This document shows positions 1 through 64,000 of a DNA stretch of 64,000 nucleotides, one piece after another. Source of the DNA: Candidatus Nanohaloarchaea archaeon (GTDB lineage Archaea; Nanohalarchaeota; Nanosalinia; Nanosalinales; Nanosalinaceae); the NCBI GenBank assembly GCA_042218325.1, contig JBDGRE010000001.1, positions 68,356 through 132,355 of the forward strand. The letters are read 5' to 3'. How positions within the stretch are numbered: the stretch's first letter is position 1; every line of letters starts with the position of its first letter. The position numbers and the translations under genes were made by a program. The notes beneath the pieces were generated by a model that ran no database searches, was not told the DNA's origin, and saw only the letters and a list, made by a program, of their open reading frames with translations.

Positions 1-438
1 GCACTGCTCATCGCGGGCTCATACGTTTCCTACACCGCAGGAGCCTCGGCCGTCGGTCTCGCTGTCGGGCCGATGACCGGTATCATAACCTCGGGCGAGG
101 CCCTGCTCGTGATGGGAGGCCTGTCGATGACCATCGGAGCCTGGCTCTATTCCCCGCGCATCATCCGTGCCATCTCGTTCGACTACTCCAGCATAGGGCC
201 GAGGCGTTCTTTCGCGGCCCTCGCGACCGCGGGTATCCTTGCCCAGATAGGTATCTTCTACGGCATCCCGATATCGTTCAACGAGGCCATCGTCGCCGCC
301 GTGATAGGCTCTGGTCTGGTGGAGGGTCGCTCCAACACCGACAGCGGCAAGATACTGAAGACAGCCGCGGCCTGGACCGGGGCGTTCCTACTCGCCGGGA
401 CACTCACATTCTTGATTGTTCTGCTACTGAATCTGTAG
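1..438 (+). CDS. Inorganic phosphate transporter (PiT/PHO4 family), C-terminal part, 5' truncated by window
   Basis: Hydrophobic ORF with GIPISFNEAIVAAVIGSG, resembling the PiT GxPvSxth...GxG signature. Confidence 0.75.
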   Translation, partial: ALLIAGSYVSYTAGASAVGLAVGPMTGIITSGEALLVMGGLSMTIGAWLYSPRIIRAISFDYSSIGPRRSFAALATAGILAQIGIFYGIPISFNEAIVAAVIGSGLVEGRSNTDSGKILKTAAAWTGAFLLAGTLTFLIVLLLNL

Positions 439-479
439 GAGCAGATGAAGGAGGGTGTCAGGGATAGGTAACCGAAAAA

Positions 480-552
480 TGCCAGGGCCGCGATTTGAAC
501 GCGGGTCCACACACCCCCAGTGTGCGATGATGGTCCACTACACTACCCCGGC
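480..552 (-). tRNA. tRNA-Pro(GGG)
   Basis: Reverse complement folds as cloverleaf GCCGGGG...CCCTGGCA; anticodon arm GCACA-CTGGGGG-TGTGT; T loop GTTCAAATC. Confidence 0.92.
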
Positions 553-749
553 AACTGGTTACGCTCAGTCACGAAATCCGGAGATTTCGTTCGAGTCGAG
601 TGAAATCTCTGATTTCACGACTGTTGACACGCAAGAAGCCGCGTTTCGATTTCGAAGAAATCTCCAGCGGCTCTCGGAATTTCCATTAACCTCGCATTCT
701 GTGGTTCATCTGCTAAAATTTTAAACCTGATCGCTGCGTTCTCTGGGAT

Positions 750-1142
750 ATGCGCGTGCTTTACGTCTGCACCGGCAACAGTTTCCGGAGCCCGGTGGCC
801 GAGGCGCTGACCAGGAAGTACCACCCGGATATGGAGGTCGAGTCCGCGGGCACGGGAGCGACGGATCATATCGCGGAGGACGCCCGCGGACTTCTTGAAG
901 AGGTGGAAGCCCTGCAGTACGTCAAGCCGTCGCCGGACCAGCTCTCGCAGCGGGCAGTCGACGAGGCCGATATCATAGTCACGATGATGCCCGGCCACAG
1001 GAAGTTCCTGGAGGAGAACTTCGATACGCGAGGAAAGGATGTCAGGACATGGCGCGTGAGAGACCCGATCAATAGAGGGGTGTCGCCCGAGGGAGCATTC
1101 GGGAAAATTGAGCAGCTCGTGAAATCTTTACCGGAGCCCTGA
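750..1142 (+). CDS. Low-molecular-weight phosphatase / ArsC-type arsenate reductase family
   Basis: P-loop VLYVCTGNSFRSPVAEAL, SAGT, and W..RDP motif. Confidence 0.85.
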   Translation: MRVLYVCTGNSFRSPVAEALTRKYHPDMEVESAGTGATDHIAEDARGLLEEVEALQYVKPSPDQLSQRAVDEADIIVTMMPGHRKFLEENFDTRGKDVRTWRVRDPINRGVSPEGAFGKIEQLVKSLPEP

Positions 1143-3020
1143 CTTGCCGGGCGGCAGCGCGCGTATGATGTAGTCCAGGTCGAGCTCATATCCTTCTTCC
1201 CGCAGCTTCGACTGTATCTCCTTCGCGACCCCCGACTTCTTCCGCCTGCCAGGCTCCAGTTCTATCGATACAGGGCAGTTCTCCTCCACCGCGTCGTGGG
1301 GGCCAGCCATCGGCACCTCCACGTCGTCCAGCTCGTACGGTCCGATAGAGGCCTCGACGGAGACGTTCCGGATGTATTCGCGGTCGCCGCGGATGACGAA
1401 TGCACCCTTTTTCAGGTACTCCCCGCTCTCCGGCTCCTTCGTGACCTGCTCCGGTTCGACGTAGTAGGCAGTTCCCGAGGTTATCCCTGCCTTCCAGTTG
1501 CGGGAGAAGGTGACCGCGGCCTTCGCTGCCTCCTCGCGTGTTTCTTCTCCCGAGTCCTGGCCGTCCTTCACGACCACGGAAGGCCCGCCCTCGAAGTCTG
1601 CATGGAAGTACAAGTCGTTCTCGTCCATGTGCTTCTTGACCAGCATCTCGTTGGTCTGTGCGTCGCGGCCGACGCAGACAAGGAATTCTTCCGAGGAGTA
1701 GAACCAGCGGTACTTCTCGAACCACTTTTTCGACCTTTTCCCGGTCTTGTCCTCCATGGTTTCCTGGAACTCCACGGTCTCTTCCTCCAGTTCTTCAAGC
1801 TTCTGTTCCGTCTCCTCCAGTGCCTCCCGCGCCGACTCCATCTTCTCCTCCGACTCCTTGGCCCTGTCGTAGTACCGCGACGCCGTCGCCTCAAGGTCCT
1901 CGAACGGCTCCAACCTTATCGACATTTCTTCGACCTCGACCGTCACGAAGCCCTCCTGCTCATTGAAGCCCCGCACCCGCGAGGAAAGTTCGCTCTCCGA
2001 CTCCTCTATCTTTTCCTTGGTCGCGTCCCATCCGTGCTCCTCGATACCTTTCTCCATTTGGGACTTGACCTCTTTCAGCAGCTGGTAGTTCTCGTATATC
2101 TTCTCCGCCTTCTCACGGTTCTGCTCCGCAGATTTTTCAAGACCCTCTATCTTGCGTTCCTGCTGCTGCCGCTGCTTTTCCAGGCCCTGCTTCTTCTGCT
2201 CGTACGCCTCCCTCTGCTTCTCCTGCTTCTCCGACTGCTCGCGCCGGTAGAAGAGCTCGTCCAGCGCCCGCGAGAAACTGTCGAACTCCTCGCTTTCGTG
2301 CTCACTGTAGGTCTCCAGCGGGAAAGGGGCGGCCCTCTCATGTTCGCCGTCGGTGTAGAGGACTGGATCTGGTTCATGCCCGAGTATCTCGTCGATGGCA
2401 TCTTTCACCGCTTGCTTCTCGTCGCTTTCAAGTTCTTCCACTTCTTTCGATTTGTCGACCCCGGCCCGCATACACACCTCCTCGGCGTAAGTCCCGCCGA
2501 GGCTGAGCTCTGAGGCCAGCTCCCGAACGATTTCGCCTTCTCCTATCTTTTCAAAGTAGTCTTCTACATCTCTCGGGTCAGTGGTACGGTCGGGTGGCTG
2601 GTACTCTTCTCCGACGACGACCGCACGTTCGGCGTACTCTTCCTGTCTTATGGCCCCGATGACCCTGTCTCCCGAGAGCAGCACTGCGTTCCCCTTGCCG
2701 AACATCTCCACCACCAGCGTGTGTTCCCCGCTTTCTATCTCGAGTATACGGTCGAATCCACGCTGCTCTATGGAGTCGACACGGCCGAGATGCTTCCTGA
2801 GCTCCATGCAGAACCCAGGCGGCCGTTCAGGATTTTCGCGTTTGTAGTTCGAGATGAATGCGTAGGAAGGACCCAGTATGAGTCTTTCCTTCTCCTCGCC
2901 AGGTACGTATATCTCGAGCGTCAGCTCGTGCTCGCGCTGGTAGACCTTCTGGACGAAGCCCTCTTCCAGCTTCTTCAGCTCCTGCATAAGGAATGACAGG
3001 TCGAGCCCGGTAAGTTCCAT
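1128..3020 (-). CDS. rqcH: Ribosome rescue protein RqcH (NFACT/Rqc2 family)
   Basis: FDRILEI, EMFGKGN, coiled coil, KWFEKYRWF, GRDAQTNE, FHAD..GGP, ESGEYLKKGAFVIRG. Confidence 0.92.
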   Translation of the reverse strand: MELTGLDLSFLMQELKKLEEGFVQKVYQREHELTLEIYVPGEEKERLILGPSYAFISNYKRENPERPPGFCMELRKHLGRVDSIEQRGFDRILEIESGEHTLVVEMFGKGNAVLLSGDRVIGAIRQEEYAERAVVVGEEYQPPDRTTDPRDVEDYFEKIGEGEIVRELASELSLGGTYAEEVCMRAGVDKSKEVEELESDEKQAVKDAIDEILGHEPDPVLYTDGEHERAAPFPLETYSEHESEEFDSFSRALDELFYRREQSEKQEKQREAYEQKKQGLEKQRQQQERKIEGLEKSAEQNREKAEKIYENYQLLKEVKSQMEKGIEEHGWDATKEKIEESESELSSRVRGFNEQEGFVTVEVEEMSIRLEPFEDLEATASRYYDRAKESEEKMESAREALEETEQKLEELEEETVEFQETMEDKTGKRSKKWFEKYRWFYSSEEFLVCVGRDAQTNEMLVKKHMDENDLYFHADFEGGPSVVVKDGQDSGEETREEAAKAAVTFSRNWKAGITSGTAYYVEPEQVTKEPESGEYLKKGAFVIRGDREYIRNVSVEASIGPYELDDVEVPMAGPHDAVEENCPVSIELEPGRRKKSGVAKEIQSKLREEGYELDLDYIIRALPPGKSGLR

Positions 3021-3056
3021 ACCGGTGATTTGGACGTGAGCTACAAAAACTCCGGG

Positions 3057-3593
3057 TCAGTCGTACATCTCGATTCCTTCCTGGTGTGAATCCCGGCCCT
3101 TCGACTCGTTCTCGTACTGCCGCTTGAACTCATCCACGCTCTCGAGATTGAAATAGTCCAGGAAATGGTCCGTGACGTCGAGTATGGCGGTCCGGCCGTC
3201 CTTCTCCTTGTCCACGAAGCCGCGGGACACGAGCTCTTTGACGTGCTGGTAGGCCCTGTTACCACGTATCTCGACGATGTCGGCCTGCTCCACGGGAGAG
3301 TTGTACGCTATCAGCGACAGCGTGCGTAGCTGTCCCTCGTTCAGGTCCTGGTGAGGGGCGAGGTGGGAGACATGGTCCAGATGCTCGTTCTTCACCTTCA
3401 GCTCGTAGCCCTCTGGTGTCTCCACCAGTTCCAGGCCGCGGTGCTCCTCCTCCAGGTCCTCTTGGTACTCCTCTATGAGCATGTCGACGTAACCCATCGA
3501 GCCGAGGTCGAGTATGTCCGCGATTTCCTCTTTATCTATAGGCTCGTCGGAGAGGAACAGCGCGGATTCAAGTCTTGCCTTTTTTGGGTCCAT
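3057..3593 (-). CDS. scpB: SMC-Scp complex subunit ScpB
   Basis: LESALF, LRTLSLIAYNSPVEQADIVEIRG, TDHFLDYFNL; next to scpA/smc; start taken at ATG 3593. Confidence 0.9.
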   Translation of the reverse strand: MDPKKARLESALFLSDEPIDKEEIADILDLGSMGYVDMLIEEYQEDLEEEHRGLELVETPEGYELKVKNEHLDHVSHLAPHQDLNEGQLRTLSLIAYNSPVEQADIVEIRGNRAYQHVKELVSRGFVDKEKDGRTAILDVTDHFLDYFNLESVDEFKRQYENESKGRDSHQEGIEMYD

Positions 3594-3594
3594 C

Positions 3595-3723
3595 TTAAGC
3601 GGCACCCCTAAGCTTGAAGCTCATTGCATCACAGCTTTCGTCGAAAGCTGTTCGAACCTGCTTCTTGAGAAGCAGGTGAGTTCCACTTTCGCTGCCGCTC
3701 AAGTGCGGAAATCCCTTACTCAT
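3595..3723 (-). CDS. Putative 42-aa hairpin-rich bridge ORF between scpA and scpB
   Basis: GAGGA-TAATC-ATG start, open for 42 codons, TAA one nt before scpB ATG. Confidence 0.4.
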   Translation of the reverse strand: MSKGFPHLSGSESGTHLLLKKQVRTAFDESCDAMSFKLRGAA

Positions 3724-3757
3724 GATTATCCTCTATAGTGCGCGGTTGAAAAAGCTG

Positions 3758-4462
3758 TCAGTTCGCGACCTCTTCCTCGGGTTTCACGTGGAGGTCGCCG
3801 AGGAACTCCTCCTGTATGCACCGCACCTTCTTGTCGTTCTCGAGATGGAGGACGTGCATGAATTTCTCTATCTTCTCCTCGTTGCTCTTCTCCTCGAGCA
3901 GCCGAGAGAACTCTACCTTCTCCTCCGTCGAGACAAGGTCCTTGACCCTTGAGAACAGCGAGTTGATCCGGTCGTTCAGGGTTTCCTCCTGCATCTCGAA
4001 CTGCTGGTCGAGCTCCTGTCGCTCCTCCTGACGTTCTTCCCTCCGCTCCTTCACCTCTATAGCGTCCTCGAGCGCGTCCTTCAGCTCGTCGAACTCCATC
4101 CTGCGCCTCGGTTTCGGCTTGACAGGCATCTCCAGTTCAGGCCCTTCCTCCAGGTCCGGGCCGGGGTCCTCCTCGATTTCCTCCATCTCCCCGTCGAAAT
4201 CCATCGGGTTCTCCTCCGGCTCCTCCTGCAGCGGGTCCTCGCCGTCGATAGCCATCGCCTTGATATTCAGAAGCGCCGCGCAGATACGGACGGCCCGTGC
4301 GGAAACGGAGAGGTCGAGCTCCTGCAGCTCGTTTATGTACTCTCTGTATCGGCCGGCGAGAACTTCTATATCTATCTCCGTGGGGTCCATATCCGCTGTA
4401 AGTATATCCAGCGTCTCCTCCCACGGCTGCTCCGCCAGCATTCTGGTATCGTGTTCTTCCAT
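3758..4462 (-). CDS. scpA: Kleisin ScpA
   Basis: MDPTEIDIEVLAGRY, AALLNIKA, C-terminal FMHVLHLE...QEEFLGDL winged helix. Confidence 0.88.
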   Translation of the reverse strand: MEEHDTRMLAEQPWEETLDILTADMDPTEIDIEVLAGRYREYINELQELDLSVSARAVRICAALLNIKAMAIDGEDPLQEEPEENPMDFDGEMEEIEEDPGPDLEEGPELEMPVKPKPRRRMEFDELKDALEDAIEVKERREERQEERQELDQQFEMQEETLNDRINSLFSRVKDLVSTEEKVEFSRLLEEKSNEEKIEKFMHVLHLENDKKVRCIQEEFLGDLHVKPEEEVAN

Positions 4463-4532
4463 AACAGGGCCTCGTCAAGACCCCTTGCCCCCGTGCTCAA
4501 ATGTTCCGGGCCGATGTTATTAAAACCATCTG

Positions 4533-4925
4533 TTATACGTATTCGTCGGGATTATCGGCCATCCGGACACCGTACCTCGGTCCCAGCCTCTCTTCAAGCA
4601 GGGCGGAGATACAATCGTCCGCCTCCCGGAGACCTCCCTGGCCGTCATCCATGCCGAGTACCTCGTAGGCGAGAGCCGCCGAATCAGAAAAGCTGCCGTT
4701 GGTCACACGGATGGCGTCGACCTCGTATAGCTCGTCTTCATCCTGTACCTCGAGACGCATGACCTCGGCATATACCTCGATGTCTTCAGGGTTTATGTCC
4801 CGGCTCGATTCTTCCGAAAGCCGCTTGCTGAATTCATCTTCGATACTGTGTTCGCGCGGTGTAACATGCATGAGGTTGGCGTTACAGGCGAGGTGGACTT
4901 TTTTCCCGACACCTTCTCCGGACAT
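4533..4925 (-). CDS. Hypothetical acidic protein
   Basis: Acidic composition typical of this genome; co-oriented between smc and scpA. Confidence 0.55.
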   Translation of the reverse strand: MSGEGVGKKVHLACNANLMHVTPREHSIEDEFSKRLSEESSRDINPEDIEVYAEVMRLEVQDEDELYEVDAIRVTNGSFSDSAALAYEVLGMDDGQGGLREADDCISALLEERLGPRYGVRMADNPDEYV

Positions 4926-4964
4926 CGAATCTTAAGTGGTCGTCAAAATTTATAGTTCCGTTCC

Positions 4965-7493
4965 TTAAGCGTCCAGTTCGATGCTCCGGACCTTCGAGAC
5001 CCCGTCACGCATCGAGACGCCGTAGGCCCTCTCCGCGTGTCTTACCGTGATGTCGTTGTGGGAGATGACGATGAACTGGTTATCATCCGCGTAATCCTTC
5101 AGCAGCTCGCTGAGCTTCTTGGAGTTGGTCTTGTCTAGCGCCGCATCGATCTCGTCCATCAGGTAGAACGGCGACTCCTCGTACTCCAGGATGGAGAACA
5201 CGAACGCTATCGCGGTAAGGGTTTTCTCGCCGCCTGAAAGCGCCTGGATGATGTGCGGCTCCTTGCCCGGCGGCTGCGCCCTTATCTTCAGCCCTTTCTC
5301 GATGTCGTCGTCCTCAAGCACAAGTTCCCCCGATCCGCCGCCGAAAAGCCGCTCGAATATGTCGCTGAAGGAGTCCTTCAGCTCGGAGAACGTCTCCATG
5401 AAGCATTCCCGCTTGTCTCGCTCTATCTCCTCTATCATGTCCTCTATCTCCAGTTTCTCCTGCCGGACTTCTGACACTTTCTCCTTGAACTCGTCGTACT
5501 CGTCCTTCTTCTCCTTGTACTCGTCGATGGCCCTCATGTTCACCGGCTGCAGGTCGTTCATCTTCCGGACCACCTTCTTCTTTTTCCGCTTCAGCTCCTC
5601 CGGGGAGGAGTCGAGGCCTATCAGGTCGTCCTCGTCGAAGTCGTACTCTTCCTCGTCGCTCTTCACGTTTTCGAGTTCGGCCTTCAGGTTCGCTTTCTTG
5701 GAGCCGGTGCCCTCTATCTTGGTCTTCAGTTTCTCCTTCTCGGAGTACTTCTCCTGCCGCTCCTCTCTCAGCTCGTCCAGCTCGTCCCGCAGCTCCTGCT
5801 TTTCCTGCCGCAGCTCATCGTCGCTACTTTCGTCTTCCTGCTTTCTCTCCTTCATCTTCTTGAGTTCGGCGACATCTTTCTGCAGGTCTTCGATCTCATC
5901 CTCGAGTTCCTCTATCTCCTCCTTCTTTTTCTGGGGGTCGAGGTTGGATGACAGCGACTTGTTCTTCCGCTTCTTTTTCTTCTTCCCGCCGCTCATGGCG
6001 CCGCCCCGGGACATGACGTCGCCGTCGAGGGTCACGACGCGGACTCCATCGATATCCTTGACCGAGTCCAGGTCCTCCGCGATAAGGGTGTCGGAGAAGA
6101 CGTGGCTGATGACCTTATCGTACCTGTCGTCGTAGTTGACCAGTTCCGCGGCGTAATCGATGACGCCCTTTTTCTTCTTCGCCATCTTCGACTTCGCGGA
6201 GCGAGACCGGTCCTTTATCTTGTCCAGCGGCAGCATGCGGGCCCGTCCGATGTTCTCCCGTTTGAGGTAGTTGATGGCGTCCATAGCGGTATCGCGATCC
6301 TCGACCACTACGTCGTTCATGTGGCCGCCCGCAGCCGTATCCAGCGCGACCGCGAACCTGTCTTCCGCCGATATCAGGTCCTCGAACGTGCCGTGTATGT
6401 CGTCGTTGTCGAGCTGGAGCACCGCGTTGACCGCCTTTGAACCTCTCGATTTCCGGGACTGCATCTTCTCCAGCTCCTCGATGGTCTCCTCCAGGTCGTC
6501 TATCTTGTCTCGCTTGTTCTCTATCTGGCCCTTCTTCTTCTCTATCTTGTTGTCCAGGTGCTCGATATCCTTGTCGCCGCCCATCTGTTCCTCTATCTCC
6601 TCTACACGGTCCTGCTTCTCGTCGATTTCACTATCTATCTCCTCCAGTTCCTCCTTCAGTTCCTCTATGCGCTCCTCCTTCTCTGCCGTTTCAGTATTGA
6701 TATTGGCGAGCTGGTTGCTGAGCGCGCGTTTCCTGACCTCGAGTATCGACGCCTCCAGCTTCTTCTTCCGGTCTTCAAGCTCCCGGTACTTCAGCGCCAG
6801 CTCTTTCTCGTCCTTCAGCTTCTTGAGATGCTCCTTCTTCTCGTTCAGCAGTATCTCCTGCTCCTGGAGACGCTGCTCCACCTCTTCCAGTTCTTCCTCC
6901 GCCTCCTCTTTTTTCTCGTCGAACTCCGCGACCCCGCTTAGCTCGTCCACGACCTTGCGGCGCTCGACGTCGCTCTGCTCAACTATCTCGGTCACCTTGC
7001 CCTGCCGCACGAAGTGGTAGCCGTCAGGGTCGATGTTCGCTTTCCTGGATATCTCGTCTATCAGGCTCTTCTTGCAGTTCGAGCCCTGGAACTTGTATAT
7101 CGAGCTGCCGGCCCGGGTGACCTTCCGCGCCACTTTTATCTCGTCTGCCTCCTCCTCTGGCTCAAGGAACTCGTCGAATATGCCGGAGGAGTTATCCAGG
7201 CGGATGGTGACCTTGGCCATGTCCGCGGGCTTCCGGTTCTCGCCGCCGTTGAATATGAGTTGCTCCAGTTTTTCGGCGCGCAACTGTGAGGAGCGTTTGC
7301 CGAAGACGAAGCTGGCGGCGTCGATTATGTTCGACTTGCCGGACCCGTTCTCCCCGACGATGGCGGTCAGGCCCTGGTAGAAAGGGACCGCGGTCTTCTG
7401 CTGGAACGACTTGAAGCCCTTGCAGGTTATCTTGTTGATCTGCGTGTCCAGGTTCTTCTCTTCCTTTTTTTCCACGGCTTCAGCCTCCGCCAT
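4965..7493 (-). CDS. smc: Chromosome segregation ATPase SMC (short-armed, 842 aa)
   Basis: GFKSF, Walker A GENGSGKSN, hinge RVVTLDGDV...GAMSGG, LSGGEK, YLMDEIDAALD, ISH. Confidence 0.95.
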   Translation of the reverse strand: MAEAEAVEKKEEKNLDTQINKITCKGFKSFQQKTAVPFYQGLTAIVGENGSGKSNIIDAASFVFGKRSSQLRAEKLEQLIFNGGENRKPADMAKVTIRLDNSSGIFDEFLEPEEEADEIKVARKVTRAGSSIYKFQGSNCKKSLIDEISRKANIDPDGYHFVRQGKVTEIVEQSDVERRKVVDELSGVAEFDEKKEEAEEELEEVEQRLQEQEILLNEKKEHLKKLKDEKELALKYRELEDRKKKLEASILEVRKRALSNQLANINTETAEKEERIEELKEELEEIDSEIDEKQDRVEEIEEQMGGDKDIEHLDNKIEKKKGQIENKRDKIDDLEETIEELEKMQSRKSRGSKAVNAVLQLDNDDIHGTFEDLISAEDRFAVALDTAAGGHMNDVVVEDRDTAMDAINYLKRENIGRARMLPLDKIKDRSRSAKSKMAKKKKGVIDYAAELVNYDDRYDKVISHVFSDTLIAEDLDSVKDIDGVRVVTLDGDVMSRGGAMSGGKKKKKRKNKSLSSNLDPQKKKEEIEELEDEIEDLQKDVAELKKMKERKQEDESSDDELRQEKQELRDELDELREERQEKYSEKEKLKTKIEGTGSKKANLKAELENVKSDEEEYDFDEDDLIGLDSSPEELKRKKKKVVRKMNDLQPVNMRAIDEYKEKKDEYDEFKEKVSEVRQEKLEIEDMIEEIERDKRECFMETFSELKDSFSDIFERLFGGGSGELVLEDDDIEKGLKIRAQPPGKEPHIIQALSGGEKTLTAIAFVFSILEYEESPFYLMDEIDAALDKTNSKKLSELLKDYADDNQFIVISHNDITVRHAERAYGVSMRDGVSKVRSIELDA

Positions 7494-7597
7494 CGTGGAT
7501 AAAGATTGGCCTCCGCGGCATAAAAATACTCTGCCTGCACGCTATGTAATACAAAAACAGATTTATGGGTAAATGGTGTGTTTTTTGTATTACAAAA

Positions 7598-7903
7598 CTA
7601 TATTTTCTCGACTGTTTCCTTGCCGAGCGCGTACTTCACGAAGAGGAAGACCAGCAATGCGATTGTAGTGAAGTCGATGAGCGCGCCGAGGAAATGACCT
7701 ACCTGGAACTGTATGCCTGCGAATCCCGCGCTATAGGCCTGCCAGTCGCCTGCAGGCAGGAAGACCTCGACGATCGGCATCACGATGTCGTTCACAGTGG
7801 CCTTGACGAGGTCGCTGACCGCCTGGCCGATGATAAACGCTATCGCCAGGCCGAGCACGCCGTACTCCTCGAGGAACTTCGTGAACTCGTCGACCAGAGC
7901 CAT
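7598..7903 (-). CDS. mscL: Large-conductance mechanosensitive channel MscL family
   Basis: EFTKFLEEYGVLGLAIAFIIG...NDIVMP...GHFLGALIDF. Confidence 0.88.
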   Translation of the reverse strand: MALVDEFTKFLEEYGVLGLAIAFIIGQAVSDLVKATVNDIVMPIVEVFLPAGDWQAYSAGFAGIQFQVGHFLGALIDFTTIALLVFLFVKYALGKETVEKI

Positions 7904-7970
7904 GTTTCCACAATTGTCCGGGACACTGATAATTCTGTCGACAGTTTTATATTAACAACAGTACATTACT

Positions 7971-8588
7971 ATGAACTGGTGGCAAAAATTGTCTACTGGT
8001 CCGTCTGACGGCGAAGCTGTCTCGCAGGTGGAAGTCCCTGTGGACACCGGCCTTGGGAGAAGCGAGCTTATGGACTACTTCCCAGGGCTTTACGCTATAT
8101 ACGGCGGATGTGAAAGCCTGGAGGAGCTCGCTAACACCATAATACAGAGCGACCCGGAGATCAAGAGGGTATAAGGCGACGGCCCTTTCCCGTGGAGCGG
8201 AGGTGAGGAAGTGGCGCAGAAGATAGAAGACCTGGCGGAGCCCGGTTTAGAAACTCTCGACATGGACGCGGATGTCCCCGGCAGCGTGGAGCTTGACTAC
8301 GATACCTCCGAGATAGATGGCCTTTCCGGGGCGTACGAGCTCCGGAGATGGAGGGAGGCGCAGGCCGGTGTAGTGGAGGAAGCACTAACCGTGTACACGC
8401 GCGAGGAGGATCGCCCTGAGCTCGAGCAGGGTGTATCCGCGGTCATAGACGTCTCACGGGAGTTAGTCGATGAAGTCAAGGTCGATGCAGCCAGCCCGGA
8501 GGAGCTTAAGGAGGATATGCTCGAGACAGGAAAGGAAAGAGAGGTGCCGAAGAACTCGAAACTGCGCAGGTCTACGCCGAATATATAA
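7971..8588 (+). pseudogene. Hypothetical gene split by an in-frame TAA (ORFs 7971-8174 and 8211-8588 share a frame)
   Basis: The 36 nt between the ORFs read open in frame (GDGPFPWSGGEE); both halves are acidic. Confidence 0.45.
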
Positions 8589-8657
8589 GAGAGGTCAGTG
8601 AGGAGTTCCCGGATATGGTGCCGGAAACCCCTGCCAAAAGGCTGCTTGTGCCCTGAA

Positions 8658-9968
8658 TCAAGGTGTAAGCCTTTCCGGTGTCCTCGGGAAAAGGATGCTC
8701 TCCTGCACGTTGTCGAGTCCTGCGACCTGCTTCACCAGCCTGTCGATGCCAAGACCGTAGCCTCCATGCGGAGGCATGCCGAACTTGAATGCCTCAAGAT
8801 AGAACGAGAAGTTCTCCGGGTCCGCTCCCTGTCTATCCATGTATTCCTCCAGCGTCTCGAGGTCGTGCTGCCTCTGGCCGCCCGAGGAAAGCTCGAGGCC
8901 CCTGTAGATCAGGTCGAACTTGCGTGAGGCGGTCTCATCTTCGGGAACGTCCTGCATGTAGTAGAACTTCTCGTCCGGGTAGCCTACGACGAAGAACGCC
9001 GGGTGGCCCTTTTCCTCGAAGTGTTCGCCGAGCAGCTTCTCGCCTTTTGTGTCGAGGTCGTTGTCGTCCTTCGGCACGTGGTCGTACTCCTCTTTCAGTA
9101 TCTCCCGGGCCTTTTCGAAGGTGATGCGCGGGAAGTCTTCCTCGGGAACTTCCAGTTCCACGCCCAGCACATCCAGGTCGTCCGCCGCGCGCTTCTTGGC
9201 CTCCTTGAGGGCGTAGCGAAGTGATTCCTCCTGGACGTCCATGACATCGTGATGATCGTCGATGAACGCCAGCTCGACGTCGAACATTTGGATCTCCGAG
9301 ACGTGGCGCGAGGTCGCGAAGTCCTCCGCCCGGAACGCGACGCCGGTCTCGTAAACCTTGTCGAAGCCAGCGGCCATCAGCATCTGCTTGTACAGCTGCG
9401 GGCTCTGGGAGAGGAAGGCCTCGTCGTCGTAGTATATTATCGGGAACAGCTCCGCACCTCCTTCAGCGCCTTCCTTCGATATCAGCGGTGTCTGGATGCG
9501 GATGTACTCGTTCTGGTCGAACCATTCCTCCATGGCCTCGACGAGGTGGGACTTGAGCGAGAATATAGCGTGTTTTTCCGGTCTCCTCAGGTCCATGAAA
9601 CGGTTGTCGAGTCTGGTGGCGAGGTCGGAGTCTATGTTCTTCGATACGTCCATCGGCAGTGGTGATTCTGCCTCGCCGAGTATCTCGAGTCCGGTCGGCT
9701 TCAGCTCCCTGTCGCCGGGCGCCTGGTCGGTCTCCTCGACTATCCCGGTCACTTGGACGACATCTTCCCTCCCTATGTCCTGCGCCTTTTCGAAAAGTTC
9801 CTCGTCGTCATCCTCCTTGAAGGTCGCCTGTATCTTTCCCTCGCGGTCCCTGATTATGACGAAGGTGAGGCCTCCGAGGTCTCTTATCTCGTGTGCCCAT
9901 CCTGCAACGGTGACCTGTTCACCGTCCATCCCGGGCGTTACGTCGTGGGTGTAGGTTCTTTCTGCCAT
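8658..9968 (-). CDS. aspS: Aspartyl-tRNA synthetase, archaeal type (likely non-discriminating Asp/Asn)
   Basis: OB fold [51 protein letters not shown]. Confidence 0.95.
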
Positions 9969-10014
9969 CTGTATTCACAGGGCTATAACGGTTCCGGACT
10001 TTTTTATTGGCTTC

Positions 10015-10602
10015 CTACACCAGCAGGAAAGCCACAGTTACGGATGCAGCGGCGATGAGCGCACCTGCGATCACGTCCTGGGCCGTGTGCTGTTCGAGCC
10101 TGATCCTTGACCAGCCGACCGCCGCGAGCAGCAGGAAAACTACTGCGGCTGCGAAGGTCGAGTAGAACGCGGCAGTGGCTGCGACCCCGGACAGCACGCC
10201 TGCATGTATGCTGGGCTTTACGTATTCGTTCCCGGCTGCGCCTGCAGCTATAGCGGCTATCCCGGCGTATGCCAGTTTCTGGAAAACCACTGGTGCGTTC
10301 AGAATCGCCGCAAGCAACAGGAAGACAGTTGAGAAAAGCATCGCGAGGACGTAGAAAAGTGTTCTCTCCTCGCGGATGTAGAGGTCGTAGCCGTAGAACC
10401 GCTCGGCCGATTTCACGGCTATATAGGTCGGCAGGACTACGACCGCGATCCCTAAAACCACGAACTCCAGGAAAGGCTTGGCAGGGAGACCGGTTAACTC
10501 CACCAGGAGCAGGCCGCCGCCGATACTGGTGGCGAAGGGGTTGAAAACCAGTGAAACTGCGCCCGCCAGAATGTCTACCCCGCTCCGGGAGATTTTTCTC
10601 AC
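10015..10602 (-). CDS. PAP2-like membrane protein
   Basis: Multiple TM segments, KPSIH and WSRIRLEQHT..DVIAG motifs. Confidence 0.65.
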   Translation of the reverse strand: MRKISRSGVDILAGAVSLVFNPFATSIGGGLLLVELTGLPAKPFLEFVVLGIAVVVLPTYIAVKSAERFYGYDLYIREERTLFYVLAMLFSTVFLLLAAILNAPVVFQKLAYAGIAAIAAGAAGNEYVKPSIHAGVLSGVAATAAFYSTFAAAVVFLLLAAVGWSRIRLEQHTAQDVIAGALIAAASVTVAFLLV

Positions 10603-12773
10603 CTGACGATTACTGTCCCGGTGTCTCCAGCTGCCCTGTGGTTGTGGTAGCCGAATTCACCCGTTTTCTCGAACTCGAAGCTGAACCTTCCGCCTGAGGA
10701 GCACTGGTCGAACGTGTCGCTTTCGCCATCGCTGCAGTGCTGGCTCGTCGAGGTGCCGTCGTACTGCGTGTGAGTCGGGTGCCGGTCGGATGCGACCCAC
10801 ATCGAGCTGCCGGCCTCGTTGACCCATGTGACCTCCTCGCCCCGCTGGATGGTTATGGTCTGGGGCTGGAAGCCCGAATCCGTGTAAGTGACCACGTTGT
10901 CCGGGCTGGAGGTCTCGTCTTCAGTCTCGGATCCGTCTTCGGCTGACTCGTTTTCGGACTTCCCTGTTTCGCTCTCGTGCTCCGTGAAACCGGGGACTGA
11001 AACGTCGCGAGAAAGGCTGTTGACTTGCTGTCCGTCGACGACGAGGGTGACGCTGGCGCTGTAGCTGCCGTCCTCCAGCTTGACACTCTTCTCGGCCTTG
11101 TAGTCGGTGACTGCCTGTCCCGCAGCGCCGGTGGGCGGTGATAGACTGAAAGTGAACTTCACGCTGCCGCTTCCCCTGTTCATTTTTTTGCTCCAGGTGT
11201 ATCCGAGTGAGGGCGCGGTGTACTCTGTCTCGGCCTTCAGCTCGGAGCCTTCCAGTTCAAGCTTGACCTCCGAGCTTCCGACCTCCGCACGGTCTCCATC
11301 TTTCCGGCGTTCACGGGCTTCCTCGCGTGCCTCTTTCCTGAGCTCCCTGCGTTCGTCGCGGAACTCCTGGATTATCTCGAGCCGTTCTTCCTGGCTCTCT
11401 GCCTCCCTGAGTTCCTGGGCCATCTCCCGGCTGAACTCCTTCATCTTCCTGACTGCTTCCTGCGTGTCCTCGCGTTCGTCCTCTATTTCCTCTCGGACTT
11501 CTTCATGAGTCATGCGCTGGTAGCGCTCCGAGTTGACGATCGAGAGCGCGCGGATCGCGCTCTTCCGGGCCTCGAAGTAGTCGCCTTCTTCGAAGGCTTC
11601 CTGGGCCTCTATAAGGTGTTCCTGCGCCTCCCCCGAGGAGTTGGAGTCGACCGCGGCCTCCGCCTTCCTGAGCGTCCGGTTCGCCTGTCGCTGGAGTTCT
11701 TCAGAGTTCATAACCTGCTGCCTCCACCTCCCGAACCTCTTCTGCTGGAGGCGGTTCCATTCGCGGCGGTTGTCGGCCGTGATACTGGACGTGACCTGTT
11801 CGGGTGGCCCGGATACACGGTCCACGCTCCTGTTGGTCTCCGACTCGATGCGGTCCGCTATCTGCCGGGCGAACTCCGGCTTGCCGGTTACCTTGATACT
11901 CTCCGCCTCTGTATCCCGCACGAGTTCGACAGCATCCGAGACCTGTTCCTGGCTGCCTACGACGAAGGATGCGGAGTTCGGAGCCACCGGCACAGAGATG
12001 GCGTGCCGGAAGTTGGCGGCCGCCACTATGACAAGCGTCGAGCGGTTGCGTGAGCTCTGCGCGACCCTTGACTGCACCTGGTCCGAGAGGCTTTCGATTT
12101 CTTCTGTTTCGTTCTCGCTCTCCTGCTCCGGTTCCTCTACCTCTACGTCCGTGACACCGATGTTCCTGAGGTCCTGTGTGACGTTGACGGCGTCTGTCGA
12201 GTAAACGTCGACCTCGGTCGCCCCGAGCCTGTCGATCTCCGAGAGAACCGCGGCCGACAGCGTACCTGTCTTCGAGATGAGTATAGGTTCGTCCTCGTCC
12301 TGGACCTCGTTCTTTACAGCGGAGAGCAGCTTGTAGCCGTTTTCCGCGTCCTGCGGGTACTGCACTATGGTCGCGGAGTCGCTGCCCTCACCCCAGAAGT
12401 AGCTTGAGACCTCGATGGAGGTCCCTACCTGCGTCGTTCCGAACAGCCGGGTCGTGGAGTTGACCATCGATTCGACCTCGGTCTGGACGGAGTCGGATAC
12501 GACCGCGGGCCCTCCTACTATTATCACCTCTTCTGCGCCCAGCTCCTGGATGGACTGTCTCGTGGAACTGGTCAGCTGGTTCTTATCTGTTAGAAGTACC
12601 GGTATGCCGAGCTTCTCCGACGGCGCAGAGGCGATGAACGCGTCCGGGAAGTTGGCGGTGGACGCAAGTATCACCTTGTCGACGTTAGAATCATCATTAG
12701 AGGGGCTTTCTTGGGCTGCCGAGAAAGATACTACCGCCATAAGGGCTGCAAGCAAAACTAAGGATTGTTTCAT
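10599..12773 (-). CDS. Secreted protein with cell-wall-binding repeat 2, coiled coil and C-terminal cupredoxin-like domain
   Basis: Signal peptide; ILASTANFPDA...PVLLT...IIVGGPAVVSDSV; GFQPQTITIQRGEEVTWVN...FEKTGEFGYHNH. Confidence 0.75.
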   Translation of the reverse strand: MKQSLVLLAALMAVVSFSAAQESPSNDDSNVDKVILASTANFPDAFIASAPSEKLGIPVLLTDKNQLTSSTRQSIQELGAEEVIIVGGPAVVSDSVQTEVESMVNSTTRLFGTTQVGTSIEVSSYFWGEGSDSATIVQYPQDAENGYKLLSAVKNEVQDEDEPILISKTGTLSAAVLSEIDRLGATEVDVYSTDAVNVTQDLRNIGVTDVEVEEPEQESENETEEIESLSDQVQSRVAQSSRNRSTLVIVAAANFRHAISVPVAPNSASFVVGSQEQVSDAVELVRDTEAESIKVTGKPEFARQIADRIESETNRSVDRVSGPPEQVTSSITADNRREWNRLQQKRFGRWRQQVMNSEELQRQANRTLRKAEAAVDSNSSGEAQEHLIEAQEAFEEGDYFEARKSAIRALSIVNSERYQRMTHEEVREEIEDEREDTQEAVRKMKEFSREMAQELREAESQEERLEIIQEFRDERRELRKEAREEARERRKDGDRAEVGSSEVKLELEGSELKAETEYTAPSLGYTWSKKMNRGSGSVKFTFSLSPPTGAAGQAVTDYKAEKSVKLEDGSYSASVTLVVDGQQVNSLSRDVSVPGFTEHESETGKSENESAEDGSETEDETSSPDNVVTYTDSGFQPQTITIQRGEEVTWVNEAGSSMWVASDRHPTHTQYDGTSTSQHCSDGESDTFDQCSSGGRFSFEFEKTGEFGYHNHRAAGDTGTVIVR

Positions 12774-12855
12774 GTTCTCGAATTGGTGCTCGCTGTTTAA
12801 ATTGTTGTGTGGCGGTCTACTACAGTTTTTTATCCCTCATAAACAATCGACTGGT

Positions 12856-13374
12856 ATGGCACTGAACCGTGAAGAACTCCGCGAGCTGATAGAGGAGAAA
12901 AACCTTGTATCGGGTTACCCGCACCTCGAGACCCAGCTCGGGTCGAACGGCTTCGATGTGACCGTCGATGAGATACATCGCTACCCCGGGCCGGGGAAAC
13001 TGGATTTCTCGAACGACGAGCGCGAGATACCGGAAACCGTTCCCATCGAGCCGGAGAAGAAGAGCGAGGAGGACGAGTACTGCTGGTGGTCGCTGGAGCC
13101 CGGAGCCTACAAGATAGTCATGAACGAGCGCGTCGATATACCGAACGATCTCGTGGGCCTCGCCTTTCCCCGCTCATCGCTACTCCGGATGGGCGCCACC
13201 ATCAACAACGGCGTCTGGGACTCCGGTTACACAGGGAGAGGAGAGTTCATGCTGACTGTCGAGAACCCTGAAGGCATCGAGATAAAGGAGAACGCTCGGG
13301 TGAACCAGATAGTCTTCTTCCACATGGACGAGGTAGAACAGGGTTACGACGGCAGGTACCACGAAGGGGAATAA
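12856..13374 (+). CDS. dUTPase / dCTP deaminase family protein
   Basis: NGFDVT, PRSSLLRMG, VWDSGYTGRG, ARVNQIVF, YDGRY; start at ATG 12856. Confidence 0.88.
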   Translation: MALNREELRELIEEKNLVSGYPHLETQLGSNGFDVTVDEIHRYPGPGKLDFSNDEREIPETVPIEPEKKSEEDEYCWWSLEPGAYKIVMNERVDIPNDLVGLAFPRSSLLRMGATINNGVWDSGYTGRGEFMLTVENPEGIEIKENARVNQIVFFHMDEVEQGYDGRYHEGE

Positions 13375-13397
13375 AAAGCTGTAGCTCCCGGGGAACA

Positions 13398-13468
13398 ATA
13401 GATGATGACGACTCAAGGCTGATTCCCGATAGAAAGGGAGATGATGAGAACGAACACCTCTGAGTCAC
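13398..13468 (+). ncRNA. Box C/D guide sRNA
   Basis: C ATGATGA 13402-13408, D' CTGA 13419-13422, C' ATGATGA 13441-13447, D CTGA 13460-13463; 10- and 12-nt guides; hairpin between D' and C'. Confidence 0.8.
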
Positions 13469-13507
13469 TTTTAATAACGCGCGAGGGAAACATTCTCGTG
13501 AAGTATA

Positions 13508-13882
13508 ATGGTGGATGAAGAAGACCAGCTGTATGTCAGGGTCGACGGCTACAAGGTGCTTCTACAGGATCTTGAAGCGGTAAGACAGATAGTGCAGAAC
13601 GTGAACGAGGCGGCCCAGGTCCTGAGGCAGGTCCGGGACGTCAAGGAGAAGACCATCGATACGATATACGAGAACCTTGACAGAATGAACGAGAAGCTGG
13701 AGGACGTTCACATGGAGATGCCGGACGTCGACAACGTGCCCGCTGGCCAGTCTGTTCCTTCGCAGGTAGAGGTCGAGGCCACGGCCAACCAGGAGGTCAA
13801 CGAGATAGACGAATCCGTCGAGCAGCTTCACTCCGAGCTGGAGAACCTGCAGGACGAGCTCTCCGACCTCGGAGAAAAATAG
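13508..13882 (+). CDS. Hypothetical coiled-coil protein
   Basis: Acidic heptad-rich ORF with N-terminal LYVRVDGYK. Confidence 0.7.
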   Translation: MVDEEDQLYVRVDGYKVLLQDLEAVRQIVQNVNEAAQVLRQVRDVKEKTIDTIYENLDRMNEKLEDVHMEMPDVDNVPAGQSVPSQVEVEATANQEVNEIDESVEQLHSELENLQDELSDLGEK

Positions 13883-13943
13883 ATTCCAAGTACACCGCAT
13901 AGGATATAGTTCTACCGTTCATCAGATCGCGCTGGAAGTTGTT

Positions 13944-14008
13944 ACCGGGGACCGGATTTGAACCGCTCGAAACCTCGGTAGAGGTTTCTTTGAGGAGGTT
14001 AAATCTCA
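13944..14008 (-). repeat. tRNA-3'-end-like copy with GAAA...TTTC hairpin downstream of tRNA-Leu
   Basis: Minus strand GAGATTTAACC-TCCTC-AAA-GAAACCTC-TACC-GAGGTTTC-GAGC-GGTTCAAATCCGGTCCCCGGT. Confidence 0.6.
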
Positions 14009-14160
14009 TGCCGGGGCGGAGATTTGAACTCCGGAACCCTCTACGGGACAGGATATCTTATCACAGCGCCCCTCCACGGGAAGCTGTTCGGGCCTCCATC
14101 TCCTTGCGGAGAAAGAGGTGTCCTTAAGTCCTGCGCCTTTAGCCACTCGGCCACCCCGGC
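14009..14160 (-). tRNA. tRNA-Leu(TAA) with 68-nt intron (14055-14122) at 37/38
   Basis: GCCGGGGTGGCCGAGTGGCTAAAGGCGCAGGACTTAAG|intron|ATCCTG, long variable arm, T arm; BHB helix CTTA/TAAG. Confidence 0.92.
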
Positions 14161-14236
14161 ATTGCGTGTATCGTGGAGGTGTATTTACAACGTAGTTCTC
14201 TCTGATTTTTTAAACAGCCCTTACGAAGTCCCAGTT

Positions 14237-14647
14237 ATGACTGGTGTCGAAGCCGTGTTCGGTACCGCGTACGGTGACCTCGGCCTTGCGGTCCTGAGGA
14301 TAATCGTCGGAGGTGTTTTCGTGTCCCACGCTGTACCGAAGATCGAGGACCCGCATTCGACGAGGAGTTTCTTTTCGTCGGTGGGTCTTCCTGATTCGAT
14401 GTACCTCGTGTATCTCGCGATAGGGATAGAGGTCGTCGCCGGAACGATGCTTGCCCTCGGCCTTTATACCCAGCTCGCGGGCCTGGCACTCACGGCCTTC
14501 ATGCTTGTGGCGACCTACGTCGCCGTCGAAAAGATGGATAAGGATTTCGAGGGAGGTTACGAGGTCGACCTGCTGCTTCTCACTGCCTCTTTCATGTACT
14601 ACCTGAACGGCCCGGGCATGTATGCGCTCGATGCGGTCATCAGGTGA
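14237..14647 (+). CDS. DoxX family membrane protein
   Basis: LRIIVGGVFVSHAVPK, EVVAG.MLALGLYT, GGYE.DL, GPG.YALD. Confidence 0.85.
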   Translation: MTGVEAVFGTAYGDLGLAVLRIIVGGVFVSHAVPKIEDPHSTRSFFSSVGLPDSMYLVYLAIGIEVVAGTMLALGLYTQLAGLALTAFMLVATYVAVEKMDKDFEGGYEVDLLLLTASFMYYLNGPGMYALDAVIR

Positions 14648-14675
14648 TTTATTCTCCCGGGGATAAGATGTTCTT

Positions 14676-15098
14676 ATGTTACAGGAAGGAGACGAGATTC
14701 CGGAGTTTGAGGTCGAAAACCAGGATGGTATGACAGTGCGCGCGGCCGATATCGAGGGCGCTATAGTTTATTTCTACCCGAAGGCCGGCACACCGGGTTG
14801 TACGAAGGAGGCCTGCAGTTTCAGGGACAGCATCCAGGAGTTCGAAGACGCAGGTATAGCGGTCTACGGTGTCAGTGTCGACTCTGTAGGGGGCCAGAAA
14901 GCTTTCCACGACAAGTATGATATCGGGTTCGACCTGCTCGCGGATGAGGAAGGAAAGGTCGCGGAGAAGTTCGGCGTACTGCACGGCGATGTGGCGGAAA
15001 GAACGACTTTCCTCGTGAGAGAGGGAAAGGTGGAGAAAGTTTTCCGGGACGTAGACCCGGAAGAACACGTGGGAGAGGTTATCGAGTATCTGGATTAA
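14676..15098 (+). CDS. bcp: Peroxiredoxin BCP/PrxQ
   Basis: YFYPKAGTPGCTKEACSFRD. Confidence 0.92.
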   Translation: MLQEGDEIPEFEVENQDGMTVRAADIEGAIVYFYPKAGTPGCTKEACSFRDSIQEFEDAGIAVYGVSVDSVGGQKAFHDKYDIGFDLLADEEGKVAEKFGVLHGDVAERTTFLVREGKVEKVFRDVDPEEHVGEVIEYLD

Positions 15099-15649
15099 TC
15101 CAGTAGCTCTGTCTTCCTGATCTCAAGGTCGCGGAACGGATAGATATCGTTCGCAACGTCCCTAAGCTCTTCCTGGAGCTCATCCCTGAAAACAGCTTCC
15201 ATGAACTCGTGGTAATCCATACTGGAAGCGTTTTCGTCTATAACGTCCTTGAGTTCCTGTCTGGCAGCCTTCAGCGTCTTGCTGGAAGTGTTGCTGACCG
15301 TGGCTCCTACTATCTTGACACGGACCTCCCTGCTATCATCGGTCAGGGTGTCATACACCAGGTCCATCCTGTCGCTTCTCTTCCTTATCATCCGGGAGAC
15401 GAACTCCTTCGAGCACTCCATCCCTGTGACCTCTGTGAAGGCCTTATTGCCCTCGACCTCGGTCACTTTCAGTTCGACATCCACGTAGTACTTGCTGGTT
15501 CCTTCCAGCAGGTCTGTCAGGTCCTCTCTTATCGTCCTGCCGATCACCTGTGAGTCCTTCTCCGCCGGCGTCTCGCCGACCTCGTCCTTCGAGAAGAACT
15601 CTGGTGCTGTTATCTCGTACCAGTTTTTCTGGATAACTGCCTTGGTCAT
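15095..15649 (-). CDS. rps3ae: 30S ribosomal protein S3Ae (eS1)
   Basis: KNWYEITAPEFF...GETPA...GRT; IYPFRDLEIRKTE. Confidence 0.92.
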   Translation of the reverse strand: MTKAVIQKNWYEITAPEFFSKDEVGETPAEKDSQVIGRTIREDLTDLLEGTSKYYVDVELKVTEVEGNKAFTEVTGMECSKEFVSRMIRKRSDRMDLVYDTLTDDSREVRVKIVGATVSNTSSKTLKAARQELKDVIDENASSMDYHEFMEAVFRDELQEELRDVANDIYPFRDLEIRKTELLD

Positions 15650-15703
15650 ACGACTGGTGGCGGGTCAAAACTTTATAAACAGTTGGCCGGGGTTCTGGAA
15701 GGT

Positions 15704-16471
15704 ATGGAGTTCGAAAAATACGTCCCTGGTAAGCATGGAAACCTCTTTCCCGACTCCTTCTCTGTGAATGTGGTGAAACCTTCCGACATCGAAGACTACC
15801 GTGGAGCGGTGAAGCAAGCTCTCGAAGATATCGAGGGTATTTTCGGAAGTATGGCGGCGGATTTCTCCGTAGTGATCGGGGAGATAGACGCCGGTCTACT
15901 GGAGGAAGAGTTCGACGGAGATATACTGCACTACGCCTATTTCCAGGCATACTCTCTCGGGAAGAAGGCACACAGTCAGGGCGACCGCAACATCATCTTC
16001 CTGGCCACTTCACAGGGGTACGAGTACTGGAGACCTGGCCTGAAATACTACACGGTGCACGAGGAGGCTCACCAGGAGTTCTACGTCGAGAAACCGGACA
16101 TGATGCACGAGATTTGGGAGTCGATTATCTTCGAGGGCCACGCGATCCACCGCTCTGAAAAGGTGCGGGAGCAGAAGGACTACCGCTGGGAGGGGCACCG
16201 GGGCAGCTTCCCCGGCTCCGCAGCAGAACTGAAACAGGAGCTGGACAAGAACAGGGAGTGGGAGGGCGACCTGCATGAGAGGGAGGACTCCAGCCCGCTG
16301 TTCAGCATGGGCGGAGAGCGCTGGCAGCAGGCGGAAGGATATATAGCTGCGTTCGAAATCTACCGCGATATCGTCGAACGCAACGGCATGGACGTAGACG
16401 GGCCCGTAAGGAGAAGCGAGGCGTGGCAAAAGGAGGAGAAAAGGAAGTCCATAGACCGGCTCTACAGCTAG
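15704..16471 (+). CDS. Putative Zn-dependent peptidase (HExxH)
   Basis: VHEEAH followed by IIFEGHA and a later GY motif; start at ATG 15704. Confidence 0.55.
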   Translation: MEFEKYVPGKHGNLFPDSFSVNVVKPSDIEDYRGAVKQALEDIEGIFGSMAADFSVVIGEIDAGLLEEEFDGDILHYAYFQAYSLGKKAHSQGDRNIIFLATSQGYEYWRPGLKYYTVHEEAHQEFYVEKPDMMHEIWESIIFEGHAIHRSEKVREQKDYRWEGHRGSFPGSAAELKQELDKNREWEGDLHEREDSSPLFSMGGERWQQAEGYIAAFEIYRDIVERNGMDVDGPVRRSEAWQKEEKRKSIDRLYS

Positions 16472-17838
16472 TATTCCGCGACCTGCTGCTCCACGGTTTC
16501 CAGGAACTCTTTCTTCCTGTCTCTCGGTATCTTGGCTCCGGCCGCGACGTTATGGCCCCCGCCTTCGCCGTCTACGTCTTCCGCGGCTTCTCCTATGACG
16601 TCGCCGAGGTTGAGGCCTTCCTCGACCGCGTCCTTCTTGGCCCGGGAGGAGACCTTGATCTTGTCTTTCTCGGCGTGGGCCATGCCCATGGCGACCGGTG
16701 AAGAGAAGTATCCGTCTCCCATGGTGATGGTCGTGACGGTGCCGATGAAGTTCTCGTCTATGTTGCTTCCGGCGTCTATTATACCCATCCTGTCGTCGTA
16801 GACGACCTCGCTGTTGTCGCGGTTGTCCTCGACGTACCGTAACGCCTTCGAGATGCGGCGGCCGTACTTCCTTGACATCTTCTCCGCCAGCTCCATGTCG
16901 TTCTCGAGCAGTATCTTCACGCCTTTCCTTGGTTCGCCGAGCCGTCCGCAGGCGTTGATTATCGTGGAGAACTCGTCGATGCCGTGGCCGTTCTCCAGCA
17001 CGTAGACGTTGCGGAGCAGAGGTTCGACGTCGTGGCCCTGCTTGATGAGGCCGTGTATGATGCGTTTCTCTTCCTCCGCGTCGAGATCTTCAAGCGTCTT
17101 GAAGCCGTCCCCGTCACGTATATCCAGGTCGATGGATTTCAGGAACTGGATCGCACCCGACTCGCTGTTGCTGATACCCTCCAGCACAGGGTCCGTGGTG
17201 TACATGAGCGACTTGTGCAGCGGCTTCGTCGAACGGCCGTAGAGGTCGAGGCCCTTCCTTTTGTCTATAAGGTCGTGCTCCTCGGCCCTTCCAAGCAGCT
17301 GCTTGTTTAGTCCGAGGAATTCTCCTTCCTGCTTCTGGACGTCGCCCGTCGCCCCTATCAGGGCGTATGGCACAAGGTCGATGTTCTCGCTGTTCGCGGC
17401 CTCCGCGAGCAGGTAGGTCATGCCGGCGGCACTGATCGCCTCTCCGCCGTCGTGGCCGAGAAAATGCGGGTTGAGGTGGACGAACCTGTCGCTATCCGGT
17501 GTTTCCTCCATCTGCGGCGAGTGGTGGTCTGATATTATGACCTGCTTGCCGGTATCTTCGATTATGTGTTCCTGGATCAGGCGGGACTGTCCCGAGCCTA
17601 TGTCCACGAAGAACAGGAGTTCCTCGTCTTCCCCGGCGAGCCTCTCGATGTCTTCCTCGTAGAGCTGCTCGAGTATCTCGTACTCGAACTTCTTTCCCAT
17701 GCGATCTAGAAGTTCGTGGGCTATGGCGCTAGAGCATATTCCGTCGGCGTCGAACTGGCCGATAAGTCTTATCTTGCCGTCGTGCTGTCTGAGTTTCTCC
17801 ACCGCCGGTTCCGCCGCCTGCAGGATATCTTCTACCAT
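16468..17838 (-). CDS. RecJ/GAN-like DHH phosphoesterase
   Basis: DADG, DIGSG, SDHH, LNPH, GDVQ, GGGHNVAAGA; usual rps15-recJ-rps3ae neighbourhood. Confidence 0.9.
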   Translation of the reverse strand: MVEDILQAAEPAVEKLRQHDGKIRLIGQFDADGICSSAIAHELLDRMGKKFEYEILEQLYEEDIERLAGEDEELLFFVDIGSGQSRLIQEHIIEDTGKQVIISDHHSPQMEETPDSDRFVHLNPHFLGHDGGEAISAAGMTYLLAEAANSENIDLVPYALIGATGDVQKQEGEFLGLNKQLLGRAEEHDLIDKRKGLDLYGRSTKPLHKSLMYTTDPVLEGISNSESGAIQFLKSIDLDIRDGDGFKTLEDLDAEEEKRIIHGLIKQGHDVEPLLRNVYVLENGHGIDEFSTIINACGRLGEPRKGVKILLENDMELAEKMSRKYGRRISKALRYVEDNRDNSEVVYDDRMGIIDAGSNIDENFIGTVTTITMGDGYFSSPVAMGMAHAEKDKIKVSSRAKKDAVEEGLNLGDVIGEAAEDVDGEGGGHNVAAGAKIPRDRKKEFLETVEQQVAEY

Positions 17839-17873
17839 CCCTGTGAAACACAGGTGGCGGGACTTATTTCAAG

Positions 17874-18308
17874 TTACTCTCGGACGTACTTCCAGTCTCC
17901 CGGGATGTTGCCTTCTTCCCTGTGGTAGTTCGCGAGCCTGCGGATCTTCGCCTCTGTAAGCTCCAGCTCGCGCTCGGCGTCTTGGTCGTTCGGGTTCTCG
18001 GCGATGTGGTCCTGGATGGACTCCGCCTTCTCCACGAGACTTGAGAGGTCCTCGGGGATCTCAGGTGCGACATCTTCCTCCTCGAGTATCTCTGTCAGCT
18101 TCTTCCCGGTTATCTCCCGGACCGACGGGATTCCGTACTCGTCTCGCAGCTTCATGCCTATCTGTGACGGCTCGAGACCCTTCTCGCGGAGCTTGACAAC
18201 GAGGTCGATGACCTCCTGCTCGTCGTAGTCGACCCAGCGGGGAACCTTCTTGTCCACCGGCTTGTCGCTGCCGGAGCTTCCGCGGTCGCCTGAATGCATC
18301 CGGGACAT
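17874..18308 (-). CDS. rps15: 30S ribosomal protein S15 (uS15)
   Basis: MSRMHSGDRGSSGS, IGMKLRDEYGIP, PEDL, EAKIRRLANY, WKY. Confidence 0.95.
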   Translation of the reverse strand: MSRMHSGDRGSSGSDKPVDKKVPRWVDYDEQEVIDLVVKLREKGLEPSQIGMKLRDEYGIPSVREITGKKLTEILEEEDVAPEIPEDLSSLVEKAESIQDHIAENPNDQDAERELELTEAKIRRLANYHREEGNIPGDWKYVRE

Positions 18309-18452
18309 CAGCTGAACCTCCGGTAGAAAGTAGCTGTTACCATGTTTTTGACGTACTGCAGCAGTTCGAGGTAGATGTAAGCTTTCATGTTATCACTTGC
18401 CGATCCGGTCACGCGCCAGCGTTTACGGTCTATGAACCGAAGGATCGACAAA
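18308..18452 (-). promoter_or_regulatory. Structured rps15 5' leader plus 26-aa uORF (18308-18388) whose stop overlaps the rps15 start
   Basis: Stem TTGTCGATCC/GGATCGGCAA enclosing inner hairpins; uORF MKAYIYLELLQYVKNMVTATFYRRFS ending in TGATG. Confidence 0.55.
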
Positions 18453-18506
18453 TCTTTTTAAAGGCAGCCCGGAGGGCTTAAGTGCCAGCGTCCACGTTTT
18501 TCTTTC

Positions 18507-19289
18507 ATGGACATCGAGTTCGATGGCGGCTACGTACTTTACGCTCTGGGCGTACTGCTCGGAATCTTCTCGGTGTTCTACTTTGGGTTCGAGATATTAC
18601 TGGGCCTGTCGCCAGTGACGAAGGCACTGCTGTTGCTGGCGGTCACTTCCTGCTTCCTTCTCGCCGGAGCGCGTTTCTACAGGCGTTTCCTGTCGATCCC
18701 GTTCTACCTGCTCGGGGCGTTCTCGTATGTCGTTTTCATCGTCTACACGCTGGCACGGTTCGGTTTTTCACGTGAGGTGGATTTCCTGCTGCTCGCAGTT
18801 TCCTCCGCGGCGTTCCTCGGCCTGGGCTACCTCCTGAGGAATTCCGGGACAAGGCTTGGGACAAAGAGATTCAGGGCCGCCATATCCGGGATTCTGCTAG
18901 CAGCTATCGTTCTTTCGGCAGTCGACGCCGCAGGACCTCAGCCGGAGTACAGCCTCGAGCTGAAGGATGAGGTGCGCATATCATCAGATGAAACAGTTTT
19001 CGGCACTCTGCAGGTCGAGAATAGTTTCTTCCTTTATCGCGGCACTGACATACCGCGGTATGAGGCATGCACCTCTGGGAGAGAAAGCCTGTTCGTCGAT
19101 ATGAAAGAGCCCGGTCTGATGCCCGGCCATTCCTCTACCACTGTGAACCTGACAGTCCAGGTCCCGCGCGCGAGCGATGGCGGCTTCGCTCTCGAGGGGG
19201 TGTACAGTATCGAGAAGGCCGAGAGCTGTCCGGAAAACCCTGCCGAGGACACTATTTACGTCTTTGAAGAAGAGAGGAGGTATGACTAG
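18507..19289 (+). CDS. Hypothetical membrane protein
   Basis: Five hydrophobic segments plus a soluble C-terminal domain. Confidence 0.7.
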   Translation: MDIEFDGGYVLYALGVLLGIFSVFYFGFEILLGLSPVTKALLLLAVTSCFLLAGARFYRRFLSIPFYLLGAFSYVVFIVYTLARFGFSREVDFLLLAVSSAAFLGLGYLLRNSGTRLGTKRFRAAISGILLAAIVLSAVDAAGPQPEYSLELKDEVRISSDETVFGTLQVENSFFLYRGTDIPRYEACTSGRESLFVDMKEPGLMPGHSSTTVNLTVQVPRASDGGFALEGVYSIEKAESCPENPAEDTIYVFEEERRYD

Positions 19290-19767
19290 TTTCCGTACAA
19301 AACGGGGCCGATGCATAATCGACGGAGACGACCTGTATCTCTCCTCCAGCATGGCTGGTCTCTTCCGGCGTTTCTGGGAAGGTGGGAGACTAGGAAGGCT
19401 TTTAGCCGTCTCCTACCTGGTATTCTTCGCATGGTTCTTCTATAAGTTGCTCTTTGACCTGGGAACCCCGTTCAAGGTGGGAATCGCGCTTGGGGCGGCT
19501 TTACTTGCTCTGAGTTACGTCACGAACAGTTTGAGGGGTTTCTCCAGGCAGAGGGTTATACCTCTGGACTCGGTAAAGGAAGTCTCCTTCACAGAGGGGC
19601 GACCGGGCCTGACACGTCCTCGTTTTATCGTGGAGTTCGAGAAAGAGGGTGGTGAGCAAAAGAAGAGGTACATAATGATGCCGTCACTGTGGCTAGACTA
19701 CAGTGAGGAGGAGGTCGGTAAGGCAAAAATGATGTTTGAGGATAAAGGTCTCCGGGCCGAGTACTGA
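19282..19767 (+). CDS. Hypothetical membrane protein
   Basis: GGAGGT SD before ATG 19282; two TM helices; GLTRPRFIV. Confidence 0.7.
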   Translation: MTSFRTKRGRCIIDGDDLYLSSSMAGLFRRFWEGGRLGRLLAVSYLVFFAWFFYKLLFDLGTPFKVGIALGAALLALSYVTNSLRGFSRQRVIPLDSVKEVSFTEGRPGLTRPRFIVEFEKEGGEQKKRYIMMPSLWLDYSEEEVGKAKMMFEDKGLRAEY

Positions 19768-20144
19768 TGTACGGCCGAAAGCTCCTGATCGCGGTCGCTG
19801 GCGCACTCATGGTTTTCTTGGCTGTCCAGGTTTCAATAGGTTTAGCGGCTTTCGTATACCTCTTCTTCACACAGCTATGTCTTCATAACGTGACGGTTTC
19901 GGGGATTAATGCGACCTATGAAAGAGTCGGATGGGAAACCGCTCACCCGGCGACGGGGTCAGTTGAGAAATTTGTGCAGGTAGAGATAGGTCACTGGAAG
20001 GGTTTTGAAAGTGTTGGGTCGGGCAACATGTCTCGGGAACAGTCCGTGGTAACTGACCTTCACAGTGTGAGCCGCCTCAGACACATGAACGAGACGATAG
20101 CTCCCGGGAATATCACCGGTTACAGGGTAAGCGTCTATGCCTAA
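19767..20144 (+). CDS. Hypothetical protein with N-terminal TM segment
   Basis: TGATG overlap with upstream gene; lower GC. Confidence 0.5.
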   Translation: MYGRKLLIAVAGALMVFLAVQVSIGLAAFVYLFFTQLCLHNVTVSGINATYERVGWETAHPATGSVEKFVQVEIGHWKGFESVGSGNMSREQSVVTDLHSVSRLRHMNETIAPGNITGYRVSVYA

Positions 20145-20238
20145 AGAAAAGGAGAACTCGAGGCAGAGGACGTACTAGAAGTTAACAGGGCCGAAGAACT
20201 GGGCTTCTCCGGCTCGGGCTTGGAAGTCCAGAGATAAA

Positions 20239-20823
20239 TCATTTGTAGCGGCCGCGCTGTTCTACCTCTTCCAGTCTCTCCAGCACTTCCTCGCTATCTT
20301 CGTGGCTGCGGTAGCCGTCGAGGAAATCCTGCCAGGCCTCATCCGCAATTCCCGGATGTGAGGGTTCCAGCACCTGCTTCAGCAGGTGTATGTCGACCGC
20401 CCGGTCCTCTGCCCTGTTGGAGCGGAACGCGAGCCCGAAGTCGATCAGGAACACCTCGCCGGATACGGAGAGAATGGCGTTCCGCGTGGTAAGGTCGCCG
20501 TGGATTATGCCCGCGTCGTGGAGCTTGGCGGCGTTTTCCCCGAGCAGCTCCATTGCGTCGCTGTCCCGGTCCAGCGCGTCCTTCAGCTGCTCGCCGTCTA
20601 TCTCCTCGATTTCAAGTGTGTCGTCGCCCGTTTTCTCGACGCCGGGAACGTTTACGCCGTTCTTCCGGGCCTCCCGCATCAGGCGCGCTTCCCGCTCTGT
20701 CCGCTCCTCCCGTATCTTCTCGTCGAGCTCCGGGTGCCGGTAGTTCTTGCTGTGGCGTTTCTTCACCACGCTGTCATCCCTGAACTTGAGCGTGGCTTCT
20801 GCGCCCTCGATAGTTTCTGTCAT
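20239..20823 (-). CDS. bud32: KEOPS kinase Bud32
   Basis: GAEA, YRHPELD, EARLM, IIHGDLTTRN, IDFGLA, AVDIHLL, RGRY. Confidence 0.93.
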   Translation of the reverse strand: MTETIEGAEATLKFRDDSVVKKRHSKNYRHPELDEKIREERTEREARLMREARKNGVNVPGVEKTGDDTLEIEEIDGEQLKDALDRDSDAMELLGENAAKLHDAGIIHGDLTTRNAILSVSGEVFLIDFGLAFRSNRAEDRAVDIHLLKQVLEPSHPGIADEAWQDFLDGYRSHEDSEEVLERLEEVEQRGRYK

Positions 20824-20825
20824 CT

Positions 20826-22478
20826 TTATCCTTCCTCCTGTTGCATGTACTGCCTAAGCTCTAAAAGGTTCCTCCTTCTCAGCTCCTCGCGGTAGTCCGG
20901 GTTCTCCATCATGCCGTTGAGATGCTCGATAAGCTGCTCGGAGGCGACTATGTCTGGTACCTCGACGTAGAGCGCTCCGGCGTCGAGGAGTTCCGAGGCC
21001 ACCTCCACGTCCTCCGCCCTCAGTATCTTTTCAGGTCCTTCCCGCTCCAGTATCCTGAGAGATATCTTCCTCTGCGGTATCGTGGAGGCCACGAGCTGCG
21101 CATCTGGCGCCTTCGCCCGCTCCCAGGTGTTCTCGTCCATGATGTCGCCGAAGACGTAGTAGTCCTCGTTCTGCCGGGCCTCGATTATCTTCTCCGGGTC
21201 GTTCTCCACAACGACGAATTCCGCGTCTTCTTCCTTCAGGTCTTCGGCCAGCCGCTTCCCCTGTGTGTCGTATCCCACTACGACTATGTGGTCTTCCATA
21301 TCCTCCCTCACATCCGTCCATTCCTCGAGCTTGGCCTCTGTCGTCTCGATGCTGCTGTACCGGGAGGCTGCCCTGTATATCTCTTCCTCGTGCCGGCTTG
21401 TGTAGGCCGAGTACACCATGGTGAAAGTGGCGCTTATTATCACGGCGTTGAAAAGCTCCGGTGCGATGGTGCCGGCTATGAACGCCTGTATCGCCACTAT
21501 GAGCGAGAACTCGCTTACCTGGTCGAGCGTCAGCGCGGTCAGGTAGGATGTCCGGCGGTCGTACCCGTTTATCAGCAGCGTGACAACGGTTATGCCCGGT
21601 TTCAGAACGACTGTCGCCAGAAAAAGGGCGAAAGATATCAGTATGGCTTCAGGCCCTGGCAGCGTCAGCAGGGCGCCGAGCGAGACGAAGAAGAGCACGG
21701 AGAAGAAGTCCTTCAGCGATCCCATCGTCTCCAGCATCTCGAGGTTGTGCGGGAAGCGGGCGACCGAGATCCCTGCGGCGAACGCGCCGACGACTATCGA
21801 GACACCGGAGAACTCGGCGAGACCGATGAAACCCGTCAGGGCCGCCAGGCCGACCAGCATCATGAGTTCGGTGGAGCCCTCCGTCCTGTCCGCGAGGAAC
21901 GGGAAGATCCACTGCCTGACGCCCAACGCAAGCAGTACGAGCGCGAGACCCCTGGCCACGTGCAGTCCCGCGGCCTCAAGTGTCAGCGCCGGCGAGCTGA
22001 CAATCAGGACCCCGAGGACGGCGAAAAGATCCTGCACGAGGTGTATGGACTCGGAAAGCCTGCCGTGCAGCAGGTCTATACGTATCTCGTTCTCGATGAG
22101 TTCGAGCCCCACGAGCGACGAGCTCACGGAAGCGGCTATGACGAGGTAGAGCGAGTTGAGAAGGTCGAGGCCGAGCCCTTGGGCGAACAGGTAGGCAGCT
22201 ATGCCCACGACCGTTACCTGCACTATCGTGGTGGCGAGACTCTCTTTCGCGACAGATCTTATCCTTCCCGGTTCCGTCTTCAGGCCGAATATGAAGACCA
22301 GGAAAGCGATACCGAGCTGGGAGAGCTCCAGTATCTGCGCCTGCCCGAAGAACATCCCCACTCCTACACCTGCAAGGATGTAGGCGGGTATCGAGGGATG
22401 GTCGAACCGGTGCAGCAGCAGGAGCAGGGCAGAGGAGAAGACGAACGCCGCGGTTAGCAGCGGTACGAGTTCACTCAT
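20826..22478 (-). CDS. Kef-type cation:proton antiporter (CPA2) with TrkA-N/RCK domain
   Basis: Many TM helices, QVSEFSLIV, HIVVVGYDTQG. Confidence 0.88.
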   Translation of the reverse strand: MSELVPLLTAAFVFSSALLLLLHRFDHPSIPAYILAGVGVGMFFGQAQILELSQLGIAFLVFIFGLKTEPGRIRSVAKESLATTIVQVTVVGIAAYLFAQGLGLDLLNSLYLVIAASVSSSLVGLELIENEIRIDLLHGRLSESIHLVQDLFAVLGVLIVSSPALTLEAAGLHVARGLALVLLALGVRQWIFPFLADRTEGSTELMMLVGLAALTGFIGLAEFSGVSIVVGAFAAGISVARFPHNLEMLETMGSLKDFFSVLFFVSLGALLTLPGPEAILISFALFLATVVLKPGITVVTLLINGYDRRTSYLTALTLDQVSEFSLIVAIQAFIAGTIAPELFNAVIISATFTMVYSAYTSRHEEEIYRAASRYSSIETTEAKLEEWTDVREDMEDHIVVVGYDTQGKRLAEDLKEEDAEFVVVENDPEKIIEARQNEDYYVFGDIMDENTWERAKAPDAQLVASTIPQRKISLRILEREGPEKILRAEDVEVASELLDAGALYVEVPDIVASEQLIEHLNGMMENPDYREELRRRNLLELRQYMQQEEG

Positions 22479-24150
22479 CTTTTCCACCCCATCTCATGCT
22501 TTCCAGCTCCTCATTTACTTCTTCGAGGAACAGCTCGCGGTCTTCGAGGTAAAGTTTCAGGTACTCGCCGAGCTTCTCCGACGAAAGCAGGTTCTTGACC
22601 GTGACGTAATGCGCTCCCTGCTCGTACAGCTCGGCTGCTTCCTCGATACCATCTGACTTGACCACGATGGTCGCGTCCCGCGGCGCTTCCTCAACGGTGT
22701 TCCGGTTCACAAGGTTATCCGGCGCGAAGCAGACTACCATCCCGGCATCTCCGAGTCCCGCTGCGTTCCGTATCTTGGGGTGACGGAAGTCGCCGTAGAT
22801 GTACTCGTAACGTGACTCGGATAGCTCGCGTATGTTCAGGGGATTCCGGTCCACGACCACCACGTCATCGAAGTATTCCTCGAGTTCTTCCAGCGCTCTC
22901 CTCGCGAGTTCATCGTAGCCGACAACGACGAGATGGCCACTGAGTTCACGGACCTCGATGTCTTCTTTCTCCTCGGTCTCCAGTTTCTCGAGCATGTGCT
23001 CGAACGCGGTATATATGCGTGAGTTGTAGCTTATGAAGTACGACGAGACGCCCATCGTGGTTATGGCGACCATGCTCAGGAAACCGAGCAGGCCGGGGGA
23101 GGCAAGCCCCTGCGCGACAGCAAGAGACCCAAGTATAAGGGAGAACTCGCTGGTCTGGGCCTTGTTGATAGCTGCCTTGAACGATGTCTCCGGGGTGAAA
23201 CGGGCACGGTCCACGAGAGCAAACATTACAGTAAACTTTACCGACATGAGAACTGTGGAGGCGATAACTGCCTCGACCCAGTAGCTTTCCAGCATCCCGG
23301 GCGATAGCTGCAGGCCCACCTGTATGAAGAAGACAGCCATAAAGAAGTTCGTCAGGGGCCTGACCCTCTCCTGCAGCTCCTGGCTGTAAGGTATCTGGGC
23401 CAGTGCGAGGCCCGCGAAGAAAGCTCCTATCTCGGCGGATATTCCGAGTTGTGATGCCACTGTCACCATGACGAAGAGCCAGGCCACGCCGTGTATGAAG
23501 AACGCGTGCCGGTTCTCGGAGATCTTCTGGAACACTCTCGGCAGCAGGTACCGCGAGGAGAGGTACGACAGTGAGCCTATCGCTGCGACCATGAACGCGA
23601 CCTTGAGCAGGCTGATCCCGAGCCGGAGAGGTGTCGAGGCACCGGTCTCCATCACCGCCAGGATAAGTACGACGGCGAGGTCCTCGACCAGCAGTATCCC
23701 TACATCTATCTTTCCTGGCAGTGTGGTGACTTCATCCTTGTCCGCGAGAAGCTTCACAACGACGGCGGTCGATGAAAACATCACTGCGGCCGCTACGATC
23801 ACCGATTCCAGGAACGGGAAACCGAGCGCCTGCGCTGTTATGTATCCTGCAATTCCGACGAGCGCCATCTGCGAGACCGCTATCGCGACGGTGGGCCGGA
23901 GTATCTCCTTGACATCCTCTATCCGTATCTCCAGTCCGATCAGGAAGAGGAGGAAGGCAAGGCCGAGCTCGGAGAGCAGCTCTGTCGACGGGGTCGTCGA
24001 AACAAGACCGAGGCCGGCCGACCCGAGCAGTAGCCCGGTGGCGATGTAAGCGATGACGGTCGGCTGCTTCAGTTTCCGGGATAGCAGCCCGAGCAAAGCT
24101 GCCACTACGACTATGAGTGCAAGTGAGCTGAAGGCCGCCGACTGTACCAT
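22471..24150 (-). CDS. Kef-type cation:proton antiporter (CPA2) with TrkA-N/RCK domain
   Basis: LKQPTVIAYIATG, FSSTAVVVKLL, GILLVED, QTSEFSLIL, HLVVVGY. Confidence 0.9.
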   Translation of the reverse strand: MVQSAAFSSLALIVVVAALLGLLSRKLKQPTVIAYIATGLLLGSAGLGLVSTTPSTELLSELGLAFLLFLIGLEIRIEDVKEILRPTVAIAVSQMALVGIAGYITAQALGFPFLESVIVAAAVMFSSTAVVVKLLADKDEVTTLPGKIDVGILLVEDLAVVLILAVMETGASTPLRLGISLLKVAFMVAAIGSLSYLSSRYLLPRVFQKISENRHAFFIHGVAWLFVMVTVASQLGISAEIGAFFAGLALAQIPYSQELQERVRPLTNFFMAVFFIQVGLQLSPGMLESYWVEAVIASTVLMSVKFTVMFALVDRARFTPETSFKAAINKAQTSEFSLILGSLAVAQGLASPGLLGFLSMVAITTMGVSSYFISYNSRIYTAFEHMLEKLETEEKEDIEVRELSGHLVVVGYDELARRALEELEEYFDDVVVVDRNPLNIRELSESRYEYIYGDFRHPKIRNAAGLGDAGMVVCFAPDNLVNRNTVEEAPRDATIVVKSDGIEEAAELYEQGAHYVTVKNLLSSEKLGEYLKLYLEDRELFLEEVNEELESMRWGGKDE

Positions 24151-24738
24151 CTATAGCACTTCCTCGATTTCCTCCCGTGTTACCGGGCCCTTACGATGGA
24201 TAACCACCTCTCCGTTATTAACTTCTGCGATAGTCGACGTCGGGCCCTGCTCAAGCTTGCCCGCGTCGATGATGTAGTCTACTTCTTCTCTCAGTTCCGG
24301 GTCGATATCCTCGACACGGTAAGAGGTCTCCTGCCCGGATATGTTGGCGCTGGTAGCGGTCATAGGTCCGTTTGCCGCGAGTTCCCGGGCGACCTCGCTG
24401 TCCGGTACCCGGAACACGAACCTGTCGTTGAGCACGTCAGGCACAGCCGGTTTCCTGTCGGCGACGAGCGTCAGCGGCCCCGGCATAAGCGTCTCCACGA
24501 TCCTTCTCTCTTCACCGGTCAGCTCCGCGTACCTTTCCGCGCTCTCAAGGCTGTCAACTATGACCGTCAGTTTCTTCTCGCGCGGCCTCTGCTTCACCTC
24601 GTAGACTTTCTCTACTGCCTCCGGGTCCAGTGCGTCCGCCGCGATACCGTACGCGGTTTCAGTCGGGTATATAACGGTGCCTCCTTCCTGCAGGACCTCC
24701 TTCGCTTCCTCGACCTGCCTCTTTATCTCATCTTTCAC
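24151..24738 (-). CDS. sua5: Threonylcarbamoyl-AMP synthase (TsaC/Sua5, short form)
   Basis: YPTETAYGI, KQRP..K, PGPLTLV, RVP, TSANISG, STI. Confidence 0.92.
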   Translation of the reverse strand: MKDEIKRQVEEAKEVLQEGGTVIYPTETAYGIAADALDPEAVEKVYEVKQRPREKKLTVIVDSLESAERYAELTGEERRIVETLMPGPLTLVADRKPAVPDVLNDRFVFRVPDSEVARELAANGPMTATSANISGQETSYRVEDIDPELREEVDYIIDAGKLEQGPTSTIAEVNNGEVVIHRKGPVTREEIEEVL

Positions 24739-25351
24739 CTTTTACCTCCTCCTTCATCTGAGCCACGAAATCCTCCACGAACCTGTGGCGCTCCTCCGCC
24801 ATCTCCTTGCCTGTTCCTGTATACATCCTTTCCTTCAGCGACAGTATCTTGTTCGTCAGGTGTTTCAGTCCCGTCTCGCGACCCAGATCCTCCCCGTGCA
24901 TCCTCTCGATGTCGGCCAGCGCCCTGCCGTGTTCCCCGCTGTAGCAGAAAGTCCTCGCTACACCGGTCGCGCCGAGCGCGTCGAGGTTGTCCGCGTCTGA
25001 AAGAACTTCGGCTTCGACTGTCTCCGGCTCGACATCTCCGGAGTAACGGTGCGCCAGTATGCAGTGCATGACCTCCTCCACGACCTCTTCGCTGTACCCG
25101 TTGCTCCCGAGTATATCCGTTGCTTCCCGGGCTCCCCATCTTGCGTGGTCTTCTATCTCTCCACGGTCCTCTTTCCCTCTTCCTATATCGTGAAGCAGTA
25201 CTGCGAGCTTCACCACCTTCCAGTCGGCGTCTTCCTCTTCCGCGATTCTCTCGGCCAGTATCTCCACACGTTTCACGTGGTGCCAGTCGTGGGAGGAATC
25301 CACGCCGTCGAAGTACTTTCTCGCCTCCCGCCGTACCTGGTCTACTTCCAC
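24728..25351 (-). CDS. HD-domain hydrolase
   Basis: HDWHHVKRV, LLHDIG, DADNLDALGATG. Confidence 0.88.
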   Translation of the reverse strand: MEVDQVRREARKYFDGVDSSHDWHHVKRVEILAERIAEEEDADWKVVKLAVLLHDIGRGKEDRGEIEDHARWGAREATDILGSNGYSEEVVEEVMHCILAHRYSGDVEPETVEAEVLSDADNLDALGATGVARTFCYSGEHGRALADIERMHGEDLGRETGLKHLTNKILSLKERMYTGTGKEMAEERHRFVEDFVAQMKEEVKGER

Positions 25352-26316
25352 TCTATATCTACCTCGTCAGGCCTCCAGTTCGGTTTCTTCCCCGATTCCT
25401 CGACGGAGGTTTTCCGGCCCGCTTCGAGTTCGAGCATGCCCTGGTGCGCTATCATCGCGCCGTTGTCCATGCAGTAATCGGGCGGCGGGAAGTACGCCTC
25501 GCAACCTCTTTGCTCGCACATCGCCTCCACCATCTCGCGCAGCCTGGAGTTCATCGCGACGCCGCCCGTTAAAAGCGCCTCCCGGGAGCCTTCCTGCGCC
25601 ATCGCCCTCTCCAGGGCCTCGACCACCGCGGCGTAAGCGTGCTCCTGGAACGAGTTGGCTATCAAAGCGTCATCGATTTCGTCGACCTTGCGCTCGCCTT
25701 CTGTTACCAGCCCGGAGAAAGAGAAGTCCATCCCCTTGATAGGGTAGCTGAGTTCGACTATCCCGTCCGTCTTCTCGGCGAGTCTCTCGATTTCGGGGCC
25801 TCCCGGATGCGGGTAGCCGAGCTTCCGCGCCAGCTTGTCGAGCGCGTTACCCAGCGCGATATCCAGGGTCTCCCCGATTATGCGGTAACGACCGGAGCGC
25901 AGCTCAAGTATCTGCGAGTTGCCGCCGGACAGGTACAGTGTGGTCGGTTCCTCCGCACCGGTGGTCCTCGTCCCGATCGAGATGTGTGCAAGGCAGTGGT
26001 TCATACCGATGAGCTCCAGGTCGTACCGTTCGGAAAGCGCACGGGCGATAACCGCCCCGATATCGAGGCACTGCGGTATACCCGGGCCCTGCGCAAAGGC
26101 CACCGCGTCGAGCTCCTCTTCATCTAGGTCTGCCTCCTGCAGTGCGTTGTTCAGGACCTCGAGAGCATGTTGATAGTGGTGCTCCGCCGCCTTCCTCGGG
26201 TGTATCCCGCCCTCCTCCGGCTCGAACATCGACTTCTGGTTTGCAAGTATATCATCTTCGTCGACTATACCGATGCCAAGCGTGTGCGCTGTCGACTCGA
26301 TGCCGAGCACTTTCAT
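25342..26316 (-). CDS. kae1: t6A synthase Kae1 (KEOPS)
   Basis: GIESTAHT, GGIHP, NHCLAH, SGGN, GETLDIALGN, GGVAMN, DNGAMIA. Confidence 0.95.
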   Translation of the reverse strand: MKVLGIESTAHTLGIGIVDEDDILANQKSMFEPEEGGIHPRKAAEHHYQHALEVLNNALQEADLDEEELDAVAFAQGPGIPQCLDIGAVIARALSERYDLELIGMNHCLAHISIGTRTTGAEEPTTLYLSGGNSQILELRSGRYRIIGETLDIALGNALDKLARKLGYPHPGGPEIERLAEKTDGIVELSYPIKGMDFSFSGLVTEGERKVDEIDDALIANSFQEHAYAAVVEALERAMAQEGSREALLTGGVAMNSRLREMVEAMCEQRGCEAYFPPPDYCMDNGAMIAHQGMLELEAGRKTSVEESGKKPNWRPDEVDIEWK

Positions 26317-26352
26317 GCGTGGAGTTAGCTGCTGAAGAATTAAAAGAGAATT

Positions 26353-26502
26353 CTATCCGTGCTTGGTGTAGCCGCACTTGCCGCACGACTTGCGTTCGTC
26401 GTGCTCCGCCAGGAAGCTTCCGCAGCGGGGGCATTTCTCGCCGTCGTATTCTCCTGACTCGTCGTACTTCTCCCAGATCTGTACCTTGTCGTGCTTACTC
26501 AC
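26353..26502 (-). CDS. rps27ae: 30S ribosomal protein S27ae (eS31), 49 aa, absent from ORF track
   Basis: GTG start; [23 protein letters not shown] zinc ribbon. Confidence 0.92.
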
Positions 26503-26554
26503 GGCTACCACCTGTGGTTGGCGTGTCAAGAAGATCTCTGATCTTTGCCATCAT
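26495..26554 (-). CDS. Putative 19-aa bridge ORF between rps3 and rps27ae
   Basis: ATGA overlap with rps3 stop, GTGAGTAA overlap with rps27ae start; [19 protein letters not shown]. Confidence 0.45.
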
Positions 26555-27657
26555 TCTTCAACCCTCGTTTCCAGCCAGTCGATGAACGTCGTCCGGCTCT
26601 TGTTGTCCTTTTCAGCTTTGAGGGCTTTCTCCCAGTCAGGGTTTTCGAGGTCTTCCAGCTCGTCCTTCGCATCGGCGATAGTGCCGGAGACTATCTCTTC
26701 GTAGTCCGCTTCAGTTCCGCCTTCTGATCCCTCGGCGTCGTCCTCCACTGCTTCCTCGTCGATTCCCGACTCGGACTCGGTGGATTCCTTTTCTACGTCT
26801 TCGGGGACTTCTTCATCCTCCTCGTTTTCTTCAGCTTCCTGTTCTTCCTTGGCCTCTTCTTCTGCGGCTTCCTTTATCTCTTCGCCGCGCTCCTCGAACA
26901 CGTCGCGGATCTCCTGCTTGGTGATATCTTCTGTTTCGACCTCGAGCTCTTCCATTGCCTCGTCGATGGCGGAGGAGGTCATGCTTTCGGCCTCCGCGAC
27001 CACCATCTCGAGTCTCTCGTCTCTTGGAAGTGAGTCCTCGTGCTCGACTGTCTTGTGGAGTATCTCTTCCTCTACGTCGACGTCGCGGTGCTTGAATTCG
27101 GGCAAGGATTCCATGATGCGGACCTTGACACCGATAGCGCCCGGCTTGGTTCTCGCAAGTTCGTAGGCCTCCTTGACGTTTTCCTTCGATGTGTTGCCGT
27201 TTCGCTTGACGTACCCGTACGAGAACTTCTCCGTCCTTCCACGGTTTCCTGAGAGCTTGCCGGCTACCTCTATCTCGGCGCCGATGACTCCGGCTTCCTT
27301 CACCCTTCGCAGGTAGGTGTAACCGACACGTTTCGGCTGTCCTCCCTTCTCGAGCCAGTCAGCCATCGACTTCGCGACGACTTCCGCGTCTGCGTCGGCG
27401 TTCTCTATCTCGTTTACCTCTATCTGCGGGTTCTCGAATCCGAACTCTGCCTCCATGTCCTCTGTGAGTTCACGGATGCGTGAGCCGCCTCGACCGATTA
27501 CAAGTCCTGGTCTCTGTGCGTATACAACTATCTTCGTCGAGGTCGGTGTCCTTACAAGCTCGCACCGCGAGTAGCCTGCTCCCTCGAGCTCTTCCTCGAA
27601 GAACTCGTGCAGCCTTACCTTCCGGGCTCCTTTCTCGACGAACTGTTTCTCCTGCAT
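26551..27657 (-). CDS. rps3: 30S ribosomal protein S3 (uS3) with long acidic C-terminal extension
   Basis: KH domain RPGLVIGRGGSRIREL, GAEIEVAGKL, GAIGVKVRI. Confidence 0.95.
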   Translation of the reverse strand: MQEKQFVEKGARKVRLHEFFEEELEGAGYSRCELVRTPTSTKIVVYAQRPGLVIGRGGSRIRELTEDMEAEFGFENPQIEVNEIENADADAEVVAKSMADWLEKGGQPKRVGYTYLRRVKEAGVIGAEIEVAGKLSGNRGRTEKFSYGYVKRNGNTSKENVKEAYELARTKPGAIGVKVRIMESLPEFKHRDVDVEEEILHKTVEHEDSLPRDERLEMVVAEAESMTSSAIDEAMEELEVETEDITKQEIRDVFEERGEEIKEAAEEEAKEEQEAEENEEDEEVPEDVEKESTESESGIDEEAVEDDAEGSEGGTEADYEEIVSGTIADAKDELEDLENPDWEKALKAEKDNKSRTTFIDWLETRVEE

Positions 27658-27746
27658 GAAACTTCTGGAAGTTTCATCACCATAGCACGTCCAGCCTGAC
27701 GGCTGAACGCACTCCGGTTTTAAGTTGGTTTTTATTTCCTGCCATA

Positions 27747-28160
27747 TTATCTCTCTCCCACGACAATCTTTACATGTGCTGCTTTGATGGTTTCTCCCCT
27801 GTGTCTTCCTGGGGTCCTGAACTCTTGGCCCTGGTTGGTTATGAACTTCTGGATTTCCAGCGCGTCAGTATTGAGTCCCTGGTCCTCTGCGTTGGACGCA
27901 GCGCTCCTGATTACTTTCAGTACTTCTTCCGCGGCTTTGACCGGGTAGCGGCCCTCCTGTCCGCCGCTCCTGTGTCCGGCTCCGGAGAACGTCGTGTATG
28001 GTACGGGAAGTTCTTTTTCAATCACTCTTTCCAGCTTGTTCTCCGCCTTCTCGACGGAGTCGCCCTTGACGAAGCGGCCTATCTCGGTCACGTCCTTCCA
28101 CGAAACGCGGAGGTCGTTGCCTATGGCTTTGGCCTGGTGTGGCTCCGTCTCGATAGGCAC
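27747..28160 (-). CDS. rpl22: 50S ribosomal protein L22
   Basis: LRVSWK, GRYPVKAA, SNAEDQGL. Confidence 0.92.
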   Translation of the reverse strand: MPIETEPHQAKAIGNDLRVSWKDVTEIGRFVKGDSVEKAENKLERVIEKELPVPYTTFSGAGHRSGGQEGRYPVKAAEEVLKVIRSAASNAEDQGLNTDALEIQKFITNQGQEFRTPGRHRGETIKAAHVKIVVGER

Positions 28161-28166
28161 GCTAAA

Positions 28167-28547
28167 TCACTTGAGCGGCACGTGCTGCGAGGACCGGGTA
28201 GCTCCGAGCCCTGGTGCACTGTGCGATACTTCCTTTCTGGTTTTTGCTAGTTCGCCGAGGTAGTGTCCGAGCATCTCTTTCTCGATATCTACCGGGACGA
28301 AATCCTTGCCGTTGTATACCTGGACGGTCTTGCCGACCATCTTCGGCACTACGATCATCGACCTCATGTGGGTCTTGACCTGGTCTTTCTCCTCGAGGTC
28401 TTCCAGTATCTTTTTCTCCTTTCTTCTCAGTCCGCGCTGTATCTTTCTCCTGCCTCTTGAGTTGAGCAGCTCCGAGAACTCTTCCAGACTCATCTCTTTC
28501 AGCTCTTCAAGGCTGTGTCCGCGGAAGCTCCAGTCGTCGTCACTCAC
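28167..28547 (-). CDS. rps19: 30S ribosomal protein S19
   Basis: FRGHSLEEL, KTHMRSMIVVP, YNGK, MLGHYLGE, GATRSS. Confidence 0.95.
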   Translation of the reverse strand: MSDDDWSFRGHSLEELKEMSLEEFSELLNSRGRRKIQRGLRRKEKKILEDLEEKDQVKTHMRSMIVVPKMVGKTVQVYNGKDFVPVDIEKEMLGHYLGELAKTRKEVSHSAPGLGATRSSQHVPLK

Positions 28548-28603
28548 TCGAAAACACCTCTGGCGTTTTCTGCGAGATTAGAAAATCTTCGATTTTCACT
28601 CAT
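28544..28603 (-). repeat. 60-nt two-hairpin element / 19-aa mini-ORF, copy 1 (rpl2-rps19 junction)
   Basis: ATGAGTGAAAATCGAAGATTTTCTAATCTCGCAGAAAACGCCAGAGGTGTTTTCGAGTGA = MSENRRFSNLAENARGVFE*. Confidence 0.75.
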
Positions 28604-29312
28604 TGTCTGCTGTTCCCTCCTTGTTTCCTGATTTTCGTGCCGCGATGGAGCCTACCTTGCTACCAGGCGAGGCATGCCTCGAGACAGTTTTCGGCTGACC
28701 TGGTTTTGCGGAACCACCGAACGGGTGGTCGACCGCGTTCATGGCGACCGCACGGACGTTCGGGTATTTGTGGCCCTTCGCCTTCATGGCCTTGTGCTTG
28801 TTGCCGGCCTTCACGAACGGCTTGTCCTTTCTTCCGCCGCCCGCGACCTTTCCTACAGTGGCGCGGCATCCTGTATCCAGTTTTTTGAACTCTCCGCTCG
28901 GAAGCTTGATTCTCACGCCGTCCTGCTCGTGGGTCACGACGAAAGCGTAGGTGCCGGATGAACGGACGAGCTGCCCGCCGCTGCTTGGCTGGGTCTCGAT
29001 GTTATGAATCGGGACACCCTCCGGGATCTCTCCTACAGGAAGAACGTTGCCCTCCTCGATTTCCGCGGAGACACCTACCTCTATGGTGTCGCCGACCTGG
29101 AGGTTCTCCGGCGCCAGAACGTTACGTACCTCTTCATCGTCGAAATCGACGACCGCTACCGGTGCGCTTCTCGCAGGGTCGTGTACTATATCTATCACTT
29201 CGCCCGTCGTCTCTGCGTTCCTGTGCTCTACGTCTCCTTTCCCGTGGTGGGAGTTAGCTGTCCACGTGGAGCTTGCTTTTCCTCTTCTCTGCTGTCTCAG
29301 TGGGCTTCCCAT
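28596..29312 (-). CDS. rpl2: 50S ribosomal protein L2
   Basis: QRRGK, HDPARSAPVA, VRAVAMNAVDHPFGG. Confidence 0.96.
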   Translation of the reverse strand: MGSPLRQQRRGKASSTWTANSHHGKGDVEHRNAETTGEVIDIVHDPARSAPVAVVDFDDEEVRNVLAPENLQVGDTIEVGVSAEIEEGNVLPVGEIPEGVPIHNIETQPSSGGQLVRSSGTYAFVVTHEQDGVRIKLPSGEFKKLDTGCRATVGKVAGGGRKDKPFVKAGNKHKAMKAKGHKYPNVRAVAMNAVDHPFGGSAKPGQPKTVSRHASPGSKVGSIAARKSGNKEGTADNE

Positions 29313-29321
29313 CTTATCACT

Positions 29322-29594
29322 TTAAATCATTCCGAGCTTGGTCGCGACATCCATCGCGTCGTCAGCTTCGGATAGACTAACGAAGGCCTTTTTCTTGGCC
29401 TGTGGTGTTACCATGGTGTTTACTTTTTTAACCTCTACATCGAACAGCGTCTCCACCGCGTCCTGCACCTGGTTCTTGTTCGCGTCGATGTCGACCATCA
29501 GCACGAGCTGGTTGTGCTCGTCGACCTTGTCCATCGACTTCTCCGTCAGGTGCGGGTTCTCGATTATCTCCCAGGCTCTTTCTTCTTCCATCAT
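29322..29594 (-). CDS. rpl23: 50S ribosomal protein L23
   Basis: PHLTEKSM, VETLFDVEVKKVNT, KKAFV; start at ATG 29594 after GAGGTG. Confidence 0.93.
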   Translation of the reverse strand: MMEEERAWEIIENPHLTEKSMDKVDEHNQLVLMVDIDANKNQVQDAVETLFDVEVKKVNTMVTPQAKKKAFVSLSEADDAMDVATKLGMI

Positions 29595-29601
29595 CGCCAC
29601 C

Positions 29602-30360
29602 TCAGTCGAGGAAGAGCTCCTCTTCCTCAAGTCTTTCCAGTGCGTCCTCGCTCCAGACCACAAGCCGTCCTGGCTGTGCACCTGGTGCGAGAAGCTCTGC
29701 GTTAAGGTTTTCGACTCTTGCAACTTCTACACCAGCGAGGTTGCTGGCTGCGTCGACCGCGTTGCTTTCGCCGGAGACGACCAGTAGCGGCCCTACCTTC
29801 CGGCGGTACTTCCGGCCGCGGTTCGCTCCTCTTCCGGCACGAATCTTCTTCTCCTTTACTCTCTCGAGCTCGTCTTCGAGGCCGAGCTCCTCGAGCCTAT
29901 CTTTCAGCTCCGTGGTCTTCTCTATCTCCTCGAGGTCGTCGACGAGCGGTAGCTCGCCGTCGTAATCGTGATTTTCGCTGACGAACTTTTCGTGGTTCGA
30001 GGCCGCGATGCCCGACCTGATGGCCTTGCGTCGCTCCTTGTCGTTTATCTCTTCTGTCCAGTCCTTGTCGCTGTCAGGGCCGTGCGCCCTTCTACCGCCC
30101 CGCGTATTCGGGGCCTCTGCGCCCTCCCCGAGCAGTTGCGAGCCGCGGCCCATCATGATCTTCCTCGGGGTCCGGGACTGTCCGCGGCCTTTCTGCGAGC
30201 GGTACGCGTTGTTCCGCTTCTTCCAGCGGGTGACATGCTTCAGGCCCGCTTCTTTGTCGTTCCCGTACGCCTGCCTGTTCTTGGATTGAATCGACAGGAC
30301 GGCGCGCTTCATGATGTCGGGGCGGACACGTTCGTCGAACTGTACCGGTAGGTCTGTCAC
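29602..30360 (-). CDS. rpl4: 50S ribosomal protein L4
   Basis: RPDIMKRAV, GGRRAH, INDKERRKAIRS, LAPGAQPGRL. Confidence 0.95.
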   Translation of the reverse strand: MTDLPVQFDERVRPDIMKRAVLSIQSKNRQAYGNDKEAGLKHVTRWKKRNNAYRSQKGRGQSRTPRKIMMGRGSQLLGEGAEAPNTRGGRRAHGPDSDKDWTEEINDKERRKAIRSGIAASNHEKFVSENHDYDGELPLVDDLEEIEKTTELKDRLEELGLEDELERVKEKKIRAGRGANRGRKYRRKVGPLLVVSGESNAVDAASNLAGVEVARVENLNAELLAPGAQPGRLVVWSEDALERLEEEELFLD

Positions 30361-30416
30361 TCGAAAACACCTCGGGTGTTTTCTACGTGTGCTGAAAATC
30401 TTGTATTTTCGCTCAT
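30357..30416 (-). repeat. 60-nt two-hairpin element / 19-aa mini-ORF, copy 2 (rpl3-rpl4 junction)
   Basis: ATGAGCGAAAATACAAGATTTTCAGCACACGTAGAAAACACCCGAGGTGTTTTCGAGTGA = MSENTRFSAHVENTRGVFE*. Confidence 0.75.
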
Positions 30417-30423
30417 TTGTTAA

Positions 30424-31392
30424 TCACTTCTCGATGTGTGTTATCTCTGGTTCTCCTGGTTTTTCGTCCTTTCTCAGTGCGGTTCGCAGCCGGACGAGTC
30501 TCTCCGCCGGCCCGGGAACCGAGCCCTTGACGAGTATGTAGTTGGACTTGACTTCGCCGTAGTTCTTGAAGCCTCCCTCGCGCTGGACTTGCTCCGCGTC
30601 TCCGTGGTCAAGTATGCGCTTGTTCAGCTCCGTACGGTTGTTATAACCCTGCTGGCCTGGAAGAGGAACCTTCCACGAGAGCTTGTCAGGGTGCCACGGG
30701 CCGACGTTTCCGGCCTTTCTCCGCTTCTTCTGCGTCTTGTGGCCCAGCTTCCTGATACCGTAGCGCTTTACCGGGCCCTCCACGCCTTTACCTTTCGAGA
30801 CAGCGACTACGTCGCTGTACTCTCCGGGCTCGAAGACGTCGTTGAACTCGATTTCCTTTCCGATCATCTCTTCAGCGTACTCAAGCTGCTCCTCGACTTC
30901 GCCGCCCATCGCCACCTCGAAGTTGGCGGGTTTCTTCTTGCTGAGCCCCGCGCGCTGTGGCTGGGTGTGGACGAGAAGCCGGACTTCCGAAAGCTCGTCG
31001 CTTATCTCTTTGGCGTCCTCGAAGTTATCCATGTTGCCCTCCTTCGGAACGTCGGTGGCTCTTTGAAGTTCCTTCGAGGGCGAATCGGTCCACGCCTCGG
31101 TGAAGACCTGCTTGCCTGAGTTGAGGTCCTCAGTGTAGAAACGCGCGCCGTAAACTCGTAGCGGCGGCGCTTCGAGTATCGTTACCGGTGTCGCCTTCTC
31201 CCGGCCCTCGGTCGCGCCCTCGGTGTCGTCTATCATCAGGACACGGGTCATGCCGACCTTATATCCCCCGAAACCAAGAGGTTTCAACTCGTCGGTCTCC
31301 TCCCATGTATCTATCTCTGGGTAGATCTTCTGCGCTCTTACCTTGGGCTTGAACCCGAGCGAACCGCTTCTTGGTCTGTTAACGTCTGACAT
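30424..31392 (-). CDS. rpl3: 50S ribosomal protein L3
   Basis: PRSGSLGF, GYKVGMT, KGKG..GPVKRYG, GPWHP, KGSVPGP; start at ATG 31392 after GGAGGAG. Confidence 0.96.
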   Translation of the reverse strand: MSDVNRPRSGSLGFKPKVRAQKIYPEIDTWEETDELKPLGFGGYKVGMTRVLMIDDTEGATEGREKATPVTILEAPPLRVYGARFYTEDLNSGKQVFTEAWTDSPSKELQRATDVPKEGNMDNFEDAKEISDELSEVRLLVHTQPQRAGLSKKKPANFEVAMGGEVEEQLEYAEEMIGKEIEFNDVFEPGEYSDVVAVSKGKGVEGPVKRYGIRKLGHKTQKKRRKAGNVGPWHPDKLSWKVPLPGQQGYNNRTELNKRILDHGDAEQVQREGGFKNYGEVKSNYILVKGSVPGPAERLVRLRTALRKDEKPGEPEITHIEK

Positions 31393-31606
31393 ACTGTTAT
31401 CTCCTCCTTTACCTGTTCCAGAGGCCTCGACTGAGGCTTGTCCACCTGACAAATTCGAAACTCCCTTCAGGAGTTTCTGCGAACCCGCAGCTTGATGTTC
31501 CGGGTAGGGTGGTAACTCATCGGTCACAGACAAATCTTATAAATGGGTCGAAGACGCTGTTCCCGTTCCTTCCCTCGGCGCTCTTTTATTCGTCAGGTCC
31601 ACAGGT

Positions 31607-32467
31607 ATGCGTATGCTAAAGGCGGAAAACCTGTCGAAGAGCTACGGTGAAACCCGGGCGGTACAAGACCTCAGTTTCCAGGTCGAGAAGGGAGAGATAG
31701 TCGGTCTTATCGGCCCGAACGGTGCAGGCAAGTCGACCACGATGGAGATGTGTGCCGGGCTGCTGCAGCCGGACTCCGGCCGGGTAAAGGCGGAAAGCAG
31801 CCTGAAACAGTGCGTCGGGATCGTATTTCAGTCGCTCGAGATGCGGCCCAAGATAACCGTCGAGGAGTTCCTAGGGCTGATGAAAACGCTGAACAGCTCC
31901 GGCGCCGATATACAGGAAGCGTTGCGGGACGTAGCCCTTGATGAGAGCGATGCATGGGTCGAGGAGCTTTCCGGCGGCCAGAAAAAGAAGCTGAACATCG
32001 CGTCCGCTCTCGTCAAACAGCCCGACTACCTGCTGCTTGACGAGTCTGCCGCGGGCCTGGACGTCCAGAGCCGGACCGCTCTCGAGGCCGTTATCGAAGA
32101 GCTCGGTGAGGAACACGGCGTTCTCCTGAGCACGCACTCGATGGAGATAGCGGAAAGACTGTGCGACCGCGTAGTTATACTCCGCGACGGCAAGAAGATC
32201 GTCGAGGGCGGGATGGACGAACTGCTGGATGGTATAGACGCGCAGTATGTGGTAAGCGGAGAAGGCGAGGTACCTCAAAGTTACATAGAAAACGCGCGCG
32301 TGAGTGGAGACTACTTCGAGATATTTTGCGACAGGCCGCACGAGGTGCTGAAACACATGGTCGAAACGGGGAAAATCGAGGGAATCGACGATATAGCGGT
32401 CGACAGGCCGGGCCTTGAGGAGGTCTATCTCGACGCGACGGGTGAGCGTTATGAGGAAAGTAGCTGA
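31607..32467 (+). CDS. ABC transporter ATP-binding protein (multidrug/ABC-2 type)
   Basis: GPNGAGKST, LSGGQ, LLLDE, STH. Confidence 0.9.
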   Translation: MRMLKAENLSKSYGETRAVQDLSFQVEKGEIVGLIGPNGAGKSTTMEMCAGLLQPDSGRVKAESSLKQCVGIVFQSLEMRPKITVEEFLGLMKTLNSSGADIQEALRDVALDESDAWVEELSGGQKKKLNIASALVKQPDYLLLDESAAGLDVQSRTALEAVIEELGEEHGVLLSTHSMEIAERLCDRVVILRDGKKIVEGGMDELLDGIDAQYVVSGEGEVPQSYIENARVSGDYFEIFCDRPHEVLKHMVETGKIEGIDDIAVDRPGLEEVYLDATGERYEESS

Positions 32468-33185
32468 GCTTCTGAAGATTTACTTCATGAACAAGCTGCG
32501 CCGACCTTTAACCGTGGCTATGTCGCTTCTCTGGGCGCTGGCGTTCTTCGTTTTCCTTTACTTCGTCTTCGAGACAGGCGGCCTCAGCTTCGGGAAAGAA
32601 GGCTTCTCGAACTCTTTCGTCGCCTCATACCTCGTCTTCGTACCCGCGTACATAGGCGTATTCGGGGTCCTCCATGGTGTGCTTGAGGACAGCGATTCGG
32701 GGCTGCTCAAGGCGTACCGGGGCACACGGATGGAGAAGTACGAGTACTTCACCGCCAAGATCGCCGCTTCCTCAGTCTCCGGCCTCGCGGTCGCGGCGCT
32801 CATACTCGGCCTGGCATCGTACCTCTCCCCGGTAACGGTCAGCCTTCCACTCGCCTTCATGGCTGTGCTCGCCACGGTTGTCGCTCATTCCGGCATCGCT
32901 CTCGTAACCGCGTCACTGTCGAAGGATACGCAGGAATCCCGGATGGTGGTGCAGACATTCGTGATAGTACTCATCGCCGGCACACCTGTTTTCTACCCGG
33001 AGACTCTTCTTCCCGGGTCTGTGAGGATATTGCAGCAGCTGATACCACTGACGCACAGCATAGAGCTTTCAAGGGCGCTGGTGCAGCAGCAGGCGACAGC
33101 AGGATTCATAATCGAGAAAACAGCGGTGCTCGTAGGCTTCTCAGCGGTCCTGATAGGCGCCGCCTATCGAAGGTTCGATTTCTAG
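32451..33185 (+). CDS. ABC-2 type permease
   Basis: Six TM helices, PVFYP..LP...IPLTH. Confidence 0.85.
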   Translation: MRKVAELLKIYFMNKLRRPLTVAMSLLWALAFFVFLYFVFETGGLSFGKEGFSNSFVASYLVFVPAYIGVFGVLHGVLEDSDSGLLKAYRGTRMEKYEYFTAKIAASSVSGLAVAALILGLASYLSPVTVSLPLAFMAVLATVVAHSGIALVTASLSKDTQESRMVVQTFVIVLIAGTPVFYPETLLPGSVRILQQLIPLTHSIELSRALVQQQATAGFIIEKTAVLVGFSAVLIGAAYRRFDF

Positions 33186-36028
33186 CCCTTGATGTTCGCG
33201 ACCGGCTTCATCCTCGCGACCTTCTTCCCGATACCCAGTTCGTCGCTTACACGGATGACCTCGTCCACGTCCTTGTAGGCGCCGGGCGCCTCCTCCGCGA
33301 CGGTCTCTCCCGAGGCCGCTCGGACGTAGACACCGTCACGCTCCAGCTCTTTCTGCAGCCGCTCGCCGCGGTAATCCTTCTTGGCCTGTGTCCGCGACTT
33401 GAGTCTTCCCGCGCCGTGGGCGGTCGACCCGAACGATAGCTCCAGTGATTTCTCGCCACCGGAAAGTATGTAGGATGAGGTGCCCATCGTTCCCGGCAGC
33501 AGAACCGGCTGTCCCACGCTGCTGTACGCCTCGGGAACCTCCTCGCGGCCGGCCGGCATCGCCCGGGTCGCTCCCTTCCGGTGCACGAGAACTTCTTTCT
33601 TCTCTCCATCGACAGTATGGGTCTCCTGCTTGGCGATGTTGTGGCAGACATCGTAGACGAGGTCGACCTGCGTATCGTCGAACAGCAGGCCCAGCGCCTC
33701 GCGAATGGCCTCGGTCATGGCCTGCCTGTTGGCCCAGGCGAAGTTGGCGGCGGCGTTCATCGCGTCCCAGTAGTCCTGCGCCAGCTCGTCTCCTATAGGC
33801 GCGTATATCAGCTCCTTGTCCGGTATCTCCTCGACTATCTCCGGGTACTCCTTCTCGAACTTTCTCAGGTACTCCGTGCATGTTTGATGTCCGAGCCCGC
33901 GGGAGCCCGAGTGTATCATTATGACGACCTGGTCTTCCTGCAGGCCGTAAGCTTCGGCCCTGTCCTCGTCGTACAGCTCCGCGACCCTCTGCACCTCGAG
34001 GAAGTGGTTGCCGCTTCCCAGCGAGCCGACCTGGTTTACGCCGCGCTTGATGGCATCCTGCGGCACCTTTTCCGGGTCCCCGGGAAGTTTCCCGTTCTCC
34101 TCGCAGTGCTCCAGATCAGCTTTTCGGGCGTGACCGTTCTCCAGCATCCACTCCATGCCTTTCTCAAGTATCTCTCGCAGGTCTTCCTCGTCGGTATCGA
34201 TGTAGCCTCCGCCGCCGAGACCGCAGGGGACTTTATCGTACAGCAGGTTCGCCAGCTGCTTCTCCCGGCCCTTCACGTCGCTGTACTCGAGATTCGTTCT
34301 CAGTACGCGGACGCCGCAGTTGGAGACGACAAACTGGTCAGCGATGAAGTTGTGTTTTTCATGTCTTACACCTATGTCGTATACAGTCTCGGTTCCTTTC
34401 TCATCGATGGATTTTATAGTCGATTTTACTGTGAGATTGTCCTTGACTTCCAGGTCTCTTCTGTATTCCTCATAACTCGGAAAGCTCTTCGGAGGTCGAG
34501 AAATGGTTTTCCTTCCGCTGTAGATCCTTCTCTCGATGAACCTTTCGTTTATTTCGAACTTCTGCTTGATTTCCTGAGGTTGGGTTCCATTTTTGTAGAG
34601 CTGGACGCATTTTTCGGCTATCCTTTCTCTCTGTTCGATTGCTTTCTGCTTGGTCTTTAGGTACTGGATGGCCTTGACGGCTTTCTTTCTTTTTTCGAGG
34701 TTGTATCTGTAGCCGACTTCGGAGAGGAATTTGATTAGATTCTCGCTGTTGTTCTTTATACCGAGCCGGAACCTGGTTACCTCTCCGTCTTCGTTTTCCT
34801 CGGTCTTCATGCTTTCTATCTGGTTGGTATCGATCTCCAGTCTTCCGAGGTAATCCCTGATTTCCTGCATGAACTTTCTGCCTGATTCTCTCTTCTCGCT
34901 TGCCTTGTTCTGTGATATCTTCGGACAGTAGAAGTTTTTGTCGTGCTGTGCTTTCGGCGAACTCATCTCTGCGCCGAAGAAGGCGGAAAGGTACAGGGCC
35001 AGCTGCCAGTCCTCAACTCTCGACAGATATCTGGGTGTAGTGAACTCTTCCTGAGTCTTCTTGCCCTCAGGTGTTCCGAGCTTCATGAGCAGTTTCTTGA
35101 ACGCCCTGGAGGTTGACTTTACGCTGTGTTCAGTTCTCTCAAACTGACTTCCTTTGTGGTTATGCTCCCTTTCTCTTGAGTAGATTTTTGACGGTTTGAA
35201 GCCTAGTTCCTTGATATCATCTCTGATTTTTTCCAGATCTTCTGGTTCTGCATAGAACCACGTGTCGCCTGAGTTATTGACGGATCCATCGCCGGTATGG
35301 AACCCTGCAAGTTTCAGGAGGATGTTGAACTCTCTGTCGGTTGATTTCAGGGGTAGAAGGTCTCTTTCCTTTAGAGCTTGTACCAGTAGCTTGTTTTCTT
35401 CTATGAAATCCTCCTCCGACAGAACTGTGAACTCTTCTGGTTCCGAGTTCTCGATTCCTCTGAAAGGTCTGAGATAAATCTGTGATCCTTCTGAAAGACT
35501 GTCGAGTTCTACCATTCCTTCGTCCGTCAGGAAAGGATGGTCTCTCGTCGCGGTTATTTTCTCGCCTGTCTCGGTTTCCACCTCAAGGACCTTTCGGCCT
35601 TCTTTCTCTGTAAGAATTTGTATATCCGATTTTGCTGTTTTGCTCCCCGCTACAACTGCGCGATAGTCGTTGAAATCGTCCTTCAGCTCCCCTATTTCTT
35701 TTCTCCTTCCGAACTCCACAAGAACTTCGGAATCTCCGGATAAGCAGTTGATGTCGTAGCCGATACCGCCCGGGCTGATGACGCCGTTCTCCATGTCGAC
35801 CGCCGCCACGCCGCCTATCGGGAACCCGTAGCCCTGGTGACCGTCAGGCATCACGATGGAGTGCTCCTGTATGCCAGGCAGGGTCGCGACGTTCTTCACC
35901 TGTTCAAGGGTCTTGTCCTGTTTTATCTCCTCAAGAAGCGACTCCGAGGCGTATATCCTCGCCGGGACATTCATGTCCCCCTCTTTTTCTATCTCGTATA
36001 CGTTCTCGGAAACTTTCTGTGGTTCCAT
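33182..36028 (-). CDS. rtcB: RNA ligase RtcB containing an intein
   Basis: MPDGHQGYGFPIGGV, GYDIN|CGVR, GSLGSGNHFLE, HSGSRG, HRKGATRA, HGAGR, EEAPGAYK. Confidence 0.95.
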   Translation of the reverse strand: MEPQKVSENVYEIEKEGDMNVPARIYASESLLEEIKQDKTLEQVKNVATLPGIQEHSIVMPDGHQGYGFPIGGVAAVDMENGVISPGGIGYDINCLSGDSEVLVEFGRRKEIGELKDDFNDYRAVVAGSKTAKSDIQILTEKEGRKVLEVETETGEKITATRDHPFLTDEGMVELDSLSEGSQIYLRPFRGIENSEPEEFTVLSEEDFIEENKLLVQALKERDLLPLKSTDREFNILLKLAGFHTGDGSVNNSGDTWFYAEPEDLEKIRDDIKELGFKPSKIYSREREHNHKGSQFERTEHSVKSTSRAFKKLLMKLGTPEGKKTQEEFTTPRYLSRVEDWQLALYLSAFFGAEMSSPKAQHDKNFYCPKISQNKASEKRESGRKFMQEIRDYLGRLEIDTNQIESMKTEENEDGEVTRFRLGIKNNSENLIKFLSEVGYRYNLEKRKKAVKAIQYLKTKQKAIEQRERIAEKCVQLYKNGTQPQEIKQKFEINERFIERRIYSGRKTISRPPKSFPSYEEYRRDLEVKDNLTVKSTIKSIDEKGTETVYDIGVRHEKHNFIADQFVVSNCGVRVLRTNLEYSDVKGREKQLANLLYDKVPCGLGGGGYIDTDEEDLREILEKGMEWMLENGHARKADLEHCEENGKLPGDPEKVPQDAIKRGVNQVGSLGSGNHFLEVQRVAELYDEDRAEAYGLQEDQVVIMIHSGSRGLGHQTCTEYLRKFEKEYPEIVEEIPDKELIYAPIGDELAQDYWDAMNAAANFAWANRQAMTEAIREALGLLFDDTQVDLVYDVCHNIAKQETHTVDGEKKEVLVHRKGATRAMPAGREEVPEAYSSVGQPVLLPGTMGTSSYILSGGEKSLELSFGSTAHGAGRLKSRTQAKKDYRGERLQKELERDGVYVRAASGETVAEEAPGAYKDVDEVIRVSDELGIGKKVARMKPVANIKG
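34319..35746 (-). mobile_element. Intein (476 aa) with LAGLIDADG homing endonuclease
   Basis: Starts CLSGDS, block B ATRDHPF, LAGFHTGDG and YLSAFFGAE motifs, ends VYDIGV..HNFIADQFVVSN before Cys+1; visibly AT-richer than flanks. Confidence 0.92.
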
Positions 36029-36119
36029 GGATACAAATACCTGGCTTAACTTTTTACAATCTGCAATGCTGTATTACAGAACTGGTGTTCAGGCTTTTTT
36101 ATGGAAGATTTGTATTACA

Positions 36120-36533
36120 TCAGATGTCGAGCACGGCCTCGATGACCCATTCTCCATCGCCTTGCTCGACCTTCATCTCGTTATAGGTCGGGCCCTTGAC
36201 GTCGAGGTAGGAGCCGCCGGGATCGAGCTTGTCGGTCATGATGTCTGCGGTCAGCGCGTAGCCGTGCTTCTTCTCCTCGATTTCCAGGTTCTCGGCCTCA
36301 CGTACGGTCACTCCCTCCGTGTCCTGTAGAAGGATCAGCCGGTCCATGAAGTCGAACAGCAGTGCCTCGAGGTTCTCCGACTCGACCTCGATTTCGTGGC
36401 GTACTTGGCCTCTCTCGCCGTCTCCTACTATCTCGGCGAAACCCATCACTGTTTCTGAAAACGCCTCTTCGAGTGTTTCGCCCGTTGCGCGGAACTTGGC
36501 GTCGGCAGTGTGTTCGAGTATCTCGTATCCCAT
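36120..36533 (-). CDS. Archease
   Basis: YEILEHTAD, VKGPTY, VLDI; adjacent to rtcB. Confidence 0.92.
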   Translation of the reverse strand: MGYEILEHTADAKFRATGETLEEAFSETVMGFAEIVGDGERGQVRHEIEVESENLEALLFDFMDRLILLQDTEGVTVREAENLEIEEKKHGYALTADIMTDKLDPGGSYLDVKGPTYNEMKVEQGDGEWVIEAVLDI

Positions 36534-36537
36534 CTGT

Positions 36538-37122
36538 TTACCAGGCCTCCCCGGGGAACCGTTCCTGGAGCACGCGGTCCACGAGTTCTTCTTGCTCCTC
36601 GATACTTAATTCAGTGTTGTCCACGACCACGTCGTAGATATCGGGTCGTGGTACCTCTATACCGTAGTACTCTCTGTAACGTTCGTTGTTGTCCTCGTCT
36701 CTTTTCTTGACTTTTGCCTCCGCTTCTTCCTGCTCTATGTTTTCCATCTCCGCAAGCCGCCTCGCCCTTTCCTCGAGGTCGGCGGTCACATATATCGTCA
36801 GGTCCGCGTAGTCGCCCAGCACCCAGGCCGCGAGCCGTCCGTCTATCATGCAGTCCTTTTCCAGGCCTGCCTCCAGTGTTCGGCGATCCACCTCTATATC
36901 GGTTTCCCGGTCTGCCTTTTCGGAAAGCTCTTCCACGGTCATGCCTCGCTCCGCCGCGATTTCCCTGAAGAAATCCCCTGCCGAGACGTGCTCCACGCCT
37001 ATTTCCTGTGCTATATGTTCTGCGAGCGTGCTCTTCCCTGATTTCGACGGGCCTCCTATCGCGATGACGATCTCTGACTCTCTCTGCCTGCCATCCTTGA
37101 ACTCCTCTATCCTGCTTCCCAT
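36538..37122 (-). CDS. cmk: Cytidylate kinase, archaeal type
   Basis: IAIGGPSKSGKST, SAGDFFRE, DGRLAAW, RYREYYGI, YDVVVD. Confidence 0.88.
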   Translation of the reverse strand: MGSRIEEFKDGRQRESEIVIAIGGPSKSGKSTLAEHIAQEIGVEHVSAGDFFREIAAERGMTVEELSEKADRETDIEVDRRTLEAGLEKDCMIDGRLAAWVLGDYADLTIYVTADLEERARRLAEMENIEQEEAEAKVKKRDEDNNERYREYYGIEVPRPDIYDVVVDNTELSIEEQEELVDRVLQERFPGEAW

Positions 37123-37147
37123 GTGAGATGCTTCCTGGGAAGCCGTT

Positions 37148-37477
37148 TTATTCGTTTTCCAGCAGTGAGACTACTTCTGATGCGAACCTGCGCGCCTCTC
37201 TCCTGCTATGGAGCTGCGGTGCCATGACGGAGAGTGCACGCCAGTTGCCTTCCTGCGTCTTGCCGAGCCTGAGCTCTCCCGTGACAACGGGACTGGAGCT
37301 TTTATCGGATTCTTCGCCTGTTAAAGCTGCACTCAATGAGTTCGAGGACACGATTTCGGGAGTCTTGGGGCTCGAGGGGTTACCGGAATGCTGCTCCACT
37401 GCGGCGGGGCTGGACGGGTTGGCGCTTACGCTGTATCTCCGCGTCTCCTCGAACTCGGTCTCGTCGCGGAATACCAC
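37148..37477 (-). CDS. Hypothetical protein
   Basis: Open ORF with GTG start; no recognisable motif. Confidence 0.35.
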   Translation of the reverse strand: MVFRDETEFEETRRYSVSANPSSPAAVEQHSGNPSSPKTPEIVSSNSLSAALTGEESDKSSSPVVTGELRLGKTQEGNWRALSVMAPQLHSRREARRFASEVVSLLENE

Positions 37478-37585
37478 GTTTTAGCGGCCTTCTTCCTCCT
37501 CTATCCATTCGGGTTCCGGCAGCGGCATATGCATCAGAGCGGTGTGGAAAGTGTTAAGCAGAACTGTAAGCGACCGCAAGGAAAG

Positions 37586-37748
37586 CGCCGGGGCTGGGAT
37601 TTGAACCCAGGAGGGCCGGTATGGCCCACCAGCTGGCTGGGTCGAAGCCGGCCTCGGGGATGAGGCGTCTTCTCCAACCTCCAACCCTCCGAGTTCGGGT
37701 AGAAGGTTTTCCAGGCTGGCACGTTCGTCCAGACTCCGTCACCCCGGC
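37586..37748 (-). tRNA. tRNA-Ser(GGA) with 74-nt intron (37635-37708) at 37/38
   Basis: CCAGC-CT-GGA-A|intron|A-GCTGG, long variable arm, G discriminator; BHB helix CTGG/CCAG with AAA and CCA bulges. Confidence 0.9.
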
Positions 37749-37826
37749 ACAGGAATGACGATTATTAGTTGAAGGCAGGGCGGAGATTTTTAACTCAACT
37801 GCTATAGAGCATGCTCGACTCTTGTC

Positions 37827-38183
37827 CTAGAACCGGATGCTTTTGCGTATACCTGCCTTGTTCGGGTTCGGTTCGACGAGTTCGTACGCGCTGTCTTTTA
37901 TCTCGGCGAACCGTCCGCAGGAAGGACATTTCTCGTAGCCGGAGTGTTCGCCCTTTACCGTCCGGGAGTGGCCGCATCCTCCGCACTCCATCTTCGTATC
38001 CATGGTCTCGACGTCGAGGTCTATACGCTCGAGTATGGTGCCTCGTGAGAAGTGTTCGAATATCGTCTCGAAAGCCTCCGGCTCGCACAGGTTACGGTTG
38101 ACCCTGATCCTCGCTGAACCGTTTGTCGATATCCGGGAAAGGTCCTGCATCGCTTTTATGACTGCGTTTCCGACTTTGTCCAT
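37827..38183 (-). CDS. HypA-like zinc-ribbon protein
   Basis: EPEAFETIFEHFSRGTILE, CxxC...CPxCG; lacks the N-terminal MHE. Confidence 0.6.
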   Translation of the reverse strand: MDKVGNAVIKAMQDLSRISTNGSARIRVNRNLCEPEAFETIFEHFSRGTILERIDLDVETMDTKMECGGCGHSRTVKGEHSGYEKCPSCGRFAEIKDSAYELVEPNPNKAGIRKSIRF

Positions 38184-38217
38184 TCCTTGAGACCTCTCAT
38201 ACTCCTTCCCCCTAAAG

Positions 38218-38709
38218 CTACCCTTTTCTACAACCTTTATTTAACTTAATGGACAGGGCCTGAATAGCCGGGAAAGTTTTTGAACGCGTTTTAACTTTTT
38301 TGAACAGTTGTGTACTCTTTTTGACGTACATAGCGGTTAAAGAGGCGGCTATTATGGCTGAATTCGCCTTAAGACTGTAGGCTGATGTCAGGCTGAGCGC
38401 AAAATCGGACATGAACGGGAAAAAGAGCGGAACGCCGGAGGTAGTGAGGAGGTCGAGGAACAGGTGTGAGTTGTAGGCCAGCATGCAGCTCTCGGCCGAG
38501 ATCCTGTCCTCGGTGTAGACGTAGACGAGCCCGGAGAAGACTGCTGCCGCGAGGAAGGTGTGCATTATGCCGCGGTGGGTGAACGGGTAAAGGAAGTCAA
38601 GGGTTATGTCGAAATCAGGGGCTATAGCGAAAGCAGACGAAGTTACGAGCCTTCTTTCGAGTATGTAGGCCACAGCAAGCCCGAAAGCGAAGTGGGCGAC
38701 CGTAATCAT
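38218..38709 (-). CDS. Membrane-bound metal-dependent hydrolase (YdjM-like)
   Basis: H...PDFD, HRGIMHT, SHLFLDLLT.SGVPLFFP. Confidence 0.8.
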   Translation of the reverse strand: MITVAHFAFGLAVAYILERRLVTSSAFAIAPDFDITLDFLYPFTHRGIMHTFLAAAVFSGLVYVYTEDRISAESCMLAYNSHLFLDLLTTSGVPLFFPFMSDFALSLTSAYSLKANSAIIAASLTAMYVKKSTQLFKKVKTRSKTFPAIQALSIKLNKGCRKG

Positions 38710-38792
38710 GTTTCTGGGTTATGAAGAGTCGGATTTAAACTTCAGCGAGAAACTTTTCCAGCTCACGGCGGAGGGTGAGATATTATCGAGAA

Positions 38793-38815
38793 TAGCGGGG
38801 CGTGGATTTGAACCA
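38793..38815 (-). repeat. Exact 23-bp duplicate of the tRNA-iMet 3' end
   Basis: TAGCGGGGCGTGGATTTGAACCA at both 38793 and 38862. Confidence 0.85.
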
Positions 38816-38861
38816 TCCGAAAATCGGAGATTTTCTTGGAGTTTCAAATCCGGATAGAGCT

Positions 38862-38936
38862 TAGCGGGGCGTGGATTTGAACCACGGACCTCCGGGTTAT
38901 GAGCCCGACGAGCACTCCTGGCTGCTCTACCCCGCT
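38862..38936 (-). tRNA. Initiator tRNA-Met(CAT)
   Basis: AGCGGGG...CCCCGCTA with A1-U72 pair and three G-C pairs in the anticodon stem. Confidence 0.95.
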
Positions 38937-39023
38937 GTAAAACCTATACCATTCACTGGCCTGCCAGTTTTTTAAACCATCCATCGGCCTGCTCCCGGAA
39001 AATTGATATAGGTCGGAGGACAT

Positions 39024-39893
39024 ATGTTAGTCTTGATGAGTACTGACACGGGAAGTAAGGAGGCGCCAGCGGACGAAGAGGAACTGGTCGATTTTATGAG
39101 ACGGCTTGATATAGAGCAGGAACCTGTTACAGGGGGCGCCCTGGTCGGCAGTTCTGGCGGTGATAGACCTGCGCGCACCATCGAGGCTGATTCCACGGAT
39201 TTCAGGGCAGTCGTTGACAACCTCGACCGCATAGACAGCGGAACGGTAGAGAAGATGCTCTACCACTTCAGGGGTTACTCTGGTGGCACTGATTACGCTG
39301 TTTTCCTGCCCGATGAGGTATCGGACAGGGTGTTAGGAGATGATGAGTTCGATCTACCGTTCATCTCGGCTGTAGAGGGGAGAGGTGTCTTGCTCGGTCG
39401 TGCGCGTGACCCGGCCCAGCTGCAGGGCTTACTTGCAGGGAACAATTTTGATGAGGTCTACGACTACATAGAGTCGGAGGTCTTCGATGAAGGCATGCTT
39501 TTGTTCGTCCCGGGCGGGCAGAAGGGCTTGGAGGAGGCTCCTTGGGCTGGCAGGCGGGCCTACATGTTGAACCATCCGTATTCGGTTATGTCCTCGATGG
39601 AGAACGTAAAACAGGACGCGGGAGAAGCCCGTGGCGCAGAATGGCTTGGTCCGGAGGCCCGGGAATCCGAGTTCGAGGCCGACGGTTCAAGGATAGTGAA
39701 GACGGTCGAGTTCTACCCTGGTGCGGACTACGACAGGGTAAAGGCCCGCGACCGCACCAGCGGGGTGAAAGTCTACGGTGACGGCGAGCATATCGCCATG
39801 TACGACGGTTTCGATCTCATAGGGAGCCGGCGCGAGAGGGAAAGAATCGGGGATGAACCGGTGTTCTTCGAGATGGAGAAGGAACAGGAATAA
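39024..39893 (+). CDS. Hypothetical protein
   Basis: Long acidic ORF. Confidence 0.65.
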   Translation: MLVLMSTDTGSKEAPADEEELVDFMRRLDIEQEPVTGGALVGSSGGDRPARTIEADSTDFRAVVDNLDRIDSGTVEKMLYHFRGYSGGTDYAVFLPDEVSDRVLGDDEFDLPFISAVEGRGVLLGRARDPAQLQGLLAGNNFDEVYDYIESEVFDEGMLLFVPGGQKGLEEAPWAGRRAYMLNHPYSVMSSMENVKQDAGEARGAEWLGPEARESEFEADGSRIVKTVEFYPGADYDRVKARDRTSGVKVYGDGEHIAMYDGFDLIGSRRERERIGDEPVFFEMEKEQE

Positions 39894-39920
39894 TAACTGT
39901 TGGCGGCCCACGATACTCCT

Positions 39921-40583
39921 ATGACAAAGATTCTCGGTATCGATGAGGCGGGAAGAGGGCCGGTCATAGGTTCGATGTTCGTCGGCGGCTTCCTTTTCGA
40001 GGAGGACAGGACCGGGGAACTCGAGGATCTCGGTGTCAAGGACTCGAAGAAACTGTCGGACAGGCGCCGGGACATGATGGATGAGAAGCTGGAGAGCATA
40101 GGCGAGACCTTTCTTAAGGAGGCGACCGCGAGCACCATCGACGAGCTACGGGAGGTCATGACGCTGAACGAGATCGAGGTCCAGGCGTTTTCCGAGGTCA
40201 TAGCGATGTCGGACGCTGACCGGGTCATAGTCGACCTGCCCGAGCCGAACGCGGAGCGCTTCATACGCAAGCTAAAGGACCAGCTGCCGCCACGGTTTGA
40301 GGACGTGGAGTTCGTCGCGGAGCACGGGGCTGACGACGAGTACCCTGTTGTGTCCGCGGCCTCCATACTCGCGAAGAGCGCCCGTGAGCGCCACGTCAGA
40401 GAGCTGAAGGAGAAGTACGGCTTCGACTTCAAGTCAGGTTACCCGCACGACGAAGAGGTCATCGATTTCATGGACCACTACCTCGACGAATACGGCGAGC
40501 TGCCGGACGAGATCAGGCGGTCTTGGAGCACGGCCCAGCGTGTCCTGAAAGAGCATGGCCAGGAAGGCCTCGACGACTTCTGA
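39921..40583 (+). CDS. rnhB: Ribonuclease HII
   Basis: GIDEAGRGPVIG, DSKKL, VSAASILAK, SGYP.D, RRSW. Confidence 0.95.
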   Translation: MTKILGIDEAGRGPVIGSMFVGGFLFEEDRTGELEDLGVKDSKKLSDRRRDMMDEKLESIGETFLKEATASTIDELREVMTLNEIEVQAFSEVIAMSDADRVIVDLPEPNAERFIRKLKDQLPPRFEDVEFVAEHGADDEYPVVSAASILAKSARERHVRELKEKYGFDFKSGYPHDEEVIDFMDHYLDEYGELPDEIRRSWSTAQRVLKEHGQEGLDDF

Positions 40584-40664
40584 ACTACTGTTTTATCTGG
40601 CAAGAGCCTATATGCCTCCGGGCTCTGAATCGGTTTTAAAAGGTTCTTCCGTTACCTCCAAGGT

Positions 40665-41213
40665 ATGATTGCAGCAAAGCTGGCCGAGTCCCGCGTCCGT
40701 ATCACGGATGAGGATGGCGCGAAGGAAGTCTACAGCGACTACTACTACGGCAAGTTCCAGTGCGACGAGGAAGAGGTGCTGGAGCTGTCGCTGTCCGAGG
40801 CCATGCATCTTGTCGACCGCGACGTGATAGAGGTCGAGGGCGCCTCGGGAGAAACCTTCTCGCGGGAAGAGCTTCACGACCGGTTCGTGGAGCTGGACGA
40901 CGAGTTCTCGCACAAGTACAAGGTTTACAGGGACCTGCGAGAGCGGGGCTACATCGTGAAGAGCGGGTTCAAGTTTGGCTCACATTTCCGCGTCTACGAG
41001 GAGGGCGTCAACCCGTACAGCGAGGGACCGAAGCGGCAGAAGCAGCACACCAAGTGGGTGGTGCACGCTGTTCCCGAGAACCACACACTCAGCTTCCAGG
41101 AGATGTCCCGCGCCGTAAGGCTGGCCCACAACATCCGCGCTACGATGCTCTGGGGCGTCGTCGACTCGGAGGGTGGCGTGACCTACTACGAGGTCGAACG
41201 GGCGAAGCCCTGA
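40665..41213 (+). CDS. endA: tRNA-intron endonuclease, single catalytic unit
   Basis: LSLSEAMHL, YKVYRDLRERGYIVKSGFKFGSHFRVY, catalytic His, RLAHNIR. Confidence 0.9.
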   Translation: MIAAKLAESRVRITDEDGAKEVYSDYYYGKFQCDEEEVLELSLSEAMHLVDRDVIEVEGASGETFSREELHDRFVELDDEFSHKYKVYRDLRERGYIVKSGFKFGSHFRVYEEGVNPYSEGPKRQKQHTKWVVHAVPENHTLSFQEMSRAVRLAHNIRATMLWGVVDSEGGVTYYEVERAKP

Positions 41214-41214
41214 A

Positions 41215-41577
41215 TCATCTCAGAGGATTTCTTCCAACTCTGCTAGGATCCATGTAATCGGGAAGGACTGAGATAGACAGCATGTATCTACCTGGTCCTT
41301 CGCGCGGTTCTTCTGACCGTGTTTGTAGTTCTGCCTCACCGCCTTCTGGGTTGCCGAACTGTAGATAGCCTGTCCCCGAATAACCGGTTTCAGGTATTCG
41401 GAATGAGGCTGGAGCTCTGGACAGCATATTTACTCCTTCGGTCTCTGTACGGCCTTCCAGAATTTCAAATGCCCGGTCTTCGTCAAGTATCACCTCTTCC
41501 GGACCTTCGTTCTTTCTTTCCACGCTGTAGAAACGGGTTGAAAGGTTTCTCTCAGAGAGTTCGATTACCATCACCAC
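41215..41577 (-). CDS. Hypothetical protein
   Basis: Acidic ORF behind an AT-rich promoter-like stretch. Confidence 0.5.
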   Translation of the reverse strand: MVMVIELSERNLSTRFYSVERKNEGPEEVILDEDRAFEILEGRTETEGVNMLSRAPASFRIPETGYSGTGYLQFGNPEGGEAELQTRSEEPREGPGRYMLSISVLPDYMDPSRVGRNPLR

Positions 41578-41604
41578 AGTTTTCCTGTTTTATATATAAA
41601 TATC

Positions 41605-42525
41605 TCAGTACCCGAGGAGGTCAAGTACTCCTGTCGACGGTGAGTGTCTCTCCCGCAGCTTCCTCCCGTACCAGACACCTACCACGAGGCCGGTGAGGTG
41701 GGCTGATGGGGCCGAGATCCCGATGAGGGGTATCGAGTAGCCGAGCAGCTTGGTCAGCAGGTTGATGCCTTCCATAACCGCGAACAGCCTGAGTGCGGTC
41801 TGTATCTTCATCGGGATGAAGAAGTACAGCAGGACCTCCGCGTCCGGGTAGAACATGGCGACAGCGGCGAAGACCGCCACGACTGCACCGGAGGCTCCTA
41901 CAGCCGGGCTCAGGACTGTGAGGGCGCCGGGACTGCAGCCTGAGGTGAGGCAGGCTAGGCCCGAGGGATTAAGAAATGCTATAAGGTTCTGGAGTACGAT
42001 GAAACCGATGCTCGCGACGACGCCGGAGCCGACATATAACTTGAATAGGCCCTGCGTGCCAATTATCCTCTCGAGCGGGGTGCCGAAGAAGTAGAAGGTC
42101 ACCATGTTGGCGAAGATGTGGAAAAGCCCGCCGTGGACCAGCATCACGGTGATTATCGACCAGGGCCGCTGCACCAGCTCGCCGACGGCAGGGTCGAGGA
42201 GCATCATCTCCGTGAAGCCGGGAACCATCTGCAGGAGGAACGCGAATACTGTAACTGTTATTATCGATAGCGTGGCGCTGTTCGTGAAGGTCGAGATTAT
42301 GTCCCGTGCCATCGATGGTTTCCGGGGTTCGGAGGGCTTCACCTCGTTCCTGACTTCTTTCTCCTGGAACCATTTGCCCTGCTGTTCTCTCTTCTTCTCC
42401 ACTTCCTCGTCGAGTTTCTCGCAGTCGTGGTTCTCGGGCAGCCGGTGCTCGGCGCAGTATTTCTTGCCGCAGTACCTGCATGTGAAGGACATCGAGTCCT
42501 TGCCGCACTCGGAGCACTCGGCCAT
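41605..42525 (-). CDS. Rhomboid protease with N-terminal AN1 zinc finger
   Basis: CRYCGKKYCAEHRLPENHDC; HIFANM, GASG, AHLTG. Confidence 0.92.
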   Translation of the reverse strand: MAECSECGKDSMSFTCRYCGKKYCAEHRLPENHDCEKLDEEVEKKREQQGKWFQEKEVRNEVKPSEPRKPSMARDIISTFTNSATLSIITVTVFAFLLQMVPGFTEMMLLDPAVGELVQRPWSIITVMLVHGGLFHIFANMVTFYFFGTPLERIIGTQGLFKLYVGSGVVASIGFIVLQNLIAFLNPSGLACLTSGCSPGALTVLSPAVGASGAVVAVFAAVAMFYPDAEVLLYFFIPMKIQTALRLFAVMEGINLLTKLLGYSIPLIGISAPSAHLTGLVVGVWYGRKLRERHSPSTGVLDLLGY

Positions 42526-42623
42526 AGGTTAAGTTGCGGACCGGTTTTTATCAAGCTGCGACCGGCCACAACGTCAACCTGTTTAAACCTGTAGCCGGAA
42601 AACCGTCACAGGTGATTAACTCT

Positions 42624-43037
42624 ATGACATCTGAACTCGCATTACTTGTCGGCCGCGTCCTTTTCGGTGGCTACTTCGCCCTGATGGGCGTCAACCACTT
42701 CCTGAGAACCGGACAGCTGGCCGGCTGGGCCGAATCCAAGGGTGCGCCCGCCGCGGAAGCGCTGGTGTACCTTTCAGGACTGATGCTTCTCGCGGGAGGC
42801 ATGGGCATCGCAGCCGCAGCCTACCCGGCGGTCAGTCTCGGCCTTGTAGGGGTCTTCCTCGCCGTCGTTACGCCGTGGTTCCACGACTTCTGGAGCCACG
42901 AGGGCGAGGAGAAACAGCAGCAGATGACCCACTTCCTTAAGAACCTCGCGCTCTTCGGCGCGGTTTTGGTCCTTTACGGGGCCGGGGCAGCGGTCTTCGG
43001 GCCGTACTCCGCCGGTGTGGGTCTCGGCCTGCTGTAG
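42624..43037 (+). CDS. DoxX family membrane protein
   Basis: GRVLFGGYF..GVNHF, HDFW, FLKNLALFG. Confidence 0.85.
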   Translation: MTSELALLVGRVLFGGYFALMGVNHFLRTGQLAGWAESKGAPAAEALVYLSGLMLLAGGMGIAAAAYPAVSLGLVGVFLAVVTPWFHDFWSHEGEEKQQQMTHFLKNLALFGAVLVLYGAGAAVFGPYSAGVGLGLL

Positions 43038-43141
43038 GAATCGCTCCTCCATCTTTTCTTCTTTTTTCTCGTACGCTTACGCGCGGCGTGCCGGTCTCCG
43101 GCGGATAAAGGGTCTAAGATGCCGTCTGCAAGCTTTTCTTT

Positions 43142-43621
43142 ATGAGAGGATTCCCCCACGGTGTTTTACTGTCGGGCATCGTACTCTCTTTCATAGCTGG
43201 CTCCGCGGGGCTCTTCGCGGCAGGTGCTTTCGACCCGGCGGAAAACGCGAACGAATCCGATCTGGTCGTGCACGGCGAGGTTGTTTACATCGGCCAGGCG
43301 GGGTACATCCCGTTGCGGGGTACCGAGATATCGCATCCCGTGACAGTCAGGGTGAACGAGACCTTCAAGGGTGAGGCCCGCGGCTCGGTCACTTTCCGGG
43401 TGGCTGGTGGCACGATACCCGGCGTCCGCGGAGTCCACGTCTCCACGGCACCGGATTTCGAGAGAGGCGAGGAGGTCGTGGTCATGCTCCAGCGTTCGGA
43501 GACCGGCTACATGGTCACGAGAGGAGAGCCCGGCAAGTACGAAGTGGTGAACGGTCGTAACTGTCCCGGGCCCGGAAGAAAGGAACCTGGCGGTCTACCG
43601 GCTGGAGTCGATAGTGCGTAA
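43142..43621 (+). CDS. Hypothetical exported protein
   Basis: N-terminal hydrophobic segment; SDLVVHGEV...GGT...PDFERGEEVVVML. Confidence 0.6.
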   Translation: MRGFPHGVLLSGIVLSFIAGSAGLFAAGAFDPAENANESDLVVHGEVVYIGQAGYIPLRGTEISHPVTVRVNETFKGEARGSVTFRVAGGTIPGVRGVHVSTAPDFERGEEVVVMLQRSETGYMVTRGEPGKYEVVNGRNCPGPGRKEPGGLPAGVDSA

Positions 43622-43734
43622 CACGAGTTCCGGTGACACCAATCGGCCGACACAGAAAGAAGGGGTGTCGGGTGGAAGGACCATCCTGGCGCCGCTTTCG
43701 GGGCTTTTCGACTGGTTGACAGGTCTCCTCTAGA

Positions 43735-45471
43735 TTACAGCTCTCCGAGTCCCGCGCCCTGCATGAACCCCTGTATCTTCTGCTCCAGCTCCTCAACGGG
43801 CACTCTTACCTGCTCCGTCGAGTCCCTGTCCCTCAGCGTGACGGTGCCATCCTCTAGGGTCTCGTGGTCCACGGTGACGCAGAGCGGGGTCCCGATCTCG
43901 TCCTGTCTCCGGTACCTCCGGCCTATCGCGCCCGAGTCATCGTAGTCGACCGAGAAGCCTGCGGCCCTCAGCGACTCCGCTACTTCTTCCGCTTTCTCCC
44001 CCATACCGTCCTTATCCATAAGCGGGAAAACCGCGACCTCTACCGGTGCGACATCCGGTTCGAGCCTGAGAACTGTTCGTTGCTCGCCGTCGACCTCGTC
44101 TTCTTCGAGGCTGTGGTCGAGGACAGTGTAGAACAGCCGCCCGATACCGAACGACGGCTCGACCACTGCGGCCATGATGTTCTCGCCGTTGATGGTTTTC
44201 TCCACCTCCTCTCTTTCTATCCAGTCTGTGTCGACATCGAAGACCTCGCCGTTCAAGTCTACCTCCAGCGTGTCCTGGTCCAGCAGGCTGGGATGGTCCT
44301 TGACGCTTTCTTCCACGGCCTCCGCGACATCGCCTGCGTCGGAGCCGAACTCCGGCCCGAGTTCGCCCATGTCGACCGAGACATCGACTACCTCTTCTTC
44401 CCGCGGCTCGTCGTACTCGCGGAAGACGGTGAAGTCCTCGCCCGAGTGCTCTTGGTGGTTCTTGAGGTCGTAGCAGCCGCGGTACGCGAAACCGGCGAGT
44501 TCCACCCATGTTCCCGCGGTGTAGGCCTCGGCGTCCCAGCAGTCGCTGGCGTAGTGCGAGAGCTCGTCCTCCTGGTGCTGCCGGAACCTGAACTTGTCCA
44601 TGTTGACGCCGACCTTCTCGTACCACCGCTTCGAGATGCCGACGTAGTAGGCGACCCAGTCGCTCGCGATTATATCCTTCTCGACGGCCTCGCCGACGGT
44701 CGTGACTATCTCTTCGCCGCCTCCTCTGTCCTGCTCGCTGCGCGGGTAGAGCGTGACCTTTACGTCCTCGACTTTCTCGAGTCCGGGTTCGTCTCTCTCC
44801 GGGTCGATGAAATGCTCGAGCTCGGCCTGTGTGAACTCCCGGACCCTGACCAGTGATTTACGCGGCGATATCTCGTTCCTGTACGCCTTGCCTACCTGGG
44901 TTATGCCGAACGGCAGCTGGTTGCGGGCGTACTCCTTCAGCTGCGGGAACTCCACGAAGATGCCCTGCGCCGTCTCCGGCCGGAGGTAGCCGGGCGAGGA
45001 GTCACCGGGGCCGATGTTGGTCGAGAACATCAGGTTGAAGTCGTCGACTTCTTCTCCCGCCAGTGCTTCACCGCAGTCCGGGCACTGTATGTCCTCGTCG
45101 GAGATGATTTCCATTATCCTCTCCGTGGAGAATGCCTCCGCCTCCTCCACTTCTGTATTATCCTCTACGAGGTGATCGGCGCGGTGCGACTTCCCGCATC
45201 CCGGGCATTCGATTATCATGTCGTCGAACGTCTCGAGGTGGCCGGATGCCTCGAAAACCGCCTCGGGCATCACTGTAGGCGCATCGATTTCCCGGTGGCC
45301 TTCCCTGTACGTGAACCTCTCGCGCCACTCGTCCTCGATATTACTCTTCATCGGGGCTCCGCGCGGGCCGTACGTGTAGAACCCGGCGGTACCGCCATAT
45401 ATCTCGTTCGAGGGCAAAAAGAATCCGCGCCTCTTCGCGAGTTCCGTGACTTCTCCCGTGTCGTCTGTCAT
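43735..45471 (-). CDS. glyS: Glycyl-tRNA synthetase (alpha2 type)
   Basis: LRPETAQG, RNEISPR, REFTQAE, EPSFGIGR, IGRRYRRQDEIG. Confidence 0.96.
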   Translation of the reverse strand: MTDDTGEVTELAKRRGFFLPSNEIYGGTAGFYTYGPRGAPMKSNIEDEWRERFTYREGHREIDAPTVMPEAVFEASGHLETFDDMIIECPGCGKSHRADHLVEDNTEVEEAEAFSTERIMEIISDEDIQCPDCGEALAGEEVDDFNLMFSTNIGPGDSSPGYLRPETAQGIFVEFPQLKEYARNQLPFGITQVGKAYRNEISPRKSLVRVREFTQAELEHFIDPERDEPGLEKVEDVKVTLYPRSEQDRGGGEEIVTTVGEAVEKDIIASDWVAYYVGISKRWYEKVGVNMDKFRFRQHQEDELSHYASDCWDAEAYTAGTWVELAGFAYRGCYDLKNHQEHSGEDFTVFREYDEPREEEVVDVSVDMGELGPEFGSDAGDVAEAVEESVKDHPSLLDQDTLEVDLNGEVFDVDTDWIEREEVEKTINGENIMAAVVEPSFGIGRLFYTVLDHSLEEDEVDGEQRTVLRLEPDVAPVEVAVFPLMDKDGMGEKAEEVAESLRAAGFSVDYDDSGAIGRRYRRQDEIGTPLCVTVDHETLEDGTVTLRDRDSTEQVRVPVEELEQKIQGFMQGAGLGEL

Positions 45472-45585
45472 GGGAGACAGTTCGGAGAGTATCTTTTAGA
45501 AAGAACGGTTTTGAGGCTCGAGAAAGTTTCAGTAACGGCTGTGGGAGGCTCCAAAATGTCCACCTTTGGTTGGTTCACAGCACAT
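45468..45585 (-). promoter_or_regulatory. glyS leader: uORF 45529-45585 with putative +1 shift site TTT-GGA; +1 frame ends on glyS ATGA
   Basis: MCCEPTKGGHFG...; AAA GGT GGA CAT TTT GGA at 45567-45550; +1 frame open 27 codons to TGA 45470-45468. Confidence 0.75.
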
Positions 45586-45640
45586 GCCTGTAACCGGGCC
45601 TCGAAGTTTTTTATGAGTTCGTGGGCTCGGCGGGATAATC

Positions 45641-46201
45641 ATGGCGGAAGACGTAGTCCTCGTGGGCGGCGACGGTGTCGACGAGAACTTCCCCGCGGTC
45701 CTGGAACCGCGTCGGGCTCTCGAGGAAGAAGGCTACAGCGTGGATGTGATCGAGCTCTACAGGGGTTTCGAGCAGGCAGTGGAGGAAGACGGCTCGGTAC
45801 CGGAGATCGAGAGCCGTATAGAGGCCGGGACCCACCTCGTGGGTTACTGTGCAGGAGGCGTTCTCGCGTACCAGTACATAGATCACCCGGACGTGCTCTC
45901 CTTCACAGGCTACGATGTTCCGTCGGGTCTAAGGGTCGAAGACAGGGAGCTCCGGGTCGACGAGCCCGTTGACAGGGAGGACATCTTCTTGATATACGCC
46001 GGCGAGATAGGGGGGCGGCTCGAGGGCAGTTTCGCCGGGGCCGAGGTGAAAGATACCGGTCACGGATTCGACGGCAGGGAGCAGGAACTGGCGAGGGCCG
46101 TGCTGCACGGTCTTGAACACCATTCCGGTATAGGTCTTGAAGATCTGTCGGAAAGGGCGCTTGAACAGGGAGTATCTATCTTCCGGGGGCTCCGGAGATA
46201 A
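45641..46201 (+). CDS. Alpha/beta-hydrolase-like protein
   Basis: LVGYCAGG nucleophile elbow and GHGF, dienelactone-hydrolase-like. Confidence 0.55.
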   Translation: MAEDVVLVGGDGVDENFPAVLEPRRALEEEGYSVDVIELYRGFEQAVEEDGSVPEIESRIEAGTHLVGYCAGGVLAYQYIDHPDVLSFTGYDVPSGLRVEDRELRVDEPVDREDIFLIYAGEIGGRLEGSFAGAEVKDTGHGFDGREQELARAVLHGLEHHSGIGLEDLSERALEQGVSIFRGLRR

Positions 46202-46291
46202 AACCGGCTGCGCGCCTGTTGAGACCTATGGCCGCGGTCTGGAAACCTTAAAAACCTGCCAGGATAATACTTCGTAATATGAGGGATTTCT

Positions 46292-47461
46292 ATGAGAGGG
46301 CTTGAAGAAGCAGAGCTGGAGGGAAAGAAAGTCATCCTTAGAACCGATCTCAACCTGCCGGTGGAGGACGGAGAGCCGCAGAAGACCGTCAGGTTCGAGC
46401 GCTACATGGAGACTGTCAGAAAGTTAAGCTATAAAGGGGCGAGAACGATGATAATAGCACACCAGGGCCGCCCCGCCAGGAAAGACTTCCTATCCCTGGA
46501 AAGACACGCCGAACATGTCTCCGGCGCGCTAGAGAAGGACGTCAACTTCGTCCAGAGCTTCTTCGGGCCCGAGCTCGGGGACGCGGTGGCTTCGATGGAA
46601 GACGGTGACGTCTGCCTCCTGGAGAACGTCCGTTTCCTCTCGGAAGAGCTGCAGAACGTCTCGCCCGAGAGACACGCTGAAGACTACTTCGTGAGCAACA
46701 TGGCCTGTTACTTTGATGTTTTCGTTGACGACGCTTTCTCCGCCGCCCACCGCTCGCACGCATCCATTGTCGGCTTCGCGCCGCTGCTCGATTCCTACGC
46801 GGGCCCGGTGATGCAGCGCGAGCTGGAGAACGGCAGGAGGGTGAGGGATGAGCTCGAAGATCCGCTTCTCGTGCTCGGCGGGGAAAAACCGGCCGACCTG
46901 ATAGGTATGATGGAACAGATGATAGACCGTGCGGACAAGGTGCTTCTCGCCGGCATCCCTGGAGAACTGGCATTGACACTGCGAGGTGAAGAGCTAGGAG
47001 AGAAGAACGACTGGATAGAGGAACAGGGCTTCGATTCAAGGGCTGGCGAACTAAAGGAGCTGCTGGACGAACACTCTGACAAGATCGTACTGCCGCAGGA
47101 CCTGAGGACAGGGTCCGGCAGCCACAGGGTCGGCGATGTACCTACGGATGAGATGACCTGGGACATAGGACAGGAAACACAGGAAAGATTCGTAGAGGAG
47201 ATAGAGGAGGCGGACTCGGTGCTGATGAAGGGTCCGATGGGTGCGTTCGACGAGGGCCACGAGGAAGGGACTCGTGCTATCGTCGACGCCATAGCCTCGA
47301 GCGATGGCTTCACGGTGCTCGGCGGAGGCCACACCTCATCGCTGGTTCACAGGTTCGACCACGCGCTGGAAGATTTCTCCCACGTCTCTATCGCCGGAGG
47401 AGCCTTCGTAAGGTACATGTCGGGCGAGGACCTCCCTGCGGTGGAGGCACTCAAGGACTGA
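46292..47461 (+). CDS. pgk: Phosphoglycerate kinase
   Basis: RTDLNLP, AHQGRP, LLENVRF, AFSAAHRSHAS, GPMG.F, GGGH, IAGGA. Confidence 0.93.
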   Translation: MRGLEEAELEGKKVILRTDLNLPVEDGEPQKTVRFERYMETVRKLSYKGARTMIIAHQGRPARKDFLSLERHAEHVSGALEKDVNFVQSFFGPELGDAVASMEDGDVCLLENVRFLSEELQNVSPERHAEDYFVSNMACYFDVFVDDAFSAAHRSHASIVGFAPLLDSYAGPVMQRELENGRRVRDELEDPLLVLGGEKPADLIGMMEQMIDRADKVLLAGIPGELALTLRGEELGEKNDWIEEQGFDSRAGELKELLDEHSDKIVLPQDLRTGSGSHRVGDVPTDEMTWDIGQETQERFVEEIEEADSVLMKGPMGAFDEGHEEGTRAIVDAIASSDGFTVLGGGHTSSLVHRFDHALEDFSHVSIAGGAFVRYMSGEDLPAVEALKD

Positions 47462-47497
47462 CATGGATATTTCAATCCGGCGGGAGAGTTATCTTGT

Positions 47498-48271
47498 ATG
47501 AAGGTAGAGAAGATAGGAGAAGGAGAACCAGAGTACACGGTCGTAGGGAGCCTCCACGGCGACGAGCCGTGCGGGAAAAAGGCTATCGAAAAGTTCCTGT
47601 CCGGGGACTGGGAACTCAAGAAACCCGTACAGTTCATCATAGCGAACGAGGAAGCTCACGAACAGGAAGTACGGTACCTCGATACGGATCTCAACAGGTC
47701 TTTCCCAGGCGACCCGGTAAGCGACAGCCACGAGGAGAGGCTGGCCGCGAGACTGCTGGAGCTGGTCAAGGGCACGAAGCTCATCGATTTCCACTCGACC
47801 CGGTCACAGGATGAGCCTTTCGCCACCACCTCCATCATGACGGAAGAGGTCCTGGAGCTCGCCCGGTCTTCTGGCGTCCGGGACGTGGCCTACTTCGGCG
47901 CGGAGTCCGGTGTGCTCAACGAAAGGGTGCCGGCGGTAACGGTAGAGGCCGGCAGGCAGGGAACAGAGCAAGCGGCGGAGAACGCCTACGGGATACTCGT
48001 CAATTTCCTGGCCGCGGAAGGTGTCATCGACGCGGATTACGAGCGCTCGGATATAGAGCTCTACATCTACTACGATACCGTCGAGGGCGGCGACCTTGAG
48101 TTCGTCGCAGAGAACTTCACCCTCGTCGAGGAGGGCGAGGTGTACGCCCGGAAGGATGGGGAAGAAATCAGGGCCGACGAGTACTTCTTCCCGATCCTGA
48201 TGTCGACCCATGGGTACGAGGACATCCTCGGCTACAAGGCCCAGAAGATAGATAAAGATGTCTACCTCTAG
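47498..48271 (+). CDS. Succinylglutamate desuccinylase/aspartoacylase family (M14)
   Basis: HGDEPCG, DLNRSFPG, IDFHST, VEAG. Confidence 0.85.
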   Translation: MKVEKIGEGEPEYTVVGSLHGDEPCGKKAIEKFLSGDWELKKPVQFIIANEEAHEQEVRYLDTDLNRSFPGDPVSDSHEERLAARLLELVKGTKLIDFHSTRSQDEPFATTSIMTEEVLELARSSGVRDVAYFGAESGVLNERVPAVTVEAGRQGTEQAAENAYGILVNFLAAEGVIDADYERSDIELYIYYDTVEGGDLEFVAENFTLVEEGEVYARKDGEEIRADEYFFPILMSTHGYEDILGYKAQKIDKDVYL

Positions 48272-48278
48272 GTAATTC

Positions 48279-48459
48279 ATGCGGCAGGGTGGACGTTTTT
48301 GGACCGCGCGCATCTCCCGATGACGTAGACAGCCGCTTTACGGTCCAGGGTGGATGTTCGGGCTCTTCTCGCACGCACGGCAGTTTATCTTTGACTGGTT
48401 CATACCTGCAGATCTGCGCTGTGCTGGAGGCTTCTTGGCGCAGAACATGGTATAGGTAA
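48279..48459 (+). promoter_or_regulatory. Extra Trp-type frameshift cassette (uORF 48279-48323; +1 frame to 48459)
   Basis: ATG CGG CAG GGT GGA CGT TTT TGG (MRQGGRFW). Confidence 0.5.
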
Positions 48460-48576
48460 TACAGGTACTTTCCGCCGATAAATATCGTAAAGAGCTGCTG
48501 GTATGCATTTTCAGGGCTTTTAGAGGCTTGAAAGCTACTTAAATCTTTTCTTACAACAGAAAAATACGTGAGTAAC

Positions 48577-48961
48577 ATGGCACACACCACTACGGACGAA
48601 GAAAATGCAGAAGCCCGCAAGGGTGGACGTTTTTGGAAAACCTAGCATAGAAGTGGTCGCAGACCTGGCGGACCCGACCCCAGTTTACGTTTCCGGCCAG
48701 CAGGACACCGGTTTCTACCGCGAGATAACCTGTGATGCCGACCTCGTGATCCTGAGGAACAAAGAGGAATTCTCGCAGGAACCCGGAGATATCCTCGACG
48801 GGGATTACAGGGAGCTGCTACAGAGGTCAGACCAGGATATCTACGTTCACGAGGACGCGCCCAGAGACTTCCCTGGGATGAACCCGTACGTGGTCGAAGG
48901 GCTGGCCGCCAGCGGCGTGGAAGAACTGGCGGAAGCCTACTTGGAGCAGGGCCATGAATAA
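48577..48961 (+). CDS. Hypothetical protein probably made by +1 frameshift at TTT-TGG (48631-48636); leader of trpS
   Basis: 0 frame MAHTTTDEENAEARKGGRFWKT* (48577-48645); +1 frame is the acidic ORF 48605-48961. Confidence 0.65.
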
Positions 48962-48986
48962 AATACCTGCCCGTGGAAGTGATTGA
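48954..48986 (+). CDS. 10-aa relay ORF into trpS
   Basis: ATGAATAA overlap with upstream stop; MNKIPARGSD; TGA-C-ATG into trpS. Confidence 0.45.
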   Translation: MNKIPARGSD

Positions 48987-48987
48987 C

Positions 48988-50097
48988 ATGCCAGACATAG
49001 ACCCGTGGGGAGACGTCGAGGTGGGAGACTACCGCGAAAAGATGGAGAAGTTCGGCATCGAACCAGTCGGCGAGATAGAGGACAGGATGCCGGACCACAG
49101 GTACGTCCGCCGCGGGATAATATTCGGTCACCGCGGCATGGACGAGTTCCTCGACGCCCGGGAAAACGGCGATAACGTGGCGATGATGACGGGTATCATG
49201 CCGTCCGGCGTCTTCCACATGGGCCACAAGTGCGTGGTCGACCAGGTCACGATGTACCAGGAGATGGGGGCCGACATCACCCTCGCGGCCGCGGATATAG
49301 AGGCTTACAACACCAGGGAGATGCCCATAGGGAAGGCCCGCGAACTTGTCATCGAGGAGTATCTGGCCAACTACGTGGCGCTCGGCCTCGACCTCGAGCA
49401 GACTGATTTCTACTTCCAGAGCCAGGCCGGCAACGACCACCACGCCCGGGCCAAGATGTTCGCTCGATACCTCACACAGAACGAGGTCGAATCCACGTAC
49501 GGCAGCGCCGCACCGGGGAAGATTACCTCCGCGCTGACGCAGTACGCCGACATACTGAGGCCCCAGTTCCCGGAGAACGGGGGCCCGAAGCCCACAGTCG
49601 TTCCTGTAGGCGTGGACCAGGATCCTCATATACGGCTGACAAGGGAGGTCGCACGCAAGTACCGCGGCCAAGGCTTTGTCAAGCCCGCCTCAACTTACAA
49701 CAAGTTCATGCGCGGGCTCCAGGGCGGCAAGATGTCGTCGAGCAAGCCCAAGAGCTACATCGCACTGACCGACGGTGTAGAAGATGCGAAGCAGAAGGTC
49801 GACGAGGCCAAGACCGGCGGCAGGGACACACTGGAGGAGCAGCGGGAGAAAGGTGCCCGGGTCAAGGAGGACATGGTCTTCGAGCTGCTTGCCTTCCACC
49901 TGATCGAGGACGACTCCGAGCTTGAACGCATCCGGGAAGAGTACAGCTCGGGAGAGATGCTCTCCGGCGAGCTGAAGCAGATAGCGAAGGAAAGACTGGA
50001 GGAGTTCCTGAGGGAGCACCAGCAGAAGCGTGAAGAGGCCCGTGCCGAGGTGGAGCAGTTCGTCCGCGAGAACGTTCCCGAGGGAGAACTGGTTTAA
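48988..50097 (+). CDS. trpS: Tryptophanyl-tRNA synthetase
   Basis: IDPWG, PSGVFHMGH (HIGH), PVGVDQDPH, KMSSS, AKTGGR. Confidence 0.95.
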   Translation: MPDIDPWGDVEVGDYREKMEKFGIEPVGEIEDRMPDHRYVRRGIIFGHRGMDEFLDARENGDNVAMMTGIMPSGVFHMGHKCVVDQVTMYQEMGADITLAAADIEAYNTREMPIGKARELVIEEYLANYVALGLDLEQTDFYFQSQAGNDHHARAKMFARYLTQNEVESTYGSAAPGKITSALTQYADILRPQFPENGGPKPTVVPVGVDQDPHIRLTREVARKYRGQGFVKPASTYNKFMRGLQGGKMSSSKPKSYIALTDGVEDAKQKVDEAKTGGRDTLEEQREKGARVKEDMVFELLAFHLIEDDSELERIREEYSSGEMLSGELKQIAKERLEEFLREHQQKREEARAEVEQFVRENVPEGELV

Positions 50098-50121
50098 GTC
50101 CGCACCGACTGTTTTTGAGGT

Positions 50122-50817
50122 ATGCTGCCCGAGCTTATACTGCGCGAGGAGGAGCACGAGAACCTCCCTCTGCTGGCACTGCTCGGTATCTTATCCGGGC
50201 TGCTCGGTTTCGCGGCCGCGAAGATGCTGTTCCCGTCGCAGGCCGACCTTCTCGGCGTGATATTCGCGTCGATACCGCTGATATTCCCACTCACGAGCTA
50301 TTTCCTTGAGCGTGAAAACGAGACAGCGCCGCACCTGCCCGAGGTCGAGGTCTACGGCTCGGTGTTCTTCGGCGAGGTCGTCGCGTTCTTCCTGCTCGGC
50401 ATGTACTTCCAGGACGCGTTCTCGCTCCAGAACCAGATAATAGGTGCGACCGGCAACGCGGTCAACGCTGTCTCGTTTATGTCTATACTTTCCAACAACC
50501 TGATGGTTTTCCTCGGTATCCTGGTCGTCGCCTCGGTGATTGGCTCCGCGGGTGCGTTCGTCCTGACCTGGAACGCATCGGTGCTCGGAGTCTTCTTCGC
50601 CGACCTTTTCAGGGAGTCCGCCATCAAACCGCTGGCTTACGTCCCCCACGCCACGTTCGAGATGGGAGGCTTCATAATCGCCGGCATCTCCGGTTCCATG
50701 ATATCCGCCGCGCTGTACCGCGAGCATTTCGAGAGGGATACCTGGATCGATATAGCGCAACTCGTCGCCGCGGGCCTTCTGCTTATACTGTTCGGGGCGT
50801 TCCTGGAGACGGCTTAA
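50122..50817 (+). CDS. Stage II sporulation protein M (SpoIIM)-like membrane protein
   Basis: ILSNNL, WNASVLG, PHATFE, GAFLE. Confidence 0.75.
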   Translation: MLPELILREEEHENLPLLALLGILSGLLGFAAAKMLFPSQADLLGVIFASIPLIFPLTSYFLERENETAPHLPEVEVYGSVFFGEVVAFFLLGMYFQDAFSLQNQIIGATGNAVNAVSFMSILSNNLMVFLGILVVASVIGSAGAFVLTWNASVLGVFFADLFRESAIKPLAYVPHATFEMGGFIIAGISGSMISAALYREHFERDTWIDIAQLVAAGLLLILFGAFLETA

Positions 50818-50847
50818 CGACTTAAAGCTCCGCATCCATCAAGCCTT

Positions 50848-50974
50848 ATGACCGCAGGAACACGTTTACCAACTGGTCCCACCGACTACAAGGGTGGATG
50901 TTTTTTCCGGGGATAGACCCTGCCACGGCTGCGCTGAAATATTAAAGGTTAATCGGCGAGGTGTATCGCTGTGA
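50848..50974 (+). promoter_or_regulatory. pheS leader: uORF 50848-50916 with putative +1 shift site TTT-TTC; +1 frame ends on pheS GTGA
   Basis: MTAGTRLPTGPTDYKGGCFFRG*; AAG GGT GGA TGT TTT TTC at 50890-50907; +1 frame open 22 codons to TGA 50972-50974. Confidence 0.78.
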
Positions 50975-52377
50975 GACTCTCGAGCCAGGCAGCACAGATA
51001 CTCGAAGAGCTACGCGGCCGTGGAGAGGCCACGGTCGAGGCGCTGGAGAAAGAGGGCTACGACCAGTCGATGGTTCACAGGGCGGCGCTGGAGCTTCAGG
51101 AGAAAGGCCTCGTGGAGTACGAGGAAGAGGAGGAGATAGTGCACCAGATGACGGATAAAGGCCGTGAGGTCATCGAGAACGGCTCACCGGAGCACCGCCT
51201 CGTCCAGAGACTGGAGGACTCCGGGAAACAGATGTCGGAGCTCCAGGACCTGGACCTCGACGTCGCTCTTGGAAAGGCCCGGGAGAAGGGATGGGTCGAA
51301 ATCGAGAACGGCGAGGTCGAGCTCACCGGCGACGGCGAGGCGAACCTCGACACGGATCCTGCCCAGAGGAGGCTGGAGAGCCGCGAGTTCGACGAAGACC
51401 TGCGGGAACGCGGGCTGGTAGAGGCCGTGAACCAGACGGAACGCGTGGTAAGACTCACGCAGGAGGGCCGGTCGCTGGCGGAATCCGAGATAGAGGAAGA
51501 GTTCAACCTTGAGGCCCGTGTGAAGACGCCGAGGACAGGAAAGAAGCACTTCTACAAACAGATAATCGACTACGCCCGGAGGAAGTGGGTAGAGATGGGG
51601 TTCGAGGAGATGAGCGGCGACTTCGTAGTCCCGAGCTTTCTCAACTTCGACGCGCTCTACACGCCGCAGGATCACCCGGCCCGGGAGATGCAGGACACCT
51701 TCTTCATGGAAACGCCTGCTGTATCAGACATAACCGGCTACGATGTGAAGGTGGAGAACGTGAAGAACACCCACGAGAACGGGTGGATCACGGGCAGCGA
51801 CGGCTGGGGCTACGAGTGGTCGCGTGAAGAGGCGGAGAGAAACGTGCTGAGAACACATACTACCGCGGTTTCTATCCGCAGGATACACGAGATAGAGGTG
51901 AACGAGGAGGAGCTGCCGAGAAAATTCTTCACGGTCTCAAGAAACTTCAGGAACGAGACGGTCGACAGGTTCCACCTAGCAGAGTTCTACCAGACCGACG
52001 GCATAGTGGTCGGCGAAGACCTCAGCTTCCGCGACCTGAAGGGATACATAAGCGAGTTCTTCGAGAAGATGGGCTACGACGACTTCCGCCTGGTACCGTC
52101 CTACTTCCCTTACACCGAGATGAGTGTGGAGGTCCACGTCTGGGACGAGAAAGACGGAGAGTGGGTCGCTCTCGGAGGCGCAGGAATGTTCAGGCCTGAG
52201 GTCGTGAATTCGATGCTCGGCTTCGAGGCAACAGTGCTCGCCTGGGGTCTCGGCATCCCGAGGATAGCCATGGGTGCCGCGGAACTGGAAGATATACGTG
52301 AGCTGTACAGGAACGACGTAGAGATACTCGAGAACACGCCGGCCTGGAGGCCGCAGAACATGGAGGGTGAAGGATAG
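50971..52377 (+). CDS. pheS: Phenylalanyl-tRNA synthetase alpha subunit
   Basis: NFDALYTPQDHPAREMQDTF, LRTHTT, FRNE, YFPYTE, GMFRPE, AWGLG. Confidence 0.96.
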   Translation: MRLSSQAAQILEELRGRGEATVEALEKEGYDQSMVHRAALELQEKGLVEYEEEEEIVHQMTDKGREVIENGSPEHRLVQRLEDSGKQMSELQDLDLDVALGKAREKGWVEIENGEVELTGDGEANLDTDPAQRRLESREFDEDLRERGLVEAVNQTERVVRLTQEGRSLAESEIEEEFNLEARVKTPRTGKKHFYKQIIDYARRKWVEMGFEEMSGDFVVPSFLNFDALYTPQDHPAREMQDTFFMETPAVSDITGYDVKVENVKNTHENGWITGSDGWGYEWSREEAERNVLRTHTTAVSIRRIHEIEVNEEELPRKFFTVSRNFRNETVDRFHLAEFYQTDGIVVGEDLSFRDLKGYISEFFEKMGYDDFRLVPSYFPYTEMSVEVHVWDEKDGEWVALGGAGMFRPEVVNSMLGFEATVLAWGLGIPRIAMGAAELEDIRELYRNDVEILENTPAWRPQNMEGEG

Positions 52378-52378
52378 G

Positions 52379-54043
52379 ATGGCGCACATCGAGGTGGACA
52401 AGAGAGAGTTCGACGAGCTTGTAGGCGCCGAGATCGATGAACAGAGGCTTCACGAGGACGCATCGATGCTCGGCGTCCACTGGAACCACGTAGAAGGGCC
52501 GAAATGGGATGTCGAGGTGTACCCGAACAGGCCTGACCTCCTATCGGTAGAAGGCCTCGCCCGGGCGTACAGGGGATTCTTCGACATCGATACCGGAAGA
52601 GAGGTATACGACGTGGAGGATGGAGATATACAGGTCGAGGTCGACCCTTCTGTCAAGGAGGTGCGCCCGTTCATCGGTATCGCGGTAGTGAGAGGCCTCG
52701 AGCTCACGGAGAAGAAGATAAACGGCCTGATACAGCTGCAGGAAAAGCTTCACCAGACTCTGGGGAGGAGGAGAGACAAGCTCGCCATCGGCCTCCACGA
52801 CCTGGAAACCGTCGAGGCGCCTTTCACGTACCGGGCGGTGGAACCCGAGAAGGTATCTTTCACGCCGCTGGAGTACGAGCGCGACATGCAGCTCGGCGAG
52901 ATACTGGACGAGCACGAGAAGGGCCAGGAGTACGCATGGATACTGGAGGACGAGGACCGCTACCCTCTGATCGAGGATTCAGAAGGTCGTGTACTTTCCT
53001 TCCCGCCGATAATCAACAACCAGCTGACGGAGGTCGAAACGGGAACAAGGGATATACTCGTGGACGTGACCGGCAAAGAGCTCGAAACAGTGAAGAAGGC
53101 GCTGAACATAATAGCGACTGCGCTCGCGGAACGCGGTGGCGACATAGAGACGGTCGAGGTAGACGGCGACAGGATGCCGGAAATCGAGCCAGGGAAAAGG
53201 GAACTCGACTTGGATTACTTCCGCGGTATCTCGGGCCTGGGACTGGATGCGGGACAGGTCATCGAAAGGCTCGAGAGGATGAAGATGGGCGCGGCCAGGA
53301 AACAGGATACTATAGAAGTGGAAGTACCTGCTTACCGGACTGACGTGATGCACCAGTATGATTTGATAGAGGACGTGGTGATAGCGCACGGCTACGGGAA
53401 CGTGGGCCCGGAGCTTCCGGAGGTAGACCAGTTAGCCCGGGAACGACCGGTCGAGGACTACACCCGCTTGCTGAGAGATACCCTGCAGGGAACCGGCGCG
53501 CTTGAGGCCCACACATACATACTTTCGAACCGGGAGAAACTGTTCCACAGGATGGATATCCCGGAAGAAGATATCGCCGAGATGTCGAATGCCCTTACCG
53601 AGGATTATACTGCGGTAAGGAACTGGCTGCTCCCCTCGCTCATGGAGGTCCTGCAGAGGAACAGGCACCGCTCCTACCCGCAGAAGTTCTACGAAGTGGC
53701 GGACGTATCGGTGCTTGACGACAGCGATACCGGCGCCTCCAACCGGAGGAAGCTGGCCTACGTCCACTCCTCGAACGATGTGGATTACAACGATGTCCGC
53801 CAGGTACTGCAGGTGCTTGAACGCGACCTCGGCGTCGAGTTCGAGGTAAGATCGCCGGGTATCGACTGTTACGAGGACGGCCGGGCCGCGACCGTGTACC
53901 TCGACGGTGAAGAGGTGGGCGCTATCGGGGAGTTTTCTCGCGAAGTCCTTGGTAACTGGCAGCTGGAGATGCCGGCTGCCGGATTCGAGCTGGACGTCGA
54001 GAAGCTGTTGCGGCTTTCATCCAAGGCCGAACATGACGGGTAG
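52379..54043 (+). CDS. pheT: Phenylalanyl-tRNA synthetase beta subunit
   Basis: PNRPDLLSVEG, QEKLH, SFPPIIN, PAYRTDVMH..DLIED. Confidence 0.95.
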   Translation: MAHIEVDKREFDELVGAEIDEQRLHEDASMLGVHWNHVEGPKWDVEVYPNRPDLLSVEGLARAYRGFFDIDTGREVYDVEDGDIQVEVDPSVKEVRPFIGIAVVRGLELTEKKINGLIQLQEKLHQTLGRRRDKLAIGLHDLETVEAPFTYRAVEPEKVSFTPLEYERDMQLGEILDEHEKGQEYAWILEDEDRYPLIEDSEGRVLSFPPIINNQLTEVETGTRDILVDVTGKELETVKKALNIIATALAERGGDIETVEVDGDRMPEIEPGKRELDLDYFRGISGLGLDAGQVIERLERMKMGAARKQDTIEVEVPAYRTDVMHQYDLIEDVVIAHGYGNVGPELPEVDQLARERPVEDYTRLLRDTLQGTGALEAHTYILSNREKLFHRMDIPEEDIAEMSNALTEDYTAVRNWLLPSLMEVLQRNRHRSYPQKFYEVADVSVLDDSDTGASNRRKLAYVHSSNDVDYNDVRQVLQVLERDLGVEFEVRSPGIDCYEDGRAATVYLDGEEVGAIGEFSREVLGNWQLEMPAAGFELDVEKLLRLSSKAEHDG

Positions 54044-54148
54044 GTACAGCAGGAAACCGGTTACCAGCGCAAGCAGCGAGGCTGCGGCGAATCCTATACC
54101 GAACCCGAAACCGAGCTTCACCGCCTTCTTCAGGCTGATATCTTCCAT
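54017..54148 (-). CDS. Small membrane protein (43 aa), absent from ORF track
   Basis: MEDISLKKAVKLGFGFGIGF... single long hydrophobic helix; GGAG just upstream. Confidence 0.55.
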   Translation of the reverse strand: MEDISLKKAVKLGFGFGIGFAAASLLALVTGFLLYLPVMFGLG

Positions 54149-54156
54149 GACGGGTT

Positions 54157-54378
54157 CTACTCCTCCTCGCTTTTACCTTTATCCTTTATCTCGCTCTCGC
54201 CGGGGATGATAAGCCATGCGAAAAGGTAGATGAGCAGGCCCGCCCCCGTGCCGAGCACGAGGAACAGCGCCAGTATCCTGACCAGTGAAGGGTCCATGTC
54301 GTATACCTCTGCTATTCCTCCACAGACGCCGCCCAGGATACGGTCGGACTCCGAGCGGTAAAGCCTTTTCTCCGCCAT
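54157..54378 (-). CDS. pspC: PspC domain protein
   Basis: KRLYRS..DRILGGVCGGIAE...LVR...YLFAWLIIP. Confidence 0.9.
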   Translation of the reverse strand: MAEKRLYRSESDRILGGVCGGIAEVYDMDPSLVRILALFLVLGTGAGLLIYLFAWLIIPGESEIKDKGKSEEE

Positions 54379-54379
54379 G

Positions 54380-54871
54380 TCACATCACTTCTTCTTCGTG
54401 CGCCGTGCGGTAGTCGTGGAGCTCTTCGTCCTCGAACCAGATGTCCAGCTCCTTCTCCGCTTCTTCCGGGGTGGCGGATGCGTGGATGAGGTTCTTGTAG
54501 TTCTTGCCCGCGGCGTCGGCATGCTCCATCGACATGTGACCGAAACGCCCGCGGATGGTCGAAGGGTGCGCCTCCCTGGCGCTGGTGTCGCCGACGATCT
54601 TCCTCAGATTTTCTACTGCGTGCACTCCTTCGACCGCGAGCGCGACTATGGGGCCCTCCTTCATGTACTCCGCGAGGCCCTCGTAGAACGGTTTGTCGAC
54701 ATGCTCCTCGTAATGCTGCTCGAGAAGCTGGTCCGTGGCCCGGACCATCTTCATGCCGGATATCTTGAATCCCGCGTCCTCTACGACCGAGATTATCTCT
54801 CCTACAAGTCCTCTTTTTACGGCGTCCGGCTTGAGTGCTACGAATGTCGTTTCGACGTAATTATCTGTCAT
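54380..54871 (-). CDS. ndk: Nucleoside diphosphate kinase
   Basis: TFVALKPDAVKRGLVGEI, HY.EH..KPFY, TIRG, NLIHAS. Confidence 0.95.
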   Translation of the reverse strand: MTDNYVETTFVALKPDAVKRGLVGEIISVVEDAGFKISGMKMVRATDQLLEQHYEEHVDKPFYEGLAEYMKEGPIVALAVEGVHAVENLRKIVGDTSAREAHPSTIRGRFGHMSMEHADAAGKNYKNLIHASATPEEAEKELDIWFEDEELHDYRTAHEEEVM

Positions 54872-54922
54872 CGTGGCCACTTGAGAAAGCCTTTCAGGGC
54901 AACACTTTTAACCGGTTAAGCC

Positions 54923-55375
54923 TTAGCCCTCGGTCATGTTGCGGAACGTGGTCTGCTCGCACCCGAGCAGTTCTACCTGCTCCATCTGTCTCCACTCGTC
55001 TCCCGTTCTGTTCAGGTATGATGCCCTGGATGTCCACTCCATACCCTTCATGTCCGCGGTGCATATGTTGTAGGCCTGGGCCATAAGCTCTGCCTCGACC
55101 CTGCGGTAGAAGTTCTCGGTTCCTCGCTGGACCTTCGAGTAGTCGTCGTAGTTGTAGGTGGTGTGGGTGCGGCGCTGGACCCCGATACATGCACCGGCGT
55201 CTATACCAGCGCACCGTGTCTCGACCTCGACGAAGCCCACCCTTACGGGTTCGTCAGGCGTCACGAGGTTGTGGCCAGCCACCGCCACGAGGAGAACTGC
55301 TATGCTGACACCGAGGAACTTCAGGTCGCGCTGGAATCCCTCGCCTAAATCATCTATTTTTTCCGGCAGCTCCAT
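54923..55375 (-). CDS. Hypothetical membrane-anchored protein with four Cys
   Basis: One TM helix then a Cys-containing extracellular domain. Confidence 0.6.
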   Translation of the reverse strand: MELPEKIDDLGEGFQRDLKFLGVSIAVLLVAVAGHNLVTPDEPVRVGFVEVETRCAGIDAGACIGVQRRTHTTYNYDDYSKVQRGTENFYRRVEAELMAQAYNICTADMKGMEWTSRASYLNRTGDEWRQMEQVELLGCEQTTFRNMTEG

Positions 55376-55465
55376 GTCTCTGTTCGGTGGGAGGAGATTC
55401 ATAAATCAACGGCCCGAGCCGGAGGTTGGAATTTATGAATCTCCCCGCCGCCCTGTTTTCTATAG

Positions 55466-57328
55466 ATGCAACTCGGCACGATACAGGGCGAGGTCGATAC
55501 TTCCTCTTTCACCTTCCGCGCCACCGAAGAGGTCAGGAAGTTCGACTTCGTCTCGGTGAAGAGCAACGATAAGTGGATACTTGCCCAGGTCGACGAAGTG
55601 ACCAAGCACCCGGACGGCGAGACTGTCGCGGAGGCCAACATCATCGGCTACCGCGACAAGGGGCTCACCAAGGCTCCGCGCCGCGTCATAGAGCCGGATT
55701 CCATAGTCTACTCCGCAGACCAGGAGCTGATATCCGACACTCTCGGCCTTGAGGACGCTGGCCTGGGGATCGGGAACCTCGAGACCAACCCGGATATCGA
55801 CATCCACGTGGACGGTGAGGAGTTCTACAAGCACTTCGCGGTGCTCGCCCAGACAGGCGCGGGCAAGTCATACCTGACAGGCGTTCTCATCGAGGAGCTG
55901 CTTGAGGCGGATTTCCCGCTTGTGATAATAGATCCTCACGGCGAGTACTCCTCTCTTGGAACCCCCAACCCGGAAAGAGAGGAGGGGAGCAGGGCGTATG
56001 ACATCAAGGAGTTCTCGCCGAACACCGATATCAACTCAAGTGCGTTACCGCTCTCGTTTTCCTCCGTCAACCTCGAGAAGAACGAGCTGTTGGAGATAAT
56101 ACCTGACTCATTGACGAACTCACAGATGGGTGTACTGTACAACGCGCTGAAGCGGCTGAGGGAGAAGGAAGAGGACTACAACCTTACGGACATAATGGAC
56201 GCGGTATCCCAGGAGGAGTCGACCGCCAAGTGGAACCTGCTGAACTCCCTGGAGCAGGTCGAGCAGAGCGGGCTGTTCTCGGAGAGCCCGGTCGACCTCG
56301 AGAACCTCGTAGAGCCCGGCAGGGCCACGGTCGTCAACATGAAGGCGGTTGAGCCTGAAGAGGCGGAGATAACGATGTACATGCTGGCGCAGAAACTTTT
56401 CGACCTCCGTAAACGCGATAGGGTTCCGCCGTTCCTGATGGTCATCGAGGAGGCGCATAATTTCGCGCCGGAGAAGGGCTTCTCCCAAGCCCAGTCCAAC
56501 GATATACTGCGGAAGATAGCCTCCGAGGGACGCAAGTTCGGGCTCGGTATCGGGGTCATCTCCCAGAGGCCGGCACGTATCGACAAGAACGTGCTTTCCC
56601 AGTGTAACACGCAGTTCATACTGAGGGTGACGAATCCCAACGACCTGAAGGCTATCTCGAAATCGTTCGAGGGTGTGACCTCCGAGGTGGAGGACATGAT
56701 AAAGTCGCTGCCGCCCGGTGTCGCGTTCGTGCTCGGCAAGGACTACCCTGTCATGACTGATGTCCGCACCCGTAGATCAAAGCACGGCGGTGAGACGGAG
56801 ACAGGTTCGAGCTACGAGAAACGTGAGTCGATAGAGGTGTTGCCGCCGAAGAAGAGCCAGCAGGAGCTGGAGGCCGAGAAAGGCGAGAAGTACTCGGCCG
56901 CTTACTACCCGCTTTACCTTCTCGAAAACGACGAGAAGCAGTTGCTGGTGGACGGCACATCCGGGGAGGTCAAGTCGGAACGCGCCCGGCTGTCGGGCAA
57001 GGAGAGAGAGGTTTTTGAGCTCGCCTCGCAGGGGATGTCCAAGGGCGAGATAGTGGAGGAGCTCGATGAGGGAGTGGCCAAGGTCTCCAGCCTGATGGAG
57101 AGGTTGCGCGAAAAGGGCAGACTCGGCGAGGAGGGAACAGAGGAGTCTGTTCTGGATATCGAGCCCGAGGAAGAACGGGTGCCGGAAGACGCTCTTATAG
57201 AGTACGAAGTCCCGGAGGGGGAGGCTCGCGGCATGCTGGAAGATTCCTCGCTGCGCAGGATTTACTACCCGTACTATTCGAGAGAAGAAGAGGTGTACGA
57301 CCCGATACTCCTGTCAGCACTCGACTGA
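55466..57328 (+). CDS. HerA/FtsK-like ATPase
   Basis: N-terminal HAS barrel, HFAVLAQTGAGKS, IDPHGEY, IEEAHNF, EGRKFG, SQRPA, SQCNT. Confidence 0.88.
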   Translation: MQLGTIQGEVDTSSFTFRATEEVRKFDFVSVKSNDKWILAQVDEVTKHPDGETVAEANIIGYRDKGLTKAPRRVIEPDSIVYSADQELISDTLGLEDAGLGIGNLETNPDIDIHVDGEEFYKHFAVLAQTGAGKSYLTGVLIEELLEADFPLVIIDPHGEYSSLGTPNPEREEGSRAYDIKEFSPNTDINSSALPLSFSSVNLEKNELLEIIPDSLTNSQMGVLYNALKRLREKEEDYNLTDIMDAVSQEESTAKWNLLNSLEQVEQSGLFSESPVDLENLVEPGRATVVNMKAVEPEEAEITMYMLAQKLFDLRKRDRVPPFLMVIEEAHNFAPEKGFSQAQSNDILRKIASEGRKFGLGIGVISQRPARIDKNVLSQCNTQFILRVTNPNDLKAISKSFEGVTSEVEDMIKSLPPGVAFVLGKDYPVMTDVRTRRSKHGGETETGSSYEKRESIEVLPPKKSQQELEAEKGEKYSAAYYPLYLLENDEKQLLVDGTSGEVKSERARLSGKEREVFELASQGMSKGEIVEELDEGVAKVSSLMERLREKGRLGEEGTEESVLDIEPEEERVPEDALIEYEVPEGEARGMLEDSSLRRIYYPYYSREEEVYDPILLSALD

Positions 57329-57369
57329 TGCGAATGTTTAAAGAAAATTGCCCCCGACTTTTATCCCGC

Positions 57370-57501
57370 GGGTCCGTGGTCTAGTTGGTTATGACGTCGC
57401 CCTTACAGCTGGCGCACCGCGTGCGGAGCAGCGTTACTTTGACTCACACGCGAGGCGAGTGAGTCAGGCGAAGATCCCCAGTTCGAATCTGGGCGGACCC
57501 A
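57370..57501 (+). tRNA. tRNA-Val(TAC) with 58-nt intron (57408-57465) at 37/38
   Basis: TCGCC-CT-TAC-A|intron|A-GGCGA; BHB helix CTTA/TGAG; T arm CCCAG-TTCGAAT-CTGGG. Confidence 0.9.
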
Positions 57502-57638
57502 TCTCCCAGCAGGGAGGCTGGTCGAAGCAGGAGAACCGACCTCTTGACCGCACCTGGACTTGTTGTCACCAGTAAGTACTTAAATATCGAGAGGTAAATC
57601 TGTACCATAAATTAAAACCCTGCCGAGGAAAGTCATCT

Positions 57639-57986
57639 ATGCCCGAGCTCAAACAGGCCCTGATAGTGAGAGAGGATCTTGAGATGTCGACAGGAAAGAT
57701 GATAGCCCAGGCCTGCCACGCGTCGCTCGGGGCCTACAGGAAGGCCGACGAGGGAGAAAGAGATAGGTGGGAGGAGCAGGGTATGAAGAAGATAGTGCTT
57801 TCGCCCGGCGACCGGGAACTGAAAGAGATACTTGAGCAGGCGAAGAGGAACGGTTTGCCCGCGTACATGGTGAAGGACGCGGGCCTGACCGAGCTCAAAC
57901 CAGGTACCGCTACGGCCGTGGGCATCGGGCCGGCAGGGGAAGACAAAATCGATGCCGTTACAGGGGAGCTGGAGCTGATAGGGTAG
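57639..57986 (+). CDS. pth2: Peptidyl-tRNA hydrolase Pth2
   Basis: KQALIVREDLEM..GKMIAQACHA, DAGLTE..PGT.TAVGIGP. Confidence 0.95.
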   Translation: MPELKQALIVREDLEMSTGKMIAQACHASLGAYRKADEGERDRWEEQGMKKIVLSPGDRELKEILEQAKRNGLPAYMVKDAGLTELKPGTATAVGIGPAGEDKIDAVTGELELIG

Positions 57987-57992
57987 ATAATC

Positions 57993-59150
57993 ATGAACAT
58001 CGAAGAGATACCAGAGTGGAACTACTACTCGGACGCGCCCGGGATAAAGGGCGAGATAAAGGAGCAGGTAAGCGACTTCATAGTGACAGAACTCGCCTCT
58101 CACGACACTGGTGAAGGCGACCATCTCGTGGTCAAGCTCAGGAAGCAGAACATGACTACCATGGAGGCCATAGACACGCTCTCCAACATCCTACACATAT
58201 CGAAGGACCGCGTCGGCTACGCGGGTAACAAGGATAAGAGAGCGGTTACCGAGCAGTACATCTCCATCGAGGGTGTGACCGAGGAGGATATCAACCAGGT
58301 GTTCACGGATGAATTCGACCTTGAAGTGGTCGGCAGAAACGGGCACATAGGACTCGGGGACCTGGACGCGAACAGGTTCGAGATAGCGGTCAGGAACCTG
58401 AATCTGCCGATAGAGGACACCAGGAACCGCACGCTGAAGATAGTCGACGAGCTGGATAGCAAGTTCTCGAACTACTTCGGCCAGCAGCGGTTCGGCTCGG
58501 CCCGTCCCATAACCCACCAGGTCGGCCGCCATATCCTGAAAGGCAATTTCGAGGAGGCGGTCTGGACCTATATCGCCAAGCCCTACGACGAGGAGTACAA
58601 GTCCATCCGGAAGGTACGGGAGGAACTGTGGGAGACCCGCCAGGTCGAGGACATGGCGGAGAAGTTCCCGAAACATTACCGCTACGAGAAGGCACTGTTG
58701 TACCACCTGACCAAGAACGAGGGCGACTACAAGGGCGCGATCAAGCGGCTGCCCGAAGATCTCCAGAGACTTTTCGTCCACGCCTACCAGTCATGGATAT
58801 TCAACCGCGTCCTCTCAGAGCTGATAGAGGACGGCTGGTACGACGAGGAATACGAGATCCCGCTGGTGGGCTACAAGACCGAGCTCAGGGACAACAGGCC
58901 TGACAACATGGTCGAGGAGATACTTGAGGAAGAAGGAGTTTCGCAGGAGGATTTCCGGCTGCAGGACTTCCCGGAGCTGCGGAGCGAGGGCTCCTACAGG
59001 CGGGCGTTCGCAGATTTCAGGAACTTCGAGATACTGGAGATAGAGGACGACGACCTCAATATGGCGAAGAACATGATGAAAGTCAAGTTCGACCTGCCGA
59101 AGGGTGCCTACGCGACGGTGCTCCTCAGGGAAATCATGAAGAGCGGCTGA
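57993..59150 (+). CDS. truD: tRNA pseudouridine(13) synthase TruD
   Basis: DFIVTE, GYAGNKDKRAVTEQ, NYFGQQRFG, AYQSWIFN, LPKGAYATVLLREI. Confidence 0.95.
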   Translation: MNIEEIPEWNYYSDAPGIKGEIKEQVSDFIVTELASHDTGEGDHLVVKLRKQNMTTMEAIDTLSNILHISKDRVGYAGNKDKRAVTEQYISIEGVTEEDINQVFTDEFDLEVVGRNGHIGLGDLDANRFEIAVRNLNLPIEDTRNRTLKIVDELDSKFSNYFGQQRFGSARPITHQVGRHILKGNFEEAVWTYIAKPYDEEYKSIRKVREELWETRQVEDMAEKFPKHYRYEKALLYHLTKNEGDYKGAIKRLPEDLQRLFVHAYQSWIFNRVLSELIEDGWYDEEYEIPLVGYKTELRDNRPDNMVEEILEEEGVSQEDFRLQDFPELRSEGSYRRAFADFRNFEILEIEDDDLNMAKNMMKVKFDLPKGAYATVLLREIMKSG

Positions 59151-59196
59151 TGATTCTTAAAGTTCCGGCAGGAGAAGGTTTCCCAAGGGCCGAAAA

Positions 59197-60462
59197 ATGA
59201 TAGAGTTAGTTATTCTCGCCGTCTACGGGCTCGTGCTTTACACGTCGGCCTTCCTTTTCCTGACACTTATCGAGTCGGACACGGTGAAATCCGAGGTCGA
59301 AGAGCCGGATGAGTGGCCCTCTCTTACCGTCGCGATACCGGCCTACAACGAGGAGGACACTCTTGCCAAGACCATCGACTCTGTTCTTGCGGCTGACTAC
59401 CCCCGGGAAGAACTCCAGGTCATAGTGGTTGACGACGGCAGCTCCGACAGCACGCGGGAGATCGGGGAAAGGTACCAGGAAGAGGGCAAGATAAACTTCA
59501 TACACCAGGAGAACCGCGGTAAAGGCGGCGCGCTCAACACTGCGCTTGAGGCCTGCGACACGGAGCTGTTCGCGTGTGTGGACGCTGATTCCAGCCTCCG
59601 GGAGCACAGCCTCAAGAACGTGGTATCGCGCATGGACGGGGAGACCGCCGCAGTCGCCTCCGCGATGAAAGTGGAGGAGCCGGAGAGCATGCTGCAGAAG
59701 ATACAGATGGTCGAGTACATAGTCAACGTCTTCTCGAGGAAGCTGTTCCAGATGATAGACTCCATCCACGTCACCCCTGGACCCCTGAGCGTATACCGCA
59801 GGGAGGCCATAGAGAGTATCGGCGGTTTCGACGAGGACTCCCGCGTGGAAGACCAGGAGATATGCTTCAGGCTCCAGAAGCAGCACGAGAAGCTCAAGAC
59901 CGCCCGGGACGGCGAGGTCTATACTGTTTCGCCGGATAACTTCCGCGATTACTACCGGCAGAGACGCAGGTGGTACGCCGGCACGTTCGAGACGCTGATA
60001 AAACACCGCGACATGGTGTTCAACCGTGAGTACGGCGACTTCGGGATGTTCGTGATGCCCTCGAAGGTCGTCCACCCGCTGGTCTCCATCTTCGGCCTTT
60101 TCCTGATAACCTACACGATGCTAAGACCTGTCGCCAGCCTACTAATAGATGTCGCGAAACTCGGGACCGACGCGCTTGCGCTCGGCTTCGCGCTGACGCC
60201 CTCGGCTATAGCGAACGTCCTCAAGTGGCAGTTGCTGAGCGTGGACTACACCATGCTAACCGCGTTGACCGGCCTCGCGATATTCTCGGTGTCCATGGTG
60301 TACCTTGCCACGGTCCACGTAGAGGAGTCACTGAGAGACCTCGGCATCATACCGGCAATAATCTACGTCTTCTGGTTCTTCATCATAGTCGGCTTCATGT
60401 CCCTCGTATCTATAATAGTGGTCGCGAGGAATTACCTGACGGGCAGTGAGCTCACATGGTAA
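59197..60462 (+). CDS. Processive GT2 glycosyltransferase (cellulose synthase/PgaC-like)
   Basis: IPAYNEE, DDGS, GKGGALN, DAD, VED, QRRRW, C-terminal TM helices. Confidence 0.88.
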   Translation: MIELVILAVYGLVLYTSAFLFLTLIESDTVKSEVEEPDEWPSLTVAIPAYNEEDTLAKTIDSVLAADYPREELQVIVVDDGSSDSTREIGERYQEEGKINFIHQENRGKGGALNTALEACDTELFACVDADSSLREHSLKNVVSRMDGETAAVASAMKVEEPESMLQKIQMVEYIVNVFSRKLFQMIDSIHVTPGPLSVYRREAIESIGGFDEDSRVEDQEICFRLQKQHEKLKTARDGEVYTVSPDNFRDYYRQRRRWYAGTFETLIKHRDMVFNREYGDFGMFVMPSKVVHPLVSIFGLFLITYTMLRPVASLLIDVAKLGTDALALGFALTPSAIANVLKWQLLSVDYTMLTALTGLAIFSVSMVYLATVHVEESLRDLGIIPAIIYVFWFFIIVGFMSLVSIIVVARNYLTGSELTW

Positions 60463-61847
60463 GCCTTGAAGATACAGGACTCGTTGACCGGCTCGCGGTC
60501 ACGCTTATAGCGGTTTTCGCCGTGGGACAGCTCGCAGTCCTTACGGAGGCGTGGAGCAAACCGTTGCTCTGGGACTCTTCCGTCTACCTGGCGATGGGCA
60601 AGTGGCTGTTCTCGCTCGGCGATTACGGCTTCTGGGAGAACTTCCGCCCCCCCGTACTGCCCCTATTGACCGGGCTCTGGTGGAAGGCAGGCCTGCCGTT
60701 CGAGAGCCTGAGACTGCTCTCGACAGGTATCGCCACCGCAGGACTTGCAGCCGTCTACCGGATGTCGGGAAGGCTGTTCGGGAAGACAGAGGCCCTGTTC
60801 GCAACAGGTATACTGGCGGCAAGCCACACGTACTTTTTCTTCTCTCTCAATCCCCTGACAGGTATCCTCGCCTCTATACTCGTGTTCGCCGGCCTGTACC
60901 TCGTCGAGGCACAGCGTTACACCTTCGCCGGGGTCGTCCTCTCGGTGGCGTTCCTGACCCGTTTCCCGGCCGCCATAGCCGGGCCTGCGGCAGTGCTCTA
61001 CATCGTCCTGGAAGGTTATTCCGAGGGCGAACTCCGGGAAGCCGTCGAGAACTCGGCCCGGCTGACCGCTGGCTTCTTTACGGTCGACGCGGCCTACCTC
61101 GCGGTGCAGTACTGGTTCTTCGGCAGCATGCTGTCCCCGTTCCTCAGGAGCGCCTCTATAACTGCTGGCGCCGGCAGCAAATACCTCTACGGCCTTGCTT
61201 ACTTCGTGAAGATGGTGAAGGCCGGGCCACTGATGGCCCTCATACCTCTCGGGATATACGCCGTTTTGAGAGGCAGGAAGTGGAAGTACGGCGGTTTTCT
61301 CGTGTCCCTGCTGCTTTTCTACGGTTTCTTCACTCTGTTCCCGCTGAAGATAGCGAGGTACACCCTCCTTTTCCTCCCTCTTGCGTCGCTTTTCGCGGGA
61401 CACGCCGCAGCCAGTATGATGGATAGAGTGGAGCTGGACCGTTCGCTCGCGTTCAGGGCAGCTGTACTGTTGCTGGCAGGTCTCGTGGCATGGAACGCCT
61501 TGAACGGCTACAAGGCGTACAACTGGGACGCGGTGGAACAGCAGCAGTTCTTCTCCTCGGTCTCTGGACTCGACGGCGACGTTGTGGCCTCCAACGAACC
61601 GCGTGTCAACCTGTACGGTGACTTCCGGTACCACCCGACGCCGCCCTCTGAGCTATCTGAACTTATACAGCAGCACGGCAGCGAGATAGACCACTGGGCC
61701 ATCAACGGCCGCTACTGGGACTGCCGCGGGTACCCCGACTGCGAGGAGAACATAGCGGAACTGGAGTCTTACCTCGAAAGGAACTACGTGGTGTCTTCAA
61801 AAATCTTGGCCGGTAGCCACAACTATACCATATACTCAAGGAGATGA
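60456..61847 (+). CDS. GT-C fold glycosyltransferase (ArnT/PMT-like)
   Basis: WDSSVY, RPPVLP, AFLTRF, RYTLLFLP; many TM helices. Confidence 0.8.
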   Translation: MVSLEDTGLVDRLAVTLIAVFAVGQLAVLTEAWSKPLLWDSSVYLAMGKWLFSLGDYGFWENFRPPVLPLLTGLWWKAGLPFESLRLLSTGIATAGLAAVYRMSGRLFGKTEALFATGILAASHTYFFFSLNPLTGILASILVFAGLYLVEAQRYTFAGVVLSVAFLTRFPAAIAGPAAVLYIVLEGYSEGELREAVENSARLTAGFFTVDAAYLAVQYWFFGSMLSPFLRSASITAGAGSKYLYGLAYFVKMVKAGPLMALIPLGIYAVLRGRKWKYGGFLVSLLLFYGFFTLFPLKIARYTLLFLPLASLFAGHAAASMMDRVELDRSLAFRAAVLLLAGLVAWNALNGYKAYNWDAVEQQQFFSSVSGLDGDVVASNEPRVNLYGDFRYHPTPPSELSELIQQHGSEIDHWAINGRYWDCRGYPDCEENIAELESYLERNYVVSSKILAGSHNYTIYSRR

Positions 61848-61851
61848 GCAG

Positions 61852-62523
61852 ATGAGAGAGATACAGAGATACCGGTACCTCGTCGCGGCGCTCCTGACTG
61901 TCATAATGTTCACGATGGGCGTTCTCGTGAGCAACTTCGTCGACGACGCACGAACCAGCTCGTTGCATAGCGAGATACAGCAGGACCTCGTGGAGATAGA
62001 GAGCAAGCAGCTGCAGCTGACCTACCTGAAGTCGGGAGAGGTACAGTCGTGCGACGTGCTGAAGGCCGGGCTGAACAACATAGTAAGCGGCTACAACAGG
62101 AGGCTGGGCAACCTGCAGCAGTACAAAGAGGAGAGCGTCCTGCAGGAGCAAAGGTTCAAGACCATAAGGGACAGGTACATCCTCTCGGGTATCCGTTACT
62201 GGATGTTCGCCCAGGATCTCCGGCAGCGCTGCGACTACAGCCCCGATACGGTGCTATTCTTCGCCAACAGTCTCGACCAGAACGACAGCGAACAGAACCA
62301 GAGGCAGGCCCGGCAGCTGACACTCCTGAAAAAAGAGAGGAGGTCCCAGATCCTGATATTCACCATCCCCCGCAACATGGAGGACGGCATGGTCAAGATC
62401 CTTGAGAGACAGTACAACGTCACAGAATCTCCCACCCTGGTGCTGAATGGCGAGGAGAAGCTGGTCGGCTACCACTCCAGGAGCGAAATCCGCGAGCACC
62501 TTGACAACAGGACGGGCGGATGA
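61852..62523 (+). CDS. Hypothetical membrane-anchored protein, thioredoxin-like C-terminus
   Basis: TM helix, coiled coil, YNVTESPTLVLNG. Confidence 0.6.
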   Translation: MREIQRYRYLVAALLTVIMFTMGVLVSNFVDDARTSSLHSEIQQDLVEIESKQLQLTYLKSGEVQSCDVLKAGLNNIVSGYNRRLGNLQQYKEESVLQEQRFKTIRDRYILSGIRYWMFAQDLRQRCDYSPDTVLFFANSLDQNDSEQNQRQARQLTLLKKERRSQILIFTIPRNMEDGMVKILERQYNVTESPTLVLNGEEKLVGYHSRSEIREHLDNRTGG

Positions 62524-62795
62524 ACGACATCCACTTACTCCTTATAGTGGCTGTGGCGGGCTTATCAGTTGGGTTCGCGGCCTTCTACCTCTCGCAGCAG
62601 AAAGGCTACTGCCAGCAGGTCGAGGAAGAGATAAGGGCGAACCAGTCGTTCAACGGCACCATCGCATGCTATCCGCCCGGCAAGGTCGATGTCAACGTCA
62701 GCGACGCTATCGAGAACCGGACGGAACTGAGATGCGTCTGCGAGAAGAGCTACATGGGCCGGACCCAGATATTTACAATAAACGTCGCCCGCTAG
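62520..62795 (+). CDS. Hypothetical membrane-anchored Cys-containing protein
   Basis: ATGA overlap with upstream gene; TM helix; four Cys. Confidence 0.6.
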   Translation: MNDIHLLLIVAVAGLSVGFAAFYLSQQKGYCQQVEEEIRANQSFNGTIACYPPGKVDVNVSDAIENRTELRCVCEKSYMGRTQIFTINVAR

Positions 62796-63679
62796 GCACG
62801 GTAGTTCCTTGATATCGAGAGCCTGTTGCTCCGACCCTCTTTCTCCTTCTTGACGACTTCTTTTTCCACCAGCCCCGACACTATACCCGATATCTTGGCC
62901 TTCGAGTAATCCATGGACGCCACGACATCCTTCTGGAGCATGCTGCCCTCGTTCTCCCGGAGAAGATCGAGGACCTGCTTCTCGTCCCTGTCGAGCTCGT
63001 CGTAGACGTTCTCTATATCCTCCATCTGCAGCCTGCGGTAACCGTAGTAGGCCGCGAGCGCGAGTAAAGCCGCCAGAACAGCCATGGCTGCTATCTGTGC
63101 AGGGGAGATACTGGAGGAGTAGTCCTGGTACAGTACCTGGAAGTTCAGGGTCTCACCGAGCTCCGGCTGTTTCTCCCACTCCACGAATATCCTCCTGCCG
63201 TTGCTTCCGGTTTCGGCTCCTGGCGGTGATATTACCGGGCTGGAGACGTTCCTGTCCTCCAGCAGGCCCGCGCCTTTCGGGAGCACTACGCGCAGTCTGT
63301 ACTCCTCCGTCGGCCTGTAAAAATTCTGGCTGTACCTGAAAATCGTTGTGCGCTGCCGTGTGCTCAGGAGCTCGCTGGCCTGGAATTCGAGGTCGACGGT
63401 GAAGTTCGCTCTTCTCTGCGGGTCACACTGTATCTCCGAGCCGACCTGCAGTGGCGTGACATCGCAGGGTATGCTGGTACCGTTCACCTCGGCCTCGACG
63501 TCTCTGACAGGATAGTTGGTCAGGTAGCTTAGTCTCTCCGAGGTGAGCTCTCCTACCTGCAGCTCTACCTCTACCTCGCTGGTGGCGAGATCTATCCGCA
63601 CTTCCTCGCTCTCTATAGTCGTCGCGGCGGCCGACGCTACGAAGAAAATGGTGAAACACGCCGCTATGAACTTTCTCAT
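62792..63679 (-). CDS. Membrane-anchored protein with C-terminal winged HTH
   Basis: Signal peptide, extracellular domain, TM helix, LDRDEKQVL...QKDVV...SKAKIS...GRSN. Confidence 0.8.
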   Translation of the reverse strand: MRKFIAACFTIFFVASAAATTIESEEVRIDLATSEVEVELQVGELTSERLSYLTNYPVRDVEAEVNGTSIPCDVTPLQVGSEIQCDPQRRANFTVDLEFQASELLSTRQRTTIFRYSQNFYRPTEEYRLRVVLPKGAGLLEDRNVSSPVISPPGAETGSNGRRIFVEWEKQPELGETLNFQVLYQDYSSSISPAQIAAMAVLAALLALAAYYGYRRLQMEDIENVYDELDRDEKQVLDLLRENEGSMLQKDVVASMDYSKAKISGIVSGLVEKEVVKKEKEGRSNRLSISRNYRA

Positions 63680-63711
63680 GTGTGTATTCCCGTCTCGGAG
63701 TGTTAAATACA

Positions 63712-64000
63712 TTATTCGCCGGACTTCGATATCAGCACTCCACCGGGCCCCATCTGGGCGTACTGGTGCATCGTGTTGGCGACGTTCTGGAGAGAGTCCT
63801 GCATCTCGCGCATCGACATCTCGTATTTCTCGGGGCCCTCTATCTGGACGTAGGTCGGGCCGTAGTTGATGACCGTCTCGACAGTGCGGTCGAACCCTTC
63901 CACCTCTACCCTTATCTCTGCCACCTGGGAGAAACCCTTGTCGAGGCCTGGATGGGGGTCCTTGACCTCCGAGACATCGTCTATCTCGGATTCGACTATA
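63712..64000 (-). CDS. Hypothetical protein, 5' truncated by window
   Basis: Acidic frame open to the window edge. Confidence 0.55.
   Translation of the reverse strand, partial: IVESEIDDVSEVKDPHPGLDKGFSQVAEIRVEVEGFDRTVETVINYGPTYVQIEGPEKYEMSMREMQDSLQNVANTMHQYAQMGPGGVLISKSGE

Follow-up and report, generated by a model that had tools for sequence, protein, structure and literature searches.

A dispersed hairpin cassette at gene starts in Nanohaloarchaeota that is probably tolerated or used through a translational relay

Two related elements at the starts of S19 and L4

The window, a stretch of 64,000 nucleotides from a 1.07-Mb Nanohaloarchaeota genome (the own genome in what follows), carries a 60-nt element at each of two ribosomal-protein gene junctions, L2/S19 and L3/L4, and the genes around both copies all lie on the minus strand. 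The sequence-only reading had described two elements placed at start codons, each with two paired hairpins, a 19-aa ORF and a GTGA end; the coordinates, translations and folds all check out, and the features are as follows.

28615..28620, minus strand: SD1 (GGAGGG) of the ancestral S19 start, 11 nt 5' of the mini-ORF ATG
28544..28603, minus strand: cassette copy 1 at the L2/S19 junction, with a 19-codon mini-ORF from ATG (28603-28601) to TGA (28546-28544)
28581..28597, minus strand: hairpin 1 of copy 1, GAAAATC / loop GAA / GATTTTC
28571..28580, minus strand: spacer of copy 1, TAATCTCGCA
28550..28570, minus strand: hairpin 2 of copy 1, GAAAACGCC / AGA / GGTGTTTTC
28545..28547, minus strand: GTG start of S19 (uS19 ORF 28547-28167), overlapped by the mini-ORF stop (GTGA, -4 spacing)
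30357..30416, minus strand: cassette copy 2 at the L3/L4 junction, with a 19-codon mini-ORF from ATG (30416-30414) to TGA (30359-30357)
30394..30410, minus strand: hairpin 1 of copy 2, GAAAAT(A) / loop / (G)ATTTTC
30387..30389, minus strand: spacer triplet CAC of copy 2, which pairs with the GTG start in the lowest-energy fold
30363..30383, minus strand: hairpin 2 of copy 2, GAAAACACC / CGA / GGTGTTTTC
30358..30360, minus strand: GTG start of L4 (uL4 ORF 30360-29602), overlapped by the mini-ORF stop

In copy 1, the L2 stop codon TGA (28598-28596) overlaps the 5' edge of hairpin 1, the mini-ORF reads MSENRRFSNLAENARGVFE, and the GTG at 28547 opens the longest S19 ORF. A second Shine-Dalgarno sequence (SD2), GAGGTG at 28560-28555, lies inside hairpin 2, 7 nt 5' of that GTG, and in the minimum-energy fold the spacer bases CTCGC (28576-28572) are paired to GTGAG (28547-28543). 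Copy 2 follows the L3 stop (30426-30424), its mini-ORF reads MSENTRFSAHVENTRGVFE, and SD2 (GAGGTG, 30373-30368) again falls within hairpin 2. Written as RNA, hairpin 1 of the window copies is GAAAAUC/GAUUUUC and hairpin 2 is GAAAACNCC/GGUGUUUUC. The 60-mers fold with z-scores of -3.2 and -4.7, and shuffled sequences folded equally well in 1/200 and 0/200 cases. The two copies align without a gap across 60 nt while their flanks are unrelated, and each of two element sub-patterns matches only these two sites in the window, where 0 are expected (100 shuffles). The proposed paralogy is borne out by this alignment and by membership of both copies in one family.

A cassette family in Nanohaloarchaeota

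The own genome has four full copies of the cassette as well as variants, and the four were used to build a covariance model (R1). This model gave 17 matches in the own genome at E<=0.01 (tally of the 41-genome run) and 44 at E<=10; the window copies score 85.8 bits (copy 1) and 83.1 bits (copy 2), both being among the four from which the model was built. Matches were present in 30 of the 41 genomes searched, the own genome included, and 44 of 70 genomes of the phylum have matches at E<=1e-5, with up to 35 matches in a relative's genome. A search for further copies and for empty sites, which the sequence-only reading had suggested, has thus turned up a family across the phylum, together with the predicted empty S19 site in one relative (see below). 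Three genomes of the same family that are 96-99% complete (G016, G017 and G019) have no cassette match, and the cassette is therefore dispensable. As far as searched, it is specific to Nanohaloarchaeota. An Rfam search of L002, L004, L005 and L006 returned tRNAs only, and a degenerate element pattern matched viral contigs once, by chance, inside an SSB-like coding region and with no hairpins. The Nanohaloarchaea literature on introns, repeats, leader peptides and Shine-Dalgarno sequences, subscription-only papers excepted, yielded no description of the cassette.

Among 128 non-duplicate matches, a 5' ATG is present in 94, a gene begins at the 3' edge in 102, and both features occur in 82; counts of ATG and SD2 among the matches are partly circular, since the four source copies of the model contain the ATG, the SD-bearing arm and GAGTGA. 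This circularity does not touch the open frame, the control frames or the actual downstream genes. The other 46 matches are without the ATG, the gene start or both, and include an ATG-less, SD-less sub-type in leaders, tRNA introns and 3' regions. Variants with three or four hairpins occur occasionally through tandem multiplication.

In the relatives, 49 of 75 downstream genes match ribosomal-protein families, a bias in raw counts that may only reflect where tight coupling occurs. Another 12 encode translation factors, tRNA-related enzymes, RNA polymerase/Spt4 or exosome subunits. The strong ribosomal-protein bias, and the conservation of both hairpins and of the single-stranded spacer that separates them, might suggest an operator for a ribosomal or other RNA-binding protein, with autogenous feedback on many ribosomal-protein mRNAs and an incidental mini-ORF. 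This is very unlikely: the open frame is clearly selected and hence not incidental (see below), the stem sequences vary freely, which confines a sequence-specific site to the spacer or loops, and the cassette is also found in front of genes for DnaJ, ATP synthase, proteasome and topoisomerase VI. Moreover, an Rfam search of 26000-33000, ribosomal-protein leaders included, placed no family on the elements at E<=1. For annotation, S19, L4, S4 and S4e in the own genome start at GTG behind a 19-codon ORF, an arrangement that gene callers will miss or mis-join.

Architecture and conservation

Sequence comparison gives this order of parts: ancestral SD and ATG, hairpin 1, conserved spacer, hairpin 2, 7 nt and the new start codon. 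The loop and 3' arm of hairpin 2 form the second SD, GAGGTGAT, which is complementary to the 16S 3' end; this end (...GGATCACCTCC) was taken from G001, a genome of the same genus, as the 16S gene of the own genome is absent from the assembly. SD2 is found in 81/82 copies and SD1 in 65/82, and in 66/82 an upstream ORF ends within 30 nt. Relative to the gene start, the mini-ORF stops at -4 to +8 nt in 71/82 copies and at -13 to +8 in 78/82; the commonest spacings are RTGA (-4) with 33 copies, adjacent stop and start with 16, and TAATG (-1) with 14. By comparison, the two control frames end at the gene start in only 1/82 and 5/82 copies and have a stop inside the element in 70/82 and 52/82. This geometry agrees with the translational coupling put forward in the sequence-only reading. 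The distance from ATG to start ranges from 47 to 109 nt and covers all three classes modulo 3, and the mini-ORFs of different copies pass through hairpin 1 in each of the three frames (peptide types xENxRFS, TKIxDF and RKSKIF), yet the frame is restored ahead of the stop. What persists among the copies is the RNA together with the open frame; the peptide is not conserved.

The hairpins are 97.1% (hairpin 1) and 97.6% (hairpin 2) paired over the 82 copies, with very few G-U pairs in the stems. Changes on both sides are seen at 14 of 16 hairpin pairs and at 16 of 19 pairs when the start-codon helix is included; over the 19 pairs there are 232 covarying cells against 73.6 +/- 10 in shuffles, and 0/500 shuffles reach 232. 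In the start-codon helix, the spacer triplet and start codon combine as CAC-GTG (14), CAT-ATG (12), CAC-ATG (5) and CAT-GTG (0), and pair 103-147 is CG in 30 copies and UA in 25. As read from this covariation, hairpin 2 is an anti-SD:SD duplex predicted to mask the downstream ribosome-binding site, and the new start codon covaries with the CAY triplet of the spacer. The masking of SD by hairpin 2, the covariation of start codon and spacer, and the phylum-wide family had been overlooked earlier.

Generally, masking of this kind recalls ermC/cat attenuation, in which a short leader ORF of about 19 codons is combined with four hairpin arms and a gene SD buried in hairpin 2; the leader stops short of the hairpin that does the masking, and ribosome stalling with alternative pairing exerts the control. 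The cassette shares the short leader ORF, the four arms and the SD in the second hairpin, but its ORF runs through both hairpins to the start, and hairpins 1 and 2 seem, by eye, not to covary mutually. An ermC-like alternative pairing of arms 2 and 3 was set aside: the arms are complementary in the window copies, but hairpin 1 variants (for example L020, GAATCTA/GAGATTC) are, by eye, unmatched in hairpin 2.

An excisable RNA element had also been proposed. On this view, 56 nt would be cut from the mRNA, for example by the tRNA-splicing endonuclease at a bulge-helix-bulge (BHB) motif with 3-nt bulges and a 4-bp helix, to restore ATG-AGT-GAC. Besides this restored ancestral reading, the tRNA genes of the own genome speak for it, as 26 of 43 aragorn tRNA calls are intron-bearing with similar GAAA..TTTC hairpin modules, and the D-loop of the sole tRNA-Gly(GCC) gene holds a 59-nt insert made of two hairpins, whose BHB motif is good (9/10 pairs). 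However, the best that the four mRNA copies achieve at frame-restoring registers is 6-8/10 BHB pairs, which shuffles equal in 30-198/200 cases and which is thus not above chance, whereas 6 of 8 control tRNA introns have a perfect 4-bp central helix and 3-bp exon helix. An intron, moreover, needs neither an open frame (71/82), nor an SD 7 nt before the start (81/82), nor a stop/start overlap, and the spread of ATG-to-start distances (47-109 nt, every class modulo 3) does not fit it either. Splicing is thus extremely unlikely, and the proposal is abandoned.

Occupied and empty sites

The cassette is present at 4 of 20 readable L2/S19 junctions (the own genome and 19 relatives; L062 is masked by N), at 3 of 11 L3/L4 junctions and at 2 of 15 S3 starts. 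Eight relatives have empty L4 sites reading ATG ACA GA. or similar, and all 36 cassette-free junctions with the usual upstream neighbour at these three sites have an ATG start, while the starts behind the cassette are GTG or TTG in 33/82 copies. The relatives' empty SD-ATG-gene sites support the reading that the elements sit where the gene start normally lies. For S19, the TGAGTGA direct repeat in copy 1 is real and deletion of 56 nt yields ATGAGTGACGAC; exactly this empty site occurs in relative L055, behind the upstream sequence GGAAACAAGGAGGGAACA that also precedes S19 in the window. Nevertheless, the repeat cannot be taken as a general insertion footprint, because the run of identical bases after both start codons is 0 in 44 of the 82 copies, 1 in 25 and at least 3 in only 4; the S19 repeat is a chance likeness of ATGAGTGAC to the element consensus 5' end ATGAGYGAAAA. 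A classical MITE with a fixed-length target-site duplication was rejected on the same counts (0 nt in 44/82, 1 nt in 25/82), and the CGAAAA/TTTTCG arms are inverted repeats that belong to two separate hairpins.

Occupancy also varies over short evolutionary distances. Between the own genome and G001, which belong to one genus, S19 is occupied in both, L4 and S4e only in the own genome, and RpoB, L11 and aIF2-gamma only in G001, while S4 of G001 has only an in-frame remnant, 33 nt shorter and without hairpins; the two differ at 6 of 7 sites. Since homologous copies precede dozens of genes and occupancy differs between close relatives, start codons have gained the cassette by copying, or lost it, on many occasions. 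Copies within a genome have a mean identity of 64% (maximum 87%), and copies at orthologous sites are on average 73% alike. The four own copies share 77-82% identity, and the copies closest to them come from other genomes. A recent burst or concerted evolution was rejected, same-genome copies being no more alike than copies from different genomes. In 38 pairs of copies at orthologous sites of different genomes, 130 base pairs differ, of which 84 have changed on both sides with pairing kept and 29 are unpaired in one copy.

These data bear on a purely selfish origin, that is, a DNA-mobilised repeat of MITE, PATE or REP type whose hairpins are recognised by a transposase (for instance an IS200/IS605- or RAYT-type Y1 enzyme acting on single-stranded hairpins), with the mini-ORF and SD only neutralising the damage. 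IS200/IS605-derived elements have near-terminal hairpins and make no target duplication. The cassette has two near-terminal hairpins and no target duplication, and its many homologous copies at non-homologous sites, the empty orthologous sites, the few G-U stem pairs (as expected of selection on DNA-level pairing) and like-built hairpin modules elsewhere in sequence that tolerates them (tRNA introns, leaders and 3' regions) may all fit such a repeat. A comparison with the PATE/REP type gave two hairpins, no duplication and the start codon as the sole constant flank, which selection alone could explain. Against it, a profile search with PF01797 (Y1) gave no match in the own genome, which is 96% complete, with positive controls in 6 of 14 reference genomes, and the TnpB zinc ribbon (PF07282) gave one match, below threshold (17.3 bits versus a cut-off of 26.3, C32:48927-49049). 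In addition, near-identical copies are absent within genomes (maximum 87%, mean 64%), pairing has been upheld at long-resident orthologous sites, which selection for transposition cannot explain, and single-nucleotide precision at the start codon would need extraordinary target choice. We regard this origin as somewhat unlikely. It is only the distribution that points to mobility, since neither a transposase nor a regular target duplication nor any near-identical copies turned up, and the mode by which copies spread is one that we infer; the cassette may actively target start codons, or it may survive only there.

Conversely, the cassette might be a host-selected device, and the genes that carry it a translational regulon, in which ribosomal and information genes are made strictly dependent on upstream ribosome traffic or the hairpins sense a factor, temperature or salt. 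The relay mechanics would then be the same as in the preferred explanation below, and only the reason for the presence of the cassette would differ. The downstream genes (49/75 ribosomal and 12 more related to translation, transcription or RNA processing) favour such a device, as do hairpins still 97% paired in copies only about 64% identical, compensation of 84/130 differing pairs at orthologous sites, the long residence indicated by the greater likeness of orthologous copies (73% versus 64%), and the conservation of hairpin 1 and spacer, which a bare relay does not need. However, occupancy is patchy even within one genus (6/7 sites differ), several near-complete genomes carry no cassette, the S4 remnant of G001 keeps the frame without either hairpin, and the enrichment of ribosomal genes may mirror the location of tightly coupled junctions. 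Such a device is possible, though doubtful.

A probable translational relay

The explanation that we prefer, and consider probable, is a dispersed cassette of about 56-60 nt, gained and lost repeatedly, that is tolerated or used by means of a translational relay. The cassette lies between the ancestral ribosome-binding site with its ATG and the second codon of the gene, and supplies two hairpins, its own SD with a new start (ATG, GTG or TTG), and an open frame of 15-20 codons. The SD is paired to the anti-SD-like 5' arm and the start codon to the CAY triplet of the spacer. The open frame leads from the old ATG through both hairpins to a stop that overlaps or adjoins the new start (RTGA, TAATG or TGAATG). 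A ribosome would initiate at the old SD-ATG, or re-start there after the upstream cistron; translation of the mini-ORF would melt the mask, and termination on the new start codon would be followed by re-initiation aided by the freed SD. Because ribosomes would relay through the mini-ORF, S19 and L4 would still be made in step with L2 and L3. Sequence comparison establishes the architecture, how it is conserved, and at which sites the cassette is present or absent; we infer both the translation of the mini-ORF and the dependence of the gene on it. Conservation of hairpin 1 and of the spacer is unexplained by the relay alone.

A bolder version holds that a still-active, transposase-less element homing to start codons has colonised the translation genes of the phylum, and that its residents have been co-opted as a masked-start switch coupling ribosomal-protein synthesis to ribosome traffic. 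Homing might then involve ribosome-binding sites that recombine or between which a template switch occurs, or else a route linked to RNA or to the ribosome. We consider this version quite unlikely.

Comparison with known systems

Mycobacterial interspersed repetitive units (MIRUs; Supply et al. 1997) are described in a review (PMC12548453). Like a MIRU-type repeat, the cassette occurs in many short copies per genome (17 own-genome matches at E<=0.01), sits at start codons, mostly within operons and in gene orientation (102/128 at a gene start, 66/82 with an upstream ORF within 30 nt), and carries within it an ORF that terminates in overlap with the start of the gene (-4 in 33/82). The two are from different domains of life and are likened by description, with homology not expected. 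In contrast to MIRUs, the cassette has covarying hairpins, an internal SD and start masked by pairing, spacings of -4, -1 and 0, a ribosomal-protein bias and only occasional tandem multiplication.

Coupled overlapping gene pairs in archaea share the ATGA/TGATG geometry, the very short distances and the SD inside the upstream ORF, according to Huber et al. (2019, PMC6728339; 2023, PMC10666635). In the same papers, spacings of -4 and -1 give termination-reinitiation coupling experimentally in Haloferax volcanii, while about 20 nt abolishes it. In the cassette, however, the upstream cistron is a non-conserved, cassette-borne ORF of 15-20 codons, and insertion between already coupled genes would put two couplings in series. 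In rpmI-rplT and MS2 coat-lysis, as outlined in PMC12548453, the downstream ribosome-binding site is sequestered and then opened by upstream translation, as proposed here; their structure is gene-specific, whereas the cassette is a portable module before dozens of genes. The synthetic bicistronic design, mentioned in that review as well, also uses a short leader cistron that carries the gene's SD and terminates at its start codon, where it delivers the ribosome, but it serves to remove structure effects, while the cassette is natural and would mask SD2 and the start.

Rickettsia palindromic elements (PMC1166351) are likewise small palindromic repeats tolerated in coding and non-coding regions of a reduced genome; they are translated in frame inside proteins, whereas the cassette stays outside the protein and would relay initiation. 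Archaeal BHB introns, which PMC5829648 places in tRNAs and a few mRNAs, are of similar size, and the tRNA introns of the own genome share hairpin modules with the cassette, but the mRNA copies are without a BHB motif.

If the relay is real, the MIRU principle, in which a repeat lives on start codons by relaying ribosomes, would have its first counterpart in archaea, and the synthetic bicistronic design would have a hairpin-gated equivalent in nature. The family offers over 100 natural variants of a single coupling module, with compensatory changes, which could be used to compare unfolding and re-initiation models in archaea. Moreover, the heavy bias towards ribosomal genes in symbiont genomes of about 1 Mb raises the question of whether ribosome synthesis may be tuned by the relay.

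Cassette Copies in the Ribosomal-Protein Operon

The minus strand of the window carries an archaeal ribosomal-protein operon (L3, L4, L23, L2, S19, L22, S3), in which two copies of the cassette stand before S19 and L4:

28603-28544, minus strand, cassette copy 1, before S19
30416-30357, minus strand, cassette copy 2, before L4

The coordinates and translations of both elements agree with the sequence-only reading, as do their paralogy, since they align without gaps over 60 nt between unrelated flanks, and the two A/U-rich hairpins into which each copy folds. When 86-nt stretches are folded to minimum energy, the GUG start of both copies pairs with the spacer too. Sub-patterns of the element occur at only these two places in the window and in 0 of 100 shuffles. 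The direct repeat TGAGTGA, which that reading noted in copy 1, was rejected as an insertion footprint, being a chance likeness with the first codons of S19 in a family without regular duplication.

The reading had also proposed searching the genome and its relatives for further copies, and these exist. In the same assembly (G000; 35 contigs, 1.07 Mb, 96% complete), BLAST added two full copies to the pair, one before uS4 (contig C23) and one before S4e (C2), the latter with three consecutive hairpin 2 base pairs altered on both sides. A covariance model (R1, from alignment A2) was built from these four full copies and its E-values are rough; it gave 17 matches in this genome at E<=0.01 in a 41-genome run, and 44 at E<=10 when the genome was searched alone. 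Matches are present in 30 of the 41 genomes (G000 counted); across the phylum, 44 of the 70 genomes searched have one at E<=1e-5, and a single genome can hold as many as 35 at E<=0.01. Three genomes that are 96-99% complete (G016, G017, G019) have zero matches. The data set was assembled from a 52-row set less six rows (two of locus L065, same contig as L025, and four overlapping on the opposite strand), a 71-row set less six (L095, same place as L049:3439, and five on the opposite strand) and the 17 best rows of this genome, giving 128 matches with flanks.

The Mini-ORF and the Masked Start

From the 5' end, the common build opens with an SD-like motif, followed after 5-10 nt by an ATG with 1-2 codons; then come hairpin 1 (GAAAATC, loop, GATTTTC), a spacer (for example CTGGACACGCA), hairpin 2 (GAAAAYCAC, loop, GGTGRTTTTC), GA, and a start codon (RTG, with 7 TTG) that opens the real gene. 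Among the 128 matches, 94 have the 5'-edge ATG, 102 the 3'-edge start codon of a long ORF and 82 both, although the model is biased towards such matches by the ATG, SD arm and GAGTGA of its training copies; this bias does not touch the open interior, frame controls or downstream genes. The first in-frame stop of the mini-ORF lies -4 to +8 nt from the gene start in 71 of the 82 (-13 to +8 in 78), with RTGA overlaps in 33, adjacent stop and start in 16, TAATG in 14 and a 1-nt gap in 3, whereas control frames +1 and +2 end at the gene start in only 1 and 5 and have a stop inside the element in 70 and 52, respectively. Hairpin 1 is read in all three frames across copies (..ENxRFS.., ..TKIxDF.., ..RKSKIF..), and L027 has lost 1 nt close to its 5' end but makes up for it with 1 extra nt in the spacer. 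The mini-ORF is under selection, and the encoded peptide is not. The cassette's internal SD (SD2) is found in 81 of the 82 copies and the ancestral SD before the mini-ORF (SD1) in 65; in 66, the mini-ORF ATG lies no more than 30 nt from the end of an upstream ORF.

Hairpin 2 reads (G)GAGGTGAT across its loop and 3' arm. As no 16S gene was found in the own assembly, this was compared with G001, a genome of the same genus, whose 16S rRNA ends in GGATCACCTCC. This comparison identifies hairpin 2 as a predicted internal anti-SD:SD duplex, with SD2 placed 7 nt upstream of the gene start. The start codon covaries with the spacer triplet that directly precedes hairpin 2 (triplet-start CAC-GTG 14, CAT-ATG 12, CAC-ATG 5, CAT-GTG 0; in a second count of the corresponding pair, CG 30, UA 25, UG 1, other 19), which indicates that the start codon would be masked as well by spacer pairing, less regularly than SD2. 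The start-codon helix is 70% paired and less regular than the hairpins, which in the 82 copies are 97.1% (hairpin 1) and 97.6% (hairpin 2) paired. Across 50 distinct copies of relatives, 97.6% of cells are paired and 15 of 16 pairs have two-sided changes, figures that relatedness among the sequences inflates; 0 of 500 shuffles match any measure and slid controls collapse. G-U pairs are scarce in the stems, which may reflect selection for DNA-level pairing or few amplified sub-types.

Occupied and Empty Sites

The L2-S19 junction is occupied in the own genome, L049, L054 and L065, and empty (SD-ATG-S19 direct) in fifteen relatives, and the empty site predicted by the sequence-only reading is present in L055; within this set, L057 has a different upstream neighbour and L062 is N-masked. 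The cassette is present in 3 of 11 loci found for the L3-L4 junction and at 2 of 15 S3 starts. At these three junctions, all 36 cassette-free sites with the usual upstream neighbour start with ATG, whereas 33 of the 82 genes after a cassette start with GTG (26) or TTG (7). Read together, these counts indicate that the old ATG now opens the mini-ORF and that the gene's present start codon was brought by the cassette. The two same-genus genomes are unlike at six of the seven sites compared.

Cassette state (+, present; -, absent) in G000 and G001
Site: G000, G001
S19: +, +
L4: +, -
S4e: +, -
RpoB: -, +
L11: -, +
aIF2-gamma: -, +
S4: +, remnant

The S4 remnant in G001 (S13-S4 junction, L134:1478-1510) reads ATG CAC GGA CAA GGT GAT TTT GAG TGG TAA; it is 33 nt shorter than the G000 copy and has lost hairpin 1 and the 5' arm of hairpin 2, with the ATG, SD2, GTG and same TAA stop still in frame. 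The cassette-free RpoB start of G000 (C7:12623), where G001 has a cassette, is a GTG behind GTGAT, which could be the scar of a lost cassette or unrelated.

Mean identity is 73% between copies at orthologous sites in different genomes (38 pairs), and 64% both between different sites within one genome (231 pairs) and for all other pairs. The 38 orthologous pairs have 130 differing stem pairs, of which 84 have both sides changed and still pair, 17 have a single side changed, and 29 are unpaired in one copy; pairing would thus have been maintained in place if orthologous copies stem from single insertions. The own four copies are not mutual nearest neighbours, and no near-identical copies were found among those compared. 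A DNA transposon is opposed by this absence of young copies, by the lack of a regular target duplication across the family and by a profile search of the own genome, which found no Y1 transposase.

Related Hairpin Modules and the Intron Reading

The sequence-only reading also considered an excisable RNA element, which was examined here as an intron cut out at a bulge-helix-bulge (BHB) motif. Clean BHB motifs do occur in the tRNA introns of this genome (6 of 8 perfect), and the insert in its sole tRNA-Gly(GCC) gene has a 9/10 BHB; splicing of the cassette is nevertheless rejected, since the BHB scan of the four mRNA copies was no better than shuffles and an intron would require neither an SD, an open frame nor a stop/start overlap.

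In the tRNA-Gly(GCC) gene (C16:5919-6050, outside the window), the repeat GTGGCTAA flanks a 59-nt insert in the D-loop. The insert has two hairpins as in the cassette and a BHB central helix GGCU/GGCU, which gives it the look of a non-canonical tRNA intron; the model match lies at C16:5972-6021 (minus strand), and aragorn detects only the 3' part of the gene. Introns of 12-143 nt are predicted in 26 of 43 aragorn tRNA calls (e.g., tRNA-Ser, window 37585-37748; tRNA-Val, window 57370-57501), besides a doubtful 2886-nt "intron" in one further call. Many are GAAA..TTTC modules, often with CCGAACT..AGTTCGA 5' and GAGAAAACC..GGTTTTCGA 3', whose hairpins resemble those of the cassette without the SD.

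Similar modules lie near other genes. As listed, the L3 ORF begins with ~47 extra N-terminal codons (upstream region 31451-31520, minus strand), which are more likely a structured leader than coding; the candidate leader comprises a TATA-like box TTTATAA, a 17-codon ORF and a hairpin GCAGAAACTCC..GGAGTTTCGA (model E=0.004). Two hairpins of this kind precede L3 in the closest relative (L049:542-598, 632-692), and this sub-type lacks an SD in the hairpin. The L22-S3 gap is ~90 nt here (27658-27766, minus strand), against 5-15 nt in relatives, and contains a 22-codon ORF (MAGNKNQLKTGVRSAVRLDVLW) with GGTGATG at its end, followed by one hairpin, GAAACTTC/GAAGTTTC, that adjoins the S3 ATG. This arrangement may represent a leader cassette of another type or one in decay. 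Immediately past a thermosome-like gene, a two-hairpin element in opposite orientation (L013; C2:52691-52748) is flanked by two versions of the gene's C-terminal tail and stop (..GGMPGGMM*, ..GGMGGMM*), as though insertion had duplicated the end of the gene. At L006:1470-1640 (C31), the last ~24 nt of tRNA-Ala(GGC) (CGGGTTCAAATCCCGGAGAGTCCA) are repeated ~70 nt downstream, with a GAAAATC..GATTTTC hairpin between, resembling an attachment-site remnant or a half-tRNA. Two GAAAA..TTTTC hairpins between the parvulin-type isomerase and S13 genes (L005:1480-1560; C23:6125-6191) follow the isomerase stop on the gene strand and are terminator-like; hairpin modules are thus also found in 3' regions.

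Downstream Genes and a Proposed Relay Mechanism

In relatives, 49 of 75 downstream ORFs belong to ribosomal-protein Pfam families, including one KH_2-only S3 N-terminus and two matches under the curated cut-off; others are initiation/elongation factors, SerRS or GatE (7), RpoB, Spt4 or RNase PH-type exosome subunits (5), ATP-synthase subunits (3), and proteasome alpha, DnaJ, topoisomerase VI A, an E1-beta-like enzyme and an HMA protein (5), while six had no Pfam match. In the own genome, clear copies precede S19, L4, uS4, S4e, an RpoK-like and a zinc-ribbon gene, and 3-4-hairpin variants precede an IscU-like gene and two others. This bias, together with the conservation of hairpin 1 and the spacer, makes a host regulatory role a serious possibility, which is compatible with the relay described below. 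A protein operator on the shared hairpins is disfavoured, as the elements have no Rfam match and their ORF is not incidental.

Termination-reinitiation coupling at such geometry has been shown experimentally in Haloferax volcanii and E. coli; in these reports, -4 and -1 overlaps dominate and a distance of ~20 nt nearly abolishes it (PMC6728339, PMC10666635). An "RNA unfolding" model has been described in which upstream translation frees a masked downstream ribosome-binding site (PMC12548453). From this geometry and the masked site, we infer that the cassette, whose architecture and conservation are directly observed, acts as a two-step relay: a ribosome would initiate or re-initiate at the old ATG, unwind both hairpins, terminate on the new start and re-initiate there with the freed SD. 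The translational coupling suggested by the sequence-only reading is well supported by the comparative evidence.

The nearest described thing is the mycobacterial MIRU, for which apparent insertion at start codons and an internal ORF coupled at -4 nt have been reported (Supply et al. 1997, as reviewed in PMC12548453). The cassette would work like MIRU and the synthetic bicistronic design, but it differs in being archaeal, carrying two covarying hairpins, apparently masking its own SD and start, and being concentrated on the translation apparatus. No description of it was found in the literature searched. The cassette would be a new, phylum-wide variant on a known principle, which merits experimental testing.

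Follow-up and report, generated by a model that had tools for sequence, protein, structure and literature searches.

The window analysed here is a stretch of 64,000 nt from Candidatus Nanohaloarchaea archaeon (GCA_042218325.1, contig JBDGRE010000001.1, 68,356-132,355, forward strand). Within it lie genes for glycine, tryptophan and phenylalanine tRNA ligases, the Gly, Trp and Phe (alpha) enzymes each scoring above NCBIfam cut-offs, and these genes are preceded by short upstream open reading frames (uORFs) that carry a common cassette. The features, in window coordinates, are as follows.

43735-45471, minus strand: glyS, glycine--tRNA ligase (TIGR00389, 668 bits against a cut-off of 243)
45468-45551, minus strand: +1-frame path from the Gly site to the TGA at 45470-45468, overlapping the glyS ATG at 45471 (ATGA)
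45529-45585, minus strand: Gly leader uORF in the 0 frame, MCCEPTKGGHFGASHSRY and stop
45550-45567, minus strand: putative Gly shift cassette, AAA GGT GGA CAT TTT GGA
48280-48324, plus strand: Trp leader 1 uORF, MRQGGRFWTARISR and stop
48285-48302, plus strand: Trp leader 1 cassette, CAG GGT GGA CGT TTT TGG
48301-48459, plus strand: +1-frame ORF of Trp leader 1
48578-48646, plus strand: Trp leader 2 uORF, MAHTTTDEENAEARKGGRFWKT and stop
48619-48636, plus strand: Trp leader 2 cassette, AAG GGT GGA CGT TTT TGG
48635-48961, plus strand: +1-frame 'relay' ORF of Trp leader 2, running on for 108 codons past the site
48988-50097, plus strand: trpS, tryptophan--tRNA ligase (TIGR00233, 245 bits against a cut-off of 177)
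50848-50916, plus strand: Phe leader uORF, MTAGTRLPTGPTDYKGGCFFRG and stop
50890-50907, plus strand: Phe cassette, AAG GGT GGA TGT TTT TTC
50906-50974, plus strand: +1-frame path from the Phe site to the TGA at 50972-50974, overlapping the pheS GTG at 50971 (GTGA)
50971-52377, plus strand: pheS, phenylalanine--tRNA ligase alpha (NF003210, over cut-off)
52367-54043, plus strand: pheT, phenylalanine--tRNA ligase beta (TIGR00471, over cut-off)

The original prediction had listed three of these cassettes, for Gly, Trp and Phe, and all three are confirmed in the sequence where it had placed them; it had missed a fourth, in the additional Trp leader at 48280-48324. In general form the signal is GGTGG-M-YRY-TTT followed by one codon, X. 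Searched as GGTGGAYRTTTT, it matches the window four times, as against 0.00 matches expected from 100 shuffles. In the Gly leader, for example, the layout comprises an SD-like GGTGG, CAT in the E site, TTT in the P site and GGA as the putative A-site sensor codon; the uORF of this leader also has a longer in-frame ATG at 45642. As anticipated, the 0 frame closes soon after X (7, 3 and 3 codons past it in the Gly, second Trp and Phe leaders, against the 3-7 noted originally), and the +1 frame ends either at the synthetase start, as for glyS and pheS, or in the relay ORF ahead of trpS. The relay ORF stops at a TAA (48959-48961), leaving 29 nt to the trpS ATG; it matches no Pfam family and is not significantly similar to the corresponding relay ORFs in relatives.

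Genome-wide, the signal occurs seven times in 1.07 Mb, each time in a short ATG-started uORF ahead of an aminoacyl-tRNA synthetase (aaRS) gene. A scan of the other aaRS genes of this genome had been proposed with the original prediction and bore it out: serS (TCC), thrS (ACC) and valS (GTA) have leaders with the expected codon, found only after the hypothesis was stated and, in the case of serS, outside the window. The strict leader is present on only 6 of the 19 aaRS genes of the source genome, which has variant His and Lys leaders too, located further upstream. The lineage concerned is the Nanohaloarchaeota rather than the haloarchaea in which the prediction had been framed, and 41 of its genomes contain 140 unique sites, versus 11 for a reversed-pattern control. 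Most sites (132/140) lie inside ATG-started uORFs, with a median length of 17.5 codons, and X is a sense codon in all 132. The predicted match between X and the downstream synthetase held wherever an aaRS could be identified by tblastn (96/96: Thr 20, Ser 17, Gly 15, Trp 15, Val 13, Tyr 7, His 4, Cys 3 and Phe 2), and no non-cognate aaRS site was found among them. The cassette is modular and is reused for at least 12-13 amino acids (W, T, S, G, V, Y, H, C, F, I, L and K), an R-like match having been left out of this tally as a chance hit. In 53 minimal leaders it directly follows the uORF ATG, and these have a promoter-like (TATA-like) AT box at -36 to -28 from that ATG, so the transcripts are predicted to start at the leader. 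Outside -6 to +22 of the cassette no conserved sequence was detected (information content below 0.16 bit).

The overlap of the +1-frame stop with the gene start is conserved across relatives, as had been proposed. At 69 of 79 aaRS-proximal sites this stop falls within -10 to +12 nt of the aaRS start, and at 28 of the 79 it lies exactly at ATGA or GTGA; by the same -10 to +12 nt measure the 0 frame yields 0/79 and the +2 frame 4/79. At the remaining ten sites the +1 stop precedes the aaRS start by 11-99 nt. The 0-frame stop lies 2-25 codons past X, with a median distance to the gene of 69 nt. The aaRS start has a GGTG SD of its own at 30 of the 79 sites and, in folding of 76 leaders, was not masked (accessibility 0.44 versus 0.41 for shuffles, median z +0.26), so independent initiation could bypass the proposed switch.

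Codon usage agrees with the claim that the signal acts at the nucleotide level. When the source genome was searched with any GGN GGN plus TTY, 7/7 leaders used GGT and TTT, which make up 20% of Gly and 14% of Phe codons, respectively, in the background; in relatives, GG[ACG]GG variants number 21 versus 47 for the control. GGT GGA had been called invariant. Indeed GGTG is fixed, but the second codon is elsewhere GGC, GAA or GAC, and the GGTGAA and GGTGAC variants change the residue from G to E or D while keeping GGUGA, a perfect SD core. Two Trp leaders have GGGGGG with all other leader features kept, and therefore no GTG or ATG in the +1 frame there; GATG variants are at chance (20 versus 17 for the control), none of them leader-like. 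The SD-like element (GGUGG/GGGUGG, GGUGA or GGGGG) is complementary to the 3′ tail of 16S rRNA (GGATCACCTCC) and stands 4 nt upstream of UUU; the anti-SD register used in pairing would differ between GGUGG/GGUGA and GGGGG. The GGTG-to-TTT spacing of 5 nt is close to that of genuine starts, which is 6-7 nt in 20 of the 30 aaRS starts having GGTG and, by a crude estimate, peaks at 5 genome-wide. Re-pairing of the P-site UUU in the +1 frame would be perfect where X begins with U (64/132 sites) and would improve at the four UUU_C sites, and where X begins with A or G (64/132) tRNA-Phe would need a third-position mismatch. GUU_C variant sites would keep 2 of 3 pairs after the shift.

Peptides encoded beyond the site in the +1 frame are conserved as well. 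Twelve Trp leaders share the +1-frame peptide (Y/F)LxISS(V/I)xxxSW, with codons that vary synonymously; in Trp leader 1 of the window the conserved peptide YLQICAVLEASWRRTWYR lies at the end of the +1 ORF, from 48403, with Trp codons at 48436-48438 and 48448-48450. Similarly, all ten Ile leaders have 4-8 Ile codons in the last 20 codons of the +1 ORF, and three of the four Val leaders without valS downstream have 3-8 Val codons there (the fourth, L007, has none). This peptide conservation, with the cognate-rich ends, indicates that the +1 frame is translated. The targets are aaRS genes, as expected, but not these alone: Trp leaders stand upstream of TrpB-, TrpC- and TrpD-like genes, Ile leaders upstream of threonine ammonia-lyase (IlvA), a His leader upstream of an operon with an AbrB-like ORF, a hisG-like gene and HisRS, and a Lys leader upstream of a DapF-like gene and a class II LysRS-like gene. 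In its apparent logic such a regulon resembles T-box and attenuator regulons.

From these patterns we consider it likely that the leaders are amino-acid-specific translational switches, in which a prfB-like +1 frameshift at a hungry codon is coupled to reinitiation. A target transcript would start with a short uORF, probably leaderless, in which the SD-like element 4 nt before UUU (rarely GUU) precedes X, a codon for the amino acid that is charged or made by the downstream gene. With charged tRNA for X plentiful, X would be decoded and the ribosome would terminate early in the 0 frame, leaving the gene untranslated by that ribosome. With the A site empty at X, peptidyl-tRNA-Phe on the weakly paired UUU would slip by +1, aided by an SD:anti-SD duplex as in bacterial prfB, and the shifted ribosome would end on the aaRS start codon (ATGA/GTGA) and undergo termination-reinitiation or, alternatively, read straight into an enzyme ORF. 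The prfB-like reading is favoured by the frozen synonymous codons, by the conserved or cognate-rich +1 peptides and by the SD-like variants without GTG. The refutation tests named with the original prediction that can be run in silico, among them a search for non-cognate codons at other synthetase leaders, left its interpretation standing and supported; the slip, its dependence on charging and starvation, the role of the SD-like element and reinitiation are what we infer.

It also seems fairly likely that hungry-codon +1 frameshifting underlies a genome-wide regulon in Nanohaloarchaeota that senses amino acids and is programmable by codon, with one portable cassette wired into different logics. 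The 15-nt cassette (SD-like element, YRY, UUU, X) could be re-targeted by changing X alone; aaRS genes would use conditional stop/start coupling, and biosynthetic enzymes would be made as trans-frame products. Sites may form cascades, the +1 frame of one being the 0 frame of the next (L032, L062, L073 and the source-genome His leader), or OR-type pairs, where Ile and then Leu sites feed one common +1 frame, and the cognate-rich or conserved +1 peptides may provide a second stage.

That the ribosome instead stalls at X on a leader peptide, as in attenuation and without frameshifting, strikes us as unlikely. By altering the structure, stability or transcription of the mRNA, the pause would permit expression of the gene, and the +1 ORF would serve constitutively for coupling and be unrelated to the pause. 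Such stalling would account for the presence of a cognate codon within a translated uORF, known also from the bacterial trp, his, ilv and pheST leaders, and for Ile-, Val- and Trp-rich ORF ends that look like classical attenuator peptides. However, the cognate-rich runs sit in the +1 frame and not in that of X, so both frames must be read by ribosomes sensing the same amino acid, and the +1 frame closes at the gene start (69/79) without an evident start of its own in minimal and GGGGG leaders. Nor would the model explain the use of one sensor codon or the freezing of GGTG and TTT, and we found neither conserved sequence outside the cassette nor excess structure over the aaRS start.

We judge as quite improbable a pair of independently initiated, overlapping uORFs without any frameshift, in which the GTG within GGTGG starts a +1 ORF coupled or fused to the gene and the 0-frame uORF modulates it by traffic or by stalling at X. 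A +1-frame GTG is present at all strict and GGTGA-type sites and, as a start, would give a plausible N-terminus (MDVFG...) to the long TrpD-like, aminotransferase and AbrB-like ORFs. Yet the two Trp leaders with GGGGGG, which are bona fide leaders, have no start codon there, and one of them keeps the conserved +1 peptide; ATG never substitutes for GTG, with the GATG count at chance level. In the 53 minimal leaders the GTG follows the uORF ATG by 4 nt and would be about 7 nt from the predicted mRNA 5′ end; with the promoter-like box upstream, it would have no SD and would not be 5′-terminal. Stalling with X in the A site would moreover place the ribosome over the GTG (-11 to -9), so starvation would be expected to lower expression, which is the wrong sign, and the frozen TTT, the YRY codon and the fixed spacing are unexplained by this model.

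A T-box-like mechanism, in which the leader RNA would bind uncharged tRNA away from the ribosome, X would serve as specifier and UGG(N) would pair with the tRNA 3′ end, is very improbable. X is a codon rather than an anticodon, the regulon is like T-box regulons and GGUGGA contains UGGN; but cmscan of 43000-54000 on both strands gave no Rfam match at E <= 1, T-box RF00230 included, and X lies only 6 nt from UGG, so that contact with both the anticodon and the acceptor end is incompatible with established tRNA geometry. Moreover, the leaders share no other sequence, and features of translation are evident in the in-frame ATG (132/140), the early 0-frame stop and the phase relation of the +1 frame. 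Finally, a short conserved word upstream of functionally related genes might suggest an operator or promoter box of a common translation-gene regulator, or a chance repeat, but we give either almost no credence, as both conflict outright with the frame and codon statistics: the three bases that follow match the gene's amino acid in 96/96 cases with fixed reading-frame relations, and matches far exceed the window expectation (0.00) and the control (140 versus 11).

The hungry-codon frameshift switch that we favour shares parts with several known systems. The E-site codon of prfB is UAU, and a YRY-type codon is found at this position in both. The prfB A site holds a stop codon read by a protein factor, whereas that of the leaders would hold a sense codon read by aminoacyl-tRNA, making the link to the gene product indirect, through charged tRNA. 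PMC12421855 describes, for prfB, an SD-like element 3 nt before CTT_T (TTT_T in 21 genomes), a slow codon in the A site that the gene's own product decodes and early termination of non-shifted ribosomes; the leaders likewise have an internal SD-like element a few nt before a pyrimidine-rich P-site codon, with slow A-site decoding that would be tied to the product of the regulated gene and an early stop without the shift. In contrast to prfB as described there, the leader cassette is modular and serves many amino acids, its spacer is 4 nt rather than 3 nt and the host is archaeal. The prfB site lies inside the regulated ORF, and the leaders, except for some Trp and His targets, combine a uORF with stop/start coupling. 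ATGA overlaps in Haloferax give termination-reinitiation coupling (PMC6728339). As in such coupling in Haloferax volcanii and E. coli, stop and start overlap or abut here, but the upstream ORF would be reached only after the shift, so the coupling would be conditional. Hungry codons promote +1 shifts, and the 2016 recoding review that reports this notes that no case is known in which hungry-codon frameshifting yields starvation-specific products (PMC5009743).

As in the T-box riboswitches of Firmicutes and others, one cognate codon per leader would set the amino acid sensed, the regulon comprises aaRS and amino-acid biosynthesis genes and the signal would be the charging state of tRNA. Unlike T-boxes, the leaders have no Stem I, specifier loop, antiterminator or Rfam match, their codon would be read on the ribosome within a uORF and the lineage is archaeal. 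With bacterial attenuation (trp, his, ilv, thr, pheST) they share a short translated leader with hungry cognate codons, and their Ile-/Val-rich and Trp-containing +1 ORF ends resemble ilv and trp leader peptides. However, the aaRS leaders have one 0-frame sensor codon with the cognate-rich ends in the +1 frame, and their read-out would be a frame change with coupling to the next start codon; no terminator or antiterminator hairpins were detected by conservation outside the cassette or by gene-start structure. As in antizyme and GCN4/ATF4 uORF control, a translational sensor would set homeostatic gene expression. The eukaryotic antizyme +1 frameshift senses polyamines and has a stop codon in the A site, and GCN4 reports uncharged tRNA through eIF2 phosphorylation and reinitiation, with neither codon specificity nor a frameshift.

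To our knowledge, little has been established about how archaea adjust aaRS and amino-acid pathway expression to supply; T-boxes, attenuators and the thrS operator are bacterial, and we know of no described archaeal counterpart, nor of a demonstration that internal SD elements affect archaeal ribosomes during elongation. A literature search found no comparable system, in keeping with the original prediction, which knew of no description of one. The leaders look like a previously undescribed archaeal means of sensing amino-acid shortage by a reading-frame shift. If so, sense-codon hungry frameshifting would here have its first natural regulatory use, archaeal aaRS genes would have their first known amino-acid-specific control system, and the leaders would represent a new class of cis-regulatory device that works as a T-box carried by the ribosome and, in its mechanism, as a generalised form of the prfB switch. 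Elongating archaeal ribosomes would then be shown to respond to internal SD elements, annotators of DPANN genomes would gain a rule for dozens of small ORFs and trans-frame enzymes that are mis-called or unannotated, and synthetic biology would gain a compact, re-programmable amino-acid sensor.

Some leaders precede genes without an evident link to X, such as Lys before endonuclease V and Phe before a GCS2-like gene, and four further leaders precede genes without a family. In the window, a decayed cassette, GGT GGA TGT TCG, lies inside the +1 ORF of Trp leader 1 at 48349-48360.

All three cassettes quoted in the original prediction are present in the window exactly as given, each within a short, ATG-started upstream ORF (uORF), and a fourth copy that the prediction did not include forms an additional Trp leader. 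Every cassette combines an SD-like GGTGG, a YRY codon, TTT (the proposed P-site codon) and a sensor codon, X (A site).

45567-45550, minus strand: Gly cassette AAA GGT GGA CAT TTT GGA, in the ATG-started uORF MCCEPTKGGHFGASHSRY-stop
48619-48636: Trp cassette AAG GGT GGA CGT TTT TGG, in the ATG-started uORF MAHTTTDEENAEARKGGRFWKT-stop
50890-50907: Phe cassette AAG GGT GGA TGT TTT TTC, in the ATG-started uORF MTAGTRLPTGPTDYKGGCFFRG-stop
48280-48324: additional Trp leader (fourth copy), uORF MRQGGRFWTARISR-stop

Indeed, GGTGGAYRTTTT has four matches in 64 kb against 0.00 expected, and the cassette observation is confirmed. The downstream genes encode glycine-, tryptophan- and phenylalanine- (alpha, then beta) tRNA ligases, all scoring above NCBIfam cut-offs. 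At the Gly and Phe sites the +1 frame, which is the frame entered after the proposed shift out of the uORF's own 0 frame, closes at the TGA of an ATGA on the glyS start and of a GTGA on the pheS start, respectively; in Trp leader 2 it stays open for 108 codons, and its TAA precedes the trpS ATG (48988) by 29 nt. A conserved protein encoded by the Trp relay ORF was considered and rejected: the window's 118-aa ORF belongs to no Pfam family and has no significant blastp match among seven relay ORFs of relatives, of which only those from close genera match one another. A stop-codon version, CAG GGC GGA GAT TTT TAA (window 37776), is not a leader: it lacks a start, and a TGA precedes it by two codons. 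No match was returned by an Rfam scan of the leader region. Two ORFs beside the leaders, at 45641-46201 and 50122-50817 (186 aa and 231 aa), match nothing in NCBIfam; the longer one, located between trpS and the Phe leader, appears by eye to encode a multi-pass membrane protein.

Across the window's own genome (G000; 1.07 Mb, 55% GC, 35 contigs, the window being C1:68356-132355) GGTGGAYRTTT has five matches, four of them inside the window. The fifth, 3.7 kb to its left, lies in the uORF MKGGRFSVRHVRE-stop, with X = TCC and a serine-tRNA ligase downstream. A peptide-level search for any GGN GGN NNN TTY gave 23 matches, seven of which are leaders, and added X = ACC ahead of ThrRS and X = GTA ahead of ValRS; in both the +1 frame closes at an ATGA on the start codon. 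In this genome, searching for further leaders of aminoacyl-tRNA synthetase (aaRS) genes, as the prediction had proposed, yielded serS, thrS and valS leaders that are all cognate, X encoding the amino acid of the downstream enzyme. Relaxing the nucleotide pattern to GGTG[GA]N YRY NTT revealed three further leaders on other contigs.

C14:16082: Ile/Leu double leader, whose +1 ORF ends DILLDASIIL
C31:18814: His leader, then an AbrB-like ORF, a hisG-like gene and HisRS (names read from N-terminal sequences)
C32:3865: Lys leader, then a long +1 ORF, a DapF-like gene and a class II LysRS-like gene (names from N-terminal sequences)

With aaRS genes located by Pfam models, a strict leader lies directly upstream of 6/19 (Gly, Trp, Phe-alpha, Ser, Thr and Val); for the remaining 13, visual inspection of the 330 nt upstream showed no leader, and the His and Lys variants are found farther out. 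At C31:67963-69027 and C32:559-2010 we noted a class I LysRS (PF01921, 394 bits) and a class II tRNA-synt_2 protein, the latter with a LysRS-like N-terminus and located behind the Lys-codon leader and the DapF-like gene; the genome may have two lysyl-tRNA synthetases, or the second (class II) one may be AsnRS. In this 96%-complete assembly the ARAGORN set comprises only 19 tRNA genes, with tRNA-Phe, tRNA-Trp, tRNA-Thr and tRNA-Val missing; these are either intron-bearing or unusual forms, or unassembled.

The pattern ARGGTGGMYRYTTT was then searched in G000 and 40 relatives. It occurs in 35 of these 41 genomes, with 140 matches compared to 11 for the reversed pattern, and in 59 of the 70 genomes of the phylum that were searched (family f1, 47/49; f4, 8/8; f3, 2/10; f2, 1/1; f5, 0/1). 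The flanks of all matches in the 41 genomes were examined, downstream genes being classed by tblastn with the 19 aaRS proteins of G000, and one duplicate was dropped to give 140 sites. An in-frame ATG is present at 132/140; the uORFs have a median of 17.5 codons (40 or fewer in 130), and the 0-frame stop lies 2-25 codons past X (median 7). Among the eight sites lacking an in-frame ATG, four (loci L001, L006, L029 and L053) look like chance matches, and the others (L060, the middle site of L073, L099 and L117) may use other start codons. A same-strand aaRS gene is found downstream at 96 sites, within 400 nt at 80 and farther away at 16, and X is cognate at every one: Thr 20, Ser 17, Gly 15, Val 13, Trp 15, Tyr 7, His 4, Cys 3 and Phe 2. 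The claim that X matches the downstream synthetase thus holds at 96/96 aaRS-linked sites in 41 genomes, none being non-cognate, with no exception across nine amino-acid classes and many genera, related genomes not counting as independent. Among the genomes searched, the element is confined to Nanohaloarchaeota. For example, a Ser cassette is present at 4/6 nanohaloarchaeal SerRS loci and at 0/74 non-nanohaloarchaeal ones, where there was a single chance GGTGG...TTT match followed by a stop. Similarly, the pattern is not enriched over its control elsewhere: 301 genomes of another archaeal phylum (that of genome G070) gave 168 matches in 121 genomes, with a reversed-pattern control of the same order, and five further archaeal genomes gave 1 match versus 4 control matches.

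Start codons could be placed for 79 aaRS-proximal sites (L105 excluded). The +1-frame stop falls within -10 to +12 nt of the aaRS start at 69/79, as compared to 0/79 for the 0-frame stop and 4/79 for the +2-frame stop, so that the predicted overlap of +1 stop and start is indeed conserved. Exact ATGA or GTGA overlaps account for 28/79; ATGnnTGA (13) is also common, as are stops located 4-7 nt ahead of the start, and at ten outliers the +1 stop is 11-99 nt upstream. With a median distance of 69 nt from the 0-frame stop to the aaRS start, ribosomes that read X normally would end far off, whereas those in the +1 frame would end on the start codon.

Several observations suggest that the +1 frame is translated. 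In 12 'first-copy' Trp leaders from different genomes (48403-48444 in the window) it encodes (Y/F)(L/M)xIS(S/A)(V/I/L)xxx(S/A)W(R/Q/H), with synonymously varying codons (ATA/ATT/ATC, TCT/TCC/TCA/TCG, GTA/GTG/GTC), a signature of peptide-level selection. In each of the ten Ile leaders the final 20 codons of the +1 ORF include 4-8 for Ile (such as ...SIISIIAIIG-stop). Of the four Val leaders that have no downstream valS, three are Val-rich at this end (3-8 of the final 20 codons) and one, L007, has no Val codon there. Several Ile and Val leaders also contain a second 0-frame site, GGT GGM CGY GTT CTR (Leu), feeding the same +1 frame, which together with the Ile- and Val-rich ends suggests that both frames sense related amino acids. 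A rival explanation is that the invariant GTG within GGTGG is an ordinary start codon of the +1 ORF, without any frameshift. This reading is weakened by two Trp leaders, L241 and L244, that have GGGGGG at this position and no GTG, ATG or TTG, yet L244 retains the conserved +1 peptide. Moreover, GATG versions are at chance level (20 vs 17), and not one resembles a leader. The uORF ATG of 53 leaders stands directly ahead of the cassette, with 'CA' before the ATG and a TATA-like AT-rich box at -36 to -28; a leaderless mRNA is therefore predicted, on which the GTG would have neither an SD nor a 5′ end.

Some leaders look like two-step cascades. At L032, L062 and L073, a +1 shift at one Trp site would bring the ribosome into the 0 frame of a further cassette. 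In the His leader of G000, TGT TTT CAC recurs in the +1 frame, and a further +1 step from this second copy leads into the AbrB-like ORF, which ends ATGGCTGA on the hisG-like start. That ORF (...SKGRITIPARLRNRLELEEGE..., C31:18800-19330, between His leader and hisG-like gene), named AbrB/SpoVT-like by resemblance only, is reachable only after two +1 shifts in G000 but after one in L088. Within the +1 ORF of Trp leader 1 the window holds a decayed cassette, CAG GGT GGA TGT TCG GGC (48346-48361), with TTC/TCG where TTT TGG is expected. An intact second +1-frame Trp cassette occupies the equivalent place in L032, L062 and L073, and the decayed copy may be a cascade remnant.

The conserved element is a nucleotide-level signal, as had been proposed. 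Although TTT accounts for 14% of the Phe codons in G000 and GGT for 20% of its Gly codons, 7/7 leaders from the codon-neutral search use both; among relatives, GG[ACG]GG versions number 21 versus 47 for the control. A survey anchored on GlyRS (30 loci including G000) found a strict cassette at 16, a variant at 2 and none at 12. Both variants read ...GGT GAA TGT TTT GGR (T/N-G-E-C-F-G), and these, like the G000 Ile, Lys and His leaders, have GGTGAA or GGTGAC, altering the peptide while keeping GGUGA. The supposed invariance of GGT GGA stands for GGT and for GGTG, and fails for the second codon, which is also GGC, GAA or GAC. GGUGA is a perfect SD core because the 16S rRNA ends ...GGATCACCTCC; GGGUGG could form six pairs with this tail, two of them G-U, and genuine aaRS starts that have GGTG carry it 6-7 nt upstream in 20/30 cases. 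The codon ahead of TTT is CGT (68), TGT (26), CGC (25), TGC (7) or TAY/CAY (7). YRY was built into the pattern used for relatives; where it was free, in the G000 peptide-level search and the GlyRS survey, it was found in 7/7 and 18/18. Sensor codons are biased as well: GGA in 15/15 (22% usage), GTA in 15/17 (18% usage), and Ser always TCC or TCT. Outside positions -6 to +22 the leaders share no common sequence (information content <0.16 bit), in agreement with the description of them as otherwise unrelated. An arrest peptide, KGGxF, was rejected, since the first Gly is always GGT and Phe always TTT, residue 2 is G, E or D although GGTG persists, and x is R, C, H or Y, matching YRY. An oligo-T terminator was likewise rejected, the T-run being just 3-4 nt where X begins with A or G.

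The system would extend beyond synthetases, and the sequence data support a regulon that includes biosynthesis genes. Forty-four sites have no aaRS in the flank, and 38 of them have a uORF: Trp 18, Ile 10, Val 4, Phe 2, and Lys, Ser, Leu and Thr one each. For example, Ile leaders precede threonine ammonia-lyase (L059, 392 bits on TIGR01127, cut-off 379; the downstream proteins in L028 and L111 share its N-terminus). Among the Trp leaders, that of L073 is followed, with an ATGA overlap, by a gene for a TrpB-like PALP protein, and that of L045 by one for an IGPS (TrpC-family) protein. In L120, L062 and L063 the +1 frame continues into the enzyme ORF, which encodes a Glycos_transf_3 (TrpD-family) protein, a class I/II aminotransferase and an M20 peptidase, respectively. 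Other targets are unexplained and neither contradict nor support the codon rule: the well-formed Lys (AAA) leader of L079, MQGGCFKRRRMYEKN-stop, has an endonuclease V (Pfam, 191 bits), with no evident tie to lysine, 5 nt past its +1 stop; a Phe leader (L101) precedes a GCS2-like protein; and the downstream gene is without a family in L039, L084, L007 and L081. Between the Ile or Val +1 ORF and the next gene we also observed a small ORF, MTT.. or MT(R/L/K)H.., rich in Thr, His and Asn codons (MTRHNHTTTTPYRKTQ...), at L031, L042, L051, L060, L066, L070, L082, L089 and L112 and near C14:15900 in G000; it might represent a third stage of the leader, or else a relic of an IlvA N-terminus.

In the mechanism we propose, initiation would be leaderless at the uORF AUG and, at least five codons on, UUU would occupy the P site and X the A site, with the SD-like element 4 nt behind. 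Scarcity of the aminoacyl-tRNA for X would cause a pause during which tRNA-Phe slips +1; its anticodon is presumably GAA, in which case the UUU pairing is a wobble one. The shifted ribosome would reach the gene start and reinitiate, or read into the enzyme, and the synthetase or pathway enzyme so made would restore charged tRNA, closing the loop. This reading was borne out by every computational test applied and is supported, the frameshift itself being proposed. The prfB switch follows the same logic but with UGA in place of a sense codon (PMC12421855). The hungry-codon effect used in the proposal is described for E. coli in a 2016 recoding review, which says of such frameshifting giving starvation-specific products that 'no examples are known' (PMC5009743). 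Consistent with the original statement that no description was known, our search of largely open-access main texts found neither control of aaRS or amino-acid pathway genes by frameshifting leaders nor any frameshifting for Nanohaloarchaea or DPANN; a term search of a 2021 archaeal recoding review (PMC8211752) gave no such synthetase, uORF, leader or release factor case.

Weak points of the proposal include the SD geometry, which is unlike that of prfB and has an ambiguous pairing register, +1 re-pairing, which is imperfect at half of the sites, and the 10/79 sites whose +1 stop does not adjoin the start. Furthermore, 30/79 aaRS starts have an SD of their own, and folding did not support a hairpin masking the SD over the aaRS start (76 leaders; accessibility 0.44 vs 0.41 in shuffles, median z +0.26). 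Given these SDs and unmasked starts, basal, shift-independent initiation is likely. Finally, a palindrome, GTAATAC-N4-GTATTAC, lies approximately 100-190 nt upstream of glyS at L210, L214, L218, L221 and L225, most of which are without a Gly leader, and it could serve as an operator for a protein or belong to a divergent promoter.

What the first reader, a model, noticed from the sequence alone, without database searches (positions are those of the whole stretch)
45468..45585. glyS leader: TTT-GGA shift site, +1 frame ends on ATGA
Seen: probable leaderless ATG at 45585 (CATAAAAA about 25 nt upstream); 0 frame MCCEPTKGGHFGASHSRY*; +1 frame EPPTAVTETFSSLKTVLSKRYSPNCLP* ends at TGA 45470-45468, overlapping the glyS ATG. 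glyS has no SD of its own (pyrimidine-rich CTGTCTCCC before ATG). Re-pairing here would be TTT to TTG, which is imperfect, so lower efficiency is predicted.
Basis: partly seen in the sequence, partly recalled or inferred. Interest (0 to 1): 0.85.

Follow-up and report, generated by a model that had tools for sequence, protein, structure and literature searches.

The report
Cognate-codon frameshift leader of glyS
A tiny reading frame in front of the glycyl-tRNA synthetase gene puts a glycine codon at a likely ribosome-slipping site, and the same cassette carrying the matching codon precedes many other synthetase genes in these salt-loving nano-archaea, which points to a previously undescribed way of sensing uncharged tRNA.

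Summary
On this window alone they could be chance: shuffles keep the +1 frame open 37% of the time. Comparison settles it. In 45 distinct glyS leaders the +1 frame after TTT has no stop up to 10 nt before the glyS ATG in 44 of 45. The other two frames do so in 7 and 0 of 45. An in-frame ATG always precedes the motif.

The glyS leader is one member of a family: ATG..AAR-GGT-GRN-YRY-TTT-X. X encodes the amino acid of the downstream gene. In 111 of 111 distinct leaders followed by an identified synthetase, X is cognate (Gly, Ser, Thr, Val, Trp, Phe, Tyr, Cys). In 106 of them the synthetase starts within 30 nt of the +1-frame stop.

Best reading (about 0.7): a release-factor-2-like +1 frameshift cassette. 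It has a Shine-Dalgarno-like GGUGG, a slippery UUU, and a 'hungry' sense codon that reports tRNA charging. The +1 frame carries ribosomes to the synthetase start.

No RNA or protein data exist. An internal A/T box suggests a second, leaderless glyS promoter. I found no precedent in print.

The parts
45607..45614 (-). A/T box (ATAAAAAA), the likely TATA box of the leader transcript. It also lies at leaderless distance from the divergent ORF on the + strand (ATG 45641).
   Evidence: Position -29..-22 from ATG 45585. The genome-wide A/T peak is at -31..-24. An A/T 8-mer starts -43..-29 from the leader ATG in 42 of 45 glyS leaders.
45529..45585 (-). Frame-0 leader ORF, MCCEPTKGGHFGASHSRY*.
   Evidence: Orthologous leaders read M(xx)KGG[R/C/Y/H]FG plus a variable tail, with an in-frame ATG 6, 12 or 21 nt before GGT in 45 of 45.
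45559..45567 (-). AAAGGTGGA, a Shine-Dalgarno-like stretch inside the leader ORF.
   Evidence: The 16S rRNA 3' end on contig C34 reads GGATCACCTCC. GGTG peaks at -12..-9 of gene starts in this genome, 66 of 736 ORFs. It is constant in all leaders whatever the amino acid, but the search patterns required it.
45553..45555 (-). TTT, the proposed shift codon (P site).
   Evidence: TTT is the rare Phe codon here: 4.6 per 1000 against 33.4 for TTC. It is present in every leader, but the patterns required it.
45550..45552 (-). GGA, the specifier ('hungry') codon for glycine (A site).
   Evidence: Gly codon at this place in 45 of 45 glyS leaders. The cognate codon holds this place in 111 of 111 synthetase-linked leaders. 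A tRNA-Gly(UCC) gene is present.
45468..45551 (-). +1-frame ORF (EPPT...NCLP*) that ends on the ATGA overlap with glyS.
   Evidence: Open up to 10 nt before the ATG in 44 of 45 leaders. Compensating indels keep the frame open while the peptide changes.
45491..45502 (-). Internal A/T box (TTTCTAAAAGAT) at -31..-20 of the glyS ATG, a possible second, leaderless glyS promoter.
   Evidence: An A/T 8-mer starts at -31/-30 in 31 of 45 leaders, within -34..-29 in 36 of 45, and is absent in 9. The block is conserved at nucleotide level yet read in two different frames.
43735..45471 (-). glyS, dimeric-type glycine--tRNA ligase, 578 aa.
   Evidence: TIGR00389, 668.3 bits against a cut-off of 243.3. Pfam HGTP_anticodon and tRNA-synt_2b.
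48279..48323 (+). Sister leader, Trp type 1: MRQGGRFW..., X = TGG at 48300-48302.
48577..48645 (+). Sister leader, Trp type 2: M..ARKGGRFWKT*, X = TGG at 48634-48636. Its +1 frame is the 118-aa ORF 48605-48961. trpS (48973-50097) follows 11 nt later.
   Evidence: trpS scores TIGR00233 244.7 bits against a cut-off of 176.75.
50848..50974 (+). Sister leader, Phe type: M..YKGGCFFRG*, X = TTC at 50905-50907. The +1-frame stop TGA (50972-50974) overlaps the pheS GTG at 50971.
   Evidence: pheS scores NF003210 439.9 bits (cut-off 350) and pheT TIGR00471 529 bits.

Best explanation
The 118-base stretch is a translational sensor of Gly-tRNA charging that feeds back on glyS.

A transcript starts at or a few bases before ATG 45585. 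Ribosomes read M-C-C-E-P-T-K-G-G-H-F. With tRNA-Phe on the weakly pairing UUU in the P site, they must next decode GGA.

- If Gly-tRNA is plentiful, they stay in frame and stop 6 codons later.
- If it is scarce, which happens when GlyRS activity is low, the empty A site lets the ribosome move one base forward. The Shine-Dalgarno-like GGUGG just upstream helps, as in bacterial release factor 2. The ribosome then reads GAG CCU ... in the +1 frame and terminates on the TGA of ATGA. There it can restart on glyS by termination-reinitiation. A ribosome kept behind the polymerase might also protect transcription into glyS.

The cassette is modular. In this phylum the same M..KGG(R/C/Y/H)F-X leader carries, as X, the codon of whichever amino acid the downstream synthetase or biosynthetic gene handles.

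Shown by comparison: the leader ORF, the cognate codon, the open +1 frame, and its end at the gene start. Inferred: the transcription start, the frameshift itself, the direction of regulation and the coupling.
For: 1. The +1 frame after TTT has no stop up to 10 nt before the glyS ATG in 44 of 45 distinct leaders. The +2 frame does so in 7 of 45 and frame 0 in 0 of 45. The mean chance from shuffles is 0.22. The +1 stop ends between -10 and +17 of the ATG in all 45 (30 of 35 reach the ATG).

2. The peptide is not conserved. The block CTATAAAAATTTCC is read as AIKIS in some loci and as DYKNF in others, with compensating 1-nt indels. So the open frame is what selection keeps.

3. An in-frame ATG precedes the motif in 45 of 45, at three spacings (6, 12, 21 nt) that are all multiples of three. 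An A/T box lies at promoter distance.

4. The codon after TTT is cognate in 111 of 111 distinct leaders with an identified synthetase downstream: Gly 45, Thr 21, Ser 16, Tyr 11, Val 7, Trp 6, Cys 3, Phe 2. In 106 of the 111 the synthetase start lies within 30 nt of the +1 stop. Identities come from NCBIfam, and the rest from blastx to those references. Only frame-0 decoding gives that codon a meaning.

5. In some leaders a real protein lies directly in the +1 frame: Trp with a TrpD-like protein (L179, 153 bits, below its cut-off), Trp with an aminotransferase (L161), and Lys with a 344-aa ORF followed by dapF.

6. GGUG(G/A) is complementary to the 16S 3' end and serves as an SD in this genome. 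TTT and TTG are both rare codons here, so the fixed TTTG points to selection on the bases themselves.

7. Release factor 2 uses CUU_U, or UUU_U in a minority of species, plus an internal SD. A slow A-site codon drives +1 shifts in Ty1 (passages of PMC5009743).

8. The wyosine enzyme domain PF08608 was found in 0 of 50 genomes of this family. That fits a shift-prone tRNA-Phe, but it is weak evidence.
Against: - No RNA run was listed, so the start site, the transcript extent and the frameshift are all untested.
- After a +1 slip on UUU-G, tRNA-Phe faces UUG, a wobble mismatch. Perfect re-pairing exists only for X codons that begin with U.
- GTG in the +1 frame (inside GGTG) is present in every leader, so initiation at GUG cannot be excluded. 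Every search pattern fixed GGTG and TTT, so their invariance could not be tested.
- An A/T box sits at -31/-30 of the glyS ATG in 31 of 45 leaders, and an SD-like stretch in 33 of 45. glyS can therefore probably be expressed without the leader.
- The covarying hairpin begins at the GGA codon itself. That is not the usual spacing for a stimulator, and this window's copy lacks it (-4.7 kcal/mol).
- 13 of 50 family genomes lack the strict motif, one of which (G001) carries a variant of it. At least five genomes have glyS with no leader nearby.
- Related genomes are not independent samples.
- 39 of 150 leader-like elements have no identified synthetase downstream.
Confidence: 0.7

Rival explanations
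1. No frameshift. The +1 ORF is started at the GUG inside GGUGGA and is coupled to glyS through the ATGA overlap. The AUG-started frame-0 ORF only modulates this, for example by occupying the GUG.
For: GTG is present in the +1 frame of every leader. In some loci the +1 frame holds a real protein that would then begin V-D-V-F-G. In the second Trp leader of the window and in L166 the +1 frame has its own ATG upstream.
Against: The cognate codon (111 of 111) has meaning only in frame 0. A ribosome stalled there would cover the GUG 8 nt upstream and lower synthetase output on starvation, which is the wrong direction. No SD precedes the GUG. The AUG sits at the predicted 5' end in an organism where leaderless starts dominate. 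The GTG was never seen replaced by ATG, although the patterns required GGTG.
Confidence: 0.13
2. Stalling-only attenuation. A ribosome paused at the cognate codon melts the adjacent hairpin and changes RNA folding, transcript fate or transcription termination. The open +1 frame is a by-product.
For: The hairpin right after TTTGGA covaries. It is 86% paired, against 29-41% when the partner is slid. Five of its 9 pairs show double changes, and 0 of 500 shuffles reach the observed score. The leader ORF with a cognate codon recalls bacterial leader peptides.
Against: RNAalifold on 21 full leaders finds only that one hairpin, with no alternative pairing and no U-run terminator. This reading does not explain an open +1 frame in 44 of 45 leaders against 7 and 0 in the other frames. 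It also does not explain why that frame ends at the gene start. The window copy has no hairpin yet keeps all the other features.
Confidence: 0.09
3. In this genome glyS is expressed only as a leaderless mRNA from the internal A/T box at 45491-45502, and the leader is a decaying relic.
For: The box sits at leaderless distance. This copy has lost the hairpin and the SD, has an unusual His codon before TTT and a longer N-terminus. The same-genus genome G001 has a divergent motif.
Against: The ATG, GGTGGA, TTT-GGA, the open +1 frame and the ATGA overlap are all intact. With no SD, coupling is the only way to translate glyS from a longer transcript. Seven other leaders in the same genome are intact.
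Confidence: 0.06
4. Chance arrangement of short ORFs in a divergent intergenic region.
For: For this window alone, shuffles keep the +1 frame open 37% of the time. In this genome, 177 genes have some short ORF ending at their start.
Against: Conservation in 45 distinct leaders and the cognate-codon rule in 111 of 111. The motif was found in 58 of 70 genomes of the phylum set, while the reversed-pattern control hits were rare.
Confidence: 0.01

Closest known systems
Autoregulatory +1 frameshift of bacterial release factor 2 (prfB)
   Same: [quoted passage not shown] Slow decoding reports a shortage of the very activity the shift restores (PMC5009743 passages). The SD-like stretch also encodes Gly-Gly in both systems.
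   Different: Here the A-site codon is a sense codon that varies with the gene. The sensed quantity is charged tRNA, not a release factor. In most cases the restored enzyme is a separate ORF reached by a stop-start overlap, not the shifted frame itself. The host is an archaeon and the sensing ORF is a 5'-terminal mini-ORF.
Hungry-codon +1 frameshifting (yeast Ty1, ABP140; starvation frameshifts in E. coli)
   Same: A weakly paired peptidyl-tRNA and a slowly filled A site. Competition from the tRNA for the +1 codon also matters (PMC5009743 passages).
   Different: Those sites use a fixed rare codon and make a fusion protein. None is described as a family of amino-acid-specific sensors placed before the cognate synthetase genes.
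Leader-peptide transcription attenuators (trpL, hisL, pheM of pheST; from my own knowledge)
   Same: A short leader ORF holds codons of the amino acid whose pathway or synthetase lies downstream. Ribosome speed at those codons sets expression.
   Different: Here there is one cognate codon rather than a run, no terminator/antiterminator pair was found, and a second reading frame is conserved through to the gene start.
T-box riboswitches (from my own knowledge)
   Same: One cassette is reused before many synthetase and amino-acid genes, with a single 'specifier' codon that matches the amino acid.
   Different: A T-box binds uncharged tRNA directly in an untranslated leader. There was no Rfam match here at E up to 10, and here the specifier is read by the ribosome.
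Termination-reinitiation coupling at ATGA/TGATG overlaps in archaea (PMC6728339, PMC10666635; search listing and first lines of the abstracts only)
   Same: The stop of the upstream frame overlaps or nearly touches the start of the downstream gene.
   Different: Here the upstream frame would be entered only by a shift, which makes the coupling conditional.

Membership tests
RF2-type autoregulatory +1 programmed frameshift | Internal SD-like sequence a few nt 5' of the shift codon, complementary to the 16S 3' end | tested here: met
   AAAGGTGGA at 45567-45559. The 16S 3' end reads GGATCACCTCC. Spacing is 3 nt from GGUGGA, or 5 nt from the GGUG core, to UUU. In RF2 it is 3 nt (recalled).
RF2-type autoregulatory +1 programmed frameshift | Shift-prone P-site codon followed by an in-frame stop codon read by the encoded factor | tested here: not met
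   The P-site codon is UUU, but the A-site codon is a sense codon (GGA), not a stop. It works like RF2 but is not a member.
RF2-type autoregulatory +1 programmed frameshift | The shifted product is observed | not testable with these tools
   No RNA run was listed and no proteomic data are at hand.
Leader-peptide transcription attenuator | Mutually exclusive terminator and antiterminator hairpins, with a U-run | tested here: not met
   RNAalifold on 21 of the 45 leaders predicts a single hairpin. No U-run follows it.
Leader-peptide transcription attenuator | Leader ORF enriched in cognate codons | tested here: inconclusive
   One cognate codon sits at a fixed place, 111 of 111. The two upstream Gly codons occur in leaders of every amino acid, so they are not Gly sensors.
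T-box riboswitch | Match to the T-box covariance model or structure | tested here: not met
   cmscan of window 45300-45800 against Rfam 15 at E up to 10 gave 0 matches.
Termination-reinitiation coupled gene pair | Stop and start overlap or lie very close | tested here: met
   ATGA at 45471-45468. The +1 stop ends -10..+17 of the start in 45 of 45 glyS leaders. It lies within 30 nt in 106 of 111 leaders.
Leaderless archaeal transcript (for the mini-ORF) | TATA-like box about 24-30 nt upstream of the start codon | tested here: met
   The box is at -29..-22. The transcription start itself is not mapped.

The most novel reading that the evidence does not exclude
Nanohaloarchaeota carry a programmable, ribosome-read analogue of the T-box. 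It is a 5'-terminal mini-ORF with an SD-like stretch, UUU and a specifier-codon cassette. It shifts +1 when the matching tRNA is uncharged. That shift delivers ribosomes to, or directly translates, the cognate synthetase or amino-acid gene. At least eight amino acids on synthetase genes are covered, with Ile, Lys and Trp versions on metabolic genes. The system may have been made possible by loss of wyosine on tRNA-Phe. It would be the first cellular +1 programmed frameshift in Archaea and a new class of amino-acid sensor.
Probability: 0.65. Interest if true: 0.95.

Novelty: categorically new. Interest (0 to 1): 0.93.

Why it matters
How archaea match synthetase levels to tRNA charging is largely unknown: they have no T-boxes and no proven leader-peptide attenuators. 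A 2021 review records only one proven -1 frameshift in a cellular archaeal gene, and a +1 case only as a prediction in one haloarchaeal virus (PMC8211752 passages).

Here a single short cassette obeys a cognate-codon rule without exception in 111 cases. That gives a concrete, testable mechanism, namely sense-codon 'hunger' read out as a +1 frameshift. It turns a long-known laboratory curiosity, starvation frameshifting, into a natural regulatory device.

It also gives annotators a rule for finding hidden regulatory ORFs. It offers synthetic biology a compact, re-targetable sensor of tRNA charging.

Tried and rejected
Readings tried and dropped:
- A structured non-coding RNA or riboswitch. Rfam gave 0 matches. 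RNAalifold found only one hairpin. The in-frame ATG and the frame rules argue for translation.
- A long-range pairing GUUUUGGA:UUCAAAAC that I saw by eye. RNAalifold did not predict it and both sides barely vary, so it stays untested.
- A conserved micro-protein. Dropped because the residue before Phe varies R/C/Y/H by transitions, the tail is unconserved, and the +1 peptide changes frame between loci.
- The upstream Gly codons as Gly sensors. Dropped because KGG occurs in leaders of every amino acid.
- Transcriptional slippage on the T-run. Considered too short at 3-4 T; this rests on my own knowledge.

Searches that gave nothing:
- RNA evidence: no RNA holder was listed.
- The metagenome scan by GlyRS N-terminus mostly returned high-GC contigs without a leader. 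68 of 80 lacked the motif, two of them cut just upstream of glyS, and only 9 new distinct leaders came out of it.
- tyrS and cysS of this genome have no leader.
- The genes downstream of the Ile leader (C14), the 118-aa ORF and the 344-aa ORF have no family match.
- Literature searches found no description of such leaders. The library lacks most subscription journals, and supplements were closed and not consulted.
Full report
**1. What is in the window**

On the minus strand, ATG 45585 opens MCCEPTKGGHFGASHSRY*. Skipping the G after TTT (45555-45553) gives EPPTAVTETFSSLKTVLSKRYSPNCLP*. Its TGA (45470-45468) overlaps the ATG of a 578-aa gene. That gene is dimeric-type glycine--tRNA ligase (TIGR00389, 668 bits, cut-off 243).

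The 169-bp spacer is shared with a divergent ORF that starts at 45641 on the + strand and has no family match.

The genome is 1.07 Mb in 35 contigs, 55% G+C, with an acidic proteome. Records of the public genome collection that carry the same motif are titled Nanohaloarchaea, Nanohalobium, Nanosalina or Asbonarchaeaceae. I therefore take the organism to be a nanohaloarchaeon; this is an inference.

**2. Promoter geometry**

I took 736 long acidic ORFs of this genome. Runs of six A/T peak at -31..-28 from the first ATG.
- 282 of 736 have a window of at least 7/8 A/T at -34..-21.
- Only 71 of 736 have one at a control distance.
- A minority show GGTG or GAGG at -15..-9.

So leaderless starts dominate and an SD is also in use. 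It is also at leaderless distance from the divergent ORF.

**3. Comparison of glyS loci**

GlyRS was found in 41 of 41 related genomes. A motif GGTGRAYRYTTTGG occurs in 37 of 50 genomes of the family, essentially once per genome. In 35 of 35 loci that held both, it lies 81-174 nt upstream of glyS on the same strand. The same-genus genome G001 has a variant, GGTGGCTACTTTGG.

Adding 9 new metagenome loci gives 45 distinct leaders. All 45 have:
- an in-frame ATG 6, 12 or 21 nt before GGT;
- a Gly codon after TTT (44 GGA, 1 GGG);
- a frame-0 stop soon after.

The decisive count concerns the +1 frame after TTT, measured up to 10 nt before the glyS ATG:
- 44 of 45 leaders have no stop in the +1 frame.
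- 7 of 45 have none in the +2 frame.
- 0 of 45 have none in frame 0.
- Dinucleotide shuffles give a mean chance of 0.22.
- The +1 stop ends between -10 and +17 of the ATG in all 45.

The +1 peptide is not conserved. A nucleotide-conserved block, CTATAAAAATTTCC, is read in two different frames in different loci, with compensating 1-nt indels. Selection therefore keeps the frame open, not the product.

For this window alone the open frame is unremarkable: shuffles keep it open 37% of the time.

**4. A family of leaders with a specifier codon**

A screen of this genome looked for short ORFs that end at a gene start and have an ATG in the -1 frame behind an A/T box. It returned 9 genes, among them glyS and an 881-aa gene. 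The leader of that gene reads M..KGGRF-V, and the gene is valS (NF009687, 1074 bits).

Searching the genome for the motif gave these leaders:

| Leader peptide | X codon | Downstream |
|---|---|---|
| MKGGRF-S | Ser | serS |
| MKGGYF-T | Thr | thrS |
| ..KGGRF-V | Val | valS |
| ..KGGCF-F | Phe | pheS-pheT |
| ..GGRF-W (two leaders) | Trp | trpS |
| ..KGERF-I | Ile | genes unidentified |
| ..GERF-K | Lys | 344-aa ORF in the +1 frame, then dapF |

Further samples agreed:
- **Five complete genomes of the family.** All 21 of 21 pattern matches are such leaders, and the reversed-pattern control gave 0. Eleven abut a synthetase, with the +1 stop -4..+9 nt from its start, and all 11 are cognate, Tyr with tyrS among them.
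- **Three more genomes.** 11 of 11 are cognate.
- **Two other families of the phylum.** Cys with cysS three times, Thr with thrS four times, Ser with serS. One Trp leader has a TrpD-like protein in its +1 frame (153 bits, below its cut-off).
- **The whole genome collection.** The 18-base pattern ATGAARGGTGGAYGTTTT found 109 stretches, of which 80 were listed.
  - I grouped 37 as nanohaloarchaeal. 36 of those have a synthetase downstream, and it is always cognate.
  - The 43 others are scattered bacteria and two thaumarchaea. About 70 chance hits are expected, by my own arithmetic.

A single de-duplicated pass over all held loci gives 150 distinct leader-like elements.
- 111 have a reference synthetase downstream, and 111 of 111 are cognate.
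- 106 of 111 have the inferred gene start within 30 nt of the +1 stop.
- The other 39 precede other or unknown genes, and a few may be chance. They include a PALP enzyme after Ile, and an aminotransferase, an M20 peptidase, a GNAT-like and a TrpD-like protein after Trp.

In the phylum set the general motif occurs in 58 of 70 genomes, and in 48 of the 49 other genomes of the family.

**5. Mechanism**

The cognate-codon rule means the codon after UUU is read in frame 0 and matters. The open +1 frame that ends at the gene start means translation in +1 matters. A +1 shift at UUU-X links the two. It also gives the right sign: scarce charged tRNA leads to more shift, which leads to more synthetase.

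The cassette parallels release factor 2, where an internal SD, a slippery CUU_U (UUU_U in some species) and a slow A site combine. It also parallels Ty1, where a slow AGG and competition from the +1-frame tRNA drive the shift (PMC5009743 passages).

Supporting details in this genome:
- GGUG(G/A) is complementary to the 16S 3' end GGATCACCTCC.
- TTT and TTG are rare codons.
- tRNA-Phe(GAA) and tRNA-Gly(UCC, GCC) genes exist.
- For X codons beginning with U (Ser, Trp, Tyr, Phe, Cys), tRNA-Phe re-pairs perfectly after the slip. For Gly, Val, Thr, Ile and Lys the wobble base mismatches.
- PF08608 (wyosine formation) was found in 0 of 50 family genomes and in 5 of 70 of the phylum set. Those five lack convincing leaders. 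This fits a shift-prone tRNA-Phe but rests on about two clades.

Coupling at overlaps by termination-reinitiation is established in haloarchaea (PMC6728339, listing and first lines of the abstract only).

**6. What does not fit neatly**

- A hairpin that starts at the GGA codon covaries. It is 86% paired, against 29-41% when the partner is slid. Five of 9 pairs have double changes, and 0 of 500 shuffles reach the score (21 sequences). Its role is unclear, and this window's copy lacks it.
- An A/T box at -31/-30 of the glyS ATG is present in 31 of 45 leaders and is conserved regardless of frame. It looks like a second, leaderless glyS promoter. An SD-like stretch is present in 33 of 45.
- The window has the box and no SD. 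From a leader transcript, then, coupling would be the only route to GlyRS, while the internal promoter could give a basal level.
- GUG initiation of the +1 ORF cannot be excluded.
- All patterns fixed GGTG and TTT.
- No expression data could be had.

**7. Known or new**

Rfam has no match. Two reviews of recoding do not describe such a system. In the large one only the first 300,000 characters are held. The archaeal one names a single proven -1 case, and a +1 case only as a prediction in a virus. Six further full-text searches found nothing similar.

I rate it categorically new as a regulatory class. It works like RF2 and Ty1 frameshifting and serves the purpose of T-boxes and attenuators. It is a member of none of them.

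**8. Verdict**

- Confidence that this is an amino-acid-specific translational sensor: about 0.95.
- Confidence that it acts by a +1 frameshift coupled to glyS: about 0.7.

Noticed in passing
window 48279-48323 (+), 48577-48961 (+), 50848-50974 (+): Three more leaders of the same kind lie in this window. Two are tandem Trp leaders before trpS. The second runs in +1 into a 118-aa ORF with no family match. The third is a Phe leader whose +1 stop overlaps the pheS GTG.
   Followed up: partly
window 43735-45471 (-); loci L072-L151: This GlyRS is 63-74% identical (N-terminal 120 aa) to GlyRS on high-GC metagenome contigs that have an upstream overlapping gene. It is only 37-44% identical to GlyRS of the other families of its own order. 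This looks like lateral transfer between haloarchaea-like organisms and this family.
   Followed up: no
L024 (G008), about 40 nt before the glyS match: The 5' part of a glyS leader (GTG..ATGGCAATCAAGGG) runs straight into glyS coding sequence, out of frame with the ATG. It could be a deletion, an assembly error in a G-run, or a direct-fusion variant.
   Followed up: no
L157, L170, L177, L192, and G000 contig C14 near 16082: Ile leaders and some Val leaders carry a second KGGRVLQ-like (or GGCVL) motif a few codons after the first. It may be a second sensing site for branched-chain amino acids.
   Followed up: no
L006, L011, L018, L024 upstream of glyS: Loci without a glyS leader share a palindrome GTAATACGAnGTATTAC followed by a T-run and TTTTTAAT. 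It may be the end of the neighbouring gene or a binding site.
   Followed up: no
L255, L280 (genome collection): Two contigs of a MAG titled Colwellia polaris carry the 18-base leader motif. One has a Ser codon and a serS whose inferred start lies 7 nt before the end of the +1 stop. The contigs look mis-binned.
   Followed up: no
whole genomes G000-G069: Pfam Wyosine_form (PF08608) was found in 0 of 50 genomes of the family and in 5 of 70 of the phylum set. Four of those five have no leader motif and the fifth has one weak match.
   Followed up: partly
window 45607-45641: One A/T box sits at leaderless distance from both the leader ATG (45585, minus strand) and the divergent ORF ATG (45641, plus strand). 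It has CGAA-like stretches on both sides, so it may be a bidirectional promoter.
   Followed up: no
G000 contig C32, 1-3972 (L156): A Lys-codon leader (M..GERF-K) runs in +1 into a 344-aa acidic ORF of no known family. That ORF overlaps dapF (TIGR00652, 265 bits). The cassette therefore also sits on amino-acid metabolism genes.
   Followed up: partly
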